A DNA stretch of 64,000 nt, taken from positions 62,001 through 126,000 of IMG/VR virus record IMGVR_UViG_3300031957_002643, one strand, 5' to 3'. Below the pieces are notes generated by a model. The model was not told the origin of the DNA, did not search any database, and saw only the letters and a list, made by a program, of their open reading frames with translations. How positions within the stretch are numbered: position 1 is the first letter of the stretch; every line of letters starts with the position of its first letter. Position numbers and translations under genes: made by a program. Positions 1-64,000 of this stretch are shown here, piece by piece.

Positions 1-205
1 CTTCATCGTTCGAAAGTGCAGAATCCGCCACCTGATCTGTCCAGACCTCAAGGACCATTTCCGCGATCTCATCGAAATGATTATCGAGAACAGTCATCAG
101 GGCTTCCTGCGTGCTACGCTGGCGAGTTCGTTGCAGATTGTCGATACGAGTAGCAATGAACTCTGAAAGCTTGCTCTTCATATCCGGTTGACGAGTTCCA
201 AACAT
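1..205 (-). CDS. hypothetical protein, runs off the window edge
   Basis: Own translation: ATG at 205 with AAGGAG upstream, MFGTRQPDMKSKLSEFIATRID..., open to position 1. Confidence 0.6.
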   Translation of the reverse strand, partial: MFGTRQPDMKSKLSEFIATRIDNLQRTRQRSTQEALMTVLDNHFDEIAEMVLEVWTDQVADSALSNDE

Positions 206-211
206 TCCTGA

Positions 212-409
212 TTACTCCTTGACAGGGAACATGGTTTCGGGCGGATGACCAACACCACACCAACCGACCATGGCTTGCTCGCAGATGTTGGTTGCTTGAC
301 GTTCAGTATAGCGACCAGCTTCACGCATGTAGTAGGTATAGCCTGCTTTGTTCGGCTTCCACCATGCCTTGTGCTCATCACTCCAAATAAGGTAATAACG
401 CTTGGCCAT
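212..409 (-). CDS. small phage hypothetical protein (YLIWSxEHxAWW...GYT...EAGRY type)
   Basis: ORF 212..424; start moved to MAKRYY, which follows a GAGGA RBS. Confidence 0.7.
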   Translation of the reverse strand: MAKRYYLIWSDEHKAWWKPNKAGYTYYMREAGRYTERQATNICEQAMVGWCGVGHPPETMFPVKE

Positions 410-431
410 TACTAATTCCTCCATGATCTAT

Positions 432-460
432 AACATACACGAAAAAAGTAATAGTGTCAA
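432..460 (-). promoter_or_regulatory. sigma70-type early promoter
   Basis: TTGACA-17nt-TATGTT on the minus strand. Confidence 0.65.
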
Positions 461-462
461 GT

Positions 463-732
463 TTATTCTTGAGCGCAAATAGGATTTCCGCTTTCATCTA
501 ATCTTGCATGAATTGCAATAGAGTAAGAGTCTTGAAGTATGAAATATTGGCATCCGTTATCTAGGTCAGTCATTATACTAACATCCAAAAAACTATACGG
601 ATCATCGAACGCATGAGAAAGTTCAACGCGCCGAACATAATTCTCGGTTTCGGTACTTGTTACGAAAATTCGATTTGGGTCTTCATAACAAGCACTTAAA
701 AGGATGCACAGGGATAATAGCAAATATTTCAT
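463..732 (-). CDS. small lipoprotein
   Basis: Signal peptide with lipobox LSA-C (MKYLLLSLCILLSAC). Confidence 0.7.
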   Translation of the reverse strand: MKYLLLSLCILLSACYEDPNRIFVTSTETENYVRRVELSHAFDDPYSFLDVSIMTDLDNGCQYFILQDSYSIAIHARLDESGNPICAQE

Positions 733-1436
733 TATAATTCTCTTTCGATCTCTACAACTCTATCTAGTCCCAAAGCGAACTCAAATACACGAGTCTCTTC
801 GGAATAATCGTTGCGGATCGACATGGACGCGATTTCTCTCCAACCTTTTTTGGTATGTGCTTCAAGGTCCAGTGTGCTTTCTGAATAGCTTGGCAGTCGA
901 TCAGATTCAACAACACGAATTTTCTTGCCAAGAATTCTGGCAAGCATCGGTTCGACCTCCTTGATCACTGCATCACGATAGTCGGCCTTGGTTCCAACAG
1001 AATAGATACATTGCCATTCTGCTTGATAGAATTCATTAAAGCGAAGCTTGGATGGAGATGCACCATCAGCTTTCTCACGTCTAAAGCTTTTGCCAACCTG
1101 ATACACACAGAATGGGAGCTTTGCACGCTTGTTTGTTTTTTCCAAATGACGTGCAGCGGTATATGATGATGCGGTTGTTTCGCCACGCAAAACAAGTTGC
1201 TCACCAGCCGCTTCGTGGTTGGTTTCGAAAATATCATCACCAGTATATTCGGGCGAAACAAATGAGCGAGGCGTAAGAATTGGCCCTTCGATCTGGAAAA
1301 ACTCCCATGCAGGATTTTTGGCAAGGAGTGCTTTTTTAATCATGAAATTCGTTCTGGAAGAAATCATATCACGCACAAGGATTTCTTCTTCTGACCAGAA
1401 ACGAAGTCCGTCAGTTGGGTATAATGCAGTGCTCAT
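732..1436 (-). CDS. class II aminoacyl-tRNA synthetase catalytic domain, GlyRS(alpha2)-like, no anticodon-binding domain
   Basis: LRGETT (cf. LRPETA), motif 2 QVGKSFRRE...LRFNEFYQAEWQ, motif 3 EFALGLDR at the extreme C-terminus. Confidence 0.8.
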   Translation of the reverse strand: MSTALYPTDGLRFWSEEEILVRDMISSRTNFMIKKALLAKNPAWEFFQIEGPILTPRSFVSPEYTGDDIFETNHEAAGEQLVLRGETTASSYTAARHLEKTNKRAKLPFCVYQVGKSFRREKADGASPSKLRFNEFYQAEWQCIYSVGTKADYRDAVIKEVEPMLARILGKKIRVVESDRLPSYSESTLDLEAHTKKGWREIASMSIRNDYSEETRVFEFALGLDRVVEIEREL

Positions 1437-1441
1437 AAGGA

Positions 1442-1903
1442 TTACCAGTCGTCGTTATCGTTGTATGGAGGGATGATTTCTACAAGGGTATTGCCTATGT
1501 ATCTATCAATCACGGGTTTAAGAAACTTCTTCCCATCGGGTTCATATGATGAGATTTTCAATTTCTTATACCCCTTGTTTTCGGCAAATGCAACAACCGC
1601 AGGAAACAAAGATGTTGCCATCCCCATATTTCGGAATTCAGAATCAACAGAAATGAATTTCATCCATAGCATTTCTGGATCATTAGGATTTTCCTGCAAT
1701 CCAGCAGCGGCTACCAGCTTATTTTTAACTTCTATGTAAAGAATGGTTTCTTCCCAATCCCATCCATAGACCAGATTGGGGGAAAGATAATCGATACGGT
1801 CATAAACATCACTTCCTTCGTATTTTTCAACGAAATCTCTTCCTCGTAATGTTTTGACCTTCCATGACATGAGATTATTTATGTTAAACAATAAATGTTG
1901 CAC
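1442..1903 (-). CDS. GNAT-family acetyltransferase
   Basis: Acetyl-CoA motif ISVDSEFRNMGMATSL. Confidence 0.8.
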   Translation of the reverse strand: MQHLLFNINNLMSWKVKTLRGRDFVEKYEGSDVYDRIDYLSPNLVYGWDWEETILYIEVKNKLVAAAGLQENPNDPEMLWMKFISVDSEFRNMGMATSLFPAVVAFAENKGYKKLKISSYEPDGKKFLKPVIDRYIGNTLVEIIPPYNDNDDW

Positions 1904-2306
1904 CTGCGTTATCGATCAGCCATTGTTTTATAATCGTCAGATTTTTAATTATCTTGTCATCAGAAATGCCACAAGTATCAATATCGGGCATTCCAATATC
2001 GTATAAGGAGTTCACCTCGATAATACCAATACGTTTAAATCTATGTGGGGTTCTAAGCCGTTTTTCCTTTGTTAATGAATAATCGAATACCCAAGATGCT
2101 TCTTCAAAATCAAGCGTTTCGGTTTCATAAATCGACAACCGTTCATATGATGACAGGTCACCAAGTGCAAGGAAACATTGAATAGGTGTTGGCGCTACTG
2201 CGATAAATGGTTCATCGTCTGGATCGCCATTATCAAGACGGACATATCTAGGTTCCATATTTAAGTATGGCGATGTTGAGCTATCTGATAGATGATACAA
2301 TTTCAT
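1884..2306 (-). CDS. hypothetical protein
   Basis: The ORF-track start (2357) lies inside a tRNA; MKLYHLS at 2306 is the plausible start. Confidence 0.65.
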   Translation of the reverse strand: MKLYHLSDSSTSPYLNMEPRYVRLDNGDPDDEPFIAVAPTPIQCFLALGDLSSYERLSIYETETLDFEEASWVFDYSLTKEKRLRTPHRFKRIGIIEVNSLYDIGMPDIDTCGISDDKIIKNLTIIKQWLIDNAGATFIV

Positions 2307-2327
2307 ATTAATACCAGATTTTAAGAA

Positions 2328-2404
2328 TGGCGACCTCGGCAGGACTCGAACCTGCAATCTTCGGATTAGAAGTCCGCTGCATCATCCAGTTATGCTACGA
2401 GGCC
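2328..2404 (-). tRNA. tRNA-Arg (anticodon TCT)
   Basis: GGCCTCG/CGAGGTC acceptor stem, anticodon loop CTTCTAA, T-arm GGTTCGAGTCC, encoded CCA. Confidence 0.93.
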
Positions 2405-2504
2405 ATTTTATACCATGTAAGATTTAACCCAAGCGCCGATCAATGTCAACAGTGCTACTATCATGGCTGTATAGGAAAGCATTGAAAGTATACTAGGTTT
2501 CTTT

Positions 2505-2612
2505 CTATCCATAATATGTAACGGTTATGGCATGAAGTAACGAAATCAGAGCACCAATGGAGGCAATATAACAAATATAAGCACCGATGCCCGGTCTGTC
2601 GGAATTATTCAT
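2505..2612 (-). CDS. 35-aa membrane peptide
   Basis: MNNSDRPGIGAYICYIASIGALISLL... after a GAGG RBS; the longer ORF overlaps a tRNA. Confidence 0.45.
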   Translation of the reverse strand: MNNSDRPGIGAYICYIASIGALISLLHAITVTYYG

Positions 2613-2630
2613 TATATACCTCAAAAGATT

Positions 2631-2707
2631 TGGCACCCCCAGAAGGATTCGAACCTCCGACACGCAGGGTAGAAACCTGCTGCTCTTCCGGGCTGAGCTA
2701 TGGGGGC
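2631..2707 (-). tRNA. tRNA-Arg (anticodon TCT) with atypical loop
   Basis: GCCCCCA/TGGGGGT acceptor stem, anticodon arm GCAGG-TTTCTAC-CCTGC, GGTTCGAATCC, encoded CCA. Confidence 0.88.
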
Positions 2708-2713
2708 ACACGG

Positions 2714-3010
2714 TTACAATGAGTATTTAGCACTGTGTGCTGTTTCAGTCAAGCTGACAAGAAGAGCCTTCAAATTTGGCGCGATGCCTGCGATCTTATT
2801 AAGCAAGTCTAACTGTGCCGCCTTGATCATGTTCTCAGACAAAATTGATACACTAAGAGTTTCGCCATAACCCGACTGAATAATTTCGTTATAAACTCTT
2901 GTGATGGTTTCTTGACTGATCGCAATCCCCTCATTACTCACATCATATTCAAATTTCAATGTTTGATCATCATCAAACGAGAACTTGCACATGTATGCCG
3001 AAGCAGTCAT
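2714..3010 (-). CDS. hypothetical protein
   Basis: 98-aa ORF with AGGA RBS, in a tightly packed operon. Confidence 0.65.
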   Translation of the reverse strand: MTASAYMCKFSFDDDQTLKFEYDVSNEGIAISQETITRVYNEIIQSGYGETLSVSILSENMIKAAQLDLLNKIAGIAPNLKALLVSLTETAHSAKYSL

Positions 3011-3020
3011 CGGTTAATCC

Positions 3021-3245
3021 TTAAACTGTGAAGGACAAGAGCAGCAATACAGTTGCCCATCCTAATTTGAAGAAGGCATGCATTGTTCTGAATCGGTCAT
3101 AAGACCCACAAACATTTAATGCTTCTCTTTCGCTGCCTGCACGTTTTACGATGTATTTCCATGCAGTCAAATCACTGACCAAAATGTATCTCCAAACAAC
3201 GAAGATACAAATTGCCCAAACCGTGTAGTACCAAAAAGTGCTCAT
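3021..3245 (-). CDS. small membrane protein (two TM segments)
   Basis: Hydrophobic N- and C-terminal stretches. Confidence 0.6.
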   Translation of the reverse strand: MSTFWYYTVWAICIFVVWRYILVSDLTAWKYIVKRAGSEREALNVCGSYDRFRTMHAFFKLGWATVLLLLSFTV

Positions 3246-3308
3246 GCATCTTTGGTATCAGGGGGTTCACCATATTGCAACCCCCTGATACTAAAATCAG
3301 CAGATCGC

Positions 3309-3542
3309 TTAGGCGTAATGCGGAAGCGTATAAACTGCGACAGGATAGCCACGAGTGTTGTTACGAGTCGTATTCGTAACAATGGTGCCATTATTGACCA
3401 TCTCAGAAAGACGGGTGGACACCGTGCCACGGTTCAATTCGTAACGATTTACGATTTCCTGACAGGTGCGGCCACGGCCACGAGCGATGGTGAGTTCAGA
3501 AATGATGCGATCCGCAACAGAGTTGATAGTTGATTTTGCCAT
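3309..3542 (-). CDS. winged helix-turn-helix DNA-binding protein
   Basis: TCQEIVNRYELNRGTVSTRLSEMVNNG followed by a beta-wing; AAGGAG RBS. Confidence 0.75.
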   Translation of the reverse strand: MAKSTINSVADRIISELTIARGRGRTCQEIVNRYELNRGTVSTRLSEMVNNGTIVTNTTRNNTRGYPVAVYTLPHYA

Positions 3543-3577
3543 GATAATCTCCTTTAGACTAAATCAAATGCTTGAGA

Positions 3578-4804
3578 TCACATCATAGTACAATCGTGCG
3601 CGGTTTTCACATCACACGCGCGGTCTCTGATATTTTTTGCAGCATTTAAATCTGCATTTTCAGAATGACCACATGAAACACAGTTGAAACTGGATTGGGA
3701 CTTGCGGTTCTCTTTAGCAATATGGCCACAGGCCGAACACTGTTGAGACGTGAACTTTGCTGATACCTCGATAACAGAGCCACCCATAGGTTCTGTCTTG
3801 TATTTTAGCTGTTGTTTAATCGTGTACAAACCGGGCCGCAAAAGTTCACGGTTCAGTCCAGACTTTGCTTTCACGTTCTTTCCCGGTTCTTCAACGGTGC
3901 CTTTTGCCGATTTGGTCATGTTTTTTAACTTCAAATCTTCTACCGCAAAAGTTTTGTTCTTTTTAACCAGTGCAGCCGTGATCTGATGTCGAGATGCCTG
4001 AGTTGCACGTGTTTTGCGCGAATTCAGCTTTCTCTTTTCTACCAAGACTTTCTTGCGTCTATTAGAACCTTTTTTCGCGCGAGACAGCTTGCGTTGTGAC
4101 TGTTTAATACGGGCGTCGAGAACTTCGTCTTTATGGATTTGGTAAACATCACCATCAGATGTCATGATGGTTTTGTTGATACCCATATCAATTCCAATGA
4201 TCTCTTGTGAATGTGGAATCACTGGTTTTGTGACTGTGATTGTTTCAGTCACCGCCAAATGCCATGTTTCTGCTGCCGGGTCATAAACAATACGAGCATT
4301 CGCACCAAGTGAACCTTTGATTTTGGTCCACTTCTTATATTTCACCCATCCTAATTTTGGAATCTTGATACTGTTTTGTCCGAATCTAACATAAACGGTT
4401 TGGCCGCGCGCCTTGCTCACACCATTAATGCGAATATAAATGCCAAATTTATCAAAATACTCTCGTTTGGTAGGATATTTTGCTTTCAATTTGGGATTGA
4501 AGAAATTAGAACGTGCTTGCTCTAGGTCACTCCATGCAGTAAGAATTGAATCTGACGGGGCTTCACGAAGCCATTCGTTGCCATCTTTCTTCTTATATGC
4601 AGTGATGTCAGAAGATTTTAGCGACAGGTATTTGCCCTTACGTTGATCTTCCGGCAAGGGCAAAATCGTATCACGATAATGTTGGTCGTATACATCTAAG
4701 AAATGATTATAGATGTGGCGACATGCGCCTCTCCATTTGAACAATGTTTTTTCTTGTTCGGGAGATGGATACAATGGGAATTTGATACCACGACTGATTT
4801 GCAT
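3578..4804 (-). CDS. tnpB: CRISPR-associated TnpB/Cas12f-like RNA-guided endonuclease (408 aa)
   Basis: N-terminal HTH (KFPLYPSPEQ...GACRHIYN), RuvC-I IGIDMG, RuvC-II AVEDL, zinc finger CSACG/CVSCG, RuvC-III NADLNAAKNI. Confidence 0.93.
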   Translation of the reverse strand: MQISRGIKFPLYPSPEQEKTLFKWRGACRHIYNHFLDVYDQHYRDTILPLPEDQRKGKYLSLKSSDITAYKKKDGNEWLREAPSDSILTAWSDLEQARSNFFNPKLKAKYPTKREYFDKFGIYIRINGVSKARGQTVYVRFGQNSIKIPKLGWVKYKKWTKIKGSLGANARIVYDPAAETWHLAVTETITVTKPVIPHSQEIIGIDMGINKTIMTSDGDVYQIHKDEVLDARIKQSQRKLSRAKKGSNRRKKVLVEKRKLNSRKTRATQASRHQITAALVKKNKTFAVEDLKLKNMTKSAKGTVEEPGKNVKAKSGLNRELLRPGLYTIKQQLKYKTEPMGGSVIEVSAKFTSQQCSACGHIAKENRKSQSSFNCVSCGHSENADLNAAKNIRDRACDVKTAHDCTMM

Positions 4805-4822
4805 TGTTCTTCTTCCAGATAT

Positions 4823-5252
4823 GTTTCAGTTATCATACAAACCAATAGCTGCCCGATCCTATCACCGAAGACAGACTGCTAGGGCTGTTTCAGTTACCAT
4901 ACAAACCAATGGTTACTCGAACAGAACGTGCTTCGCTTCTCGGTGGAGTACTGTTTCAGTTACCATACAAACCAATGGTTACTCGAACTGCTGGACCGCC
5001 ATACTTCGTTTCGCGCTCGTTTCAGTTACCATACAAACCAATGGTTACTCGAACCAACATCAACCGATCTTCATACTCGAACCAGTTTCAGTTACCATAC
5101 AAACCAATGGTTGCTCGAACTTGTTCAAGAAATTGTGTGACCGGATGTAAGTTCCAGTTACCATACAAACCAATGGTTACTTGAACGGTCCTCGAAGTCG
5201 AACCACGGGGTCACATGTTCCAGTTACCATACAAACCAATGGTTACTTGAAC
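4823..5252 (-). CRISPR. CRISPR array: 7 repeats of 36 nt, 6 spacers (one of 28 nt, five of 30 nt)
   Basis: Plus-strand repeat GTTTCAGTTACCATACAAACCAATGGTTACTCGAAC starts at 4823 (6 mismatches), 4887, 4953, 5019, 5085, 5151 and 5217, with unique spacers. Minus orientation is inferred from the degenerate end repeat, the GAAAC 3' end and the promoter. Confidence 0.97.
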
Positions 5253-5480
5253 TGAAACCATAGCATCTCACTAGAAACATTCACGAAACTAGCTATGTAG
5301 CAACCATTAATATGGTAATCGAGCGGATCACAAGGACCTTCCGTGCTCATTTTAACGCTTCATTTGAAAGGCTTCCACCATCTTGTATCATGTTGCCATA
5401 ACCAATCCGGCTTCCACAAATCATCCACGTCTATGACGATCTGAAACAACCGCCATGTGTTCGTGTTGGTGAACACGAAT
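5253..5480 (-). ncRNA. putative tracrRNA/leader scaffold with anti-repeat
   Basis: Non-coding; 5299-5318 AGCAACCATT-AA-TATGGTAA matches two blocks of the reverse-complement repeat; hairpin TTCGTGTT-GGTG-AACACGAA at about 5460-5479. Confidence 0.55.
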
Positions 5481-5482
5481 GC

Positions 5483-5510
5483 ATAATGGTATATTTTTTT
5501 CATTAGTCAA
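5483..5510 (-). promoter_or_regulatory. putative sigma70 promoter for leader-array-tnpB
   Basis: TTGACT-16nt-CATTAT on the minus strand. Confidence 0.5.
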
Positions 5511-5543
5511 CGAGAAAATGCACAATAAATACCTCTGACGCAT

Positions 5544-6479
5544 ATGGAGCATTTTATGTCAGCTAAGCAGCAAAATCCACTATTGGACGATCTAGACAAT
5601 TTACCTCACATCACAATCACCTTGCCATCAAAGGGATTATTCTATGATGAGGATATGTTTGTAGAAGGAACCGATCCTACTGAATTGGAGGTTCATCCAT
5701 TTACGATGTGGGAAGAGGTTCATCATAGTAATCCGTTTGCCATCATGAGTGGCAAGGCTACTCGCAAAATGGTGAATACCGTTGCACCTGAGATCAAGAA
5801 TCCTGATGGTCTATGTTCTTATGATGTTGATATTCTAATGCTCGCGGGCCGAATGGCTTCTTATGGCGACAAAATGAAAATCACATTGACCTGTGGTAAT
5901 CCCGATCATGTTCGAGAAGTCGAAGAGAATGGTCAAAAGAAAAAGGTCAAATGCGAATCTAAAACGGATATGGATGTCAATATTCGCGAATTGATCAATG
6001 GTTATCCGATGATCGAAAATACGGATGATTGGAATGTGGAATTGCCAAATGGGCAAAAGGTCACGTTCCGACCAACATTGTATAATGATATGTTGAGTGC
6101 AATGAAAATTGGTGTGTCTCAGGAGAAGATCAATCAGATTATCAGAACCATGAAGGATTTGCCTGAAGAAAAGATATTCGAACTATCTGACCAAAGTGTT
6201 GATAACTTGATGAATGTGAAATTGGTCACGACTGTTTCAAGTATTAAATCGGTCATCACATCTGATGGTTCTAAAACGATTAAAGATCGGGACATGATTG
6301 TGCAGTGGTTGAGTCGTCTGAATGCCGATTACATCGATATTATCCAAGACAAGTTGGACGAATTGTCGGCACCATTCGAAAACACTGGTCGCGTTTCATA
6401 TGTGTGCCCTGAATGCGGATACGAAAACAAAGGCATTAATCTGGTTCAGGATCAATCGCGTTTTTTTACTCGCGGCTAA
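5544..6479 (+). CDS. T4 gp26/gp51-like baseplate hub or tail assembly chaperone
   Basis: ITLPSKGLFY, DVDILMLAGRMASYGD, C-terminal CPECG...FF; lies upstream of the tape measure; start probably 5556. Confidence 0.8.
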   Translation: MEHFMSAKQQNPLLDDLDNLPHITITLPSKGLFYDEDMFVEGTDPTELEVHPFTMWEEVHHSNPFAIMSGKATRKMVNTVAPEIKNPDGLCSYDVDILMLAGRMASYGDKMKITLTCGNPDHVREVEENGQKKKVKCESKTDMDVNIRELINGYPMIENTDDWNVELPNGQKVTFRPTLYNDMLSAMKIGVSQEKINQIIRTMKDLPEEKIFELSDQSVDNLMNVKLVTTVSSIKSVITSDGSKTIKDRDMIVQWLSRLNADYIDIIQDKLDELSAPFENTGRVSYVCPECGYENKGINLVQDQSRFFTRG

Positions 6480-6718
6480 GAGAAGCCGATACCCCGCAAG
6501 AAGTTTATAAAATAATCGAAGACTCTTTTAAAGACACTGATAAACTAGTTGACTCTTTTGCAGAAATCGCTATAATATCAAAGGGAGGTATTACTTACGC
6601 TGAACTTAAGCAGATGCCGCCACGAGAGTTCTTGGTTGTCCAAAAGGCACTATCTAGATATCTCAAGGCAATGGCAAAAGCTAACGGTGCAAAAGATACC
6701 TTCGAGATTGGAGGCTGA
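6461..6718 (+). CDS. -1 frameshift extension of the tail chaperone
   Basis: T TTT TTT at 6461-6467; the -1 frame is open for 83 codons (YSRLREAD...KGGITYAELKQMPPREF...GG*) with no early start codon. Confidence 0.75.
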   Translation, partial: FFYSRLREADTPQEVYKIIEDSFKDTDKLVDSFAEIAIISKGGITYAELKQMPPREFLVVQKALSRYLKAMAKANGAKDTFEIGG

Positions 6719-6719
6719 T

Positions 6720-6863
6720 ATGCTGTCTTGGTTTGGAATTTCATCGAATACTGCGTACTTCGCATGGTGCGCACCGTTTCTTCTGATTTATGCCTTTTGG
6801 CATCTGATGCAAATCGGGCGTCAAATGGAACTCGAAGAAGCTGCGAAGAAAGAAGAACAGTAA
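6720..6863 (+). CDS. 47-aa membrane protein
   Basis: GGAGG RBS, then MLSWFG...; one TM segment and a charged tail. Confidence 0.6.
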   Translation: MLSWFGISSNTAYFAWCAPFLLIYAFWHLMQIGRQMELEEAAKKEEQ

Positions 6864-6884
6864 TTTCTTTAGATAAATAGCTGT

Positions 6885-9278
6885 ATGGCTATTTCTGATA
6901 AAGACTTACGAGAACTCGCACAAGCTATGCAAGAAGTAATCGAGAGCAATAAAAAAGCTCTCGATAGGGTTTCCGATGGTCTTTCACAAATTGCTGAAGG
7001 CATGAAAGACGAAAGTCTAAAGTCAGACAAATCTGGCAACAATGCCAAAAATGCAAAGACCGATGATGACGGACAGGGAATTCGTCTTCAATTCAGCAAA
7101 GAGAATATCGAACAATTAGGTGAATCCATCGGTCGTCACATCGCACGTAATGGTGGCATGTCTGGTGAAGGCGGTGGTGAAGGCGGTGGTGGTGAACCTG
7201 CTGGTGGAAGAAGTGCCGCTGAAGCTGCCCAGCAAGCTAAGAACGTTTCAAACATCACCGGTCTACAAGAAGATTTGATCAAACAATTAGCGAAGTTTGG
7301 TGATAATCTTCAAGAAGATATTCAACAGTATACGATCAGACAGATGCAGAGCGTTGTTCGCCAGATAACAACTGCGATGTCTGAATTCTTTTCAGGACAG
7401 GATGCTATTCGCGGGTTCACTGATAGGTTCGAACTGGCATTGGATTCTACGTCCAGAAATCTTGGAAGTTTCGTTGATGCACTGCATCATGACTTCACAT
7501 TAGTACGAATGTCATTCCGCGAAACCATGAGATCGATCACGGACGATTTGTCATCTGGTGGTCGTGCTTTCGCTATATTCGGCGGAACTATGGAAGAATA
7601 TTCCGAAGAACTTAGAAGCTTGAGACAAAATATTAATCAGGGCGATGTCGATATGTTCAGAACCATGGCGCTGGCTGAACAAAATGATTACCTTAACAAG
7701 ATGTACCAAACCATGGTCTCTCAAGGGATCACAGAGCGGTTGAATTCTGAAGAAGTTCGCAATTACGCGCGCAATCAATACATCGCATTGACAGATATTC
7801 AGAATCTTACAGGCTTGAGTCTAAAAGAGCTTCAAGAAATGAATAGTGCCAACCAAGTTGTAATTGATGAACTGGTTGCGCGTGGTAGGTTCACAGAAGA
7901 ACAGGGCGCAGAATTGACTGCCGCTACAACCGCTATCACTGCGGTGATGCCAGAGGAATTGAGAGGCTTATTCAATCAGGGTCTTCAGCAGGGCATTGCA
8001 CCGGCACAGATTGCCTTCATGGACAACAATGCTGCGACCATGGCAAATCTTGGTAATGCAATCGATGCCATGGAAGCCGCTATTTCTAATGGAATGACTG
8101 CCGATGAGGCTCGCGGCATTTTCATGAGCACCATTGATTGGGACGCATTGAACAATATTCCCTTGACCGCAATCGATGGACAAATGCAATCGATGCTTAA
8201 TAGTTTCAGAGCATCTTACGATGAACGTGAAGCCCAACGTAATGGTTTCCTTTCTGAAATGAGTAGACGGTTCGATGCATTATTTGCGGAATTCCCGGTG
8301 CTTGGCGTTATCAGAGATGTTGGTTCGGGAATCTTTGGTGTCTTCAACTCAATCGCCGCACTAAATGCAGCGATTATAGCAAATACCACCGCAGTAACCG
8401 CAAATACTGCTTCTCAACTTGGCGGATTGTTTGGCGGTCGAGGATTATTCAGGGGATTATTCCGGGCAACCGGTATCTCTGGTGCTATGTCTGGTATCAT
8501 GTCTGCTGCTAGGGGATTAGGAAAAATTCTCCCCGGTCTTCTCAGATTCGGTACTGTTGTAGCTGGTGCGATAAGCATCATCACAGATGGTATTGATTTG
8601 TTTAGAAACTTCGGAAATATGGATTGGACCGAAGTGGGCGGATCAATCCTTACCATGATTGGGAAGGGTCTTCTAATAGCCGGTGCAGTTTTGGTTGGTG
8701 GTATTCCGGGTGCAGTTATCGCGGCCATTGGTGCGGCCTTTTTTGGACTTGATGCTCTGTTGGGAGGCCGGTTGACCGATTGGGTTGAAGATGGTTTTAC
8801 GTGGTTATTGAGACAAGCTGGAAACATTGGAGTGATGCTATGGAATGGTTTCAAAGCATACATGAGTTTTGTTACAGCACCATATAGATTCCTTTTCACT
8901 AAGATCGGAGAGTTCTTTACATGGCTATGGGAAAGTTCGCCAATCAGATGGATTAGACAAAGATTAGGTCTCATGAATGACACCGCAGCCGCAGAAACCC
9001 AATCTGCTACTGATCAAATCAATCGCGAGACACGACAGATTGTTCAAAGAACTGGTGAATTGAGAACTGCCGAAGCTAGAAGATCAGAAGCAGCACTTGA
9101 TAGGGAAGCAGTCGAGGCATCACTATCGCCACGCGATGACACTAGAGAACGCGATGAAGACAGAAGAGAACGTGCCAGACAGACTCGTTTATTAGAAGAA
9201 ATTGCATCAGCAAGTCGTGGTACTAGAGAAAACACAAGACCAAGTACCGTATATAATACAGAAGCAGTAGCATATTGA
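6885..9278 (+). CDS. tape measure-like protein
   Basis: Long helical Ala/Gly-rich protein with hydrophobic segments and spaced Trp/Phe; follows the frameshifted chaperone. Confidence 0.7.
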   Translation: MAISDKDLRELAQAMQEVIESNKKALDRVSDGLSQIAEGMKDESLKSDKSGNNAKNAKTDDDGQGIRLQFSKENIEQLGESIGRHIARNGGMSGEGGGEGGGGEPAGGRSAAEAAQQAKNVSNITGLQEDLIKQLAKFGDNLQEDIQQYTIRQMQSVVRQITTAMSEFFSGQDAIRGFTDRFELALDSTSRNLGSFVDALHHDFTLVRMSFRETMRSITDDLSSGGRAFAIFGGTMEEYSEELRSLRQNINQGDVDMFRTMALAEQNDYLNKMYQTMVSQGITERLNSEEVRNYARNQYIALTDIQNLTGLSLKELQEMNSANQVVIDELVARGRFTEEQGAELTAATTAITAVMPEELRGLFNQGLQQGIAPAQIAFMDNNAATMANLGNAIDAMEAAISNGMTADEARGIFMSTIDWDALNNIPLTAIDGQMQSMLNSFRASYDEREAQRNGFLSEMSRRFDALFAEFPVLGVIRDVGSGIFGVFNSIAALNAAIIANTTAVTANTASQLGGLFGGRGLFRGLFRATGISGAMSGIMSAARGLGKILPGLLRFGTVVAGAISIITDGIDLFRNFGNMDWTEVGGSILTMIGKGLLIAGAVLVGGIPGAVIAAIGAAFFGLDALLGGRLTDWVEDGFTWLLRQAGNIGVMLWNGFKAYMSFVTAPYRFLFTKIGEFFTWLWESSPIRWIRQRLGLMNDTAAAETQSATDQINRETRQIVQRTGELRTAEARRSEAALDREAVEASLSPRDDTRERDEDRRERARQTRLLEEIASASRGTRENTRPSTVYNTEAVAY

Positions 9279-9327
9279 TTTTATGGGTTTGGCTGTAAAT
9301 ACCATACGGTCAAGGAATATTTTTTGA

Positions 9328-11505
9328 ATGCCTAAGTTTAAGTCGCAGTTACCATCACCGAATTCAGCACGAGTTACCCAAGCTAACCGTAGAGTTGGTT
9401 CTATGGTTTCAAGTCCATTGGATTGGAGCAATAGGTTAGATGCTGAAAATTACAATTTCTCCGTTCTAAACCAAATCTTTTATGGTGGTAGAAGAGATAG
9501 AATTCAGCGATATGATGTTTATGATGCAATGGATATGGACTCAGATGTCCATCGTGCATTGGATATTATTGCCGAACACTGCACCCAAAAAGACCCTAAG
9601 ACCAAAACACCATTCCAAATTCTGATCGAAGAAAATGCGATTTCTCACGAGGACACAGAAGTTCTATTCCAGATGCTTAAAATTTGGAACAGACAGTGTG
9701 ATTGGGACAACCTTGCATTCAGAACAATTAGAAACGTCATCAAATATGGTGACTTCTTCTTTGTTCGTGATAGTGAATTCAATCTTCATCCATTAAGTCC
9801 ACGAAATGTTTCTGGTGCCTACATTGATGAAGAGACATATGAAATTCAAGCATACCACCTTGTGGACTTGAAAAGGAAATATGACTTCATGCAAGAAGTC
9901 ACCGAAGCATCACCACAGGTTTCTATGTATGCGGCTGGACGAAGAGCGGCCAACCAACAACAGGACAAGGGTAAAACCTACGCGGGTATTATCGAAGCAC
10001 AGCACATCATTCACCTTTCAATGAGTGAGGGCATGGAAGTTGGTGGTAACGGACAGAACGGTGACATCTGGCCATTTGGCGATTCCATGCTTGAGCGCGT
10101 CTATAAGGACTACAAAGCAAGATCACTTCTCGAAGAAGCAGAAGTTATTCACCGTATCCAACGTGCTCCATCAAGACGTGTATTCTATATTGATGTCGGC
10201 AAGATGCGCCCCGATAAATCAGAAAGCTATGCCCGCAAGGTCAAAAACGAATTACAACAAAAAAGAATACCATCGGCATATGGCGGAACCTCATCTGTAG
10301 ATTCTGTATATAACCCCATTTCTCAAATGGAAGATTTGTTCCTAACTGTTACATCTGATGGACGTGGAACTAAAGTAGAAACATTAGAGGGCCAAGCATG
10401 GGCGGATGAGGGTCCGCTAACTTATTTCAATAATAAATTGAACAAAGGCTTAGGTGTTCCCAACTCATATATGCAGGGACCAGAAGATGGTGGATCGACG
10501 TACAATGATGGTCGAGTAGGTACCGCATATTTACAAGAAGGTCAGTTCGCCAAAATGTGTGAGCGGATTCAGGACCTTAATGATAATCTTCTCGATAATG
10601 AGTTCAAATTATATTTGGATTTCCGTGGTATTCAAATACATAGTAGTTCATTTGATTTGAAATTCATTGAACCGATTAGTTTTGATGAATATCGAGAGAT
10701 GGCTTTGAACCAAGAACGCCTTGGCGTGATGGGTTCTGCTTCACAGTTCCCATGGTTTGCTAAGCGTTTCTTGATGAAGAAGTTCGGCAATATGTCAGAG
10801 GATGATATTATTGAAAACGAACATCTCTTCATGGAAGAAAACATGTCTGCAATTGCTCGCCAGTATGACCAAGAAAATGAACTTGGTGGTATGGGCGTTG
10901 GTATTGGTGGCTTGAGTGGCAACATGTCTGGCGAATTTGGTGGCGACTTCATGGGTGGCGACGAGTTCGGTAATGAATTTGGTGGCGAAGGCGCTGAAGG
11001 TGGTGTTCCGGGTGGTCAATTCGGCGGTCCAGCCGCAGGCGGTGGTGCATTCGGTGGTGCACCGGGTGGCGGAATTGGTGGTGCGGGAGCACCGGGTGTT
11101 GAAAGCTTTATCGGTAATCCAGATAAACTACTAACTGAAGCTATGCGTTCTATTCAATACGCAGAAGGTGATCAAGAAGCATTGAAAGAAGCAATGATGA
11201 AATACATTCGTTCTGTTGGAAATAGAACAACTTTGAAAGAAGATGTTCCAGAAATTGATCCAAATGATTTGATCGCTGTTGAGAAACAACCACAGGATAA
11301 AGAGCCTGTTCCAAATGACGGAATGTTTGGTGCTGGATATAAGCAGGAAGAAGATACAAACATCCCAATTATTCCAATGTCTCACATCAGAAAGCTTCGT
11401 TTGGAAAGAGAGAAAAGCCGTAAAGACCTCATCAAACGACTGTTCATGTTCGGAACAATTTATAGTTCCGCAGGACAGGACACCGGTGGATTTGGCGGCT
11501 TCTAA
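9328..11505 (+). CDS. portal protein (T4 gp20-like) with C-terminal extension
   Basis: MDMDSDVHRALDII, LLEEAEVIHRIQRAPSRRVFYIDVG, EDLFL...DGRGTKVETLEG. Confidence 0.93.
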   Translation: MPKFKSQLPSPNSARVTQANRRVGSMVSSPLDWSNRLDAENYNFSVLNQIFYGGRRDRIQRYDVYDAMDMDSDVHRALDIIAEHCTQKDPKTKTPFQILIEENAISHEDTEVLFQMLKIWNRQCDWDNLAFRTIRNVIKYGDFFFVRDSEFNLHPLSPRNVSGAYIDEETYEIQAYHLVDLKRKYDFMQEVTEASPQVSMYAAGRRAANQQQDKGKTYAGIIEAQHIIHLSMSEGMEVGGNGQNGDIWPFGDSMLERVYKDYKARSLLEEAEVIHRIQRAPSRRVFYIDVGKMRPDKSESYARKVKNELQQKRIPSAYGGTSSVDSVYNPISQMEDLFLTVTSDGRGTKVETLEGQAWADEGPLTYFNNKLNKGLGVPNSYMQGPEDGGSTYNDGRVGTAYLQEGQFAKMCERIQDLNDNLLDNEFKLYLDFRGIQIHSSSFDLKFIEPISFDEYREMALNQERLGVMGSASQFPWFAKRFLMKKFGNMSEDDIIENEHLFMEENMSAIARQYDQENELGGMGVGIGGLSGNMSGEFGGDFMGGDEFGNEFGGEGAEGGVPGGQFGGPAAGGGAFGGAPGGGIGGAGAPGVESFIGNPDKLLTEAMRSIQYAEGDQEALKEAMMKYIRSVGNRTTLKEDVPEIDPNDLIAVEKQPQDKEPVPNDGMFGAGYKQEEDTNIPIIPMSHIRKLRLEREKSRKDLIKRLFMFGTIYSSAGQDTGGFGGF

Positions 11506-11618
11506 GACGAAATTTATAAAAAACGTTAAAAATCAACCAAAAACGGGGGCTTTGTAAGAAGTCCCCGTAACTATTTGTGTCGATATAGGTTCGACCTTGA
11601 AAAATTGGAGTAGCTATT

Positions 11619-12308
11619 ATGGCTAGAAAATCTGCATTTAGCGAAAATATTATTCGCACCGCTGAAAAAATGATTCAGCTATCAGAGTCTTCCGACTCTG
11701 CTGTTCGTGATGCCTTGGCAGAAGAAATCGAACAAGAATTTACTCGTGCAACAATCACAATCGCTCGTCAAGTTGCTGAAGAGCTTGGTCTTTATGAGAA
11801 TGAAGGCGTCGAAAGCTATTTGAGTGATGAAGATGACGACTTCGAAGGCGAAAGCGATGATGTCGCAATCGATGACGAAGATGAAGGTGAACTTCTTTTA
11901 GGTGATGACGAGTTTGATGACGAAGGTGATGACTTGGACGATGCCCAAGACGAAATCGACGGTGAACTTCTACAGATGGACGACGATGAAGACGAAGCAC
12001 CATCTGATGAGGGCGACGATGAAGATTTCGGCGCTGATGACGAAGGTGAAGAGTCTGACGAAGGTGACGACGAAGACTTCGACATCGAGCTTCCATCTTT
12101 TGATGATGAAGGTGACGAAGAAGGTGATGACGAATTCGGTGAATTTGATGACGAAGGTGAAGAGTCTGATGACGAAGGTGACGATGAAATCGATGCCGAC
12201 GACGAAGGTTCTGATGCTCTAGACATTGATGGCGTCGATGAAGCTCTATCACAGCTTTCTTCTGATGAAACCATCGAAGAAGACGACTTGGATTTGGATA
12301 ACTTCTAA
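11619..12308 (+). CDS. highly acidic prohead core protein
   Basis: Asp/Glu-rich low-complexity protein between portal and protease; GGAG RBS. Confidence 0.7.
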   Translation: MARKSAFSENIIRTAEKMIQLSESSDSAVRDALAEEIEQEFTRATITIARQVAEELGLYENEGVESYLSDEDDDFEGESDDVAIDDEDEGELLLGDDEFDDEGDDLDDAQDEIDGELLQMDDDEDEAPSDEGDDEDFGADDEGEESDEGDDEDFDIELPSFDDEGDEEGDDEFGEFDDEGEESDDEGDDEIDADDEGSDALDIDGVDEALSQLSSDETIEEDDLDLDNF

Positions 12309-12940
12309 TGACTAAGACAGCGCTCATCGAAACAGTTCAACCAGAATTCGCTAACGTTCATCTTATTGAATCAGCGGACGAGAAGAAGGCTGTTGTTCTA
12401 TCTGGTATCGCAATTCAGGGCGATATCAAGAACAGAAATGGGCGTGTCTATCCAAAAGCAGAGATCGAGAATGCTGTAAAGCAAATGAAAGAACGTTTAC
12501 AAAAAGATGGACCAATTCCGGGTGAATGTGATCACCCTGATAATCTTGGTTTGGATTTGGCTCGCGTTTCTCACTTGATCAAAGACGTTTGGATGGAAGG
12601 TGCAGACGGCCATGCAAAATTTGAAATCATGCCGTTTGGTCTTGGTGAAATCATCACTGGTCTTATCAGACATGGAATGAAGATGGGCGTTTCGTCCCGT
12701 GGTTCAGGAAATGTTGATAGTCAGGGTAATGTTAGTGATTTCGAAATTCTTACAATTGATGTGGTTGCAAATCCATCTGCACCAGATGCGTATCCGCGTC
12801 CAATTGTTGAAAGCCTTCATTCTTCACGTTCTGGACGTGAAGTAATGAGCCTTGCCGAAGCAGTTCGACAAGACCCTCAAGCTCAAAAGTACCTCAAGGA
12901 AGGACTTATTGAGTTTATGAAAAATGAATTAAAGCTATAG
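12308..12940 (+). CDS. prohead core protease (T4 gp21-like)
   Basis: NRNGRVYP, GECDHP, GVSSRGSG, DVVANPSAPDA. Confidence 0.95.
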   Translation: MTKTALIETVQPEFANVHLIESADEKKAVVLSGIAIQGDIKNRNGRVYPKAEIENAVKQMKERLQKDGPIPGECDHPDNLGLDLARVSHLIKDVWMEGADGHAKFEIMPFGLGEIITGLIRHGMKMGVSSRGSGNVDSQGNVSDFEILTIDVVANPSAPDAYPRPIVESLHSSRSGREVMSLAEAVRQDPQAQKYLKEGLIEFMKNELKL

Positions 12941-12951
12941 GACTTAGAACC

Positions 12952-14034
12952 ATGGAAAAATTTCTTGATCAGCTTTTGAATTCAGACCTTTTGACAGAGG
13001 ATTCAAAAAACGAACTACGTGAATCTTTCAAAACCGTTCTAGAGGAAGCACAGGAAGCAGCTCGTGAAGAAGCTCGTGCAGAACTTGCAGAACAGTACAA
13101 AGAAGATCGTGGTCGTCTTATCGAAGCTCTTGATAAAATGGCACGTGAGTCAATTACGGCTCACCTAACTGAATTCAAGCAAGATGTTGACCGTCTACAC
13201 GTTGCAAAAGCAAAGGCAGCAAAAGCCATTGCTGAAGCAGATGATCGTGCGGCGAAGAAAGCTAGAGCAGTCATTAAGACGCTCGAAGAGTCTAACCGTA
13301 AAGTCATCAAGCGTGAGATTGGTGAATTGGTCGAGGACTTCAAGCTTCAGCGTGCACAGCACGTTAAGCTAATGAAGGAAGGTCGCGCTAAGCTTGCAAA
13401 TGAGAAGAAGGCTCTTGTCTCTAAGATGGCGAAAGTCCTCGAACACCTCACTCGCAAGCAGTTGAAGTCAATTATGGAATCTTACAAGGAAGATATCATC
13501 CGTGCTCGCCAAAACAACTTTGGCCGCAAGATGTTTGAAGCCTTTGCTTCCGAATTTGAATCTTCATACTTCAGCCGTGATCGTGTTCTCGACACCATTA
13601 AATCTGAACTAGCAGAAGCAAAGAAGGCGAAAGCTGTTACTGAAGCTGCTGCTAAGAAAAAGATTGCCGCACTTACCGAGAGTAAGAAAAACATCGAAGG
13701 TAAACTTGAAAGAATTACTGAGAGTGTTGCCCGCACTCGTAAGGTCAATTCGCTTCTCAAGCCTCTTACCGGAAATGCGAAGGCACAAATGAAGGAACTT
13801 CTAGAAGGTGTTCCTGCCGAAAGGTTGGACGGTACTTTCAAGAAGTATCTGCCGCATGTGACTGAAAGCGTTAGCAAGGGTCGCAAGCGTCTATCAGAAT
13901 CTAAAACTTCTCAGCGCAGAAGCTTAGGTTCGTTTCACTCTGGCTCTAGAGAGGCCATTTTAGAAGACAAAGCAGTCGAAGTTGAAGAAGTCGATAGAGA
14001 TATCGAAGCTCTTCGCCGCAAGCTGCCGCGTTAA
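12952..14034 (+). CDS. prohead scaffolding protein (T4 gp22-like)
   Basis: Coiled coil, FGRKMFEAFASEF, several L/IxE cleavage sites; between protease and capsid genes. Confidence 0.85.
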   Translation: MEKFLDQLLNSDLLTEDSKNELRESFKTVLEEAQEAAREEARAELAEQYKEDRGRLIEALDKMARESITAHLTEFKQDVDRLHVAKAKAAKAIAEADDRAAKKARAVIKTLEESNRKVIKREIGELVEDFKLQRAQHVKLMKEGRAKLANEKKALVSKMAKVLEHLTRKQLKSIMESYKEDIIRARQNNFGRKMFEAFASEFESSYFSRDRVLDTIKSELAEAKKAKAVTEAAAKKKIAALTESKKNIEGKLERITESVARTRKVNSLLKPLTGNAKAQMKELLEGVPAERLDGTFKKYLPHVTESVSKGRKRLSESKTSQRRSLGSFHSGSREAILEDKAVEVEEVDRDIEALRRKLPR

Positions 14035-14064
14035 TTATTAAGCATTATTTTAGGAGTATAGAAA

Positions 14065-15285
14065 ATGCAAAATATTCAACAGAAATGGGCGCTTATCAAA
14101 GAGACAATGACCGATGGCCTCAATGAGCAGCAGTCATCCGTCATGAACGTCTGCCTTGATAACGTTCTAAGAGAATCAGGAAGGTTCCTTAATGCAATGC
14201 GTGGCAACACCATGCTTATGGAAAACGCATCTGGCGGTGCAACGGCAGCAGGTAACATCGCTGCGTTGAACCAAGTTGTTCTTCCTCTTATCCGCCGTGT
14301 TCTACCGGGCGTCATCGCTAACGAAATCGTTGGTGTTCAGCCGCTTTCCGGTCCATTCGGCCAAATCCACTCACTACGTGTGAAGTATGCAACAACTGCT
14401 GCTGGCGCAATGGCTGGTCAGGAAATGTTTGCACCACGTCATGTCAATGATGTCGCTGCTGCATATTCCGGTAACGAGAACGCTGGTTCTCCGGGTGCCG
14501 CTGCTAACACTGCCGCTCTCGAAGGTCTACCGGGTAATGCCGTTTCCGTCGAGATCGTCAAAGAGCAGGTTGAAGCTAAGCCACGCAAGATGTCCGCACG
14601 TTGGACCATCGAAGCTACGCAGGACGCTTCAGCACAGCACGGTGTTGATCTTGAATCAGAAATCATGGCAGCTATTGCTCAGCACATGGTTCTTGAGATC
14701 GACCAAGAGCTTCTTCGCACACTACGTGCACTTCCGCCTGCTGCTACGGCAGACAACACGTTCGACCAGACCAAAGTTTCTGGTAATGCAACGTTCGTTG
14801 GTGACGAATTCGCATCTCTTGCAATTCTGATCGGTCGCGAAGCAAACAACATCGGTGCTCGTACCCGTCTCGGCGTTGGTAACTTCGTCGTTGTCTCTCC
14901 TGATGCGTTGACGATCCTTCAGTCTGCAAAGACTTCTGCGTTCGCACGTACCACGGAAGGTGACTTCGAGGGTCCAGTCAACGTCAAGTTGGTCGGTACC
15001 TTGAATGGTGCAATGAAAGTTTACTGCGATACCTTCGCACAGACTTCAACACCAGTTCTCGTCGGTTACAAAGGTTCAGAAGTTGACGCTGGCGTCTACT
15101 ACTGCCCATACATCCCTCTAATGAGCACGGATGTCGTAATGGACCCGAACACCTTCGAGCCAACGGTTAGCTTCATGTCGCGTTACGCTACTGTCGCTCT
15201 AACCAACAAGGCAACGTCTCTTGGTAACGCAGCAGACTACTACGGTCTGGTCGGTATCAACTCCGCTAACCTTTCATTCCTATAA
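14065..15285 (+). CDS. major capsid protein (T4 gp23-like)
   Basis: LIRRVLP...IVGVQPLSGP, RKMSARWTIE, EIDQE, YYCPYIPL, FEPTVSFMSRY. Confidence 0.97.
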   Translation: MQNIQQKWALIKETMTDGLNEQQSSVMNVCLDNVLRESGRFLNAMRGNTMLMENASGGATAAGNIAALNQVVLPLIRRVLPGVIANEIVGVQPLSGPFGQIHSLRVKYATTAAGAMAGQEMFAPRHVNDVAAAYSGNENAGSPGAAANTAALEGLPGNAVSVEIVKEQVEAKPRKMSARWTIEATQDASAQHGVDLESEIMAAIAQHMVLEIDQELLRTLRALPPAATADNTFDQTKVSGNATFVGDEFASLAILIGREANNIGARTRLGVGNFVVVSPDALTILQSAKTSAFARTTEGDFEGPVNVKLVGTLNGAMKVYCDTFAQTSTPVLVGYKGSEVDAGVYYCPYIPLMSTDVVMDPNTFEPTVSFMSRYATVALTNKATSLGNAADYYGLVGINSANLSFL

Positions 15286-15318
15286 GAATAAGGTTGAAGA
15301 CGTTAGGTCTAAAGATTT

Positions 15319-15350
15319 GGGCCGGGGCTTTCGCCTCGGCCCTTTTCTTT
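15319..15350 (+). terminator. rho-independent terminator after the capsid gene
   Basis: GGGCCGGGGC-TTTC-GCCTCGGCCC-TTTTCTTT. Confidence 0.85.
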
Positions 15351-15354
15351 GTTC

Positions 15355-16953
15355 TTACATATCAGAGATCGATGCGTTGATCTCTTCTTCCTTGCGACGA
15401 ACAGGCTCCACAACCTTTTCCTTGGCGGTATTCATACCAGAGATGGTCGCAACCGTATCCTGCTGAGAATGGTCGGCCAGCGCACGATGGTCAGTACGCT
15501 TCTTCTCGTATCCCAGAGCTTTGTTGCGGGCAGTGATGAGAGATTCAGCAACACTGCGCTGCATGTTTTCAAGCTCTTCACGAGTTTCCAGACGGAGAAC
15601 ACGTGCACGTTCGGTAGTTTCAATACTGGCCATGGTGGAGTTGATAACTGCCTCGTTTGCGATGCGGATAGCATCCTTAGAGATAATCGATTTCTCGACG
15701 TTCTCATAAGCCTTCTTCTGCATTTCAGCAATCTTCGTAGAACCATCACGCACCAGCGTGTCAGTGAACGAATTGACGGCTTCCATGATGGTGAGAACAT
15801 CTTGGGTCTTGGATGCTTCCACAATCTGCGCCAGTGTGGTTTTCCACAGCGGAACAGTATGGGTCATCGTCTGGTTGATCTTGTTGATCATTTGCATGTC
15901 GATATCCTTCATATTACGAAGTTTCGACATGTCCTGTGCGGCCAGCGTTTGCGTTTCGACCAGTGCCATACGCTGGCGATCCAGAGCGTCACGCTGCTTC
16001 ACAAGGTCTTCCAGCATATACGGGAGGCCCTTATCTTCAGGAGTAGCTTCGATTTGATTGTTCATCTCATCGATTTCAAGCTGCTTCTGTTCGATAATTC
16101 GATCCAGTGCACAGATATGCATATAGACTTCACGATAGAGCGTCAGAGTGCCTTCATAGAGGTCTTTGATATTCTCCATCGAGTCGATCAGATCACGATG
16201 GTGCTCCATGAGCTTGTCTTGGACCGAGTCGATATGATCGCTGACATCATGAAAGCCATCAATGAAATGCTTCAGCGGTTGGGCAGTCTTGCGAAGCACG
16301 AGACGTTCGAACCAGTTCGGATCATCATCAGGATTATACCCCTGTGCCGTTGACACAAGTTCCTGAAGGTCTTCACGAATGATGCTGAGGTCACGGGTCT
16401 TCACCTTGTCGAGAAGATTGTCCGAGACCGCACTTGTCTTCTTTTGGGCGCTGATGCCAAAAGACATAACCGAAACCATATCAGCCGGATCGAGGCGATT
16501 GACAAGTTCGTTGACAATCTCTTCGTCTTCCTCGGTCAGCTTGTTGCTCATAAGCGCACTGGTCCGACGATTCTTCGGGATTTGGACAATGCCACGTCCC
16601 ACATCCGAATCTTCAAGTGTCGCACTCTTCATGGTTCTCTCCAATTGTTGTTCCTCGTTCTGATGCCGTTCATCAGAATAATCAAAATCTGTATTGTCGG
16701 TACTTTTGGCGTGATAACCACCGCCTCCAAAATCACCTTCCACAGCTTTCCTCATAGCTCTTTCTTCGTCGTTGTTTAGTGGCCGACGATAGCCATACTT
16801 GTCTTCCAATCGATATCTGAAGGAATAGTTTTTGTACTCGCGCTTAAGGTCTCTAATGTATGAAAGATATGTGTTTCTGTCATCCATCATCATATTCTCA
16901 AGCAGCGTTATTTCCTTCATCATTTTCAATTTGTGCACGAACCCGCTCCGCAA
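15355..16953 (-). CDS. telA: toxic anion resistance protein (TelA/YaaN family); start uncertain, probably 16632
   Basis: MSFGISAQKK...SDNLLDKVK, INKINQTMTHTVPLWKTTL; long coiled coil. Confidence 0.8.
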   Translation of the reverse strand: MRSGFVHKLKMMKEITLLENMMMDDRNTYLSYIRDLKREYKNYSFRYRLEDKYGYRRPLNNDEERAMRKAVEGDFGGGGYHAKSTDNTDFDYSDERHQNEEQQLERTMKSATLEDSDVGRGIVQIPKNRRTSALMSNKLTEEDEEIVNELVNRLDPADMVSVMSFGISAQKKTSAVSDNLLDKVKTRDLSIIREDLQELVSTAQGYNPDDDPNWFERLVLRKTAQPLKHFIDGFHDVSDHIDSVQDKLMEHHRDLIDSMENIKDLYEGTLTLYREVYMHICALDRIIEQKQLEIDEMNNQIEATPEDKGLPYMLEDLVKQRDALDRQRMALVETQTLAAQDMSKLRNMKDIDMQMINKINQTMTHTVPLWKTTLAQIVEASKTQDVLTIMEAVNSFTDTLVRDGSTKIAEMQKKAYENVEKSIISKDAIRIANEAVINSTMASIETTERARVLRLETREELENMQRSVAESLITARNKALGYEKKRTDHRALADHSQQDTVATISGMNTAKEKVVEPVRRKEEEINASISDM

Positions 16954-17785
16954 TCTTCGCTACACTTTCTTCCATTATAGACTCTGCTACGCGCATGTCA
17001 ATAGCAAAAGATTTGACTTCTTCTTCAAGAGCGTGCTCCTTCATTGATGCAATATGATCAATGATCTTGTCTAGAAAGTCAGAATACTTCCCGTCAAGTT
17101 CGGCAATATCTTCACACGAGTCCGTTTTTACTTTACGTGCACGGACTTTCGTGTAAGACAGGAATGCCTTTAGATATTGCGCTGAGTCGATCAAAACGAA
17201 CTTTTTGACCAGTGCGTCATGAATATTGTTTTCAATGTAATCATCAATGACGTTGATCACGCTTTTGAATGCCGTCTTTGCCTTCGTCTTCAACTCTTCA
17301 GTGGAGAGATTGTTGACTTCATTTTTCAATGCGGCCTTGATGTCAGATCGGTTCTTTTCGATTTTATCTTTGGTAGACAGTTGAACAACTTCAACTTCTT
17401 CGGCTTTGCCGTCGATCACGTTAGTTTGATCAATAAAGAGATGGCGATTCTCATGAACCCATTGTTCTTTTTTGGAATTGTATTTGAAAATCGTCGATGC
17501 CGAAACCAGACCAGCCGTGATAGCTGCGGCCCCAAACAAAAACATGCTGATGGGTGGCGGCATTAAAACTGCCACGACCGCGAACGGAAGACCAATTGCG
17601 GCACCGGCACCCACGCCATGCACTACCCCATTATTCTTCACATAGCCGGGAACATTTTCGATTTTGGACAAATCGAGAGCCTTTAGAGAAAAGGAACCGC
17701 CACCAGCGCCAGTTGGGGTTATGTATTTTGGCATTTTTTGCAATCTCTTTACTGGTTGTCTATCAGTAAGGAGATCATATTGCAT
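16898..17785 (-). CDS. XpaC-like membrane protein (TelA partner)
   Basis: Two N-terminal TM segments plus a helical domain; directly upstream of TelA. Confidence 0.5.
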   Translation of the reverse strand: MQYDLLTDRQPVKRLQKMPKYITPTGAGGGSFSLKALDLSKIENVPGYVKNNGVVHGVGAGAAIGLPFAVVAVLMPPPISMFLFGAAAITAGLVSASTIFKYNSKKEQWVHENRHLFIDQTNVIDGKAEEVEVVQLSTKDKIEKNRSDIKAALKNEVNNLSTEELKTKAKTAFKSVINVIDDYIENNIHDALVKKFVLIDSAQYLKAFLSYTKVRARKVKTDSCEDIAELDGKYSDFLDKIIDHIASMKEHALEEEVKSFAIDMRVAESIMEESVAKIAERVRAQIENDEGNNAA

Positions 17786-17946
17786 CTGTCTTTATCTGTC
17801 AAGTTATTAAAATAGATAAATGCGGCCCCAAATTGATTGGGTGTCATTCGTGAAATTTCATCTAATACTTTAGCACTTCCAACTTCTGCCGTTTCGACGC
17901 CAGATAATAAACGATCTACACTTTTGTGAATACGGGTACGGTCCAT
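17749..17946 (-). CDS. hypothetical protein
   Basis: 65-aa ORF with GGAGG RBS. Confidence 0.55.
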   Translation of the reverse strand: MDRTRIHKSVDRLLSGVETAEVGSAKVLDEISRMTPNQFGAAFIYFNNLTDKDRCNMISLLIDNQ

Positions 17947-17949
17947 GGG

Positions 17950-18480
17950 TCAACCTCCAACAAGGGCGTATATAAGATATACAATAGAACAGGATGAGAC
18001 AAAACCCAAACAGGAACCCACAACCAATTTCATATTATATAGTGATTGCATGTATTGATCGATGGCACTAGTGCTGCCCGTCAAAGTTTTAAACTTATGA
18101 TTTTGTTCTGCGGCAATGGAGTCACATTTTCTCTCAAGTTCTAGTTTTCTTTTTTCGAGTTTCTTCTTTGCTTTACGAACTCGTTCCTTGGTTCGTGCCA
18201 TTGAATTTCGAATCAATTTACGTTTTTTGTCTTTTATGTCATCGACTATACGACTGATTTCATATGATATTTCCGCATTCATTGCGGCAGAATTTGCGCG
18301 TGTTCCGCCGTAATACCCATTTAGTGTATTCAATTTACTTTTGAGTAATTCTTTGTCTAGATGAAGACGACGAATATCTTCCTTTAGTTCCGCATCGATA
18401 CACTCTCTTTCGTTGTACACTCCAAGGTGATACATCGTCCGGGGGTTCGGAGAATGAGAAGTGTAGTGATATCCAGTCAT
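17950..18480 (-). CDS. coiled-coil protein with C-terminal TM anchor
   Basis: ORF 17950..18510; the first ATG lies inside a terminator hairpin, so MTGYHY is preferred. Confidence 0.55.
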   Translation of the reverse strand: MTGYHYTSHSPNPRTMYHLGVYNERECIDAELKEDIRRLHLDKELLKSKLNTLNGYYGGTRANSAAMNAEISYEISRIVDDIKDKKRKLIRNSMARTKERVRKAKKKLEKRKLELERKCDSIAAEQNHKFKTLTGSTSAIDQYMQSLYNMKLVVGSCLGFVSSCSIVYLIYALVGG

Positions 18481-18482
18481 AT

Positions 18483-18518
18483 AAACAAAAAGGGAGACAG
18501 CACAGGCCATCTCCCTTT
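18483..18518 (-). terminator. terminator after the AAA ATPase gene
   Basis: Minus strand: AGGGAGATGGC-CTGT-GCTGTCTCCCT-TTTTGTTT. Confidence 0.7.
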
Positions 18519-18544
18519 CCCTATTCGAGTAACACTATTACGTG

Positions 18545-19711
18545 TTACAAATTGGTCAAACCTGCTGATGTGGAAGTAATAGCAGATTTTGCCATGGTGT
18601 CCAAGCGTTTATGTGCACTGTCGAAAGACATATCATAAACAAAGACAGAGATGACCAATTCTTTGAGGTGAGCGATTGAGAATTTCTCAGTGCGTTCAAC
18701 CCAATAGTCCAGAAGGACTTTATTATCATCGACCTGATTAAGTTCCGTATCCAGCTCTTTTAGTTCGTGATTAAACTCATCGAGTTTGGCTTCGAGACTG
18801 GTTAGCTTGGTTCTGTTGCGTTCAATTGCAACATCGCTATTCTCCTGACCTTCTAGGTCGGAAATCTCACTACGAAGGGTGGCAATATCACCGGTGACTT
18901 CGCCAACTTTCACGTCAATCACGGAGATACGTTCGGTGATTTCCACCTTACGGGCTTCATTATCGTCGTTAGGATATGGCAGATCACACAGATCAGGATA
19001 CTTGAACTTCAAGAATGCCCGGCGCGCTTCCGCATTCGGCATATCAATCTTCTGAACCACGTCGAAACGGGACGGACGATTGACTAGACGCTTGTCAAGG
19101 CGTTCTGGATAGTTGGTTGTTGCAACGAAGACAACATTATCGATTTGCAGTTCACCATCAAGAAGAGCAAGTAAATTACTTTCACTATCATGACGGCCAG
19201 ATGCAAGAGTATCGATATCTTCAAGCATGACCACGACCGGACGATTCGGTTCGATCTTACGAAGATAGTCTAGACCGATAGCAGTTCTTTCCGGGTCTTT
19301 CACATAAATGGAAATACCACCTGCCTGAATGATCTGCTGACTCAACTGCTGTACAGTCGTGGTTTTACCAGAACCCGGAGGACCCCAAAGAAGGACACCA
19401 CGTTTGTGTAGAACCTCCATCTTCTTATAAACGTCCTTTCGATCCCAGAAGTCTTGAATGTGCTTGATGATGCGTTCGGATTCATCATCAGGCAGAGGAA
19501 CAAGGCCATCCAGAATGACATTTGTGCGTTTAAAATATAGACCTCTGTCTTGAGACAGTTCTACAGTATATTGGCCGGGCGGAAGAGAACTTTCGGTTCT
19601 TTCACACGGCATATAGCAATCACCAGCAACGGCCCACATGGAGGCGTTCTTAGGATTTACGGCAGTGCCGGAATTTTCATCATTGGATAGGGATGCCATT
19701 GTTTTCCTCAT
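18545..19711 (-). CDS. AAA+ ATPase with coiled-coil insertion
   Basis: GPPGSGKT, MLEDID, TTNYPERLD...RPSRFD. Confidence 0.9.
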   Translation of the reverse strand: MRKTMASLSNDENSGTAVNPKNASMWAVAGDCYMPCERTESSLPPGQYTVELSQDRGLYFKRTNVILDGLVPLPDDESERIIKHIQDFWDRKDVYKKMEVLHKRGVLLWGPPGSGKTTTVQQLSQQIIQAGGISIYVKDPERTAIGLDYLRKIEPNRPVVVMLEDIDTLASGRHDSESNLLALLDGELQIDNVVFVATTNYPERLDKRLVNRPSRFDVVQKIDMPNAEARRAFLKFKYPDLCDLPYPNDDNEARKVEITERISVIDVKVGEVTGDIATLRSEISDLEGQENSDVAIERNRTKLTSLEAKLDEFNHELKELDTELNQVDDNKVLLDYWVERTEKFSIAHLKELVISVFVYDMSFDSAHKRLDTMAKSAITSTSAGLTNL

Positions 19712-19783
19712 TCAAATAGCTTGTGAAGAATACGTATGACAAACTAACTGTCAGAACAATTTACGTTTTGAAACAAAATCCGC

Positions 19784-20242
19784 TTAGTCGGTTTTTTCGT
19801 CTAGGACGCGCTGGACAAATGCCTTGAGTGCAACGAGATATTTGTACGTGGTGTCACTGTATAGTCCGACACCGCCTTTATCCATTTCACGTCTGGACAT
19901 GATATCATCAATGCGACCTTGAAGGGTTTTTAGGTCGCGTTGGTCCAAAGCTGCAATTGTTCTTGGGTGAATTGTGGTATTTTTGGAGTGCTCGAAGTCG
20001 GTAACATAAGCGTCCGAAGAAACTGCACTCCAAAGGTCATCATCAACAACCGGCTCTTCTGGTTCGCCAACATCCATCATTGGGTCATCATCGGCCATAC
20101 CATCTTGCATCCCTTGTTGGAATGTAGGATCGTTCATGGCATCACCGCCCTGCATTTCATCCGCAGGCGGTTGCTGATCATCAATTGTTCTCGTTTCTAA
20201 ACGACCTTCTCCGGGTTCTTCGAACAGACTGATAATTCGCAT
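19784..20242 (-). CDS. acidic putative internal head protein
   Basis: Leader MRIISLFEE; in a late operon. Confidence 0.6.
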   Translation of the reverse strand: MRIISLFEEPGEGRLETRTIDDQQPPADEMQGGDAMNDPTFQQGMQDGMADDDPMMDVGEPEEPVVDDDLWSAVSSDAYVTDFEHSKNTTIHPRTIAALDQRDLKTLQGRIDDIMSRREMDKGGVGLYSDTTYKYLVALKAFVQRVLDEKTD

Positions 20243-20243
20243 A

Positions 20244-20588
20244 TTACCACTTCACAATCCAGTTGAAAGTATCAGTACTTTGGTGCTGTGCTCTACGTAC
20301 TGTGTAGTTGAGACGTTGGAAATAACCAATGACTTCATTCATTTGTGCACGAGCTATTTTGTGTGCATCGGTCTGATAATTCAGTGGATCAGAATATGCT
20401 TCATAATGAGTTGATGAGTTCGTGAAACCCGAAACCACCGGTGGTGAAGAACCGGGACCAATTGTAGCTTCACGACTTCCAGCACCAGCCGCAGTCATGA
20501 CTGCTTCTTCAATCCTGTTGACTTCAAGATTGATGTCTGTTCGGCTATTTGAAATAGCAGCAGCTTCTTTTGCGGTATAAAATGACAT
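20244..20588 (-). CDS. hypothetical protein, probably virion-associated
   Basis: 114-aa ORF translationally coupled to its neighbours. Confidence 0.7.
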   Translation of the reverse strand: MSFYTAKEAAAISNSRTDINLEVNRIEEAVMTAAGAGSREATIGPGSSPPVVSGFTNSSTHYEAYSDPLNYQTDAHKIARAQMNEVIGYFQRLNYTVRRAQHQSTDTFNWIVKW

Positions 20589-21748
20589 TACTTTTTGTCT
20601 CTTTCGCCGTCTTCATCATCATTTTCAAAATCTAGGTCATCACCCAAGTCTTCATCACCAAGGTCCGGCTCGCCTTCGATTTCTTCTGGCTCACCAAACT
20701 CATCATCGCCCGCACCCATTTCCATGTCATTGCCCATTCCATCATCTGGTTGGTCAAAATCAGGAGCTTCATTTTTGCTTCCAGAAATCATTTCATCTAG
20801 ATATTTTGCAAATTCCACCTTGAGATCGGAAAGAATATCAGCAGCACCACGGATGTTGTTTGACACGAGTTGATCGATATGATCGGTCGCATCTTCACCA
20901 AATTCGGCTCTCACGCGCTCACGGACATCGGTAAGAAGATTTCCAGAGGTACGAGCAAGCTTCTCTAGCATGTTATCGATGTCTTCGACGAAGCCTTGCA
21001 TTTTTGTAATAACGGCAGAACGTTCAATTTCGCCTTCGTTCAAACGTCTAATTGTTTCACTGAAGTCTTCGCGAAACTCTTGAACTGATCTTTTTGTCAT
21101 TTGGGTATTCTCCTTAATGGTCTCTCTCAATTTGGCCGGTGCTGAAATTTCCCAAGGCCATTTCCCTTCCCAGAGGGAATTGCAATATGTTTCAATATCA
21201 TCCAAAGCTTCATCAGAAGACTCTGTAATGTGTTCAATCATAAGCGCTTCTGTTGATTCAAACAGACGACCATCAGCTAATTCGAAATAAATCTTTCTGA
21301 AATTGTCGTCAGAACCCCATTCCATGATCTGAAGAGCTTTTAATACTCGCTCATCTTCATTGATGTCTGACCAGAACGCTTTGTCTTCTGAAAGATAATA
21401 GCAACGTCTACCTGTCACCTTACCTTCTACAATAGTTGCATTATAATAATGCATGCCCGGAACCAAAGTGACCGATGCATCTCTGCTGGTTTTGAATTCA
21501 ACCAAGCACGCCAAAGCATCTCTTGTGTAGATATCCTTGACATAAGTCTCGTCCTTCATAAAATCCATGAAGCCCGATTCAAATCTCTTTGAACTAATTC
21601 TTTCTTCCAGAACCGAAATTGCTTCACGCAATGTTGATACTGGTTGCTTCTTGAACTTTGAGATGTCGCGATCCATCGCATCTAGTTTATTTTCTAGGAC
21701 ACGGTAACGATCTATCGGTGACTTGTGGTTGATCGCATTTAAAAACAT
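20588..21748 (-). CDS. putative head-associated protein with acidic tail
   Basis: 386 aa; upstream TAAATA and GGAG; several L/IxE sites. Confidence 0.7.
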   Translation of the reverse strand: MFLNAINHKSPIDRYRVLENKLDAMDRDISKFKKQPVSTLREAISVLEERISSKRFESGFMDFMKDETYVKDIYTRDALACLVEFKTSRDASVTLVPGMHYYNATIVEGKVTGRRCYYLSEDKAFWSDINEDERVLKALQIMEWGSDDNFRKIYFELADGRLFESTEALMIEHITESSDEALDDIETYCNSLWEGKWPWEISAPAKLRETIKENTQMTKRSVQEFREDFSETIRRLNEGEIERSAVITKMQGFVEDIDNMLEKLARTSGNLLTDVRERVRAEFGEDATDHIDQLVSNNIRGAADILSDLKVEFAKYLDEMISGSKNEAPDFDQPDDGMGNDMEMGAGDDEFGEPEEIEGEPDLGDEDLGDDLDFENDDEDGERDKK

Positions 21749-21804
21749 GCACTTTGCTCCATATATTAGTAGTATTTATGACTTTGTAGAATTCTTATGC
21801 TCTC

Positions 21805-22479
21805 TTATAATGCGCCCATTTTAGACCTAATGCCTTCAAGCATCAGCTTTTTCTCACTGATCTTATTTTTCAAAATATCTCTACGTTTTGTGTTGCCCGG
21901 ATCAACCTGTTTATAGTGTTGCACCAGTTTGGCAGTTTCCATCATAATACTCTCTTCAGTGTTGCACCATTCGATGATTCTACTAACACGTGGATCGTTA
22001 GTATTGTTGCTTTCATTGAGTGCTGCGGCCACCATGCTCGCGGCATTAGCATGACGGAATTGATAATCGAATTTCTGTCCCGTTTTAGCATTGGTCACGC
22101 GGAACCGTTCGACTTCTTTACCAACACGGGTTTCTTTTAGAATTGTCTGAAGTTGCCAATCGCCATGAACAACCGGCTTTGTATTACCAGTCATATATGG
22201 CATGTTGCGAGCTTCATGTTCTGCAATTTGTCCAATCGGATTGCTTCCGTCCCCAAAGAACATATCTTGTGCAGCTTGTGTGCCAATATTGGTTGCTGCA
22301 TTAGTCAACATGCTTTCCATGGAATCCTGAATACCAAATGCTTCCATCATGGCTTGGCGCTGAGTGCGACCGTCGCCAGTAATATCCGCAAGCTTCTTCC
22401 GCAGATTTTTATCCGCAGATTTCATTTTTTGCTTTGATTCTAGCTGTAATGCATATGCATTAATTTTTTCATCAGACAT
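21805..22479 (-). CDS. hypothetical protein
   Basis: 224-aa ORF overlapping the upstream stop (TAATG). Confidence 0.7.
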   Translation of the reverse strand: MSDEKINAYALQLESKQKMKSADKNLRKKLADITGDGRTQRQAMMEAFGIQDSMESMLTNAATNIGTQAAQDMFFGDGSNPIGQIAEHEARNMPYMTGNTKPVVHGDWQLQTILKETRVGKEVERFRVTNAKTGQKFDYQFRHANAASMVAAALNESNNTNDPRVSRIIEWCNTEESIMMETAKLVQHYKQVDPGNTKRRDILKNKISEKKLMLEGIRSKMGAL

Positions 22480-23066
22480 TAGAATTTGCCTCCACGTGCT
22501 TTCTTCAATCGATCATTGGCTTTCTTCAACCGTTTACGACCAATGATATTGGTTAGTTTTGTCTTTTGGCGCTTCTTCGCGATAGCACCTTTGTTCTTTC
22601 TAGATGAAACTTTTCGTGCAGTGCGACGTGCATAGGATGGCGGTTCCATGCATGTAGCTACGTCTTGAGTTCTTTGACCATTCTTCGGTCCACCCAAACA
22701 TTTCATTGCAGGAACCAATTTATTGTCTTTGCGAGTAAAGACTTTTACTACGGCTTCATCAAGATTAGATATTTCTACATTGCTAAGTTCGAGAATCAAT
22801 GTTTCAGCGCCAGAACGCTTAATTCTGACCATGCCAATTTGTTTTAACCAATCACGAATAACAGCTTTCAAATTTGCTATGTCTGAAGACTTTTCTACTG
22901 CATTCGTGAAATTACTAAAAACAACGACAACACGATCCAAGGTTTCTTTATCTTTTTCAATATGAATAGATGACAATGAAACCAAGCTAGGCACACGTTT
23001 TTTGAACTCTGAAGCTTGCGTTTCAGAGAGTTCGTTCCAAGCTTTTTCGATCTTTTTATACAACAT
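22479..23066 (-). CDS. hypothetical protein with basic C-terminal domain
   Basis: K/R-rich tail after LDE; upstream TATAAATA. Confidence 0.7.
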   Translation of the reverse strand: MLYKKIEKAWNELSETQASEFKKRVPSLVSLSSIHIEKDKETLDRVVVVFSNFTNAVEKSSDIANLKAVIRDWLKQIGMVRIKRSGAETLILELSNVEISNLDEAVVKVFTRKDNKLVPAMKCLGGPKNGQRTQDVATCMEPPSYARRTARKVSSRKNKGAIAKKRQKTKLTNIIGRKRLKKANDRLKKARGGKF

Positions 23067-23100
23067 AGCTATGTATTTATAGTAAAGCCTTATTTTCTGT

Positions 23101-23135
23101 AAGAAAGAAGGCCCGGTGTTTCCACCGAGCCTTCT
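23101..23135 (-). terminator. rho-independent terminator
   Basis: Minus strand: GAAGGCTCGGTG-GAAA-CACCGGGCCTTC-TTTCTT. Confidence 0.8.
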
Positions 23136-23161
23136 AATTACTTCACTCTAATTCGTTAGAA

Positions 23162-23608
23162 TTATGAGTTCTGTGCAACACCATTTAGGGTGACTGTGAT
23201 AGCTGTGACGCCGTGAGCATCAGAACCAACATATGCCTGAGCAAGCTCATAGGCATTTGAACGACGAGTTTTCGTCATGAACTGTGGGTCACCAACAGTT
23301 GAGTCTGCCCATAGGCCGTCCTGCTCATACTTAAGAGTAATAGCCTGATCGCCATCTGAAGCAATCGAAACAGCCTGTGCATACTGCTGGAAGTACTGAA
23401 CGATGTCAGAGAAACGCTCGTGGCGTGCCTTGTCGTCCGCATCTTCTGCAAAATATGCAGCAAGATCAGCCGCAGCCTTAACAGGGTTCGTCGCAGTTGG
23501 GTCACCAGCAGCGGTAACCGTTAGAACTAGCGTATCACCGGCAGCAGGTCCGCCACCTACAGCGCCCGGAAAAGCCAGAGCTTTATAATTGTCAATCCAA
23601 TCTACCAT
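23162..23608 (-). CDS. probable abundant virion (decoration-type) protein
   Basis: Has its own TAAATA promoter, AGGAG RBS and terminator; Ala/Thr/Gly-rich. Confidence 0.6.
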   Translation of the reverse strand: MVDWIDNYKALAFPGAVGGGPAAGDTLVLTVTAAGDPTATNPVKAAADLAAYFAEDADDKARHERFSDIVQYFQQYAQAVSIASDGDQAITLKYEQDGLWADSTVGDPQFMTKTRRSNAYELAQAYVGSDAHGVTAITVTLNGVAQNS

Positions 23609-23638
23609 AATAAAAATCTCCTATATATCTGGTATTTA

Positions 23639-23800
23639 TTAGCTCTGATTATCCGCCTTTGTATGTGCTTTCTTTCTGCGCCGTTTAACGGAGGAACGCT
23701 CTCGTTTGATCGGTGCGTTGATAGCTGCGATATTTCCAGCACTGGTAGCACCAGAACTAGCCATCTCAGCCAAGCAGTCATGTAAAGACCGTATAATCAT
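23639..23800 (-). CDS. 53-aa basic protein with capsid N-arm-like motif (not in the ORF track)
   Basis: MIIRSLHDCLAEMASSGATSAGNIAAINAPIKRERSSVKRRRKKAHTKADNQS; preceded by TAAATA-N5-ATG. Confidence 0.7.
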   Translation of the reverse strand: MIIRSLHDCLAEMASSGATSAGNIAAINAPIKRERSSVKRRRKKAHTKADNQS

Positions 23801-23813
23801 GCTTATATTTAGT

Positions 23814-24548
23814 CTAATGGTCTGATTTGGTGTGTTTTAATGGAAAAAGCTCAACTTTTTTGCCTAAAGAAGTTGGGTCTTGTAACAGCATGAGATAATA
23901 ACGAGGATGGGGATCGTATTGACCAAGGTAGCGTTCAATTCTGTTTTGAAATTTCTTCAATGCTTTTGCAGGGTCCTTATCGCGTGAAATAGTTTCCCAA
24001 TCACCATCTGCTTTTGTGGAAACAAAAATCTTACCCCTAAATGCGTTCACCGCTACATCAATCTTTTTCCTGATGCCATTAAATACGCCTTCCAATTCGA
24101 ATTTCTCGCTGACGAATTCGATCCCGTTTTCATTTTGACCATGTTGGACCTTTGATGGCAAACAAATTCCTTCGAATCCTGCTGCCTTAGCCATATCCGG
24201 AATGTTTTGTGTGATTTTCCTAAAGCTTCTCACATAATATAATTCATAGACGAATGTTTGTTTGAACCATGATAGAATGCTTTCTTCCTTGTCCACGTGA
24301 ATAGTGGATGGAAAATAAATATTGTCGCCCCACTGATTTGTTACATATGGCCTGATTTGGAAACCATAGTGGTTTTCACGATCATGCGGAATGACAGTGA
24401 TGTCACATCCACACATATCATCTGTTGTCAATGACCATTCTGCCATTCCATCGGAATCAAATGTTTTTTCAAATTCAAAACACTTGTCGGATAGTAACGT
24501 TTCTATCGTCCTGATTATGCGATTCGGGCGCTTTTGCACAGTATTCAT
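23814..24548 (-). CDS. hypothetical protein
   Basis: 244-aa ORF coupled to the upstream gene. Confidence 0.7.
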   Translation of the reverse strand: MNTVQKRPNRIIRTIETLLSDKCFEFEKTFDSDGMAEWSLTTDDMCGCDITVIPHDRENHYGFQIRPYVTNQWGDNIYFPSTIHVDKEESILSWFKQTFVYELYYVRSFRKITQNIPDMAKAAGFEGICLPSKVQHGQNENGIEFVSEKFELEGVFNGIRKKIDVAVNAFRGKIFVSTKADGDWETISRDKDPAKALKKFQNRIERYLGQYDPHPRYYLMLLQDPTSLGKKVELFPLKHTKSDH

Positions 24549-24958
24549 TACTTCGCTGATGTCTTCTTTTTAGATACAATTTTCTTTTTAGGGGGTGATT
24601 TGACTTCAGTACCATCTGTCATGATTGGTTTTGTTGGAGACGTAGGCTTTACTACTTCAATATTTTTATCCATTTTCAAAATACTTGAAAAGGCATTTCC
24701 TGTCTTGTTTGTCTTCTTGGAAGCAATAAGCATTTTGTTTGATTGTGCCAAACAATGCTGATCTAATCGGGTCTTGAACTCATCAGCATCGGCTTCGCCT
24801 GTTGCTTCATCAAACGGAATTGCGACATCACGTTCCACATCAACATTAATTGTATCGGCATCACTATCACGATATGGATTGATGAACCTAACTCGTGCAA
24901 CGCCTCGGTCCTCAATAATGGAAAGGATTTTGTATTCTACTGGTTTTAAATCTGACAT
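24548..24958 (-). CDS. hypothetical protein, possibly fibre assembly
   Basis: 136 aa, AAGGA RBS, downstream of fibre genes. Confidence 0.65.
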   Translation of the reverse strand: MSDLKPVEYKILSIIEDRGVARVRFINPYRDSDADTINVDVERDVAIPFDEATGEADADEFKTRLDQHCLAQSNKMLIASKKTNKTGNAFSSILKMDKNIEVVKPTSPTKPIMTDGTEVKSPPKKKIVSKKKTSAK

Positions 24959-24999
24959 ATCATATATCCTTGTTTCTATTTACTATTTGAAAAAATATT

Positions 25000-25533
25000 T
25001 TATATCCCGCCGCCATAAGTCGTTATATTAATGAAATCAAGTAACGCACCACCGTCCGATTCGTTGGTAACATTAATGGTGCCACCGATAGATGGTGTTC
25101 CAGATTGTAACGTATCTGCATAATCTATGCGCAATGTATCATTATTGACGCAACTGACATCCAAATTACCAGAACTTGGTACATTTCCTTGAGAAATTGA
25201 ATTTTTGTATACAGTAGCCGTTCCATTTGTATATGATCCGGCAAATCTGACCGTGATGGTTTGATTGATTCCAGTTACGGTAACTGTATTACCCAACGTG
25301 TCGCCCGGACCAAGGTTATTAAAGTTGATAGAATCTGGGGTGTAATCTGCATTAGAGGCACCATAAAAATCTTCTAATGATATTGCGCCAGACGTAGGAA
25401 CACTATTATTCGCAGTAATATCTGGAACAAGTCCCCCGCCTCGATAATAATCTGTCAAAGATTGTGGTGCTGAACCTCCAAATTCAGCAACCAAATCATT
25501 AATTGAAATTGTGCCACTAGCTTGAAGAGCCAT
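25000..25533 (-). CDS. tail fibre tip or adhesin-associated protein
   Basis: N-terminus MALQASGTISINDLVAEFGG...SLTDYYRGG...SGAISLEDFYG, a type commonly found after S74 fibres. Confidence 0.7.
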   Translation of the reverse strand: MALQASGTISINDLVAEFGGSAPQSLTDYYRGGGLVPDITANNSVPTSGAISLEDFYGASNADYTPDSINFNNLGPGDTLGNTVTVTGINQTITVRFAGSYTNGTATVYKNSISQGNVPSSGNLDVSCVNNDTLRIDYADTLQSGTPSIGGTINVTNESDGGALLDFINITTYGGGI

Positions 25534-28500
25534 TGATTTTCTCCATCAAGTTCTGAACAAGTACTTCAAGCCTTTCTATTTTATTTTCCAATGCTTCACG
25601 TTTTTTCTTTTCTTCATAGAGGGCGGCTACTGCATATTTTCCATAATCAACCGAAAGAATGCCATCCGTTCCCGTTATTACTAATTCCGGTGCAGTATTT
25701 TTAACTTCTTGTGCAATGATACCGATTGAGCGGCCACGTCCGTCCTTCCAATCGAATTCAATAACATTCAATTCATCAATTAGTGAGGGCCTATCGATGA
25801 CTCCAATAATGGTCTTAAGTGTAATATCAGAATTCGCAGTCACGTTACCAGTTGCAGTGAAATTTCCGTTACCATCAAACTTAATATCATATGCCGTACC
25901 ATCATTCGTTGAAAAATGCATTTCCGAACCAGACGATTGTGACCAGATTTTAGATACTGCTGTATCACTAAAGGATATACCACCGCCATACGAGCCTGAC
26001 AAACGCAAAGCAGAGTTAGCATTAACTGTCGGATTGAAAATGGAAGAATCTTGGGCGATTATAAATGATCCATTATCATCAAATGTATACTTCGTAGTGG
26101 TCCCATCGCGGATGTAAAGATTTCCCGCATTCATATCCATATAAGTGTTTGAACCGTTGAAGAAAATCTCAAAGTCATTTCCAGTTCCAAATGAACAAAT
26201 CACACTATCATCGAATTTTAAGGTTCCAGCCGATTTAATTGTACTGGTATCTGATCTTAGGAATTGCGTCGCTTGGATACCATCAACTGTATCTGCATCT
26301 AAGCCGGAACCAGCACCATCATTCCCCGGATGCCAAACAACATTCCCGCCGACCGAAATGGTATTACCAACATATAGCTTACCATCAACAGTGAGTGACA
26401 TCGCTCCTTGTGCATTGGTATGATCAGTATGACCCCACCAGAAACCACGATCAGTATCGTTGTTCATTTGGAAGGTCATCGCATAATCATTATTCAAATA
26501 GCCATAAGTGAAACCTGTCTGCATACCGATTGCATAGTTTCCAGAGGACCATACTCTGATTTTATCTCTACTTGACGTGTTGACCGAAATATATTGATCC
26601 GCAGTCATAGTTCCGGTGGTTGAAATATTACCAGTAAACGCTGCACCAGACAAAATTGCGACCGGAGTACCACTTACACGCGGAGTCACATTAAAATTAA
26701 AATATGATCCATCGTCCGAATAAATTCGATGCGAAGTCCCATCACTAAAGCCGATATATCCTGTTCGAGTACCAGTAGTTGCTGCAAAAAATTCGAGGTA
26801 ACCAGAATTTGAACCATTTGTATTAGTTCCAACGTATCCATTAGTTCCATTCTTAAAACCAACATTCCCGCCGCTAAAGTTCATAGCTCCCGACAAATTG
26901 ATTGTGCTACCAGTCATAGTAATGTCGCCAACACCGGTCAAATTGACATCATTGATATCCACCGCACTGGATGTCAGTGTAAGAATTGGTGCTGACGTTA
27001 AAATGCCACCGGTACCAATAACGAACGTTGAACTATCGGCAGCACCGATTGACCAATCAGCGCCGTTGTTCCCAACATCAAAAGTAATAGTCGGATCGCC
27101 CGCCCCTCCATGAATTTCAATAGATGTATCCGCACCAATGTTTCGTCTAAATAGAGCAAGACTACCACCACCACCACCACCATTAACGGTCAATCCTGTT
27201 CCAGAAGTAGCTGTATCATCAACTTGTAAAACAGAAGCGGCATTAGAGAACGCGCCATCGCCACCAACACGCAACCAGCCATTAATATCTGATCTCGGGT
27301 TTTTAGCCAAATCAGCAATAATCACGATAGGGCGCAAATTAGATGGTGTTATATCTAACGAGGTTTTAAGATCGAGATCAATACCGTACAAGGTTCCAAT
27401 AGTTGAACCAACCTCAACATCTGGATAACCTTCAAAAATTCTAGCAGTCGTAACGGTTCCGGCATTAACATCTAATAGTCCTCTTATACTATATGCATTT
27501 GATAATGTTTGATCAACATCTCCCGTAACTAATGCACTGGCAAAAATACCATATAGACTGTTTGCCTGACTGCCAGCATTATCCAATCTGGCGCGGGCAT
27601 ATACTCCATACGCGCTAATTGCTTCTGCACCGGCCCCACCAAATACATAACTTTCAAAATATCCAGCATATATGTTATCAGTATAACCAGAAGAAACGTC
27701 AGCTCTACCATAAACGCCGATTGGTCGTAACTGATATGTATTTGCTGAGGTTGAACCATCCGTCAAATCAGAATAACCATAAACACCAATTCTGTTTCTA
27801 TCAGCGGCTAAATTATCGGTTCCAAATGTTGAATTGGTGTATCCATAAACTGCTGATTGATCTGAATCAGCCGACCTATCGGCTTCATAATATGTATAAA
27901 CTACATGATCGGCGCTTACATTACTGGCACCATTACCAAACTGTGCATAGTCAAAATTATAAATATTGTGTTGGTTACCAGTAATATCGGCATTGGCAAC
28001 AATATTACCATCAGGACTTAATGTTAAATTACCGCCACTGCCGGAAATGGTACCAATAGTACCATTTCCGGCAGCATAAATTTCATTATTATCAAATGCC
28101 CAGCCAATTGTACTATTACCAATTCGAACCCAACCATTGTTCCATGTTGATCCAGCAATAGTTCCAACACCAGTAGGAACTTCAAATTCAGTATTATCTG
28201 CAAGTACCAACTTGTTGGTTGATAGCTGATATTGAATTTTTGTATTGCCCTGTGATTGAATAGAAATATTTGAATTGTCACTGTTATTGATTACTAATCC
28301 AGAACCACTGGCGGTTATTGATGCTCGTGCCCCAGTATCACCAATAGTAAATCCATTAGTGGTCGTATTGAAATAATCGCTGGCAAATGATACGCCGGTT
28401 TCCATGGTTAACGCAGAACTGCTCAATACCATTTTATCGGCATTTGATGCCCGGAATGTCATGTCTCTGTCGGTGTTAGAATATATAAAACCACCATCAT

Positions 28501-31273
28501 AGACTTGGCCCGTATCACCAAAATACAATGATGCGGTGCCTGCTGTGCCACCAAGAAGAAGACCACCAGCATTACCGCCAGAGTTATTGTCTTGAATAAC
28601 AAAATCGAATGGCGTTAATGATGGTGTTCCTTCGCCTGAATTTACAGTTACGTGCAATGGTGCACCCGGTGCTGCTCCGATTCCTAAAGCATCAGCAGTC
28701 AATCCATCATTATCAAAGGAACTTACAACAGAACCATTATAAAATACTTGAACTCCGCCCGATCCGTCATTTATTCTAAAACCATTATCCTGTGTTTTAG
28801 AAAGCATAAACCAGTCTGAAGTAGTTCCATCTTCATATATTGAAAGACGGTCTGAATATGTGTTGGTGCTGGTATTAAAGTCTAAAGAAGTTCCACCAGC
28901 AATGACTGAACGTGTCGGGTATTGTGAAACATTACCAAGTTTTATAGGAACATGTGCTTCGTGAAATAAAATTTCCCCAAGCTGGAAATAATCACCCGCA
29001 CCGGCACCAAATGTTGTGAAAAATCTTACTTGAAAACTTCCATTCGCATATGGAGAAAGATCAATTGACGCCGTTCTCCAACTACCAGCAAGTGCAACAG
29101 TGGCCGCTGCGTCATCGCCGTAATCTCTCCACACTTCTATCCAATTAGTACCATCGTAAACTTCACAGACTGCTTGTTCAGTAATGCTATCATTTGAATA
29201 ATTTCGATACGCAAATGTCATGAAGATGCGGGTTTGACTATATGGATCGTCATCATCAATAGATACATCTGGATCAAAAACACGATATGACCCAATATCA
29301 ACAACCGGAGAAGTAACACGAGTGTCCAATCGGATTTGAATGCCTTTGTCTGTTTGCCATTCAATTAAAGTAGACGGAGTAACCCCATCTAGTTGAAAAT
29401 TGGTACCGCCATTTCTTTCATCAGCCGCCCATTCACCAAGATCACCTGTAATGTTTCCCGGCGATGTCGAGAGACCATCTGTGTTATTTGGAAAGCTTTC
29501 GGAATAAATTATACGTCCAACATTTAAGCCTTTAGCTTTGAAACTTAAATCAGTTTCGACATGACCAAGAGATTTGACCCTGAGACCAGTAAAGTTATCA
29601 CCGCTGTAATCGGCGCGAAGGTCCATAATATAGCGTGCTGCTGCCCTATCGGGATCACGCACTTCAATATGAGTAATCCCATTAGTTGTTGATGGTTCGA
29701 TTAATAATTGCGGATTACCACCTGTATTCATTAAAATCTGAGAACCTTGAACATCAAGTGTTCCAATAATATCAACGCCCGCAGAATCCACATTTATGAT
29801 TTGTGCACTGGAAACCGAAATACCGAAATTGCCAGCAGAAGGCCAATATACACCAGTGCCTTGGTCGGCATTCGCGTTCAATGCCGGACTTGCAGCGCTA
29901 CCATTTGCAAAACGAACTTCAGCGGTTCCGCTCAGTTCAAGGCGAGATGTAGTGATATCAAAAACTTCAGTTCCATTTAAATCAATATTGATTCTGTCAT
30001 CAGCAATAGAATATATTCTAGAGTCTTTATCAGCATCAAGATAAATGCTACCACCGTTTGTGTACAAATTAGCATTTCTATCAATTTCTAATAAGTTTGC
30101 AGTAAAGACACCCGCATCTGTTCTGGACTGTAGTACAAATGTTTCTCCATTTGCAGTTATTGTCCAAAGTTTTTCATCAACGCCCGCGTCTGTTTCGCGA
30201 ATATAAATCTGATTACCAGTACCTTCAAAATAATTGGTGCCGGTCCAAGTATTATTACTTGTAAGTCTACCAGTCGTGTTATCAACATATGCCTTAATGG
30301 ATTGTTGTGTAGCGAGAGCAAGTGAGGAGTTAGATACAAGATTATCTTCATCCAAAATCGCATCAACTCCGATTCCTGATGTGAGAGACAGTTTGCCAGA
30401 GGAGTCAACATTGAGAGCATCCGTTGCATCTACCGTAACAGTAAGTGCATTGCTAGTTTGAATCTTCCAAGGACTATTAACATCGGCCCCATCAGGTTGT
30501 TGAAAGTTAAGACTTCTGGACGCAGCAGAAATTAAAGAAAGTACAGAAACATTTGTCGTGGTATTTGTTGCTGTAATCGTACCAGTGCCCGTTACGTCAA
30601 CACTGGTAAGGCCGACATTCAATACTTCTGTTAAGCTCGAACCTGTATAAAATTTAAACGGTCTGGCATTGCTTTCAGATTCAAAAATAAAACCGGAATT
30701 GTTTTGTGCAATTCTGGTATTATATCCAGAGGTCACATCTTCAACATCGATACGAATTCGACCAACGGACCCACCATCATCATTTGAAATAATGATACCT
30801 TGACCAGACAGATTCCCCAACCCATGAGAATTGTCACCAACAGCAAGACTGCCGATTAACACATTATTACCAGCTTCATCAATGACAAACCGATTTACGT
30901 CACCGCCACCATCGTTCGTGGTAAACGTAGCTTGTCCTTGTGATGTAACAGCAAGCCATGGAATACTGTTGACATCAATTTCCAAAGAATTATCGACAGC
31001 CGTGATTTGAACTGCGGTAGAATTCGTTGTGTTGCCAAGAGTAAAGGTATTTGAATTATCAGTGTCAACAATCGTCAACTCACCATAGATATCAATACCC
31101 TGTGTGTAAACATGTGCGAACCGTTTGGTTGCGGAACCCAATGAGTAAGTGCCATCAACATCAGGAATGAAATCTGAATTGATTTGAGTATCCAAAGTGA
31201 TATCATTTTTGAAGCGGGTTGTTCCCGTTACAACTAGATCACCGAAAATTATTGTATCTGTTAATTTAGCCAT
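25517..31273 (-). CDS. long tail fibre (1918 aa) with C-terminal intramolecular chaperone (peptidase S74-like)
   Basis: Beta-rich G/S/T/N composition, GSGLDAD motif, C-terminal SDITLK...GIIAQEV...SVDYG plus coiled coil. Confidence 0.88.
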   Translation of the reverse strand: MAKLTDTIIFGDLVVTGTTRFKNDITLDTQINSDFIPDVDGTYSLGSATKRFAHVYTQGIDIYGELTIVDTDNSNTFTLGNTTNSTAVQITAVDNSLEIDVNSIPWLAVTSQGQATFTTNDGGGDVNRFVIDEAGNNVLIGSLAVGDNSHGLGNLSGQGIIISNDDGGSVGRIRIDVEDVTSGYNTRIAQNNSGFIFESESNARPFKFYTGSSLTEVLNVGLTSVDVTGTGTITATNTTTNVSVLSLISAASRSLNFQQPDGADVNSPWKIQTSNALTVTVDATDALNVDSSGKLSLTSGIGVDAILDEDNLVSNSSLALATQQSIKAYVDNTTGRLTSNNTWTGTNYFEGTGNQIYIRETDAGVDEKLWTITANGETFVLQSRTDAGVFTANLLEIDRNANLYTNGGSIYLDADKDSRIYSIADDRINIDLNGTEVFDITTSRLELSGTAEVRFANGSAASPALNANADQGTGVYWPSAGNFGISVSSAQIINVDSAGVDIIGTLDVQGSQILMNTGGNPQLLIEPSTTNGITHIEVRDPDRAAARYIMDLRADYSGDNFTGLRVKSLGHVETDLSFKAKGLNVGRIIYSESFPNNTDGLSTSPGNITGDLGEWAADERNGGTNFQLDGVTPSTLIEWQTDKGIQIRLDTRVTSPVVDIGSYRVFDPDVSIDDDDPYSQTRIFMTFAYRNYSNDSITEQAVCEVYDGTNWIEVWRDYGDDAAATVALAGSWRTASIDLSPYANGSFQVRFFTTFGAGAGDYFQLGEILFHEAHVPIKLGNVSQYPTRSVIAGGTSLDFNTSTNTYSDRLSIYEDGTTSDWFMLSKTQDNGFRINDGSGGVQVFYNGSVVSSFDNDGLTADALGIGAAPGAPLHVTVNSGEGTPSLTPFDFVIQDNNSGGNAGGLLLGGTAGTASLYFGDTGQVYDGGFIYSNTDRDMTFRASNADKMVLSSSALTMETGVSFASDYFNTTTNGFTIGDTGARASITASGSGLVINNSDNSNISIQSQGNTKIQYQLSTNKLVLADNTEFEVPTGVGTIAGSTWNNGWVRIGNSTIGWAFDNNEIYAAGNGTIGTISGSGGNLTLSPDGNIVANADITGNQHNIYNFDYAQFGNGASNVSADHVVYTYYEADRSADSDQSAVYGYTNSTFGTDNLAADRNRIGVYGYSDLTDGSTSANTYQLRPIGVYGRADVSSGYTDNIYAGYFESYVFGGAGAEAISAYGVYARARLDNAGSQANSLYGIFASALVTGDVDQTLSNAYSIRGLLDVNAGTVTTARIFEGYPDVEVGSTIGTLYGIDLDLKTSLDITPSNLRPIVIIADLAKNPRSDINGWLRVGGDGAFSNAASVLQVDDTATSGTGLTVNGGGGGGSLALFRRNIGADTSIEIHGGAGDPTITFDVGNNGADWSIGAADSSTFVIGTGGILTSAPILTLTSSAVDINDVNLTGVGDITMTGSTINLSGAMNFSGGNVGFKNGTNGYVGTNTNGSNSGYLEFFAATTGTRTGYIGFSDGTSHRIYSDDGSYFNFNVTPRVSGTPVAILSGAAFTGNISTTGTMTADQYISVNTSSRDKIRVWSSGNYAIGMQTGFTYGYLNNDYAMTFQMNNDTDRGFWWGHTDHTNAQGAMSLTVDGKLYVGNTISVGGNVVWHPGNDGAGSGLDADTVDGIQATQFLRSDTSTIKSAGTLKFDDSVICSFGTGNDFEIFFNGSNTYMDMNAGNLYIRDGTTTKYTFDDNGSFIIAQDSSIFNPTVNANSALRLSGSYGGGISFSDTAVSKIWSQSSGSEMHFSTNDGTAYDIKFDGNGNFTATGNVTANSDITLKTIIGVIDRPSLIDELNVIEFDWKDGRGRSIGIIAQEVKNTAPELVITGTDGILSVDYGKYAVAALYEEKKKREALENKIERLEVLVQNLMEKINGSSS

Positions 31274-34200
31274 TTATCGCGTCAGAGATTTGTCTTACTA
31301 CTAAGCTACCATCAAATGATCTCTGCATTGCAGAGTTGTTCGATTGTAACTTGTACAAAGTATTTATCTCTTTAGCCGATAGTGCTCTAGAAAAGATCAT
31401 ACATTGACTAACTGATCCATCTAATCCTTCTGCGCCCCACGACGCATCACCAATTCTAACGTTCTCATCGCCAGTCGTCACGAAAGTTATAGACTGTGAT
31501 GCGCTGTTGTCCTCAGCCCCATCCACATAAATTTTGTAATCTGTTCCATCGTATGTGATGACGAGATGATACCAGTCTGTTGTGTCTGGTGAAATACTAC
31601 TAGTCACGCCCTTCCATGTGGCACTGTTATCATCGTAACTTTGAGCATTAAATTTACCACCGGTCGTATGACAAATAAAGAAAACGTTCTCCCACGCAAA
31701 AATTGTTTCTCTTTCAGAGATGGTCTGTTGGTCCAATTTCACCCAAACACTAGCGGTCAATTCAGTTGTAATATTGCTATAAGGAAGAGCATCATAGTCA
31801 ATATAATAATCACTGGCACCACCGGCAGTGTTGTCAAATCTATATGCACCACCATTCGACATATTATTGATTCGTGTTGGTTCTCCATTCCCAGAAAATG
31901 TAACAGTATAATCTGACACTGTTCCCGAAATCTCCCTAACGCCAATATCGAGAGGCGTCCAAAAAATCAGTTCATCTGTATCATCAATTCCGACTTCGGT
32001 TATCTTCTCAACATGAATAACCCCTGCTCTTGTGGGGACTTCGAATTCCGCGTATGAAACCGAATGCAATTCGGTTGAACCATAAATCAAGTTTTCATTT
32101 CCACCAGAGTCATCAACATATGCAAGCATCGGATCAGAGCAAACAAAGTGCCATCCTGCGGTATTGAGGTACGTCCCATCGGTGGTGATTTTTAAATGCG
32201 TCGGAAATGCTTCTCCATCAGTATAGACACCACCACCAGTTACATTTTCGGTCCCAATCAATGTGCCAGATGGATTATAAACCGAAACAGTTGCACCCGA
32301 CTTTATTCCAACAAATGCTACAAATTCAACAGTTTCCGCCAACACGAATTTGGTCGCCATTGCAGTTCTCGGAGCAAACAATGATGATTCGCTTCCATCC
32401 CCATCCCCTTGCGATTTTGCTGAGATAGGATAATCGGCTATGATCTTTAGAGACGGGCCAACGAAACTTCCGCCACCAGTCGGAATACTGTAAGATGCAT
32501 TTGCACTTATTGTGGTTGTCGAGACAGTTCCATCACTCTCATATAAAGTTACATTGGTAGATTGATTTCCTGCTGTGATAAATCCACTAGTCGGGATACC
32601 ATACAACTCTTCTCTTGCAGGAAATAATGCCATCGAGTCATTATTCGCGTTAGCAATAACATGAACCAATAACGGTTCGGTGGCTAAAATTAGATATGAC
32701 CCTGTTGAAGTAATGGAGAAGGTTTCCATAGTAAATGATGATATACTTCCAGATGTTGTTAGCGATCCATTTAAATATATTTCGTAATCAGAATCGTAAT
32801 CCAATGCGAATAGTTTGAATTCACCATTTAGATTTCTACCAAAGTAATATAAAAACTCTCGACCTTCCCAAGAGGTGGGTATCAAGTTTGCGTAAGTGCT
32901 AGGACCAACGAATTTTTTGTCTGCTGTGATGATATCACCTTCAACAGTACTGATGCTTTTTGTTGTATAGGCTGTTGTGGTTGTTCCTTGCGAAACGCCA
33001 TTTTTGAAAAATTCAGTGTTGTCCTCATAACTGACAAAATCATATGTGCTGTCTGCAAAGACCACATATTCTTTGTTGTCTACTGGTTTCCTTAATGGTT
33101 CCATGCGTATTGAATTGGATCGAAGAGAACTATCGGAACTAAGCTTGGCTCTATTCGTGTATATTTCAGTTCTAGCATCGCCATCTAAAATAGATGCATA
33201 AATTCTTACATCGCTCAAATCACCAGTATAATATCTTAAACTCGATGCATCTCTACCTATGTAAAAAGTGGATGCGACCTCGGTTTCAGTTGTATATGTC
33301 TTAGATGTATTTTCAATTTCTACATTATCCAGATATGCAGTTAGTGTTCCATCGGATTGACGGCTTACAATCAAATTATGCCATTCGTTTAATGATGGTG
33401 ACGCCAATACTTCATTGACGTTAACACTATAAAATCTCAAATCATTATTATCATCAATAACAATACCAAAAGAAAATGCATCGCCAACATTATTAAGTGC
33501 AAGTAATGCATTGAACACACTTCCTTGATCGTCATGACCGGCAGTTCTAAACCATAAAGAAATAGTGAAATCGGCATTCACTATTTTTTTCAACCTGTTA
33601 ACATCAACATCTGCTATGGAAATACTACTGGAAGAAGCAGAATTAAAAATTCCATATCTGTAATTGACTGCCGAATCTATTTGTCTGGTTGGCGTTGACC
33701 AATCAGTACCAGTGGATGTTCCATTCTGACCGTAGCCTGAGCAATCGTTGGGGGATTTTTCAAGCTTCCAATGGCCAACAAGACCACGAGCAATATCTTT
33801 GATTTCTTGAATATTTAAAACTGAAGGATATACTCTGAAATCATTAAACAATATCTCAGCATCACTATTAAAAAGTCTTATTTTTCTTGATGGATATGAT
33901 GGATATACTATGTCACTTCTATTGGAAACTTCGTCTCCATTGACGTAAACGATCAATATATTGGCATTTTTAACAATCGTAATATGATACCATTCATTCA
34001 ATATGAAATCAGTTCCCGATCCGCCCTCTCCGAAATCCGCAGGACCCGAGTTGACGCCTGAAGTGATTCCGATGTCCGTATATCTCAGATGTAGTTTTTG
34101 TCCGATTTGTGCTATAAGGGGTGATCGATATTCTGATGTATTGTCCGATGATGCCAAAAATAATTGTTTATATGATGCAGATGATGCATTCATTTTCATC

Positions 34201-34397
34201 CAAAAGCAAATTGTATGGTGGTCATTGTTAAGAGCATCGCTTTCTTCAAAATCTACATATCCACTAGTTTGAACATTAACGGCTGAACCAATTTTACCGT
34301 CAACATAATTCATTGATCCTGAAGCTATAGGGTCACTTAACAAACCTCTGTTTTCTAATGCTTCTTCTGTAAATGCCCAAATGTATGGAATACCCAT
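31266..34397 (-). CDS. LamG/concanavalin-A-like multidomain virion protein
   Basis: Three LamG-like repeats (NEWYHITIV, NEWHNLIV, DWYHLVITYDG...IYVDG; FSRALSAKEI). Confidence 0.8.
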   Translation of the reverse strand: MGIPYIWAFTEEALENRGLLSDPIASGSMNYVDGKIGSAVNVQTSGYVDFEESDALNNDHHTICFWMKMNASSASYKQLFLASSDNTSEYRSPLIAQIGQKLHLRYTDIGITSGVNSGPADFGEGGSGTDFILNEWYHITIVKNANILIVYVNGDEVSNRSDIVYPSYPSRKIRLFNSDAEILFNDFRVYPSVLNIQEIKDIARGLVGHWKLEKSPNDCSGYGQNGTSTGTDWSTPTRQIDSAVNYRYGIFNSASSSSISIADVDVNRLKKIVNADFTISLWFRTAGHDDQGSVFNALLALNNVGDAFSFGIVIDDNNDLRFYSVNVNEVLASPSLNEWHNLIVSRQSDGTLTAYLDNVEIENTSKTYTTETEVASTFYIGRDASSLRYYTGDLSDVRIYASILDGDARTEIYTNRAKLSSDSSLRSNSIRMEPLRKPVDNKEYVVFADSTYDFVSYEDNTEFFKNGVSQGTTTTAYTTKSISTVEGDIITADKKFVGPSTYANLIPTSWEGREFLYYFGRNLNGEFKLFALDYDSDYEIYLNGSLTTSGSISSFTMETFSITSTGSYLILATEPLLVHVIANANNDSMALFPAREELYGIPTSGFITAGNQSTNVTLYESDGTVSTTTISANASYSIPTGGGSFVGPSLKIIADYPISAKSQGDGDGSESSLFAPRTAMATKFVLAETVEFVAFVGIKSGATVSVYNPSGTLIGTENVTGGGVYTDGEAFPTHLKITTDGTYLNTAGWHFVCSDPMLAYVDDSGGNENLIYGSTELHSVSYAEFEVPTRAGVIHVEKITEVGIDDTDELIFWTPLDIGVREISGTVSDYTVTFSGNGEPTRINNMSNGGAYRFDNTAGGASDYYIDYDALPYSNITTELTASVWVKLDQQTISERETIFAWENVFFICHTTGGKFNAQSYDDNSATWKGVTSSISPDTTDWYHLVITYDGTDYKIYVDGAEDNSASQSITFVTTGDENVRIGDASWGAEGLDGSVSQCMIFSRALSAKEINTLYKLQSNNSAMQRSFDGSLVVRQISDAING

Positions 34398-34398
34398 G

Positions 34399-36954
34399 TT
34401 AACCTACGAAGTTAAAGTCCAAGCTGTCACTAACAGCATTATATACGATCTCAAATTTCTTATTATTTGAAGTATCGTCAATACTTACCTTCTCAGTCTG
34501 AACTTCATTATCAATATGTGCCGTTGTAGCAACATCAAGGGATGATCCAACATTCAAAGCACCAGAAAATTGCCAATACCCGTCATCTGCATCGAATCTC
34601 AAATCTTTCGCTGTATCAAATGCACCACCATCATATGGGATTATTGAGAAACGGTCTTCTACGGTGTCATGCACCATTTTTACAGCACCCTCACCAGAAC
34701 CCCATGTTATCTCAATTCCAGTGGTGATAACATCATTTGCATCTGATCGAAGAAATTGAGTTGAGTCCAAGGAGTCCAAGGTATCGGCATCAATACCATT
34801 GCCAGAACCTTCATCGGCAGTTGTTAGGACCCGAGACCCATTTGCTCTGACTTCGCCTGTCCCACCCGTAGTCAACAATATATGGCCATTGGTGATTTCA
34901 TTTTCGATGGTTAAATCATTGCTTGCTGCACTAACGTAACCAATACGACCTGAGCGCGTGGATAATGATGCATCTCTCGCATAAAATCCAAAATACACAT
35001 GATCACTAGAACCATCCGTTCTAAAGCGAACACCTATTGGTCCACCATCGAAATAGTTGTCTTCAGTAAAAGTATTAAGTGAAACAAGACGAGAATACCG
35101 TGTATCATTGTAATCACGATCACCAACATGAGAACCTAATGTTGGGTCAGTTGGTGATGATAGGAAACCAGACAACGTGACATTTCCAGTAACGTTTAAT
35201 GCACCACCAATATTTAACTGGTCATCAAACGCCCATGTTCCGTCATCCGCATCAAAGAAGAATTCTTTTCCGGTATCATATGCACCACCATCATATGGTC
35301 GGAAATATGTCGCATTCTGCGCGGCGACATGCTCGATGGACACGGCACCTTCGGCATTCCCACCGAAGAATAGTGTAATATCGGAAACGATTGTTGAATC
35401 ATTGTCACGTCTTACAAAGACACCACTGTTCAAACCATCCAGAAGATCGGCATCAAGTCCTGATCCTGATCCATCAACCGTTAAGAGTTTGGCCAACACA
35501 TCAGCAGCCGTGTAGGACGCTGCTGGAAGGTAATACGATCCCTCTTGGCCATCTAGGGTATCAGCATCCAATCCGTTACCAGAGCCTTCGTCAGCAACAG
35601 TGAGAACACGATTACCACTAATGACAAGCTGCTCTCCCGAAATATCAAATGAGAATACGGTAGTGTACCCTGAATTTCTAAATGCGATACCAGAATCATT
35701 TAATGACGTGATGGTTAACGCATTAGTATGATCAATCCACAATGCACCACCCGAAGAACGATACAATTTGGTACCATCATCAGCGCCCAGATTGTTTTTG
35801 AAAATAATTTCAACCGCATTGTCTATATTAAAATCACCAGTAAGAGTATCACCAGAAGCATTCAAATATCGAGCATCATTATATCCCCTATCACCAATAT
35901 GATCATCTGATGTTGGATCACCCACATTGCCGATAAGCGAACCGCTTGGCGTCCAATAATCATTGGTTTCGTCCCAAAGCCAAGTTACATTGGTTTCGGT
36001 TCCGCGCTCAACTTCTAAGCCTGAGTTTTCTGTCGGCGTTCCAGTAACGTCATTGTTGAGAAGAATGATGTTGTCACCGGTAGAAATAGTCGTGGTATCA
36101 ACAAAGGTGGTCGATCCATTAAACGTCCAATCACCAGTGATTGTTGCATTCTCGTCTTTTCGTGGAAATGCGCTTGCATGATATGTATCGAGAGTATCAG
36201 CATCAAGACCCGATCCTGATCCATCATTGGCAGATGTCCAAACGGTTGCGGCAGAGCCACCTTCAAACAATTCCAATGAATAATCATTCGCGCCATTTCT
36301 CGTGAACCTCATTATAAGGTCTGAAGAATCAGAAGAATATTTTAAAGTATGTTGGTTAGAACCATCTAGACCAGAAAGTCTAGTAGCAGTATTTGATAAG
36401 GTAACTTGTCCAGAAAATTGCCAGTTTCCCGTAATTCCAGCATTTTCCGATTTGCGAGCAAATGCAGATGATGTGTAACCATCCAGAGTATCAGCATCAA
36501 GTCCATTGCCTGATCCAGTATCAGCAGTTGTTAGAATACGACTGCCACCAAGATAACCTTCACCAGCATTGTCCATTCTGAAACCAACATCTTTGGTTCC
36601 ACCAATGGTAATGTTTAGAGAACCATCCGACCCATCAATCCAAAATCGCTTGTCGGTAAACGTTGAACCATCGTAAAAGGCTAGACCACTCGTGTTTCCA
36701 TAATTGGTTAGATGTAAATCGCCATAAACCGTTCCAGAATAATCTGAACCGATGATCAAATCATCCCTTGCCTGAATTCGTTTCGTGACATCAAGAATGT
36801 TATTCGTTTCGGAAATGTTGACGAGAAGTCCGTCAGTCGTTCCGACAAATTGAATGTCACCATTGGATGCGACTTGAAGTTCTGTGGTCGAAGATACGGA
36901 ACCAGAGAATTCAATTTTAGCCTGACCCGGAATTATTAGAATATCGTTAGCCAT
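34399..36954 (-). CDS. tail fibre protein with G(S/N)G(L/I)DADxLD repeats
   Basis: Five such motifs; SGLEVERG module. Confidence 0.8.
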   Translation of the reverse strand: MANDILIIPGQAKIEFSGSVSSTTELQVASNGDIQFVGTTDGLLVNISETNNILDVTKRIQARDDLIIGSDYSGTVYGDLHLTNYGNTSGLAFYDGSTFTDKRFWIDGSDGSLNITIGGTKDVGFRMDNAGEGYLGGSRILTTADTGSGNGLDADTLDGYTSSAFARKSENAGITGNWQFSGQVTLSNTATRLSGLDGSNQHTLKYSSDSSDLIMRFTRNGANDYSLELFEGGSAATVWTSANDGSGSGLDADTLDTYHASAFPRKDENATITGDWTFNGSTTFVDTTTISTGDNIILLNNDVTGTPTENSGLEVERGTETNVTWLWDETNDYWTPSGSLIGNVGDPTSDDHIGDRGYNDARYLNASGDTLTGDFNIDNAVEIIFKNNLGADDGTKLYRSSGGALWIDHTNALTITSLNDSGIAFRNSGYTTVFSFDISGEQLVISGNRVLTVADEGSGNGLDADTLDGQEGSYYLPAASYTAADVLAKLLTVDGSGSGLDADLLDGLNSGVFVRRDNDSTIVSDITLFFGGNAEGAVSIEHVAAQNATYFRPYDGGAYDTGKEFFFDADDGTWAFDDQLNIGGALNVTGNVTLSGFLSSPTDPTLGSHVGDRDYNDTRYSRLVSLNTFTEDNYFDGGPIGVRFRTDGSSDHVYFGFYARDASLSTRSGRIGYVSAASNDLTIENEITNGHILLTTGGTGEVRANGSRVLTTADEGSGNGIDADTLDSLDSTQFLRSDANDVITTGIEITWGSGEGAVKMVHDTVEDRFSIIPYDGGAFDTAKDLRFDADDGYWQFSGALNVGSSLDVATTAHIDNEVQTEKVSIDDTSNNKKFEIVYNAVSDSLDFNFVG

Positions 36955-36994
36955 TCGTTACCTCTATGGTTTATTTATCAAATGGCCTTCGCAC

Positions 36995-37026
36995 AAAAGA
37001 AAACGGCCCGGATGGTCCGAGCCGTT
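36995..37026 (-). terminator. rho-independent terminator
   Basis: Minus strand: AACGGCTCGGA-CCA-TCCGGGCCGTT-TTCTTTT. Confidence 0.75.
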
Positions 37027-37048
37027 CTCAATTCATATGAAGTTATTA

Positions 37049-38992
37049 TTACTTCAACTTACGTGCAACACGCTTCTTCCAGTTGCCACCCATGGCAACC
37101 AAGTCCATACAGACCTGATAGTTACGGATAGAGAACGGTTCATTCGCCACACCTGTTGTGTAAATTTCACGAATGAAGTTGAGAAGGTCTTCACGAGTTT
37201 CCATATCGACGTGATCGTGTTTGAATTTGTCGATAATGGTTTCGACGAAATCAATAACCTGATTATTGGTAACACTAACGTTGAAGATGGTAGCACGAGA
37301 ACGAACAGCATCATCCAACTGATCTTCCGTCAGGTTGGAAATGAAGATGATGCGACCTTCGAAGTGAATTTTGTTTGGAAGCTTCACGCGACCAGCATCA
37401 AGAGCCTTCAAAATCTCATTTTGGAAATAAGATTTAAACTTCTGCCAATCGTTTCGTTCTTCCTTGTTTTCTTTATCATACGGGTTCACGATATCAGGAT
37501 CATCGAGGCTGTCCAAGGAGTCAAAGAAATCAGAATATTGTGGGAATGCCTTTTTCAGTTTTTCTTTAGCCCAATACAGAGGATCATCGTAGAATGAGCG
37601 AATGAGATAAAGTTCGCGTTCACGATCTTCATAGGACATCTTAGCAGTATCAATAGTTCCTGCCTTATCACGAGAAATTGCACGAACACCACCGCCAGTT
37701 TGAAGAGCAGCCTTCAGGATGTTAACAGCTTCCGGGTCTTTCCACATGCTATCACAATCATCAAACACGATGAGCTTGTCATAAGAGACAAAGAGGCGTT
37801 CAAACAGCTTGGTTGTGGTCGTACCACCTTGAATGACGACGAAATCTTTACCTTCTTTGAGGCCGTATCTATTTTCAATTTCGCCCATGACAGTATAAGA
37901 CTTACCAACACCCGGAGCACCAGTCAAAATAACAGAGTGAGCTGTCTGTGAAGTACCACTAATGATACCACCAACATACGCCTTCATTTCATCCATCTGT
38001 TCTTCCATGTCACCATCATCGCCATCATCCAGACCAAGCTGAAGCTGACGATCAAGCATCATTTGGATTGCATTAATGGAAGCACCAACATCAACACCAA
38101 GTTTCTTGATAGAAAAGAATTTACCGTCCTTGATACCAGTAACGATCAAGCGGCCCTTTTCATTGAGCTTACCCAACAGGTCCATATCGCGCTGCATGCC
38201 GCGAAGACGGGTTGCACGGTCGCGAATTTCTGGGTCTTCTTCGTCTGTCTCAGGATTGTAATCATCGTCAACGTCACCCCCACCTTCGGCACCAGCAGCA
38301 CCAGCTACATCATCATGTTCACGTTGACGTGCAGCTTCTTCTTCCGGTGTAAGAGCGCGTTCACCCGGAGCAAGTTCACGAGAAAGGTTCCAATATGATG
38401 TACGATGAGGAGAATAGTTCCTGCGAATTTCACCGGGAACCTGAACATCAAAAGCAGCAGCAATGCGTTCGATTTCAGCCCAAGAAAGACGATCAACCTC
38501 CATCAGTCCAGTATCATCGTGTTGTGCGATGAACTCTTTGGCCATTTGAAGGAACTCACGAACAGAAGTACGTTTAGCCATTTCGGAAATAACTCGCGAT
38601 TCTTTAAGATTGAGATCGTATTCGCCCGGTTTTGGGTTTTGTATTTGACGAACAAGCATCTTTATAAAGTATTTTGAAGAAATGTCAACCGGTAATTCAA
38701 TAGTAAAGTCTGGTGCCCATGGTCCATCAAAGGTTTTCCAAACATAAACCTTTGAAATTCCAGCAAAACCATGAACTGATCCTGCGGAAAGGCCAATCAT
38801 ATGACCATCATTTACGGCAAAGATGGCGACCAGTTCTCGTGGGTCTTCGGCATTTTGCAAAACACGATTGGGACCACCATAGCGGGTCAAATAAAGGCCT
38901 TGCTTGCTAAGCATTTTGACAGTTTCGCCAACTGACTTTTGAAAACCTGCTGTTGAAATCGTGTTACCTGAAACGAACTCTCTTAAGCGCAT
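37049..38992 (-). CDS. multidomain protein with C-terminal AAA-type ATPase
   Basis: GAPGVGKS, IVFDDCD, IIFISN...RSR; start MRLREF after AGAGGA. Confidence 0.85.
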   Translation of the reverse strand: MRLREFVSGNTISTAGFQKSVGETVKMLSKQGLYLTRYGGPNRVLQNAEDPRELVAIFAVNDGHMIGLSAGSVHGFAGISKVYVWKTFDGPWAPDFTIELPVDISSKYFIKMLVRQIQNPKPGEYDLNLKESRVISEMAKRTSVREFLQMAKEFIAQHDDTGLMEVDRLSWAEIERIAAAFDVQVPGEIRRNYSPHRTSYWNLSRELAPGERALTPEEEAARQREHDDVAGAAGAEGGGDVDDDYNPETDEEDPEIRDRATRLRGMQRDMDLLGKLNEKGRLIVTGIKDGKFFSIKKLGVDVGASINAIQMMLDRQLQLGLDDGDDGDMEEQMDEMKAYVGGIISGTSQTAHSVILTGAPGVGKSYTVMGEIENRYGLKEGKDFVVIQGGTTTTKLFERLFVSYDKLIVFDDCDSMWKDPEAVNILKAALQTGGGVRAISRDKAGTIDTAKMSYEDRERELYLIRSFYDDPLYWAKEKLKKAFPQYSDFFDSLDSLDDPDIVNPYDKENKEERNDWQKFKSYFQNEILKALDAGRVKLPNKIHFEGRIIFISNLTEDQLDDAVRSRATIFNVSVTNNQVIDFVETIIDKFKHDHVDMETREDLLNFIREIYTTGVANEPFSIRNYQVCMDLVAMGGNWKKRVARKLK

Positions 38993-39016
38993 TGTTATTC
39001 CTCTGATTCTTTGTAC

Positions 39017-39045
39017 TTGACAAACACCATTTGTACGTATATACT
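39017..39045 (+). promoter_or_regulatory. sigma70-type early promoter
   Basis: TTGACA-17nt-TATACT. Confidence 0.75.
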
Positions 39046-39097
39046 TAGCACAGGAGTGGAATATCATGGAGTCAGAAATGACTCAGGAGAATGGAAA

Positions 39098-39319
39098 ATG
39101 TTACATCCTGTGATCGCAGCCGGTCTTTCGGAAGAACATGCCAAGGTATTTGATCAGATTGCTCTGAATAATTATCGTGATGGCGTGGACAAAACGAAGA
39201 TCAAAGACCTTGAATTGAAGCGACTTCTCGAACGAGACGAGATCGACAATATTCGTATACCATTGGCAGTTTTTAGCGAATGGGCCAATTACGATGACGA
39301 TGATCTCAACACAGACTGA
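39098..39319 (+). CDS. small early hypothetical protein
   Basis: MLHPVIAAG... after AGGAG, downstream of the promoter. Confidence 0.55.
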   Translation: MLHPVIAAGLSEEHAKVFDQIALNNYRDGVDKTKIKDLELKRLLERDEIDNIRIPLAVFSEWANYDDDDLNTD

Positions 39320-39579
39320 TCATATGTATAGTCGTTCTGGCTCATGAATGATCGAACATGAATAAACACATTCGCCCAATGTGATTCATCCGCGTCTTCA
39401 CGTGATACCAATGCATACACTTTTAGTTTTTCATTGTAATAGATAGTGAACTTGACAGAACCGTTGACTGCTTCTTTGTCGCTGGCCATCCAGTTCTTTC
39501 CTTTGGTGAACATCGAATCCTTTGCCTTATAGGGCATTCTTTTTTGCATGTCCCGATAGGCATCATGATCGTTTTTCAT
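39289..39579 (-). CDS. hypothetical protein
   Basis: 96-aa ORF, ATGA overlap with the upstream gene. Confidence 0.6.
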   Translation of the reverse strand: MKNDHDAYRDMQKRMPYKAKDSMFTKGKNWMASDKEAVNGSVKFTIYYNEKLKVYALVSREDADESHWANVFIHVRSFMSQNDYTYDQSVLRSSSS

Positions 39580-39899
39580 TTTATTGCTTCGGCCTCATCA
39601 ACAATATTGTATCCAGCATTAGACATCTTCGTCTTAATTTTATTCATCGTTCTATCCCACGAATCTTCACCAAGTTCATCTGATATAAGCTTTACAAAAT
39701 ATATCTTGTAGTTGGTTTCAAAAACTACGGAAAATTTAATCATTCCACCATGAAGGGTTTTATTCAACTGAAACCAATCATTTCCTTTCTTGAATTTTTC
39801 ACCGCTTATTCTAATCGGCTCGTCATTTCTATTGGTCTGATCTATTTCGAAACCAGTTTCATTTAATATTGAACTAATTTGTTGTTTCACATTTTTCAT
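39576..39899 (-). CDS. hypothetical protein
   Basis: 107-aa ORF coupled to the fibre gene. Confidence 0.6.
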   Translation of the reverse strand: MKNVKQQISSILNETGFEIDQTNRNDEPIRISGEKFKKGNDWFQLNKTLHGGMIKFSVVFETNYKIYFVKLISDELGEDSWDRTMNKIKTKMSNAGYNIVDEAEAIK

Positions 39900-39900
39900 T

Positions 39901-42900
39901 TCATTTCACCTTTTTGTATTCCACCTCTAATTTGTCTACATCTTTTCTCTCTGCAAACACATGATAGAAGAAATCCCAATTCTTGATTAGATTCTTGCTC
40001 TTTATATAGACCCTATTGTTTTCGATCTTCTCGACATAAATGTCTTGTGCCTTGCCCATTGGTGTTAGTGAAACAGTGATACTATCCGCATCAACTAGTT
40101 CGATCCAATAATCTGGAAGCTCGATTACATGTGACTTTGAGCGACCACGAACATAGACGCCATTTTCTGGTCCTTCCAATGAACCATATCTTAATTTGTA
40201 GTTCTCTTTGGTCGGGTGATCAATAACGAATGATTTTTGAGTTGCATTCAGTGCGCCCGTGATCGTAATACCGGTGCTGTCTACTTCTGCAATGTTCGTG
40301 CTATTAATGATTAGATACAAGGTGTTATCTGCACCTTGGCCAATACCTGTGACCGGATTTGACCTATTCGGAACAAGTGTTGGATTGGTTGATGATGGTG
40401 TCTCGTTAAGAAGTGCCGGGCCTTTTGTTGCCTGCATTTCGAAGCCAGCGGCGGACAAAATTGCCACCGAAGAACCATCAATAGCCATTCCTAAATTGCC
40501 TGTTGCGGCATAAAAACCAGTATCAGGATGATCCTGTAGCGAAACCCCCGGAGCAGCAGCCGATCCATCAGATGCTAGAATTTGACCAGCAACACCAATT
40601 TTTCCAATGAACCAAGAATTCTCTTGAACTTCAAGATTACCAGTCTTGGTCACTACGTTACTATATGATCCGGCACTGCCACGGATTTCGAGAACGTCAG
40701 TATTTGTCCAATATCCGGTTCTCGTGTCATCACCAGTATTATCATACGTGAATACTGCCGGATCATCGATCATACCAATAGTTGAACCAAACCTTGGTGA
40801 GATAGAGTAATTCGTGATGATGGTGTCAGTTATAATGTTGGCACCCTCAATACCATCAACCGTATCGGCATCTATGCCATTGCCGGAACCTTCGTCTCCA
40901 ACAGTTAGAATTCTACTGCTGGAAACAAATGCTTGACCCGTTGAGGTATTCACTTCAAAAATAGAAGTATCGGCTGAATCAGTTACTTTGAATAATGTAT
41001 CTGCTGCATTCTTTACAAGTATATTTCCATTATTTTGAATTAGAAGATCGTCGCCCGTTGTTCTCTTGATGAAGGCATCGGTTGCTGGAACAGAGCTTTT
41101 GAACACCAAGCTCACATCGTTTGCAAAATTCTTGTTTGCTGTTACATCATTACCAGTGGCATCCAATTGGAAATATCGAGCATCATTGTAGTCTCTATTG
41201 CCAACATGGGTCCCGGCAGACGGGTTCGTTGATGCTGTGATCGCTGCTGTGAATGAAGCTGTACCAGTGACATTCAATGCACCGCCGATGTCTAGGCGAT
41301 CTTTGAATTCCCAATATCCAAGATCAGCATCATACGTGAAATCGCGAGTAGGCTGATATGTTCCACCATCGTATGGTGTCATTGCAAATCTATGTTCGGC
41401 ATCGTCATGAAGGAAGCGAATTGTCCCCTCATTCGCACCGAAATAAAGGATGACACCCGTATCAATATTTGAAGTAGCATCCGTTCTCACGAATTGGGAT
41501 GCGTGAATACTATCAACCGTGTCAGCATCGATACCATTACCAGAACCTTCGTCATTTGTCGTCAGGATACGATAATAATTTGATCCATCATTTGTGAGAG
41601 ACCAATAATCAGATGTCTCATTCCACAATACTGAAACATTTGCAGATGTACCGCGTTCTACTTCAATACCAGCATCTTGTGATGGCGTGCCAGCTTCGTC
41701 AGAATTCAAGACAATGATGTTGTCGCCAATTTCCACAGTGTTAGAATTGACAGTTGTCGTAGTTCCTTGAACTGTCAAATTACCAGCAACAGTAACCCCT
41801 GTCCCGTTCACAGTGAGTGCAGCAGTTCCATCACTCCTGATGATTGTTTCAGAACGACCAATTTCCAAAACAGTTGCAGCAGTATCACCAGAATTTTCAG
41901 CTTGGATCAATAATTTACCAAGATGATTTCGGTTGATCATATAAGTGTTGTTGTCACCGGAATCATAATAGATGGAGAAATCCGTATCATCACCAAAGCT
42001 CAACTGGTTGTCATCGTAATATGTGTGTGATGCTTCAATTGCTGAAAATGAAATACGACTGACTAGATCAGACCCATCGATCCCATCCAAAGTATCAGCA
42101 TCAATACCATTACCTGATCCATAATCGGCAGTCGTTACAATTCCAAGATCGCTCTTAAGATTTGTGAATGATCTCTTTCTCGCAGTTCCACCTGTTGAAA
42201 AATCTGAAAACAAGAAGAGGTCTTGTACGGTTGCAGCCTGATCCGTGATTTCCGATGGATCAAATGACAGCGTGAAGTTTTGATTTAGTTGTCCAGAACC
42301 GATACTAGCAGCCAAACCGAGACCCGGTGTGATGGTTCTGGTTGACGGAACACTGTTGGTGTTTCTCGCTACCGGTGAAACAACAAGATCAGTAATTGTT
42401 CCTGTTGAAAGATTGGTTGACCACACGTAAACGTAATTCGTTGCGGTTTCATTCACCAAGGATGCTGATGCGAAGAAAATTCTCCACTGATTGGAACCAT
42501 CACCATTGAAAGCTCCAAGGTTAGTTGCTGTGATGGCTGAAGTACCAACTGCAAGATTGACACTCGAACCCATTCCAGTGTGATTGATTAGGATTTCTAC
42601 ACCATCAGCCGTATCACTTTGAACCGGATCGAATGCGAACGAGATTGCACCCGTTACTGTCGTCTGTGTTGGAACCGCATATGAACCACTAAATGATGCA
42701 ATGACCGCATCATTACCTGCTGGACCGGTTGGACCTGTAGCACCGGCAACACCATCACTTCCTGCTGGACCGGTTGGACCGGTTGGGCCTTGAGCACCGT
42801 CATTACCTGCTGGTCCCGTTGGTCCTGTCGCCCCTGTCGCACCATCATCACCGACAATAGAAGTCGCTGCGCCCCACGCGCCTGCGGTCTTAGGTCCATA

Positions 42901-45663
42901 TAGATCATAAGTGTCTGTATCTAAATAGAAATCACCATCCACACCATCAGCAACATCATCTGGTGCGCCAGAACCATTGAGCACGGTTCTACCATCCACA
43001 CCATCATTACCTGCTGGACCAGCAATGCCCTGTGGTCCAATTGGACCGGTTGGACCGGTTGGACCCTCAGCACCGGTTGGACCGGTTGGGCCAGTTGGAC
43101 CCTGAATACCTTGTTCGCCCTGAGCGCCCTGAACTCCTGCTGGACCGGTTGGGCCAGTTGGACCTTGAGCGCCCTGCGGACCAGTTGGACCCTGAATACC
43201 TTGTTCACCCTGAATACCTTGGATGCCTTGAATGCCCTGCGGACCGGTTGGACCGGTTGGTCCTTGGATGCCTTGTTCGCCTTGTGGACCGGTTGGACCG
43301 GTTGGGCCGGTTGGACCCGGAAGTCCTGAAGATGAGACGTTTAGAATTTGAATGGCATCATCAGCATCTTTAAAGTAGATATTGCCATCTTTATAGTTCA
43401 AGAACAGCTCACCATAGGCCAGATCACCAGCCGCAGGCTGAACACCCTGCAAGCCGCTGCTCTTGACGGTAATAAGCATGTCATCACCATCAGCAATCAA
43501 CCCATCAAGTGATAGACTTGCCTGATTGGTAGTTGCCAGATCACCAAGTTCCAATGCAGTTCTAGCATCTGCCGCAGTAGCGGTTCCTGCTAGAGTTCGA
43601 CCAAAAGCTTTCAAGTCATACAAGGCGGCAGTATTAAGTGCAGTGGTGTATATTGCTTTATCGGCGGCAGTTGTAAGCCCGGAAATACTTTGCAGCAATG
43701 CGCTGTATGCTTGAACATCTGAACCAATAGCAACACCAAGATTAGTTCTTGCTGAATTTTTATTAGACAAATCGTCAAGGTTTAATGATGCTGTCAGTTT
43801 TCCTGCAAGAGAATTGGTAATGGTCGTTGCAAAGTTTGGATCATCACCCAACGCAGCAGCAAGTTCATTTAGTGTATCTAATGCAGATGGTGCACCACCT
43901 AACAGATTGGAAATTGCCGTGGAAACAAATGCGGTTGTTGCAAGTTGATCTGTATTAGTACCAGCTAAAGCTGTTGGTGCTTCAGGCTCGCCTGTGAAAA
44001 CGGGAGTATCCAGTCTGGCAATAGAAGATGGAATATCACCATCTACCAATGTTGTACCAGATGATACACGTCCATATGAGTCAACCGCAACTTTGGTATA
44101 TGTTCCCGGTGTACCAATTGTTGGAAGATCGCCTGATTGAAGTGCTGCACCCGCAGTAACAATACCACGGTCGTTAACAGTTACCTTGCCATAGGTGCCA
44201 GCAGAAACGCCAGATGCAGGAAGATCAGAATTTGAAAGCGTTGTCGCGCTCGTTACGATACCTTTGACGTTGACAGTTAACTTTGTGTATGTGCCAGCGG
44301 TGACACCGGAATCTGGAAGTCCTTCATTATCCAACGCCTGACCATCGGTAACACGTCCATATTGGTCAACGGTCAATGAATTATAGGTGCCCGGTGTAAC
44401 AATACTTGGAAGCAGTGTTGCATCGAATGATTGTGCAGCCGTAATGATACCTTTGTCGTTAACAGTGACCGCACCATATGTTCCCGGCGTGACTCCTGAA
44501 ACTGGCAAGTCTGAATTGACAAGCTGTCCCGCACTCACAGCACGACCAGTTGTATCCAATTCGATTTTTGTGTAGGTTCCAGCAGAAAGACCAACAATAG
44601 TTGGGAAATCCGCAGTTTCAAGAGAACTAGTTCCGGTAACAATACCTTTTGAATTGACGACCAGTTTTGCATACGTTCCCGGCGTGACTCCTGAATCTGG
44701 AAGATCAGAATTGATTAAAGTGGTTCCAGCAGTTGCCCTACCATATGTGTCAACAGTGAGCTTGGTATATGTTCCGGCAGAAATTGCTGTTGGCGGCAAG
44801 TCACTGTCTTGAATATTAGCAACGGCAGTAATGATACCTTTATTGTTTACGGTGACTTTAGAATATGTACCCGGTGTAATAGCTTGTGCGGCAATCGCAA
44901 TGTCATAACTTGAACCAGCACCATTATCCAACAGATCGAAGTCAGCAGAAAAATTAATGCTTCTTTCGTTATTGAGCGTTGCGGTATTTCCAATCGTGAG
45001 AACAGGAATATCAATGAACGGATCAGTGATATTTTTGACCCATTCAGTCGTTGGAACAACCCTACTATCTTCACCAGCCGCAGGCGTGTCCGTTAAAATG
45101 AGTGTTGAATCAATACTATCGTCAAAGGTTTTGTTGCCTCTGATAAACTGATCTCCAACAAGTGCGACAAATCCTTCAGTTAAGGCTTCAGCCGGGTCCT
45201 TGTTCACCCAATTGGATGAAAGCGCGTCATAAACAAGAAGTTGCTTATCCCCAAGGGAAGTCAGATTGGTATCCGCAGCATCAGCGATAGATGCGGCTGG
45301 ACCCGCAGGACCGGCTGGACCCTGAATACCTTGTTCACCCTGATCACCCTGATCACCTGTTGGACCCAACAGGCTTGAAATGAAAACCCATTCACCATTC
45401 ACTCGGTAAAAAATTTCACCGGTTGACTTCTTTAGGTAATAATCGTCCTCATTGCCGACATTTGGATCAGGATCGGTATCACCATTGTACCATTTGGATG
45501 CAAGGTATGGATTTTGGGCACGAAGATAAATTGGAGGAAGATCAGGAAATGAAATCTTGGTACCAGCATTTTCGCCATCTCTGATATACTCGATGGTCAT
45601 ATCCTCGATGGAAAATGATGTGGAAGTTGTTCCTAATGTATTCGTTAAACGTGATTTAGTCAT
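39901..45663 (-). CDS. giant tail fibre (1920 aa) with collagen-like and [13 protein letters not shown] repeats
   Basis: Nine GTY-type repeats of about 33 aa, [27 protein letters not shown] tracts, C-terminal KSFVIDHP...GSLEGPE domain. Confidence 0.88.
42720..43320 (-). repeat. collagen-coding tandem repeats (GPTGPT/GIQG)
   Basis: Repeated ggaccggtt 9-mers inside the fibre gene. Confidence 0.9.
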
Positions 45664-45711
45664 GTGCCAAACATTTTGCTGTTCAGATATTTATTGAACT
45701 AAGAGCAAATG

Positions 45712-46230
45712 TCAGTCGATTGAAATGACTATTCCATTTTGAATTGATATGGACTTACCGTCAGCAGTTTGAAAGCTACCGTTAATTCCCGAACCAATGT
45801 CCAATCCGGGCGCTCCTTGTGGTCCCTGTGGACCAATTGGACCAGTTGCACCTACGGGTCCTTGAATGCCTTGAAGTCCACGTGGTCCTTCTGGTCCATC
45901 CAAACCAATTCCAACTGGACCAACTGGTCCAGTTGGACCCATTGGTCCACCCATGAAACCTTCATTGTTCCAGTCCCCGATATTATCTTTCTGATAGAAT
46001 TGGCTTGTTTGTTTATCAAGATACAAATCGCCAGAATTGCCCTTGGAGTAATCTGGTGGACCGGAACCAATATGCCATTGTGTCGCCACCATTGGCTGGT
46101 CAAACCGAATTTTCACATCTTGTTTGTTTGGATATTTGAAAACAATTTGCTCACCATCTGTCGTGATGGTGAGTTTTCCTATTTTGAATGTTGGGCTTGT
46201 CGTGCCGGAAATACTAGAATTTGCGCTCAT
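45712..46230 (-). CDS. short collagen-like fibre protein
   Basis: G-X-Y tract; N-terminus paralogous to the downstream fibre. Confidence 0.8.
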
Positions 46231-46238
46231 GCAAATAT

Positions 46239-46541
46239 TTAGAGATATCCATGTACCGAAAGGTTAGATTTGCCGTCGAATGCGGAATCAATTATATTAG
46301 CAGTCGTACTCAAATCTGTGCGCTTAACTTCGATCACCGCATATGCAGCATTCTCTTTAGTTCTGCCGTTATATTCATAGTTTTCCAATATTCCAAGTTC
46401 ATCCAATTCACGTCTAACAGCAGTCAGTTTCTTGCGGTCTTCATTGCTTTCACTGGTGACGTAAATTCTACGTGTGTTGTCTTCCAGATACAATGAAAGT
46501 GAATCGATCTGGATATCATCAAACATTTCTTTACTGCTCAT
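46239..46541 (-). CDS. hypothetical protein
   Basis: Likely start MSSKEM, overlapping the upstream gene end. Confidence 0.6.
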
Positions 46542-46800
46542 CTTTCTTTCCCTTAGTTTTCTCTTCCAGTTTGTCCACACCTAAATCGAATTTTCTAAAA
46601 TTGTTGCTCTTAATCGAATTGAAAAATCTCTTCTTAAGATCGTCAGCCGTTTCCTTATCACAATTTTGCTCAATATCGATCATCAACTTTTTGACAGCAG
46701 TGAACACACGTTCTCCGTGAGTTCGCAAGCGAACCGGATAAGATTTAGGTGGAACATAGTTTTCCAGTTCTTGTAATAAGGAATGTTTTTTCTCGGCCAT
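46531..46800 (-). CDS. small hypothetical late protein
   Basis: SLLQELE...LKKRFFNSIKS..F.KF; preceded by TAAATA-N5-ATG. Confidence 0.7.
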   Translation of the reverse strand: MAEKKHSLLQELENYVPPKSYPVRLRTHGERVFTAVKKLMIDIEQNCDKETADDLKKRFFNSIKSNNFRKFDLGVDKLEEKTKGKKDEQ

Positions 46801-46861
46801 GGAGATATTTATTTGTCCTAGTGTGGATTTTATTGTTTTGGATCATATTTCCACCGAATGA

Positions 46862-47374
46862 CTAACTCTCAAGCGTAATAAATGGTTTTGCTCGTGTCAG
46901 TGCTTCGGTAACAATGGTATCCGCTATAGCCCCATATGCTGGTTCACAGAACCAATATCCTGAAATTCTCGGACGGTTCCCCAATTTTGGAAAACCACGA
47001 GAAAATTCCGAAATCAGAAAAGCCATATCTCTACCAGTTGCAAGTTTGAACTGTCCAATCGCCGCATTCAAATAGGTCCGACCATCGCCTTTGGTCTTGC
47101 TATAATTCCAAGGCTTTTTGTTGAAACCATAAATGTCTTCTTCTATGTCAAAATAGAAATAACTCTTCCCATCATGAAAGTCCGCACAGGTGCCCGGTTT
47201 CATCTTCCGATCTTGGGCGACGAGAATGGCTTCTCTGGAATCGACAAATTTGTAAGTTGGCGCAACAGAATCTTTCCCTTGTCTACACAAATACCCATTC
47301 TTATCAGATCGAACCAATCGACCAACAATGCCCTGTTCGAAAGTTGCCACGAAAATTTTCGGTTTACTGCCCAT
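46862..47374 (-). CDS. hypothetical protein
   Basis: 170-aa ORF overlapping the helicase end. Confidence 0.65.
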   Translation of the reverse strand: MGSKPKIFVATFEQGIVGRLVRSDKNGYLCRQGKDSVAPTYKFVDSREAILVAQDRKMKPGTCADFHDGKSYFYFDIEEDIYGFNKKPWNYSKTKGDGRTYLNAAIGQFKLATGRDMAFLISEFSRGFPKLGNRPRISGYWFCEPAYGAIADTIVTEALTRAKPFITLES

Positions 47375-48728
47375 CTTCTTTCTCTTGTCTTTGTTTTAGA
47401 AGGCGTCTCACTTCACCAATCTTATCGCTCTGGAAGTTAATCTTCTTCTTTTTGTCTTGTGTTGGTGCACTCTTCTTATAGAACCACTCTTTTTGTTCAT
47501 CTGATGCATCATACATTCTCATAGTATCAACATCATAGCCCAAACACAACACCTTACCAACACCGGAACTGGCACGAGTTTTCAAAAACTGAATTCTATA
47601 CAACCCGTGTTCTTTCAAACTTGCATTTGTTGCCAAAGTCGCCACCACGTCTGCGGTATTGATTTTGGAAATACCACCAGCGATGTGTGCTTGGCTGTGT
47701 TCCTTTTGACCTTCGGCCAGAGAATTCACCGCTTCACGGTTCAACTGTGATGCCGTCCAGCAGTGATAATTTTTCTCGCCCATCAAAGAACGAAGCTGCT
47801 CGGTGACCATTTTGTCCTTAGTGAAATGGTCACTCATGCTGATATTTGTATCATTTGGCGCAACAAGGTCGAGATAATCGACCACCACCAAATCAAATTT
47901 CACACCAAGCTTTAGTTCCAACTCGTTAAGATAGGCTTCAATGTCTTGCACCTTCGATTGCGGCGGAAGGTATTTGACAACAAGTAGCCCTGTTTCTCTT
48001 GAATACTCTTTAACCTTTAGTGATGTTTCTTCCATGTTCCGCATCACGTCTTGTGCGGTAAAACCGGAAACCATCTGATCAAAACGCTTACAAACATAGG
48101 CCTCTGACAGTTCGAGAGAAATGTAGACAACGTTTTTGCCGCGCTCGATCCAGTTCATAGCCAAATTGGCGAGGAAGAACGATTTACCACCACCAGAGTT
48201 AGCAGCAACAATGTTGATACCACCAAGCATCGTTCCGCCAAACAAGGCGTCATCGATATCCTTGAAACCGGTGGCCTGAAGGTCTTTGACTGCCATGCTT
48301 TTCAATCGTTCAAGAGGATTTTCAGCATAGATTGTTCCAAGGTCACGATGAAGCGAAAGCAATACAGCTTCTTTGATAGGATCAACAACCCCACCATAAT
48401 TCTCGCTCATGATATGGTCAGCAGCATCCGTGATCGCCTTGATGGTGGCATGCAACCGGCAATGTTTTTCTACTTCATCGCACGTCCAATCGAATTTACG
48501 CTCTGCGTCTTCGGGTTTTTGGAGTTCTACGCCCGTCTCGGCTTCAATCTGTTGAACACTTGGAATGTCATGGTATTTCTCATTGTAGTTGATCAAATAC
48601 TTGATGATCGGAGCATGTTCCTTCATGAAGTATTCTGGTTTAATGACCGTCTTGCACAATGAGAATGCCAATGGACTGGCAACCATGTATTCAATCAGGT
48701 TCTTTTCAATTTGTTCGTTATTCTTCAT
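47364..48728 (-). CDS. replicative DnaB-like helicase (T4 gp41-like)
   Basis: ANSGGGKS, YISLEL, VVVDYLDL, WTASQLNR; start MKNNEQ after GAGG. Confidence 0.93.
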   Translation of the reverse strand: MKNNEQIEKNLIEYMVASPLAFSLCKTVIKPEYFMKEHAPIIKYLINYNEKYHDIPSVQQIEAETGVELQKPEDAERKFDWTCDEVEKHCRLHATIKAITDAADHIMSENYGGVVDPIKEAVLLSLHRDLGTIYAENPLERLKSMAVKDLQATGFKDIDDALFGGTMLGGINIVAANSGGGKSFFLANLAMNWIERGKNVVYISLELSEAYVCKRFDQMVSGFTAQDVMRNMEETSLKVKEYSRETGLLVVKYLPPQSKVQDIEAYLNELELKLGVKFDLVVVDYLDLVAPNDTNISMSDHFTKDKMVTEQLRSLMGEKNYHCWTASQLNREAVNSLAEGQKEHSQAHIAGGISKINTADVVATLATNASLKEHGLYRIQFLKTRASSGVGKVLCLGYDVDTMRMYDASDEQKEWFYKKSAPTQDKKKKINFQSDKIGEVRRLLKQRQEKEDGQ

Positions 48729-48729
48729 C

Positions 48730-49719
48730 TTATCCTCGCATCGCTTCTCTAGCGGATACAAGGACACGGGCCTTCGTATAGTTCTGATGACAATTGTTTA
48801 CGATATCTTCAATCGTATACAATCTACCGTATCTATTAACTGCTTGCATTGCGTCCTTAATGTCATAGTCCCAATCGGGCGTGGAAATAAACCATTGATT
48901 TTCTTCAGTTATATCGATCAAATTACTTCCATCGCTTTCTTGATCAGGTACAACAATTATCTGTTTACCACTCAAATTTAATAGATTGATCTGCTTCTTA
49001 GTTAGCTTCGTCCCCTTGGAACTAACACCATCCAGAGCAATCCCATCCAGACACCCTTCCGCTAAAATTACGGCACGGCCATCCTTGTCCAATGTATCTT
49101 GCCGGAATAGATAGTCGGGTGGTGATTTTTGAAACATCTTGGTTTTGCCTTTGATGGCTCTTCCAAGATACCCAACGACCTGTCCGTAATTGAAGAATGG
49201 TATAATCAAACAGGATGGCAAAGTGCGAGACCAATAAAAATCGTAAGAGCCTACGACTTCTTCGGATCGGCCAATCGCATAATTCAATACATCTAGATAA
49301 CGTTTATCTTCCAGCACATCATCTGGTGGATTTAGAAGAGGAAAAGAATCTTCAGGCAAATCCATTTTTGGAAAATGTCGGATGATCTGCGGTTCGTCAT
49401 CACTCTTCTTCTCGATTGACTGCTTGAACAGCATATCAAGGGGAAGGTCTTTCAGATTACCGCCTAGAAGCTGATACAAGCGCCGTGGACGGCCACCAAG
49501 ACCATTTCCCGGTTCCCATCCTGTCGGCTGATCATTGAAGTCACAGCCGCCATTTCTGCAAGTGTATCGAAATCCACCAGATGGTGTCTCCATGAAAGCA
49601 CCACGACCACGACTGTCGCCACAAGATGGACAATCGAAAGTCAACCAACCTGTGCCGGTCGATTTATGTGATGGCAGAACATCAAGGAAAGACTGTAATA
49701 TTTGCTGGTCTCTATTCAT
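48730..49719 (-). CDS. DNA primase (T4 gp61-like)
   Basis: Zinc finger CPSC...CRNGGC, TOPRIM AEGCLD, PDQESDG, IKD. Confidence 0.88.
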   Translation of the reverse strand: MNRDQQILQSFLDVLPSHKSTGTGWLTFDCPSCGDSRGRGAFMETPSGGFRYTCRNGGCDFNDQPTGWEPGNGLGGRPRRLYQLLGGNLKDLPLDMLFKQSIEKKSDDEPQIIRHFPKMDLPEDSFPLLNPPDDVLEDKRYLDVLNYAIGRSEEVVGSYDFYWSRTLPSCLIIPFFNYGQVVGYLGRAIKGKTKMFQKSPPDYLFRQDTLDKDGRAVILAEGCLDGIALDGVSSKGTKLTKKQINLLNLSGKQIIVVPDQESDGSNLIDITEENQWFISTPDWDYDIKDAMQAVNRYGRLYTIEDIVNNCHQNYTKARVLVSAREAMRG

Positions 49720-49751
49720 GAAGAAATGAGTACTCTAGTATAAATAGATTC

Positions 49752-50270
49752 ATGGATAGCCAACTCACCAAGCCAGCGCTTCACAATGTATTATATGACA
49801 TTCCAAGGTTTGTCGTAGGTGCACCCGGATCGCAACACAGATCGTCTAATGGCGATATGAAGCTTCATGCTGGAATTGCACAGCCACTAGATTTTCGTTT
49901 TATGACTAAGGACGGTGTTCCTTTGAATCTAACGAATTTTGATCTCTATTTGATCTTCTGGACTAATAATCGTTTCGATATGGATTATGGTCCTAATGGT
50001 TATACCCTTGATAACATTGATGATATTTCATTGCGCAAATCTCTGGATTTGATTGAAGCCTATGAGGGATCAGCTTCGACTCTTTTGACAAATGAAGATA
50101 CCGAGAAGCTTGCACGTGATGCCCGCAACAATTCTATGCGTTGGGGGTTGTTCATGGTTAACAGTGACAAGCAGGTATTTGCCATGTCTGTTACTCAAAC
50201 TGGTGATGTTTCTGGCAGCGTGATCATTAATACTGGTGATGTTCCTCCATACGAAATGATTATTGGATAA
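49752..50270 (+). CDS. late hypothetical protein, possibly structural
   Basis: TATAAATA-N5-ATG; beta-rich. Confidence 0.7.
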   Translation: MDSQLTKPALHNVLYDIPRFVVGAPGSQHRSSNGDMKLHAGIAQPLDFRFMTKDGVPLNLTNFDLYLIFWTNNRFDMDYGPNGYTLDNIDDISLRKSLDLIEAYEGSASTLLTNEDTEKLARDARNNSMRWGLFMVNSDKQVFAMSVTQTGDVSGSVIINTGDVPPYEMIIG

Positions 50271-50273
50271 CCT

Positions 50274-50669
50274 ATGGCCTCTGAAATTGATGAAACTGAA
50301 ATCGATACATTGATCGATACATACCCTTTCCTGTCGGCCATTTCTTATAGAGAAGAATGGTTCGTGGGGATTATTCAAAACATCGAGAACCAATTTGTGT
50401 GGTTCTATGATCTTCAAAAACTAAAGACGCCTGATGAAAAGAGGCGGTTCTTAGAATACGGCAGCGAATGGCATTCGTTCTCGAATATGGAAATCCCAAT
50501 CGAGATGTTTATCGGAGACCGTTTCGAAGAATTCCAGCATTCATTGCGTGGTTTTGCTCGAAAGCAGGTTGAAGACATTCGTGGACATCAAGTCAATCTC
50601 AGTGAAACCTTTGAACGCCGGATCAAGAAAAAGAAAATTGATCTTGTCATCATCGAAGAGTCTGAATGA
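50274..50669 (+). CDS. hypothetical protein
   Basis: YPFLS...VGIIQN...FLEYGSEW...IPIEMF. Confidence 0.7.
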   Translation: MASEIDETEIDTLIDTYPFLSAISYREEWFVGIIQNIENQFVWFYDLQKLKTPDEKRRFLEYGSEWHSFSNMEIPIEMFIGDRFEEFQHSLRGFARKQVEDIRGHQVNLSETFERRIKKKKIDLVIIEESE

Positions 50670-51255
50670 CACCAGCTTCAATCATTGATTTGAGTTGAAC
50701 GGTGATCATCATGGCGAATGCAATAGCGTGAGACTTTTTGAATGTGTATTGATCTCCGTCATTGCGTTTCCAGATGTTGTCCTTGACGATATCCCACTCT
50801 TCACCAATCAAATGTCTTTTGCCCGGTCGAATTATTGCGATCAGGCACGCCAGTTCGTCTATGTTTTTTGGTTCATAGGCTTGAAGAATTTCGAAATGAC
50901 CATTGATGTGTTGGAGCTTTTGAACCACCTCTTCTCGATACAGGAGAGACCAGTCCATTTCTCTTTCTAATAGTTCATCCATGTGTTTCGGTGATCGCAC
51001 GTGTTCATATGCTGTGTTCGGAATCATGTCGATTTTGTAGAACCCCATCAGGTCCGCAATATCGTCAGATTTTTTGCCAGATGGAAAAACAGCTAGACCA
51101 CTAATTGGATCGACTGGCATTTTTTGACAGAAGATACCAGTTGGGTGTTTGCGCAGTTCTCCATCTTGAACCATTGACGCTTTTACAAAGGTCAAACCGG
51201 ACAGTGCTTTGTTTCTATCAGCTACGTCAATGTCGATATCTGGAAGATCGATCAT
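50650..51255 (-). CDS. miniature DNA polymerase III alpha (DnaE)-like protein
   Basis: PDIDID, KHPTG, YKIDMI, LACLIAIIRPG, YTFKKSHAIAF. Confidence 0.85.
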   Translation of the reverse strand: MIDLPDIDIDVADRNKALSGLTFVKASMVQDGELRKHPTGIFCQKMPVDPISGLAVFPSGKKSDDIADLMGFYKIDMIPNTAYEHVRSPKHMDELLEREMDWSLLYREEVVQKLQHINGHFEILQAYEPKNIDELACLIAIIRPGKRHLIGEEWDIVKDNIWKRNDGDQYTFKKSHAIAFAMMITVQLKSMIEAGVIQTLR

Positions 51256-51932
51256 GTTTCAAATCCCAACTCATCCAAAACCTCTTTGATTTCGGATACT
51301 GTATCCTTGGCACGCTTGAACCGGGATTCCCAATACGTGATATCAAGAATGCTCGCCAGATAGTTGATGCTGTCATTCTTCATTCTGGAAAACAAAGCGT
51401 CTGCCGATGCCGTATTCAACAGAAGCCACGGTGACAGCCGCCCGGATTCGATCCAGCGAATAGCTTCTGGCACGCTGATCTCTTCGAAGAATTCTGCAAT
51501 CGGAATATTCTTTTTATCACAATAGTGAGCCATTAGTTCTAACGTCTTTACGGTTCGATCAAGACCCATTCCTCTAGTGTGTTCAATTTTCTTATATCGA
51601 TTGATCGTTGAATCCCATGTCCACTTCTTTGCGGGAATACGATTATCAGACAGCCACACCAAAAAGTCACGAGAGTCATGAACGAACATACTCGTAACCC
51701 GTTCGGTAAATTCGGCAAAAATACTGAAATACGGAGACTTCAGAAATTCTTCAAACCCCTTACCCTCATTCTTTTTCTTCATCCCATTATATCGGAACCA
51801 AAAATTGAAGAGATCATAGGCGATACGAAGTTTGAGATCACCAAGAATTTCGGCAATCTCCTTGTTTTTGCACATATGCTTGGCGAAGCCAGTATTGGTT
51901 TTGAATTCCTTGCCACAGTAATTGCATTTCAT
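51252..51932 (-). CDS. zinc-finger-containing hypothetical protein in the replication block
   Basis: CNYCGKEF...KHMC; GRLSPW. Confidence 0.7.
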   Translation of the reverse strand: MKCNYCGKEFKTNTGFAKHMCKNKEIAEILGDLKLRIAYDLFNFWFRYNGMKKKNEGKGFEEFLKSPYFSIFAEFTERVTSMFVHDSRDFLVWLSDNRIPAKKWTWDSTINRYKKIEHTRGMGLDRTVKTLELMAHYCDKKNIPIAEFFEEISVPEAIRWIESGRLSPWLLLNTASADALFSRMKNDSINYLASILDITYWESRFKRAKDTVSEIKEVLDELGFET

Positions 51933-52447
51933 CGTAGTTCCGAATACTTCTTGAATTCATCCAACAGGGGTTTCATTGATTTCTTATCCTCGTATAACCC
52001 AGACATAGTTGCAAGCTCCTGAATGTCATCAGGACTGCACTTATTGATAAAATCATCACAGTCTTCATAATCGAAATCTGGATAATAGGTTAACACGAGT
52101 GTATAAAGTCTTGATGTTCTTTTGTTTTCTGGCGGCTTTATGTAAACATGTCGTGTTTTCTGACCAATACCAGTGCTGGCCAGCGCCTTAGATTGCATCG
52201 CTTTGTGTTTCTGAAGATCGAAGAAACCAGAATTGATTTCATTCACGTTCAAAAGACATAGAAGATGTTCGATATCATTCTGTGCAGCAGACATCCATCT
52301 GAGTGCAGGATATCCAATGAAGGAATCATATTCCTTCAGTTTTTCATCTTTGTAACGATCACGGGTGTTCAACTTCTGTCTGTCGAATTCACCCATGATA
52401 TCAAATATATTCAAACGGTCATCAGCCATACCGTTACCATATGACAA
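51929..52447 (-). CDS. putative clamp-loader small subunit (T4 gp62-like)
   Basis: IFDIM...YPALRWMS...NEIN...HVYIK; replication context. Confidence 0.55.
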   Translation of the reverse strand: MSYGNGMADDRLNIFDIMGEFDRQKLNTRDRYKDEKLKEYDSFIGYPALRWMSAAQNDIEHLLCLLNVNEINSGFFDLQKHKAMQSKALASTGIGQKTRHVYIKPPENKRTSRLYTLVLTYYPDFDYEDCDDFINKCSPDDIQELATMSGLYEDKKSMKPLLDEFKKYSELR

Positions 52448-52448
52448 T

Positions 52449-52970
52449 CTACCAGAGAGTCGTCATATCAACGGTGTCTGGAACTCTACAACCCGGCTCG
52501 CCTGCCATGATGCATATTGGATAGTCGCGAAGATTACCATCCGCATCACGTTCAAAGCCAATAGGAATCACCAACAGGTTATCTTTTTCAAATACAGGAC
52601 ATGACCAAGATGCGGTTCTGTGAGAATCCAGAACTTTGATCTTGTGAATTGACGGCATGTATCCTGAGATCGGGTTCAAACAAAATGCATCCATTGATTT
52701 GCCAGATAGGCGCTTAATGGGAGCATATTCAACAATATCAGCATCACAAATCAAAATGTGCCATTTCAAAGGCAAAATGATTTCATATCCACCAATGTTC
52801 AATTCAGCAGCGGCATCATTGTACTCATTGATGCTGGTCAACTTCTTTGCCATATAATCTGGACTTTTAGGTCTAGAAAAATCTAGAGTCATATAATAAA
52901 GCTGTTTGGTTACTGTTTGACCAATATTGTCACTATCCAAAATAGTGTTCTCTTCAGTCAGAAACTTCAT
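52449..52970 (-). CDS. hypothetical protein
   Basis: 173-aa ORF overlapping the UvsW end. Confidence 0.7.
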   Translation of the reverse strand: MKFLTEENTILDSDNIGQTVTKQLYYMTLDFSRPKSPDYMAKKLTSINEYNDAAAELNIGGYEIILPLKWHILICDADIVEYAPIKRLSGKSMDAFCLNPISGYMPSIHKIKVLDSHRTASWSCPVFEKDNLLVIPIGFERDADGNLRDYPICIMAGEPGCRVPDTVDMTTLW

Positions 52971-54381
52971 ACTTAACTTTCTCCATGGAATATGGATACT
53001 TAGCCTCTTTGTAGTACTTTATTCTATTATTTTTCTGACGATTACTGTATTTGGTATTCGCACAAACATCATAAATGTAGGCAAAGTCTTTGTCAGAGGC
53101 ACGTCTTAGGGATCGACCAATACTTTGAATTACCTTAGTGAATGAGTTTCCAGCATCAATAATCACCAAGTTGAAAATCCGTGGAATGTCGATGCCGGTT
53201 GATGCAATTCCATAGGTACAAATGATAACCTGATTGTCTTCTTCATTCATTTTGGCATATTCAACATGGCGATCTTCTGATTTGACTTTATTCTTGCCAG
53301 AACCAGCCATGAACACAGAATCGGGTATCAGTCCTTCAAGTCTTTCACCATATTTCGTATATTTGACCAGAACCAGAGTATTGCCAGTCTCGGCAATATC
53401 GGTAATCATATCAGCAATGAATTTGGTTCTAGGTTCATTATTCAGAAGGACAGTTTCTTCCTTCTTGTAACTATTCTTTCCAAAGTCCGTAACTTCTTCA
53501 ACCGTTTGAATAATATTGATATGACATTCAGCCAGATAACCCTCTTGTTGTAGTTCCCATGCGGCCTTTTCGAATAGAACAGGACCAAGGGCGGCTCTCA
53601 ACTGATTCAATCCAAGGTCATCCTTTGGAAGCGTGCCAGTAAAGCCATATCGATGAGGGACTTCTTTCGCAGCTACAGTCAAGAGGTCAAACACTTCACG
53701 TGCTGTGTATTCATGGCATTCGTCCGCAATCACACAGTCACAGCCCTCAAGAATTTCTGGATAATTCATAAGGGACTGCCACGTAGAAATTGTCACATCT
53801 TCTACGATCTTCTCTTCTGAATAGAATTCACCGACATTCAAGCCGACTTTTCGAAATGACTTGGCTGTTTGCTGTACAAGGTCAATGGTGGGAACAATCA
53901 TGATAACCTTGCCATCACTAAACCGCTCTGCAATGGCAGCAGTGGTCAGTGTTTTACCAGCACCAGTTCCCATAACGAATATACCGCACGGGTTGTCCAC
54001 AATCTCGTTAACTGCATGAACTTGGTAATCGCGAATTTCTACAGGCTTACCATGGTCCCACAGGTAGTCAGCGAACAAATCCTTGTCGATAGGTTCGATA
54101 TCATGCGGTTCGGCATTTCTTTGATCAACGATTTCAAAGTCATAACCATAATTACCAATCAGATCAATAATATCATCATCGAGTAGATTGAGGTAGGTCC
54201 ATCCGTTTTTGAACAGATTAATATAGCCATCCCAGACGCCCAATTTGTACTTGGGCGAATGGAAGTATGACTTATGACGCCATCTAAGGCGTTCGTTTAA
54301 TTTCTTCTTGATCTGATCAGAAATGCCCGTGATTAGGACATTGACTTGATCAACTATCGTAATCTTGCAAGTTTTTGTCAA
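52954..54381 (-). CDS. uvsW: SF2 DNA helicase, UvsW-like
   Basis: RDYQ, TGAGKT, DECH, GFTGT, STGIDIP, QSIGRSLR. Confidence 0.92.
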   Translation of the reverse strand: MTKTCKITIVDQVNVLITGISDQIKKKLNERLRWRHKSYFHSPKYKLGVWDGYINLFKNGWTYLNLLDDDIIDLIGNYGYDFEIVDQRNAEPHDIEPIDKDLFADYLWDHGKPVEIRDYQVHAVNEIVDNPCGIFVMGTGAGKTLTTAAIAERFSDGKVIMIVPTIDLVQQTAKSFRKVGLNVGEFYSEEKIVEDVTISTWQSLMNYPEILEGCDCVIADECHEYTAREVFDLLTVAAKEVPHRYGFTGTLPKDDLGLNQLRAALGPVLFEKAAWELQQEGYLAECHINIIQTVEEVTDFGKNSYKKEETVLLNNEPRTKFIADMITDIAETGNTLVLVKYTKYGERLEGLIPDSVFMAGSGKNKVKSEDRHVEYAKMNEEDNQVIICTYGIASTGIDIPRIFNLVIIDAGNSFTKVIQSIGRSLRRASDKDFAYIYDVCANTKYSNRQKNNRIKYYKEAKYPYSMEKVKYEVSD

Positions 54382-54838
54382 AACCTTTTAACCACACATA
54401 TCCTTCGGTGCACGGTGATAGAAAAACACGATTGGGTTCTTCGGTCGCAGGTTCATAAAGAGCCATACGGATCAACCACTGCAAATTATTCAATACATTC
54501 ATATGATCCAGATTGGCGATATCAATTGACACCGCTTCTTCATCGGTCATGCTTGTAATGTTATTATAGGTCGCGTTGCATACTTTCGTTCTGAAAATAG
54601 AAAGTTCACAAGGAGCATGATCGTATTGTAGATCAATCATATGATCCCAATGATCGATTACGATCCCAAATTCTTCTTCAGTTTCGCGAATGATGGCTTG
54701 AAGAGGAGTTTCCCCCTCTTCAATTTTACCACCCACGCCGTTCAATAAGCCTTTTTGCCATTCCGGTCTGTTCTTGCGGATCATTGCAATCTTGGACAGG
54801 TCTTCATGGAATACGAGACCAACGACATACTTCATCAT
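54350..54838 (-). CDS. NUDIX hydrolase
   Basis: GGKIEEGETPLQAIIRETEEEFG. Confidence 0.92.
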   Translation of the reverse strand: MMKYVVGLVFHEDLSKIAMIRKNRPEWQKGLLNGVGGKIEEGETPLQAIIRETEEEFGIVIDHWDHMIDLQYDHAPCELSIFRTKVCNATYNNITSMTDEEAVSIDIANLDHMNVLNNLQWLIRMALYEPATEEPNRVFLSPCTEGYVWLKGFDKNLQDYDS

Positions 54839-55314
54839 ATTTCAGCATCCATGTTTTCGTGTTCAATCAGCTTGTTGAGTTGTGCAATGCTATATCCACG
54901 TTGCGCCCAAGCATCTGTAATGGCTTCATACAGCTTGTCGATATATTGCATCTCTTCAAGATTGCTCTTCATTGCAATGACACGAGGATCACTTGCAGCA
55001 ATCTTTGCACGCTCGTGAACACCCGGAACGGTATTTGTAGGCGGGTTGTCCAAGATTTCTCTTAGAACAACCGCTTCCGTTTCAGCGACACGATTTTTGA
55101 AATACGCAACCAAGCCTTCGATATCTTTTGCGTTCATCAGATACCGCGACAGGTAATACGCATGATTTTTGGTAATTTGTGACAGATTGCCGTCCAAGAC
55201 CAAATCCTTATGAGCCGATTCTATTTCATCATTGAAATAATCCAATGCCTTATCGAAAAGCTTCTCATCTTTTTTGACCTTATCCCGCCATCTTGGAATT
55301 GGATCATACTTCAT
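54835..55314 (-). CDS. uvsY: UvsY-like recombination mediator
   Basis: Helical 159-aa protein between UvsX and UvsW, ending AWAQRGYSI. Confidence 0.6.
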   Translation of the reverse strand: MKYDPIPRWRDKVKKDEKLFDKALDYFNDEIESAHKDLVLDGNLSQITKNHAYYLSRYLMNAKDIEGLVAYFKNRVAETEAVVLREILDNPPTNTVPGVHERAKIAASDPRVIAMKSNLEEMQYIDKLYEAITDAWAQRGYSIAQLNKLIEHENMDAEI

Positions 55315-55315
55315 A

Positions 55316-55588
55316 TTACATCAACCATCTAACATTCATTAAATCCATAATATGGCCCGGCTCATTGCTTTTAAATTGCCCATTTACCATATAGTGCCAA
55401 TTATGAATTTTTCCGTTCTTATTATGAACCGCCACATACATTGGCGTAGCATACGGTCCCTCAAATTTTTTATGATGGATTTCTAGCAATTCAGCCTTTC
55501 TTCCATCTCTCGTAATCAATCCTGAAGTCCAATCTATCATAAGATCATACTTCATCAGATACAACTTCCTCAATTTCTTGCGCCGCAT
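55316..55588 (-). CDS. hypothetical protein
   Basis: LITRDGRKA...NGQF...DL; start possibly 55555. Confidence 0.5.
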   Translation of the reverse strand: MRRKKLRKLYLMKYDLMIDWTSGLITRDGRKAELLEIHHKKFEGPYATPMYVAVHNKNGKIHNWHYMVNGQFKSNEPGHIMDLMNVRWLM

Positions 55589-56660
55589 CTTCAGACATAG
55601 TGGTTTTATCCACGGCCTTCATGATGGACATTGCAAGGTCTTTGAATTGCTTCTTTGTGAAACTGTCTGGGAAATCAGAAGGAACAGTAACACCCTCGGG
55701 CCAGTCAACAGTATATCGACCGAGACCTTTCGCAGTTACAACGAGTCCATCCTCTCTCATGTATTCGAACAATCCACTGAATGGATCAAGACCATTCGGA
55801 TACACCATTTGAACTTCAACTTCCTCGTTCGGCTTAGCAAATCGAGTTTTGTAAAGCTTTACCTTGGCGCGATTACCGACATTCTTTTTGTCATCGCCTT
55901 CAAAATCAGCATTGAATTCCTTCACATGTTCAGCCTTCAATTTATGCTTGGTGAACAGGAATGCGAGAGATGCTAGATAAACAAGACCGCGACCACCAAG
56001 GAATTTCTCATCAGGATCATATTTGTCCTGTGATTCCATAGTGTGAACGACACCTGCAACAATGATTGGGCTTCTGGCAATAAGGTGACCGGCACCCTTG
56101 ATGACGTTTTTGATTTGCTTAGCCGCCTGACCTTGGTCACCAACCATTTTACCAGTTGTTGCTTCCTTGTATTCCTTCTCGGTCATGAGATCAGACCAAG
56201 AGTCAACAACAATCATGATCTTGTTTTTGTCTTCGTATTCGCCTTCTTCGGCCTTTGATTCGGCAACAACTTCCGCGATGATCTTTTTCACATCTTCCAT
56301 GGTTGCCGCGTGCATCGGTGAGAACATGTCTTCTGAGATATCAACCCCAAGAGCTTCCATCCATTCATAGGTGGACGCTTCTTCGACATCGATCCAAATG
56401 ATGTGAGTTCCATACTCTTTTTGGGCTTCTGCCGCCGATGTCGCCAGAACCAAGGATTTACCAGAACCGGACTCACCACCAATGAGCACGGATCGACCAA
56501 ACATAAATGCGTTAAAATAACTACCCGACAACAACTTGTTCATTGCATAGTTGCCACAAGATACCCATTCGAGATTACCACCCAAACCCATGTGAATAGT
56601 AGGTGATCCGAATTTTTCAATGTTCTTTTTGAACTTCTTACCAAATGGTTTTTTAGCCAT
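55545..56660 (-). CDS. uvsX: RecA-like recombinase UvsX
   Basis: GESGSGKS, WIDVE, IVVDS, GGRGLVY, KTRFAKP. Confidence 0.92.
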   Translation of the reverse strand: MAKKPFGKKFKKNIEKFGSPTIHMGLGGNLEWVSCGNYAMNKLLSGSYFNAFMFGRSVLIGGESGSGKSLVLATSAAEAQKEYGTHIIWIDVEEASTYEWMEALGVDISEDMFSPMHAATMEDVKKIIAEVVAESKAEEGEYEDKNKIMIVVDSWSDLMTEKEYKEATTGKMVGDQGQAAKQIKNVIKGAGHLIARSPIIVAGVVHTMESQDKYDPDEKFLGGRGLVYLASLAFLFTKHKLKAEHVKEFNADFEGDDKKNVGNRAKVKLYKTRFAKPNEEVEVQMVYPNGLDPFSGLFEYMREDGLVVTAKGLGRYTVDWPEGVTVPSDFPDSFTKKQFKDLAMSIMKAVDKTTMSEDAAQEIEEVVSDEV

Positions 56661-56689
56661 AATATACCTCTGATGAATATGATAAGTGC

Positions 56690-56727
56690 ATTACGGGAGA
56701 GACCAATAAGCCTCTCCCGTAATTTTT
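56690..56727. terminator. hairpin between the gp32-like and uvsX genes
   Basis: ATTACGGGAGAG...CTCTCCCGTAAT. Confidence 0.55.
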
Positions 56728-56729
56728 GA

Positions 56730-57725
56730 TTAGCCTTTGGCGGCTCTTTTTGCCTTCAGCTTGGCAATGACATCTTGTGCAGAGGTCTTTGTAGCTGGTG
56801 CATCATCGTCAGATGAACTATCAGAAGAAGTAGTTTCCTCTTCCATTTCATCCACCATCGGAGCTTGCTTCTTACGGCTAGTGCCACCGCTACGGGTTGC
56901 ACCTTCTTCGGTCGGCTTCTTGGAACCGAATGGTTTCCAATACTCTTCCCAATCCTTATTCCAAGGCTCACCATTGACATGTGCTTCAACCATTTCCGGC
57001 AGAAGTGCATATGCTTCATCGCTTGGTAGGTTAGGAAGAAGGGACTTCAGGTCAAATGGACCATACTGTTCAAGTGCAGCCAATTCATCATCCGTCAACG
57101 GTGTCGGACGCATGGAGAAACCAGACTGATCATACGAATTGTATTCACCGTCTTTGGTTTTCTTGACCAAGAAGTTCAATCCGTTTTCCAAATCAATCGG
57201 ATTGGAAGGAAGCATCAATTCTTCGTCTTCTTCCAACAATGAGGTAAGAACCTTCTTGTGGAGGGTCTTCGAAAGATCGAATACACGGATTGGATTTTCA
57301 GGAACCTCTTCTTCTTCGAGGTTAGATTTACGGACAAATCCCTGATAGAGATAGCTTCTCTTCACCCAAAGAGCGCTGGCCTTTTTCTTTTCTTCACCGC
57401 CCGCATTATACATGCTGGATAGAGTTTGAAGAACCGGGTCAGTCTTCTCCTCATACATGTTGCGGCACGGAATCTTGATACGGACACTTTCGCCCGGTTC
57501 GTCTGGGCTGGCAAAAGTCCAATCATAGATAGCCTTTTCGCGCCAAAAGTCGAAATTGCTTTCGTCTTTATCAGCGATGAAGCGGAGTGTGGCGGTTTCG
57601 CCAACATTGATATGGAAGAAGGGGTAATATCTGAGATCAAACCCACCGGAGGATTGATTGCTTCCGCCTTGAGTATTCATTTTCTCCTTGAGGCGGGCAC
57701 GGAGTTCTTCTAAGCTTGCAGTCAT
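56730..57725 (-). CDS. single-stranded DNA-binding protein (T4 gp32-like)
   Basis: TLRFIAD, LWVKRSYLYQGFV, PIDLENGLNFLVKK...YNSYDQS; acidic tail. Confidence 0.88.
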   Translation of the reverse strand: MTASLEELRARLKEKMNTQGGSNQSSGGFDLRYYPFFHINVGETATLRFIADKDESNFDFWREKAIYDWTFASPDEPGESVRIKIPCRNMYEEKTDPVLQTLSSMYNAGGEEKKKASALWVKRSYLYQGFVRKSNLEEEEVPENPIRVFDLSKTLHKKVLTSLLEEDEELMLPSNPIDLENGLNFLVKKTKDGEYNSYDQSGFSMRPTPLTDDELAALEQYGPFDLKSLLPNLPSDEAYALLPEMVEAHVNGEPWNKDWEEYWKPFGSKKPTEEGATRSGGTSRKKQAPMVDEMEEETTSSDSSSDDDAPATKTSAQDVIAKLKAKRAAKG

Positions 57726-57841
57726 TTCGCAAATTCCTTTTCAAATTATAACTTCACAAGTGTTCTTCACAAGAACGCGAGACCGCAAGATCGGCCTCAC
57801 AAATATATTTATGACAATCCGCGAAAGTTTATACACCAATC

Positions 57842-59602
57842 TCAGGTAAGAATTGGCATTGGTGCTTCTTCGTAATCATCTTCGTCGTAATACTCTTCTT
57901 CGGTGACATTCATGATGCTGAACTGAATAGCATCATCAATATCTTCTTCATAGTATTTGAGTTCTTCTAATAGATGGCACATCAATACACAGGCCATAAC
58001 TCGGTCATCTTTTTGGCCCGGCTTGGCCTCATATCCCTTACCTCGCTTGACGAAATTTTTGAGTTCAGTGATCAACCCACGTGATCTTGGAATGAAAACA
58101 TTGCGCTCAATATATGCTTTCAGCCTAATAGCATAATCTCGTTTGGACGGATTAGTTGTTCGTATACCTCTAGACTTGTTGCCATCACTATCAACAAGAT
58201 AACCCGGAATGTTTTCTTCGCCCTCATAAATCAAGATGTTCAAAACACCTTGCCCGACGCCATTACATTCAACAGAATAATAGATAAGACTTTCACCAAT
58301 ATGATCTGGTAGAGCCTGTTGTTCATCATCGATAAACTTTAGAATCCTGACAAGCTGTTTTGCTTGTTCAACCATATCAACTTCATTAGCAGCCCATTCG
58401 GCAACTTGAATCATGTCTGGTAATGAAAATACCTGAATACATGCATTATCGCCGCCCACACCTTCAGCCGGATCAAGGATCACGCCATAAATCGTATTAG
58501 ATTGAATTCTCTCGTACCAGATAGTTTTGTGTCTATCGACATAAACTGGTTTCTTTGCATATGCATTTAACGAGAGAAGCTTTCCTGCATCGATCAGAGT
58601 TTCGTCACCAGAGACAAAACGGCATTCAAATTCTCGGTACCATTCGTCCATGGTAGTACCTTCAGCCAATGTTTTCCTTTTGAAATCATCATTACGATCT
58701 GGATGTTCCTTCCAATGCACAAAGAATCGACGGAAACCAGCTTCTACCCCACCATCGTCTTTGTGTTCGGACTCTGCATATCCAAGACGACTCATTTCTA
58801 ATTGGTAATCATTCTTGGCTTGTTCATTTTCGAATAAGGTTTCGTAATTTCCCTTTTTGGAAGCTAATGCTCTTGGATCGATCCCCATTTCATCCAGAAG
58901 ATCATCTTTCCATGCAAATGAGTTTGCGGCATCTTCAGCTTTGAACCAGATAGATGCAAATTTGTCTTCGTCTGTGTTCGGCGTTGATGTGATAATCATT
59001 TGTCCACCGACAGCAGCAAGTGCTGGTGAAACTGAAGTCCACATTTCTTTTTGAATGTTTGGTTCGACGTATGCAAACTCATCGAGATATAGAATATGAA
59101 TGGATTTACCACGACCAGTACTCTTGGTCGTGTTTTCAGCAATAATACGAGTGCCGTTATCAAATTTGATTTCGTGAACGTTATTGACTGCCAAGCCCGG
59201 TTTCATGAACCATGGACATTCAAAATACATCTCTTTAATTTTTTCCATGATCTCTTTTGCCATGTCGCCCTTGTTGGCAGCAATGACAATATTGATCTTT
59301 GGTTGGAAACAAGCCTTCCAAAACAAATATGCCGTGGACGAGGTGGTCTTGCCGGTCTGTCTGGGGAGCATACAAATAACTCTTTTAGAAGAATTATAAT
59401 TATCAAGGAGTCTTTTCTGGAAGTCGAAAGTTTTAAACTTGCCCGGCCCCTTGATCCCTACAATATTGACATAATTTTCAATAAAGTAGTGCATGTCTTT
59501 ACTGCACCGGACTAACTCCATCAACTGATGTGGTGTATAATCTTGTTTATAACCGGCTGGCTTAATTTTGCCGCCATCTTCTTCTGGAATAAATCTTCCC
59601 AT
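57842..59602 (-). CDS. terminase large subunit (T4 gp17-like)
   Basis: PRQTGKT, LYLDEFA, ITSTPN, LDPAEGVGGD, KDDRVM. Confidence 0.95.
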   Translation of the reverse strand: MGRFIPEEDGGKIKPAGYKQDYTPHQLMELVRCSKDMHYFIENYVNIVGIKGPGKFKTFDFQKRLLDNYNSSKRVICMLPRQTGKTTSSTAYLFWKACFQPKINIVIAANKGDMAKEIMEKIKEMYFECPWFMKPGLAVNNVHEIKFDNGTRIIAENTTKSTGRGKSIHILYLDEFAYVEPNIQKEMWTSVSPALAAVGGQMIITSTPNTDEDKFASIWFKAEDAANSFAWKDDLLDEMGIDPRALASKKGNYETLFENEQAKNDYQLEMSRLGYAESEHKDDGGVEAGFRRFFVHWKEHPDRNDDFKRKTLAEGTTMDEWYREFECRFVSGDETLIDAGKLLSLNAYAKKPVYVDRHKTIWYERIQSNTIYGVILDPAEGVGGDNACIQVFSLPDMIQVAEWAANEVDMVEQAKQLVRILKFIDDEQQALPDHIGESLIYYSVECNGVGQGVLNILIYEGEENIPGYLVDSDGNKSRGIRTTNPSKRDYAIRLKAYIERNVFIPRSRGLITELKNFVKRGKGYEAKPGQKDDRVMACVLMCHLLEELKYYEEDIDDAIQFSIMNVTEEEYYDEDDYEEAPMPILT

Positions 59603-59651
59603 TATATTCTACTCACGTATATTACATGAGTATTTACAGTGCTATAGTTAA

Positions 59652-59746
59652 AAATACGCGAAGGGGGCAAGCCATTAAAGGGGAGAGAACGGCTTGCCCC
59701 CTTCTTTTGTCAGAGCGTTCTTAGGGGAGGAACAACACGCTCTGAC
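59652..59746 (-). ncRNA. twin-hairpin anti-SD (cuckoo-like) RNA or terminator
   Basis: 10-bp and 14-bp stems with loops containing TTCCTCCCC and TTCTCTCCCC, followed by TATTTTT. Confidence 0.55.
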
Positions 59747-60177
59747 TATCCTGAGATGTAATCGAAACGGTAAATTGGGTACCCGCTTGACATATTACAG
59801 TATTCAATCATGCGGATCAGTTTGATGCTGTCATCATCGAAATAGATACGCAAAAACTTTTCAAGAGTTTCCGGTGACTCGCGTTCCAGTCCCATTTGTT
59901 TCCGGGGCGGATTGAACCCAGCGGCTTCAGCACTGTCACCATATTTATCATAGTCCCATTGCATCATGCGGTCATGATATGTGGTGGTTTGTCCTTTTGG
60001 ATCACCTTCTGCCTGATACCGGAGAATTGGAGAATACGAATATGGACACTCGTTTCGTAGACGAATTTCTCCCGCTTTGTCCGCATTCTTCGGCGTAATC
60101 GGTGCATCTAGCAAATCCGACCAATAGATATTACCATCAAACATAGCGATTAATCCAGACGGCTCGAATACCGACAT
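59746..60177 (-). CDS. hypothetical protein
   Basis: 143-aa ORF; start possibly MFDGNI. Confidence 0.65.
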   Translation of the reverse strand: MSVFEPSGLIAMFDGNIYWSDLLDAPITPKNADKAGEIRLRNECPYSYSPILRYQAEGDPKGQTTTYHDRMMQWDYDKYGDSAEAAGFNPPRKQMGLERESPETLEKFLRIYFDDDSIKLIRMIEYCNMSSGYPIYRFDYISG

Positions 60178-60575
60178 TCGATATTCATATCAGATTCCTT
60201 GATCACCTTCACGAAGGCGCGACAATACGCTTCCTTGATGTGAACAGACTGAACATTGGCGGCATGACCATGTGGGTTCATATACCACCCCGGCTCGCCG
60301 TACCAGTTGGCACCATACGGAGCATATCCGCTGCGATTGGTGACACCTTCAGCTTCGTTCAAGCGCTTGAAAGAATTGAACAGAGCGCGCTGGCCCGGAT
60401 TGAACTTAACTTCGGCATAGCCGCAAGCCGAATTGTCATCGCCAGCAGCTAGAGCAGCCTGATTGCCAGCTTCGCGTGCAGCAGCGATCAGCGCTTTGAC
60501 CTTGCCGTCGAAGGCCAGCATTTTCGGGTTGTAGGTACGACCCTTAGCAGCTTCACCAGAAATAAAAGTCGGCAT
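60150..60575 (-). CDS. early hypothetical protein
   Basis: MPTFISG after AGGGAGAG; ACGYAEV...QSVHIKEAYCRAF...SRLD. Confidence 0.7.
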   Translation of the reverse strand: MPTFISGEAAKGRTYNPKMLAFDGKVKALIAAAREAGNQAALAAGDDNSACGYAEVKFNPGQRALFNSFKRLNEAEGVTNRSGYAPYGANWYGEPGWYMNPHGHAANVQSVHIKEAYCRAFVKVIKESDMNIECRYSSRLD

Positions 60576-60599
60576 TTGTTCTCTCCCTAAGTTGACTTC

Positions 60600-60628
60600 A
60601 ATATATACGCTCTTTACTTCCGTGTCAA
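60600..60628 (-). promoter_or_regulatory. sigma70-type early promoter
   Basis: TTGACA-17nt-TATATT. Confidence 0.75.
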
Positions 60629-60883
60629 CTTCTTTTCGAACCAAGCGCCTGAAAAAGTTCGGCCAGTGCTGCCATCATTCATCAGACTCGGAGCATCAAT
60701 GGTCACCCATTGGTGATGGCCGACACCGCCTTCTTGGGTCATCGGATTGTATTCGATAAGCTCTTCTGGTACGTCCTCGACTTCGAGCACCGTGAAAGAT
60801 TGTCCATGAAGATGAAACTCATAATGATCAGTTTCGTCTTTTTCGGGAAATGTCACAACATCCCCAACAGCATGAGTTTTCAT
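60614..60883 (-). CDS. hypothetical protein
   Basis: MKTHAVGDVV after GGAG. Confidence 0.65.
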   Translation of the reverse strand: MKTHAVGDVVTFPEKDETDHYEFHLHGQSFTVLEVEDVPEELIEYNPMTQEGGVGHHQWVTIDAPSLMNDGSTGRTFSGAWFEKKLTRK

Positions 60884-60885
60884 GG

Positions 60886-61341
60886 TTATCTCCGTTCCTG
60901 TTTGGTGCCATCGGTTTGATCGTTGTGAACATACCATTGACAGTCTGGTGTGTTTATCGCAGTGTAGTACTGGTCGAGCCACATGACTTCAGTTTTCAGC
61001 CAATCGACGGCAAAAACTTCTTTCATATTTTCCCAGACTTCATCGAACCACACTGGCAAATTTTGCTTGAGGAAGTCACAAAAATGTGAATCCTTGATCA
61101 GTTCAATCTGCTCGCTTCCCCAATTGTGAATATGGCGTTCACCATATCTCGTGATGTCCACGAGCATTTCATATTCCTGCATCAGTGCTTCTGCGTCATC
61201 TTCACTGATAGGACCATCATATGAATCGGCAAGCAGCGCTTCAACATCATCAATGGTAGGGTAATTATCACACAGTTCTTGCAGCCGCGAAACAGCCTCC
61301 GCAGATGTGATGATCTTTTTGTTCAAAAGAGATTTCATCAT
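60886..61341 (-). CDS. hypothetical protein
   Basis: MMKSLL after AGGAG. Confidence 0.65.
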   Translation of the reverse strand: MMKSLLNKKIITSAEAVSRLQELCDNYPTIDDVEALLADSYDGPISEDDAEALMQEYEMLVDITRYGERHIHNWGSEQIELIKDSHFCDFLKQNLPVWFDEVWENMKEVFAVDWLKTEVMWLDQYYTAINTPDCQWYVHNDQTDGTKQERR

Positions 61342-61348
61342 CGATCTC

Positions 61349-61804
61349 CTACGATTGAACCATTCCGAGAACTTGGCATTCCAACCATGCAACATAGTTG
61401 GTTTCGCCAGACTGCTTGAAGCGTTCAACCAGTTCAGCAGTACTCGAATCGACCGGCTTGAGAATGTCCATGACGTTCGTGTAGTTCGGATAGATGGTAT
61501 CCTGCGCCTTGTAGAACCCGGCCTCACGGGCTGTCAAAACAGGCCGACCTTCATTGTCGTAATAGCCGGTGGTTTCGAAACCTTTGTTGAATTCATCGAA
61601 CGGTTCAAAATCCAGTTCGAGTTCATAGTATTCATCTTCGGTGTCACGAAGATCGACCTTCTTAATGCGAACCAGACGAGCACGCATACCAGCTTCGGCA
61701 TAGCATTCCAAATCTTCGGTTTTGAATTCATCATGGAATTCAATATTCTTGCCGACCAGCGCTTGAAGATAATTGCGAATTTCAGAGTTGTCGATCTTGC
61801 TCAT
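61349..61804 (-). CDS. early hypothetical protein
   Basis: 151 aa; GGGAGAG RBS. Confidence 0.7.
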   Translation of the reverse strand: MSKIDNSEIRNYLQALVGKNIEFHDEFKTEDLECYAEAGMRARLVRIKKVDLRDTEDEYYELELDFEPFDEFNKGFETTGYYDNEGRPVLTAREAGFYKAQDTIYPNYTNVMDILKPVDSSTAELVERFKQSGETNYVAWLECQVLGMVQS

Positions 61805-61831
61805 AATGTTCTCTCCCGTTGAACAATAGTG

Positions 61832-61860
61832 TTTATATACGGAAGAAATACATTTGTCAA
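61832..61860 (-). promoter_or_regulatory. sigma70-type early promoter
   Basis: TTGACA-17nt-TATAAA. Confidence 0.75.
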
Positions 61861-62741
61861 CTCATAACAACGACATTATTTCTCATTGATTTCAAAATGG
61901 TCAAAATTGCTTTCTCGCCAACTTTTGCAATTCTGTCCAACCTTGCTTGACCTTTTCTTTTGTTACCGATCAAAGGGTGGCCGTGGAATTCGTCTGGCAT
62001 TTGAAATCTGATTTTTCCAGTTACCAAAAATTGAGTAATGGATTCTGTCATCAACTCATCCACAACAGCCAGATTATTGTTTCTCGCACTTCCAAATGTG
62101 AAGAAGGCATTATAGAAATTGGCAATTTCAGGAGGTTGTCTAAAAACGCCATCATCGGCAGCAAAGCCGGTTGGGGCGCTCCATAGATTATATCCATACA
62201 TCTCGGAAATAATTTTTTCCATCTCTCCAAATACTTTTTTGGTGAAGACGTGCCACACATAATCAAATTCCAACCCTTTTCGCGGGTAGTTAATGATTTC
62301 ATGTGCAAACCGATGCATGAAACTCCAAGGTGTCATTTTGCCCTTGATCATAACGATGACGCCCTCATCATTTAAAACCTCAACATCCAAACCACTAAGA
62401 ATAAGAACAATAGACCCTTTTCGCTTATTGGTAGCTATGAGTTTCTTTAAAGATTCGGGATGTTCGTCTCGGGTATATTTTGTCAAATCCCGATTGATGA
62501 CAAAATAATCAATATCAACTGGTAGTCGGTCTAGGACCTTTTTAACACGTTCCAATAGATCGGAATTCAAAATGATGTCTTTTTGCTCATCATTCCAATC
62601 CGATCCAGTTTTGTGTATAATCTTTTTGTGGCCCAGCAGTCCGAAGAAACGTGGTTTCTTGTAGACGAGTTCAAACGTGTCCGAATCCCAATCGTCACCT
62701 TTGATCACCTGTCCAGCTTCTATCAAATCTTGAATTTTCAT
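61857..62741 (-). CDS. putative packaged internal protein with HRxxH motif
   Basis: Leader MKIQDLIE; MTPWSFMHRFAHE; preceded by TAAATA-N5-ATG. Confidence 0.65.
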   Translation of the reverse strand: MKIQDLIEAGQVIKGDDWDSDTFELVYKKPRFFGLLGHKKIIHKTGSDWNDEQKDIILNSDLLERVKKVLDRLPVDIDYFVINRDLTKYTRDEHPESLKKLIATNKRKGSIVLILSGLDVEVLNDEGVIVMIKGKMTPWSFMHRFAHEIINYPRKGLEFDYVWHVFTKKVFGEMEKIISEMYGYNLWSAPTGFAADDGVFRQPPEIANFYNAFFTFGSARNNNLAVVDELMTESITQFLVTGKIRFQMPDEFHGHPLIGNKRKGQARLDRIAKVGEKAILTILKSMRNNVVVMS

Positions 62742-62752
62742 GAAGATATTTA

Positions 62753-62856
62753 TTGGAAGTATGGCGTTAGATGATCTTTTGCTTCACGAGCGTCATCCCT
62801 ACTCGTTGATCGGTCTATCATTAGAGTTGATAGGGTTAAGGACGCCATACTTCCAA
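62753..62856. other. structured intergenic element closed by a perfect 15-bp inverted repeat
   Basis: TTGGAAGTATGGCGT / ACGCCATACTTCCAA enclosing two internal hairpins. Confidence 0.6.
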
Positions 62857-62871
62857 AGGTTAATATAACGC

Positions 62872-62993
62872 AAAAACGCGAAAGGGCAACCCGTTAGGAC
62901 TGCCCTTTCGAGGTCCGTTCTGTTGCTAAGTGGACAAATCTCCGATCAAGCTGCATGAGCTAGATCAAGGCTTTCATTATCGTTGCCAGTTGA
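62872..62993 (-). ncRNA. tmRNA-like tag-reading-frame RNA without a tRNA-like domain
   Basis: TCAACT|GGC AAC GAT AAT...GCA GCT TGA = GNDNESLDLAHAA* (62987-62946), then GTCC-ACTTAGCAACAGAAC-GGAC and a terminator. Confidence 0.7.
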
Positions 62994-62996
62994 TAG

Positions 62997-63027
62997 TATT
63001 TATATGACACCATAATTCTTATGTCAA
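62997..63027 (-). promoter_or_regulatory. overlapping sigma70 and late promoter
   Basis: TTGACA-17nt-TATAAATA. Confidence 0.75.
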
Positions 63028-63061
63028 CCTATAAATAAAGGAAAATGTGAAGGTATTTTTC

Positions 63062-63871
63062 ATGGCTGATCCACTACGCTTAAAACTGAATGAGATTCTA
63101 ACCGAGTCTGAAGAACTTATGGAACGTCTTGATGTTGCAACGACTGTTCAAAAGATGGGTCCAAAGATTGAAGAGCGTCTTAAGAAAGACAATACTGCAA
63201 ACGGTATCACCGTGGAACAATTCGTCGAACGTGTTATCCAAGTTGATCCCACCCCAAATCAAAAATACGGCATGTGGATCATTCGTGCATATCTAACTGG
63301 TGGAATTCAACGCTACGAAGACCTTTATAAAGTCACTGAACCTCTTGGTATCTTCCATAAGTTCAAAGCAAAAATGGAAATCAAGGACATCAATCAGGTC
63401 AAAAAGCTCATCGATCTAATCCAAATGACCGAACCGTTCAAGGATCAACAAACTGGACGCGAAGGAAAGAAGGGCGAAAAGGACGAACTTATTAACAAAG
63501 GAGAAGCAAAAGTGTTGTATGATGATAAGCGTTTCTCTGTAGTTGTTCCGAAGACCAAAGAAGCTGCATGTCATTTTGGCAAGAACACTCAGTGGTGTAC
63601 CGCTGCAACATCTAGCGACAACATGTTTGACCATTATGCTAAAAATGGTGACCTGTACATCATTCTTGACAAGCCGAACAATCGCCGCTGGCAGTTCTCG
63701 TTTGCCGACCAGCAATTCATGGACGAGCGCGATGAACCGATCAAATTGTACAATTTCTTCAAAGAACATGGAGAACTACTGAAAATTCCAGAGTTCTCCA
63801 CGCACTTCAGTTTCTATACGCATGCTGATGGGGAAGAAGGCTACAAGCTGATTATTCCGCTGAAGTCCTAA
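63062..63871 (+). CDS. putative packaged protein with PcfJ-like domain
   Basis: LNEILTE leader; DPTPNQKY..WI; EAACHFGKNTQWCTA...FDHY...GDLYII. Confidence 0.65.
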   Translation: MADPLRLKLNEILTESEELMERLDVATTVQKMGPKIEERLKKDNTANGITVEQFVERVIQVDPTPNQKYGMWIIRAYLTGGIQRYEDLYKVTEPLGIFHKFKAKMEIKDINQVKKLIDLIQMTEPFKDQQTGREGKKGEKDELINKGEAKVLYDDKRFSVVVPKTKEAACHFGKNTQWCTAATSSDNMFDHYAKNGDLYIILDKPNNRRWQFSFADQQFMDERDEPIKLYNFFKEHGELLKIPEFSTHFSFYTHADGEEGYKLIIPLKS

Positions 63872-64000
63872 TTCACCGTATCAAACACCGTAGGATCACC
63901 CCACGTGGCCCCATTCGGACGCTGTTGATAAACAAGTCGCATTATGCCCTTGCCATCAGCCGGAAGTTTACGTGAAATTTGATAAACATCACATCCCTTA

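What the first reader, a model, noticed from the sequence alone, without database searches (positions are those of the whole stretch)
59652..59746. Twin anti-SD hairpin RNA complementary to the phage's own early RBSs
Seen: two hairpins directly after the 59746 stop, whose minus-strand loops read GTTGTTCCTCCCCTAAGA and GTTCTCTCCCCTTT. GTTCTCTCCC pairs 10/10 with GGGAGAGAAC, the RBS of both promoter-proximal genes (starts 60575 and 61804). Loop 1 pairs 13 Watson-Crick plus 1 GU over 16 nt with CTTAGGGAGAGAACAA at 60575. Known: alphaproteobacterial cuckoo/CcsR-type sRNAs display CCUCC loops and can derive from 3' UTRs. Inference: a 3'-UTR sRNA giving negative feedback on early genes, or silencing SD-led host mRNAs while leaderless late mRNAs escape.
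Basis: partly seen in the sequence, partly recalled or inferred. Interest (0 to 1): 0.72.

Follow-up and report, generated by a model that had tools for sequence, protein, structure and literature searches.

The report
Conserved twin anti-Shine-Dalgarno hairpins in phage
At the end of an early operon, an uncultivated marine jumbo phage carries two RNA hairpins whose loops are complementary to the ribosome-binding leader of its own early genes; four related phage lineages keep this arrangement, so it probably represses early-gene translation, though this has not been tested.

Summary
Two hairpins lie at 59709-59746 and 59660-59704 on the minus strand. Their 18- and 17-nt loops are complementary to GGGAGAGAAC, the leader of the promoter-proximal genes at 60575 and 61804.

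The element is not a chance match. The same twin hairpin sits between a variable early operon and the TATAAATA late promoter of the large terminase gene in four lineages (TerL 77-83% identical):
- All 24 stem positions pair in all four lineages, and 21 show compensatory changes.
- All eight loops share CUCCCC.
- The early leader GGGAGAGAAC is conserved in three lineages and varies after GGGAGA in the fourth.
- In all four, the minimum-energy fold of the whole operon transcript pairs the 5' leader with the loop of hairpin 1. Shuffling the loops abolishes this pairing in 77 of 80 trials.

Best reading (confidence about 0.5): a 3'-UTR anti-SD riboregulator of the phage's own early leader class, acting within the same transcript and/or on other early mRNAs.

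It resembles alphaproteobacterial ar14/cuckoo sRNAs, the S. aureus icaR 3'-UTR and the P1 c4 RNA. It is not an Rfam ar14 member (26-29 bits against a threshold of 58.8).

No expression data exist, and the invariant fourth C in the loops is unexplained.

The parts
59709..59746 (-). Hairpin 1. 10-bp stem (59746-59737 with 59718-59709) and 18-nt loop 59736-59719 (GUUGUUCCUCCCCUAAGA). No U tract. Predicted partner of the operon's own 5' leader.
   Evidence: Pairing with the leader in the MFE of the whole transcript.
59660..59704 (-). Hairpin 2. 14-bp stem (17 bp in the MFE) and 17-nt loop 59690-59674 (GUUCUCUCCCCUUUAAU). Positions 59690-59681 are the exact reverse complement of GGGAGAGAAC.
59650..59659 (-). 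GCGUAUUUUU tail. The U run starts 5 nt after the stem. Probably an imperfect intrinsic terminator together with hairpin 2.
   Evidence: A similar GUAUUUU follows hairpin 2 in L028. The terminator scan did not call it because the loop exceeds 8 nt.
59746..60177 (-). Last gene of the early operon (143 aa, no family match). Its stop codon abuts hairpin 1. It is not homologous to the genes in the same position in the other lineages.
60150..60575 (-). Promoter-proximal early gene (141 aa, no family match).
60578..60587 (-). Early leader GGGAGAGAAC (SD plus spacer) of the gene starting at 60575. With its flanks (CUUAGGGAGAGAACAA) it pairs with loop 1.
60600..60628 (-). Sigma-70-type early promoter TTGACA-N17-TATATT (11 of 12 consensus positions).
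61808..61817 (-). Early leader GGGAGAGAAC of the gene starting at 61804. It belongs to the repeated cassette CAACGGGAGAGAACAUUAUG.
61832..61860 (-). Sigma-70-type early promoter TTGACA-N17-TATAAA of the repeated promoter-leader cassette. It starts the roughly 2.2-kb early unit that ends at the twin hairpin.
59631..59638 (-). T4-type late-promoter motif TGTAAATA (TATAAATA in the three other lineages), followed by CTC. It marks the start of the late TerL transcript downstream of the hairpins.
57842..59602 (-). Large terminase subunit, T4 type. The conserved late gene directly downstream, with no SD.

Best explanation
The twin hairpin is a conserved RNA element in the 3' UTR of an early transcription unit. 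Hairpin 2 plus its U run ends the early transcript and would stabilise its 3' end. Both hairpins display C/U-rich loops with the core CUCCCC. These loops are antisense to the SD plus spacer (GGGAGAGAAC and its flanks) that marks the phage's promoter-proximal early genes.

Proposed mechanism, all inferred. A loop pairs with an early leader, hides the ribosome-binding site and lowers translation of early genes, possibly also marking the duplex for RNase attack. Hairpin 1 would pair mainly with the leader of its own operon, closing the two ends of the mRNA as in icaR. The same loops, on the full mRNA or on a processed 3' fragment, could also act on the dozen or so other early mRNAs that carry the same leader. 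Late genes, which are leaderless or lack an SD, would be untouched. The result would be delayed, self-limiting expression of early genes.

Shown: the structure, its conservation, the complementarity, and the thermodynamic preference for leader-loop pairing. Inferred: transcription through the element, any stable RNA species, and repression itself.
For: 1. Structure. All four versions form two strong hairpins; fold z-scores for the three tested were -6.6 to -9.6.
2. Position. The element always lies between a variable early operon and the TATAAATACTC late promoter of TerL. The upstream genes are not homologous between lineages.
3. Stems. 24 of 24 positions pair in all four lineages and 21 show compensatory double changes. 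The 5' arms are only 20-57% identical between the three lineages compared.
4. Loops. All 8 share CUCCCC. For six loops, 0 of 200,000 shuffles did the same. In 124 kb of one relative, the motif YYCUCCCC occurs only in these two loops.
5. Targets. GGGAGAGAAC leaders follow sigma-70-type promoters in three lineages; the fourth (L028) carries GGGAGAGACC, GGGAGAGAUC and GGGAGAUU. GGGAG-type SDs are almost confined to about 12-15 of about 500 genes, most of them directly behind such a promoter.
6. Energetics. Loop-leader duplexes reach best values of -14 to -22 kcal/mol, with z = -3.2 to -8.4 against shuffled loops.
7. Whole-transcript folds. The MFE of the full operon transcript pairs the SD region with the hairpin 1 loop in 4 of 4 lineages. 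Loop shuffles keep that pairing in 3 of 80 cases.
8. Co-variation. In L028 the leader spacer differs (GGGAGAUU) and one loop reads AAUCUCCC. Loop 1 in each lineage also matches flanks specific to a leader in its own genome.
9. Strand. Every copy has the C-rich loop on the strand of the flanking genes. The third copy has two U-G pairs that would be A-C mismatches on the other strand.
10. No RegA or RegB homologue (the T4 proteins that shut off early translation) was found in the complete genome.
Against: - No transcript data: no RNA run was listed and the host is unknown.
- The fourth C of the invariant CUCCCC has no partner. The leaders read C/A/U-GGGAG, so the conserved core is not fully explained by this target. 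A protein or another RNA could be the true ligand.
- The cross-genome energy matrix shows no consistent preference for a lineage's own leaders. Two of the six loops score best against their own set, while the window's loops score better against L025 leaders.
- In some MFE folds extra pairs shrink the loop to 6 nt (hairpin 2 of L028, hairpin 1 of L025), which limits access.
- C-rich loops and G-rich SDs pair partly because of composition.
- MFE folds of 1-kb RNAs ignore ribosomes and co-transcriptional folding.
- Only four lineages are available, so co-variation between loop and leader rests on very few events.
Confidence: 0.5

Rival explanations
1. The element is only a tandem terminator or insulator that keeps early transcription out of the late terminase gene and protects the mRNA 3' end. 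The conserved CUCCCC loops would then serve another ligand, such as a host or phage RNA-binding protein that prefers C/U-rich single strands (Rho, ribosomal protein S1, or an unknown phage protein), rather than pairing with the leader.
For: The position at the early/late boundary is conserved. Hairpin 2 has a GC-rich stem followed by a U run. The invariant fourth C is not explained by the leader. Large-loop hairpins are common at gene ends in this genome.
Against: Ordinary terminators do not conserve their loops while their stems turn over completely. Besides CUCCCC, the loops carry flanks that match the leader spacer (GUUCUC against GAGAAC) and lineage-specific leader flanks. Other large-loop hairpins in the genome lack the motif. 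A terminator function is in any case compatible with the best explanation.
Confidence: 0.22
2. The RNA is a general anti-SD sRNA aimed at host mRNAs. It would shut off host translation while the phage's SD-less and leaderless late mRNAs keep being translated.
For: Loop 1 of the window and of L047, and one L028 loop, contain the canonical CCUCC. Many late genes look leaderless. About two thirds of crude gene starts lack an SD-like motif.
Against: Six of the eight loops lack CCUCC. They read CUCUCCCC, UUCUCCCC or AAUCUCCCC, which match the phage leader GGGAGAG with its spacer better than AGGAGG. The extended complementarity (10 of 10, 13+1 of 16) is to phage-specific sequence. The phage's own early mRNAs would be hit first. 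The host is unknown, so no target scan was possible.
Confidence: 0.1
3. The feature works at the DNA level. GGGAGAGAAC would be the site of a DNA-binding regulator of early promoters and recur at the terminator, or the loops would be inverted copies of the leader spread by recombination and have no RNA function.
For: A double-stranded DNA site reads the same on either strand. The genome also has promoter cassettes in which an inverted copy of the leader lies in the promoter spacer. The reverse complements of the loops resemble leaders including their flanks.
Against: A DNA site needs no flanking stems, yet both copies in all four lineages sit in the loops of hairpins whose arms covary. Unselected copies should have decayed, as the surrounding intergenic DNA has done. 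Orientation relative to transcription is always the same.
Confidence: 0.08
4. The functional RNA is made from the plus strand, antisense to the operon, and displays SD-like loops (GGGGAGAGAAC, GGGGAGGAAC) that act as ribosome or anti-SD decoys.
For: There are weak plus-strand promoter-like sites at 59596-59648 (9 of 12 consensus positions). On the plus strand hairpin 2 is followed directly by UUCUUUUG.
Against: The promoter matches are weak and lie over the conserved late promoter and TerL start. No plus-strand U tract follows hairpin 2 in L028 or L025. The wobble pairs of the third copy favour the C-rich strand.
Confidence: 0.03

Closest known systems
Alphaproteobacterial ar14 / cuckoo sRNAs (NfeR1 of Sinorhizobium, CcsR1-4 of Rhodobacter; Rfam RF02344)
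   Same: Several hairpins whose stems differ in sequence while each loop shows the same C/U-rich anti-SD motif. The motifs act redundantly by occluding ribosome-binding sites (PMC10746234). ar14 is the best, though sub-threshold, Rfam hit in two lineages.
   Different: The motif is CUCCCC plus leader-specific flanks, not the invariant CCUCCUCCC. There are two hairpins, not three. The element is embedded in an mRNA 3' UTR and no promoter of its own was detected. It is encoded by a lytic-type jumbo phage, and its predicted targets are the phage's own early leaders. Scores are 26-29 bits against a gathering score of 58.8.
icaR mRNA of Staphylococcus aureus: 3'-UTR UCCCCUG motif pairing with the SD of the same mRNA
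   Same: [quoted passage not shown] Here the MFE of the full operon transcript makes the same kind of 5'-3' contact in all four lineages.
   Different: Here the transcript is a polycistronic phage operon, there are two displayed loops, and the same leader recurs on about a dozen other mRNAs, so action in trans is also possible. Nothing has been tested experimentally.
c4 antisense RNA of phages P1 and P7
   Same: A phage RNA with complementary sequences placed in loops that binds around a ribosome-binding site of a phage mRNA made from the same transcription unit (review PMC12197685).
   Different: c4 belongs to temperate phages. It lies upstream of its target and controls one antirepressor operon for immunity. 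There was no Rfam match to it here. The present element is at a 3' end and matches a whole class of early leaders.
T4 RegB endoribonuclease and RegA translational repressor
   Same: The proposed outcome is the same: early mRNAs are shut off through their ribosome-binding sites (RegB cuts GGAG; my own knowledge of T4 biology).
   Different: Those are proteins. No RegA or RegB homologue was found in this genome. Here the proposed agent is RNA.
C-rich-loop sRNAs of Firmicutes (RsaE/RoxS and other UCCC-motif Rsa RNAs)
   Same: Unpaired UCCC/CCCC motifs in hairpin loops target G-rich SD regions (PMC8216469, PMC6158497).
   Different: Those are chromosomal, independently transcribed sRNAs that regulate metabolism. 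There is no sequence or Rfam relationship to this element.

Membership tests
Rfam RF02344 ar14 (cuckoo / CcsR / NfeR1) | Covariance-model score at or above the gathering score of 58.8 bits | tested here: not met
   26.1 bits in the window, 28.6 bits in L047 and no hit in L028. There was no hit at the gathering threshold over the whole window.
Rfam RF02344 ar14 (cuckoo / CcsR / NfeR1) | Identical, ultraconserved CCUCCUCCC motif in the unpaired region of each of three hairpins (PMC10746234) | tested here: not met
   There are two hairpins. The shared core is CUCCCC, and no loop contains CCUCCUCCC.
Rfam RF02344 ar14 (cuckoo / CcsR / NfeR1) | Independent sRNA gene with its own promoter in an alphaproteobacterial genome | tested here: inconclusive
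   No strong minus-strand promoter lies upstream of hairpin 1. L025 has a TATAAG 7 nt before hairpin 1 but only a poor -35 (by inspection). The host taxon is unknown.
Intrinsic (Rho-independent) terminator | GC-rich stem, short loop, U tract directly after the stem | tested here: inconclusive
   Hairpin 2 has a 14-17 bp GC-rich stem, but its loop is 11-17 nt and the U run starts 5 nt after the stem. The consensus scan did not report it. Hairpin 1 has no U tract.
3'-UTR-embedded regulator (icaR-type 5'-3' UTR pairing) | A 3'-UTR anti-SD motif complementary to the SD of the same mRNA | tested here: met
   Leader and hairpin 1 loop pair in the MFE of the whole transcript in 4 of 4 lineages. The pairing is lost in 77 of 80 loop shuffles.
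3'-UTR-embedded regulator (icaR-type 5'-3' UTR pairing) | The pairing blocks initiation and/or gives RNase III cleavage in vivo | not testable with these tools
   This needs reporter, toeprint or cleavage assays. No RNA run was listed.
3'-UTR-derived trans-acting sRNA | A stable processed RNA species that shares the mRNA's terminator | not testable with these tools
   The position right after a stop codon and the terminal hairpin with U run fit this class. No transcript data are available.
P1/P7 c4 antisense RNA | Match to the Rfam C4 model | tested here: not met
   No such match at gathering or permissive thresholds.

The most novel reading that the evidence does not exclude
A clade of marine T4-like jumbo phages may replace the protein-based early shut-off of T4 (RegA/RegB) with RNA. 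Every early mRNA would carry a conserved 10-nt leader tag, and a twin-loop anti-SD RNA at the end of an early operon would read that tag. First it would close its own mRNA end to end, giving each transcript a built-in translation timer. Then it would silence the whole early class in trans, while leaderless late mRNAs are exempt.
Probability: 0.3. Interest if true: 0.78.

Novelty: new variant of a known kind. Interest (0 to 1): 0.62.

Why it matters
Riboregulation by lytic phages of their own temporal programme is almost unexplored. Known phage regulatory RNAs come mostly from temperate phages and prophages (review PMC12197685).

This element would be a compact, conserved RNA switch that separates two modes of translation initiation in one virus: early genes led by an SD, and late genes that are leaderless or lack an SD. 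It would also be a phage example of 5'-3' UTR pairing.

The hypothesis can be tested without the unknown host. The promoters, SD and hairpins are of the general bacterial type, so reporters in E. coli with compensatory mutations should work. The leader and loop pair might also serve as an orthogonal translational control part.

Tried and rejected
- blastn of the region against 50,697 phage records gave no match. TerL tblastn found only relatives at 37% identity or less.
- TerL-based loci from IMG/VR (47% identity or less) are not syntenic and have no hairpins upstream of TerL.
- An exact search for loop 2 in IMG/VR returned an unrelated repeat family.
- The promoter-leader pattern in metagenome and viral contigs found only more copies of the L025 lineage.
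- Covariance model R1, built from two sequences, was too sequence-specific. It missed L028 and gave only E = 1.5 for the third copy. I therefore did the structural comparison by hand in a script.
- More distant relatives (L032, L033, L045, L050) lack the twin hairpin, and where early cassettes are present they carry other leaders.
- Antiterminator idea (hairpin 1 loop pairing with the G-rich 5' arm of hairpin 2): possible in the window and in L028 (6 bp) but not in L025, so rejected by inspection.
- An own promoter for an independent sRNA: none is conserved (inspection).
- The plus-strand 43-aa ORF at 59694-59825 (TTG start 3 nt after the SD-like loop): the spacing is too short and relatives have no start codon there, so rejected.
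- RNA evidence: none was listed.
- The 3.2-kb ORF-free region carrying the third copy showed no excess local structure compared with coding controls and no homologues.

Full report
CONTEXT. The window is bases 62,001-126,000 of a single 335,552-bp virus record with direct terminal repeats, rated complete. It was assembled from seawater metagenomes. The phage is a T4-like jumbo phage. Directly downstream of the finding, on the minus strand, lie a T4-type large terminase (57842-59602), a gp32-like single-strand DNA-binding protein and a UvsX-like recombinase. The nearest cultured relatives are PA5oct-like, Atu_ph07-like and Rak2-like jumbo phages, with TerL at most 37% identical. No DNA match exists among 50,697 phage records. 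The host is unknown.

THE OBSERVATION.
- The stop codon of a 143-aa gene (59746-60177, minus strand) runs into hairpin 1 (59746-59709), which has a 10-bp stem and an 18-nt loop.
- Four bases later comes hairpin 2 (59704-59660), with a 14-bp stem (17 bp in the MFE) and a 17-nt loop.
- After hairpin 2 comes GCGUAUUUUU.
- The fold is -49.5 kcal/mol with z = -9.6.
- Positions 59690-59681 of loop 2 are the exact reverse complement of GGGAGAGAAC, the 10-mer three or four bases before the ATGs at 60575 and 61804.
- Loop 1 pairs with the 60575 leader by 13 Watson-Crick pairs and 1 G-U over 16 nt (my recount).
- Both target genes follow near-consensus TTGACA-N17-TATAWW promoters.
- The stretch is identical in the contigs of two sequencing runs.

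THE TARGET IS A CLASS OF LEADERS. There are nine exact copies of GGGAGAGAAC in the genome. Seven are the spaced ribosome-binding site of a gene that directly follows a sigma-70-type promoter. Several of these belong to a repeated promoter-leader cassette ending in CAACGGGAGAGAACAUUAUG. The other two copies are antisense in or beside hairpin loops. With a crude gene call, GGGAG-type SDs precede only 15 of 502 genes, most of them directly behind such a promoter. The 10-mer is therefore a tag of early, promoter-proximal mRNAs.

Late genes look different. The T4 late-promoter motif TATAAATA often lies exactly 5 nt before an ATG, which by T4 rules (my own knowledge) puts the transcript start on the A. 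These genes would be leaderless. The same spacing is kept in relatives. TerL has a 25-30 nt leader without an SD.

COMPARATIVE EVIDENCE. This is what lifts the finding above a curiosity. TerL homologues of 77-83% identity led to syntenic contigs. A search with a small early protein led to one more. Four lineages result:
- the window;
- L025, which is the same lineage as L026, L027 and L036-L038;
- L028;
- L047.

In each lineage a twin hairpin lies between the last early gene and a conserved GTATAAATACTC late promoter in front of TerL.
- The genes upstream of the hairpins are not homologous between lineages, and the intergenic DNA has otherwise diverged.
- The stems have turned over completely. 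The 5' arms are 20-57% identical between the three lineages compared.
- Even so, all 24 stem positions pair in all four lineages, and 21 show changes on both sides.
- All eight loops, by contrast, share CUCCCC. For six loops, 0 of 200,000 composition-preserving shuffles did the same.
- In 124 kb of the L025 lineage, YYCUCCCC occurs only twice on either strand, and both copies are in these loops.
- In the window's genome the motif occurs 10 times against about 21 expected. The only two intergenic copies are the twin loops.
- The early leader GGGAGAGAAC is conserved in three lineages. L028 has the variants GGGAGAGACC, GGGAGAGAUC and GGGAGAUU.

DO LOOPS AND LEADERS FIT? Predicted loop-leader duplexes reach best values of -14 to -22 kcal/mol. 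Each loop binds its own genome's leaders far better than shuffled versions of itself do (z = -3.2 to -8.4, with 0-2 of 200 shuffles as good).

The complementarity extends beyond the SD into the spacer (GUUCUC against GAGAAC) and into lineage-specific flanks:
- CUUAGGG in the window;
- AACAAGGGAG in L028;
- GAGAACACU in L025 and L047.
Where the L028 leader reads GGGAGAUU, one loop reads AAUCUCCC. This looks like co-variation, but it rests on very few events. The cross-genome energy matrix shows no consistent preference for a lineage's own leaders.

I folded the whole operon transcript, from the predicted start at the nearest upstream promoter to the end of hairpin 2 (851-1269 nt). In all four lineages the minimum-energy structure pairs the 5' SD region with the loop of hairpin 1 about 1 kb away, over 9-15 nt. 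Shuffling the loops abolished the contact in 77 of 80 trials. In a two-molecule fold the leader invades hairpin 1, with a net gain of 7-10 kcal/mol.

MECHANISM. The best-supported reading is an anti-SD riboregulator embedded in a 3' UTR.
- Hairpin 2 with its U run ends and stabilises the early transcript.
- Hairpin 1, which is weaker and has no U tract, together with the loop of hairpin 2, presents antisense sequence to the early leader tag.
- Pairing would hide the ribosome-binding site. It could happen in cis, closing the mRNA end to end as shown for S. aureus icaR (PMC3868564). It could happen in trans on the other early mRNAs, as ar14/NfeR1-type sRNAs do with redundant anti-SD loops (PMC10746234).
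- Late mRNAs that are leaderless or lack an SD would escape.
- The genome has no recognisable RegA or RegB. That is consistent with another route to early shut-off but proves nothing.

What is shown: structure, conservation, complementarity and thermodynamic preference. What is inferred: transcription through the element, any processed RNA species, and repression.

WEAK POINTS.
- No RNA run was listed.
- The fourth C of the invariant CUCCCC has no partner in the leader, which reads C, A or U before GGGAG. A protein or a different RNA could therefore be the real ligand.
- Some MFE folds close part of a loop.
- Long-range MFE predictions ignore ribosomes and folding kinetics.
- Rival readings are scored separately: a plain terminator or insulator with protein-binding loops, a host-directed anti-SD RNA, a DNA-level site, and a plus-strand decoy.

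COMPARISON WITH KNOWN SYSTEMS. The scores are 26.1 and 28.6 bits against a gathering score of 58.8, and L028 gives nothing. The defining CCUCCUCCC motif and the third hairpin are also absent. The element therefore works like an ar14 RNA but is not a member of the family. The icaR 3'-UTR UCCCCUG motif is the closest parallel for action in cis. The c4 RNA of P1 and P7 is the closest phage parallel (PMC12197685). I found no description of such an element in a lytic-type jumbo phage in the papers searched. That is a limited search, not proof of absence.

OTHER COPIES.
- A third hairpin with the loop CGUUCUCUCCCCGAUUAAA lies at genome 299,827-299,877 on the plus strand, outside the window, at the end of a 3.2-kb ORF-free stretch.
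- A more distant relative (L033, TerL 53% identical) has one hairpin with a CUUCUCCCCUC loop after its gp32-like gene.
- More distant phages with other early leaders show no such loops in the fragments available.

VERDICT. I class it as a new variant of a known kind of regulator, with interest about 0.6. It remains unproven without expression or reporter data.

Noticed in passing
window 49739-49754 (+); also 23081 (-), 63030 (+); L025 near 19655 (-); L028 near 14614 (-): The T4-type late-promoter motif TATAAATA lies exactly 5 nt (in some cases 4-9 nt) before an ATG. This implies leaderless late mRNAs. The 5-nt spacing before the gene at 49752 is kept in two other lineages, and L032 and L033 have a CTAAATA motif followed by 5 nt and the start codon for TerL itself.
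   Followed up: partly
window 59603-59638 (-): The TerL leader consists of TGTAAATA followed by CTC, a small hairpin (UACUCAUG ... CGUGAGUA) whose 5' arm overlaps the promoter, and no SD. The ACUC...GAGU stem recurs in L025, L028, L029 and L047. A transcript started at the late promoter would lack the 5' arm. The hairpin could therefore form only in early read-through RNA, as with the T4 lysozyme gene (my own knowledge). An AUG-UAA start-stop lies at 59627-59622 in the window only.
   Followed up: partly
G000:C1 161578-161623, 227663-227696, 267989-268020 (outside the window): In some early promoter cassettes a 10-17 bp inverted repeat flanks the -10 box. The promoter spacer carries UUCUCUCCCGUGU and the leader carries ACACGGGAGAGAA. 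Read-through RNA from upstream would therefore hide the SD, while RNA started at the cassette's own promoter would not.
   Followed up: partly
G000:C1 about 296,780-300,030 (locus L034 4780-8030, + strand; outside the window): A 3.2-kb stretch without an ORF of 100 aa or more lies behind two TTGACT-N17-TATATAA promoters. It has about 47% GC and several GGTTCGANTCC motifs that look like tRNA T-arms, and it ends in the third anti-SD hairpin. It gave no Rfam, phage-database or relative match, and its local folding z-scores are no different from those of coding controls.
   Followed up: partly
L025 8962-11686; L028 2652-5402; L030, L031: TerL is intact in the window. In relatives it is interrupted: in L025 it is split into two overlapping ORFs with a faint GIY-YIG hit, and in L028 it is a 916-aa protein with a LAGLIDADG_3 domain, suggesting an intein or homing endonuclease.
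   Followed up: no
window 56690-56723 (-): The hairpin in the intergenic region between the gp32-like and UvsX-like genes is a perfect 12-bp palindrome, AUUACGGGAGAG / CUCUCCCGUAAU. An SD-like and an anti-SD-like sequence thus pair with each other in cis. Relatives have unrelated G-rich/C-rich terminators at this place.
   Followed up: partly
L033 5027-5066 (+): A more distant relative (TerL 53% identical) has a single 12-bp hairpin with the loop CUUCUCCCCUCAACGU after its gp32-like gene. Its early leaders were not on the fragment.
   Followed up: partly
whole genome G000: By a crude gene call, about 63% of the 502 gene starts have no SD-like motif within 20 nt. Some starts are surely miscalled, but SD use appears low for a T4-like phage and may hint at the host.
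   Followed up: no
window 2331-2404 and 2634-2707 (-): Two tRNA genes. Many more tRNA genes elsewhere in the genome sit behind TTGACA-N17-TATAAG promoters.
   Followed up: no

Follow-up and report, generated by a model that had tools for sequence, protein, structure and literature searches.

A free-standing tmRNA tag-template RNA gene, predicted from sequence, in a marine T4-like phage

The window analyzed here is a 64,000-nt stretch (bases 62001-126000) of IMGVR_UViG_3300031957_002643, a 335,552-bp contig from seawater metagenomes that carries T4-type portal, terminase, gp32, UvsX and helicase genes. Near its end, two divergent genes, a 269-aa ORF on the plus strand from 63062 and a 294-aa ORF on the minus strand from 62741, enclose an intergenic region that holds a tmRNA-like tag module on the minus strand at 62872-63027. 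A predicted promoter consists of a -35 hexamer TTGACA (63027-63022), a 17-nt spacer and a -10 hexamer TATAAA (63004-62999). Eleven nucleotides downstream of the -10 hexamer, GGC (62987-62985) opens a 13-codon frame, GNDNESLDLAHAA, which is closed by a TGA stop codon (62948-62946), while an in-frame TAA lies five codons upstream (63002-63000) and no start codon occurs in between. From the promoter geometry, a 5' end and a very short leader can be inferred at 62994-62988, with an A at position -4 and AACU preceding GGC. The 3' half of the frame folds into a helix-5-like hairpin (62966-62944) that holds the stop codon and is followed by a PK2-like pseudoknot (62942-62912) of the order CGGAGAUUU-GUCC-A-CUU-A-GCAACAGAA-C-GGAC, in which S1 is formed by GAG/CUU and S2 by GUCC/GGAC. 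The latter stem encloses the sequence ACTTAGCAACAGAAC, and the GCAACAGAA loop is found at 62918-62926. An intrinsic terminator with a 14-bp stem, including eight G-C pairs, and a T-run at 62910-62872 ends the unit. Thus, all sequence features listed in the original prediction, which described a stand-alone tmRNA tag module with its own promoter and terminator but no tRNA-like domain (TLD), are present. The DNA is assembled identically in two runs, and the strict promoter pattern TTGACA-N17-TATAWA occurs twice in the window against 0.03 expected occurrences.

Within the window, ARAGORN and Rfam detect no acceptor stem or T-arm near the module but only two tRNA-Arg genes 60 kb away. Two different tRNA-Arg(TCT) genes lie 230 nt apart on the minus strand (2328-2404 and 2631-2707), and phage Melnitz is likewise reported to carry two tRNA-Arg(TCT) versions (PMC9004378). 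The divergent flanking genes leave no room for further RNA domains upstream of the module. However, a complete permuted tmRNA gene with the tag ANDNDFAVEARIAA, which the original prediction could not take into account, is located at window-equivalent positions 64936-65276 on the same strand, 1.9 kb upstream of the module and 0.9 kb beyond the window end. ARAGORN identifies the gene and Rfam scores it as alpha_tmRNA with 110 bits. A convergent pair of small ORFs and the 269-aa gene lie between this tmRNA and the module. Neither the 269-aa and 294-aa neighboring proteins nor the genes between the tmRNA and the module have an informative family or atlas match. Elsewhere in the window, a 408-aa ORF (3578-4804, minus strand) with HTH_OrfB_IS605, OrfB_IS605 and Cas12f1-like TNB domains represents a TnpB/IS605-family element inside a lytic jumbo phage genome, and two very large minus-strand ORFs (25517-31273 and 39901-45663) are of nearly equal size (1,918 and 1,920 aa).

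Directly after the module lies an adjacent but separate unit (62889-62753, minus strand), which has not been shown to belong to it. Its promoter has the -35 hexamer TTGCCC inside the terminator of the module and the -10 hexamer TATATT, and it precedes a structured RNA of about 100 nt (62753-62856). This RNA has a 12-15-bp closing stem that differs in sequence in every lineage, a conserved hairpin ACGAGU/GCUCGU, a covarying pseudoknot (GGAUGA/UCAUCU, GACGG/CCGUC, UGCAA/UUGCA) and an invariant CUCGUGAAGCARAAG, and the outer stem and pseudoknot covary in four lineages. No Rfam family matches at E<=10, and a pattern search returned only coding-sequence coincidences besides the two known contigs. 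The element, which also occurs in the related loci introduced below (L002:2885-2990, L125:1840-1945 and L132:925-1025 on the minus strand), may be a new structured RNA and can be compared with the glutamine riboswitch reported after the Melnitz tmRNA (PMC9004378).

First, we asked whether the module is related to tmRNA. At gathering scores, ARAGORN and Rfam find nothing at the site. Below threshold, Rfam aligns only the frame of the module to tmRNA_permuted (RF04321) at 20.3 bits against a threshold of 47, with the whole tRNA-like part of the model deleted, while RF01849 gives no hit at E<=10. The 3' end of the RF01849 (alpha_tmRNA) consensus, ...GGAGgcACCuGGCAACAGAAacCucC, confirms the GCAACAGAA motif that the original prediction had assigned to the coding piece of alphaproteobacterial tmRNA. 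Furthermore, we collected 17 genuine alpha-type tmRNA tails, from 12 nt before the resume codon to the end of PK2, from viral contigs in which ARAGORN or Rfam shows a complete gene. A profile HMM built from these tails, with no module included, scores the window module at 30 bits (E 2.8e-8), compared to 1.3e-9 for an independent complete tmRNA used as positive control, whereas the next best hit, in the window and anywhere, has an E-value of 1.1. The training tails were retrieved with a pattern taken from the module's own motifs (AAYGAYAAYGA ... GCAACAGAA), which favors those 20 positions and inflates the score somewhat, but the matches at CGGAG, CUU and GC-GC-stop are independent of it. In the genuine tails, RNAalifold recovers PK2 stem 1 with covariation (GGG/CCU, GAG/CUU and CGG/CCG), and the module has GAG/CUU.

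The same promoter-plus-tail unit is found at the same locus in two distant relatives. In the L125-L127 lineage (loci from five sequencing runs), in which the neighboring protein is only 40% identical, TTGACA-17-TATATA is followed after 11 nt by GGC and the frame GNDNESLGYEQVA, the same PK2 and a terminator. In L132 (= L138), with a 52% identical neighbor, the unit carries the frame DNDNLNLVQASA and an equivalent terminator, and a complete alpha_tmRNA lies about 6 kb upstream on the same strand. The profile of genuine tails detects these copies with E-values of 9.3e-6 and 0.0044, respectively, although the L125 copy gives no Rfam tmRNA hit at E<=10. In contrast, the closest relative by neighbor-protein identity (the L002/L130/L133 phage, 49-55% identical) lacks the module at this locus but retains the adjacent structured RNA and has a complete permuted tmRNA 7.6 kb away. 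Hence, the module is dispensable. In L130 (13728-16452), the large terminase gene of this phage appears split into a 352-aa N-terminal ORF and a 561-aa ORF with a faint GIY-YIG hit, suggesting a homing-endonuclease insertion.

Comparison of the window copy with the two syntenic relatives shows that the -35 hexamer is invariant and the -10 hexamer is 67-83% identical, while the promoter spacer is only 24% identical, which corresponds to the random level. The first 22 nt of the frame are 100% identical to L125 and 82% to L132, helix 5 is 50-59% identical and PK2 69-81%. On the structure we specified, 90.7% of cells are paired, against 31-41% when the partners are slid. Six of 18 pairs changed on both sides, three of them among the nine pairs of helix 5 and three in S2, and at most 2 of 500 shuffles reach the observed values, which is supportive rather than conclusive given only three sequences. 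The stop codon lies in the 3' strand of helix 5 in all three lineages, and the length difference inside helix 5 is exactly 3 nt, so the stop stays in frame. Moreover, three samples of the L125 lineage differ in the promoter spacer and in the flanks but not in the transcribed module.

A scan of IMG/VR for a TTGACA promoter placed just before AAYGAYAAY, followed by the tail profile, revealed two more lineages with analogous units. In L224/L307, a T4-like contig of 51.6 kb, a complete permuted tmRNA (tag VANDNDIVDFALAA) is followed within about 50 nt by TTGACA-17-TATATA, 10 nt and a second tail, DNDNCTYGDLRLTA, with PK2, and then by tRNA-like sequence (L224:6031-6467 and L307:7091-7519, minus strand). 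As no obvious strong terminator lies between them, read-through could give a tmRNA with two tandem templates. In L237, TTGACA-17-TATAAA is followed after 13 nt by DNDNVLLVQETVAQAA and PK2, and no tmRNA was found in the 11.4-kb locus. Only five copies in three phage groups are known, two of which were found with a search that required the promoter. The -10 hexamers of the other four modules are TATATA, CATATA, TATATA and TATAAA, and all lie 10-13 nt before the resume-like codon. All five modules have an A at -4, as do 16 of 17 genuine tmRNAs, a purine 7-8 nt after the -10 hexamer, so that the predicted leader is 3-5 nt, GGC or GAC as the first codon, and an open frame of 12-16 codons that ends in Ala, with the stop just before PK2. 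A possible further orphan frame in L299 (2271-2389, minus strand, on a contig of 561 kb), ANDNCSSPMTLVA, has a hairpin holding the stop and an ACAGAA motif but a poor -10 hexamer and no significant profile hit, and remains unconfirmed, while L233 and L296 are ordinary complete tmRNAs.

Across 310 loci (2.67 Mb), the only tail hits without an upstream hit to our TLD profile were the modules above the threshold (window, L125-L127, L224 and L307), one contig-end truncation and one gene that ARAGORN calls complete. The orphan state is therefore exceptional and not a detection artifact. ARAGORN alone missed 13 of 31 permuted tmRNAs, all of which were checked with Rfam (alpha_tmRNA scores of 75-175 bits in loci L005, L018, L025, L040, L060, L064, L073, L081, L113, L114 and L118), and ARAGORN-negative results for two-piece tmRNA hence need a covariance-model check. 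ARAGORN and Rfam thresholds miss the orphan units entirely, so phage annotations will not show them. BLAST of the module locus and of the L224 and L237 loci against 50,697 GenBank phages gave no useful match. Scans for the exact tag peptide and the invariant PK2 motif found only this contig in IMG/VR and nothing in 185,579 species genomes, no host tmRNA with this tag was identified, and a single metagenome scan returned only the L002 contig.

Taken together, the data suggest a self-standing small-RNA gene of about 115-120 nt that descends from the 3' tail of an alphaproteobacterial-type two-piece tmRNA coding piece, and we are highly confident of this identity. It keeps the A(-4) context, the resume codon, a short tag frame, the helix-5 hairpin holding the stop and PK2 with its GCAACAGAA loop, and an early-type sigma-70 promoter would start the RNA only about 4 nt before the resume-like codon. 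The module equals the whole tail of a two-piece coding piece downstream of PK1. In alpha-type tmRNA this tail is tethered on its 5' side only, and this covalent link is exactly what the module lacks. Without acceptor strands, T-arm, helix 2 or PK1, it would therefore not be expected to enter a ribosome by itself, and SmpB is not expected to bind a molecule without a TLD. Whole-molecule RNAduplex predictions were uninformative, and a search for complementary stretches of 7 nt or more between the module and the complete tmRNA or the neighboring RNA found nothing shared across lineages. A base-paired alternative coding piece is therefore not supported.

We favor, at a probability of roughly 0.45 for identity and mode of action combined, a trans-acting mimic or alternative copy of the template tail that acts at the template-loading step of trans-translation. 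In this inferred scenario, the Ala-charged TLD and SmpB, from the complete phage or host tmRNA, first occupy a stalled ribosome, and the short-leadered tail then competes for the empty mRNA channel. It might either serve as a second tag template, giving a tag whose sequence is unimportant and probably not a strong degron, or block the built-in template. In the absence of transcript data, some role in trans-translation appears only slightly more likely than not, and actual decoding of the frame is doubtful. Features that matter only for decoding, namely A(-4), the open frame, the frame-preserving indel, the stop in helix 5 and the Ala last codon, are retained while the helix-5 sequence has turned over completely, and by our own rough arithmetic the probability that four further copies keep an uninterrupted, in-frame stop at that place by chance is of order 1e-3. 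On the other hand, the C-terminal half of the tag is not conserved between lineages (HAA, QVA, ASA, LTA and QAA instead of the conserved ...RIAA), whereas the tag of the complete tmRNA is identical between the window phage and the L132 phage, with only two synonymous changes, and no known mechanism delivers an untethered template to the ribosome. A further-reaching and unlikely possibility is that trans-translation can use a template that is neither covalently joined nor base-paired to the TLD. A free RNA would then dock through PK2 and slip its resume codon into the vacant A site of a ribosome being rescued, allowing phages to re-program the tag in a three-component trans-translation, or, in the extreme version, fill the empty mRNA channel of nonstop ribosomes without any TLD.

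Of the alternatives raised by the original prediction, a swap-in tag template for host tmRNA and a decoy both remain possible, whereas one piece of an unusually split phage tmRNA is not needed to explain the module because the same genome has a complete two-piece tmRNA. A pure decoy that is never decoded but titrates a factor recognizing the tmRNA tail, such as ribosomal protein S1, RNase R, another RNase, or a host toxin or defense nuclease that cuts the template region, would protect or modulate the real tmRNAs and is the strongest rival, though an unlikely one. The conserved positions are the same nucleotides that are conserved in all alpha-type tmRNA tails, synonymous sites are frozen too, which points to RNA-level selection, and the tag peptide is not conserved. 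A decoy, however, does not need the open frame, the frame-preserving indel, the Ala last codon or the fixed short leader, and no specific binding partner of the MLD-PK2 tail is established for these hosts. Less likely still is an exapted small RNA or 5' leader unrelated to trans-translation, for example a regulatory sRNA or a promoter-terminator insulator in front of the neighboring structured RNA and early genes. The module always sits in an early-promoter-rich intergenic region next to another small structured RNA, its terminator supplies the -35 of the next promoter, and in L237 it lies directly upstream of a protein gene without a strong terminator. Yet this explains neither why exactly the tmRNA-specific determinants (A-4, NDN codons, stop in helix 5, PK2 loop) stay fixed while everything else drifts nor why the units occur in phages that carry complete tmRNAs.

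Template-less tmRNAs exist (PMC11915505), and a template-less partner with a TLD and PK1 might lie in the host or in the about 265 kb of the genome outside the approximately 71 kb examined. Nevertheless, a multi-piece tmRNA is improbable, as the genome already has a complete tmRNA with its own template, the module has no 5' extension that could pair with a partner, and no complementarity conserved across lineages was found. A non-functional remnant left by an integrating element or illegitimate recombination is the least likely reading and is already largely refuted. Such fragments are common next to tmRNA genes in bacteria and prophages (PMC4131195, PMC4383910, PMC9004378), and the L224 arrangement superficially looks like one. 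However, no integrase families are found among the neighbors, these are lytic T4-like genomes, the alignment to the phage's own tmRNA tail shows 71 identical columns of 174 and no identity block, a canonical promoter sits at the same distance in five copies, and functional blocks are conserved with covarying stems while the spacer is scrambled.

tmRNA is defined by the union of a tRNA-like and an mRNA-like part, and half-molecules that keep only the tRNA-like part are known. A conserved, promoter-driven half that keeps only the template was not described in any paper we found in a non-exhaustive literature search. If the RNA is made and acts on ribosome rescue, it would show that phages tune trans-translation with more than a complete tmRNA and provide a natural system to ask whether the template must be physically tethered to the TLD. 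With the coding piece of alphaproteobacterial two-piece tmRNA (RF01849/RF04321), the module shares the A(-4)/resume-codon context, an xNDN... tag frame ending in Ala, the stop codon inside helix 5 and an H-type PK2 with the conserved GGCAACAGAA loop at the 3' end, but it lacks the 5' acceptor strand, helix 2, PK1 and an acceptor piece in front of it, and its resume codon is GGC or GAC rather than GCN. The complete two-piece tmRNA genes of marine T4-like phages (Melnitz and pelagimyophages; 53 of 133 unique phage tmRNAs in one survey were two-piece; PMC9004378) share the habitat, the phage type and an alpha-type tmRNA lineage, and in Melnitz the tmRNA 3' end is also followed by a structured RNA, but those are complete, chargeable tmRNAs. 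The TLD-only or CDS-less tmRNAs (mycobacteriophage DS6A, jakobid mitochondria, some plastids, and 81 'no CDS' sequences, 72 permuted and 9 standard; PMC4131195, PMC11915505) are half-tmRNAs as well, and that of DS6A is proposed to inhibit tmRNA by titrating SmpB. They represent, however, the exact opposite half, as they keep the TLD and lose the template. Finally, displaced tmRNA gene fragments at genomic-island or prophage ends (Islander; PMC4383910) are also partial 3' copies of a tmRNA gene lying near a complete one, whereas the module has no integrase or identity block, has its own predicted promoter, is conserved in synteny across divergent lytic phages and shows compensatory changes.
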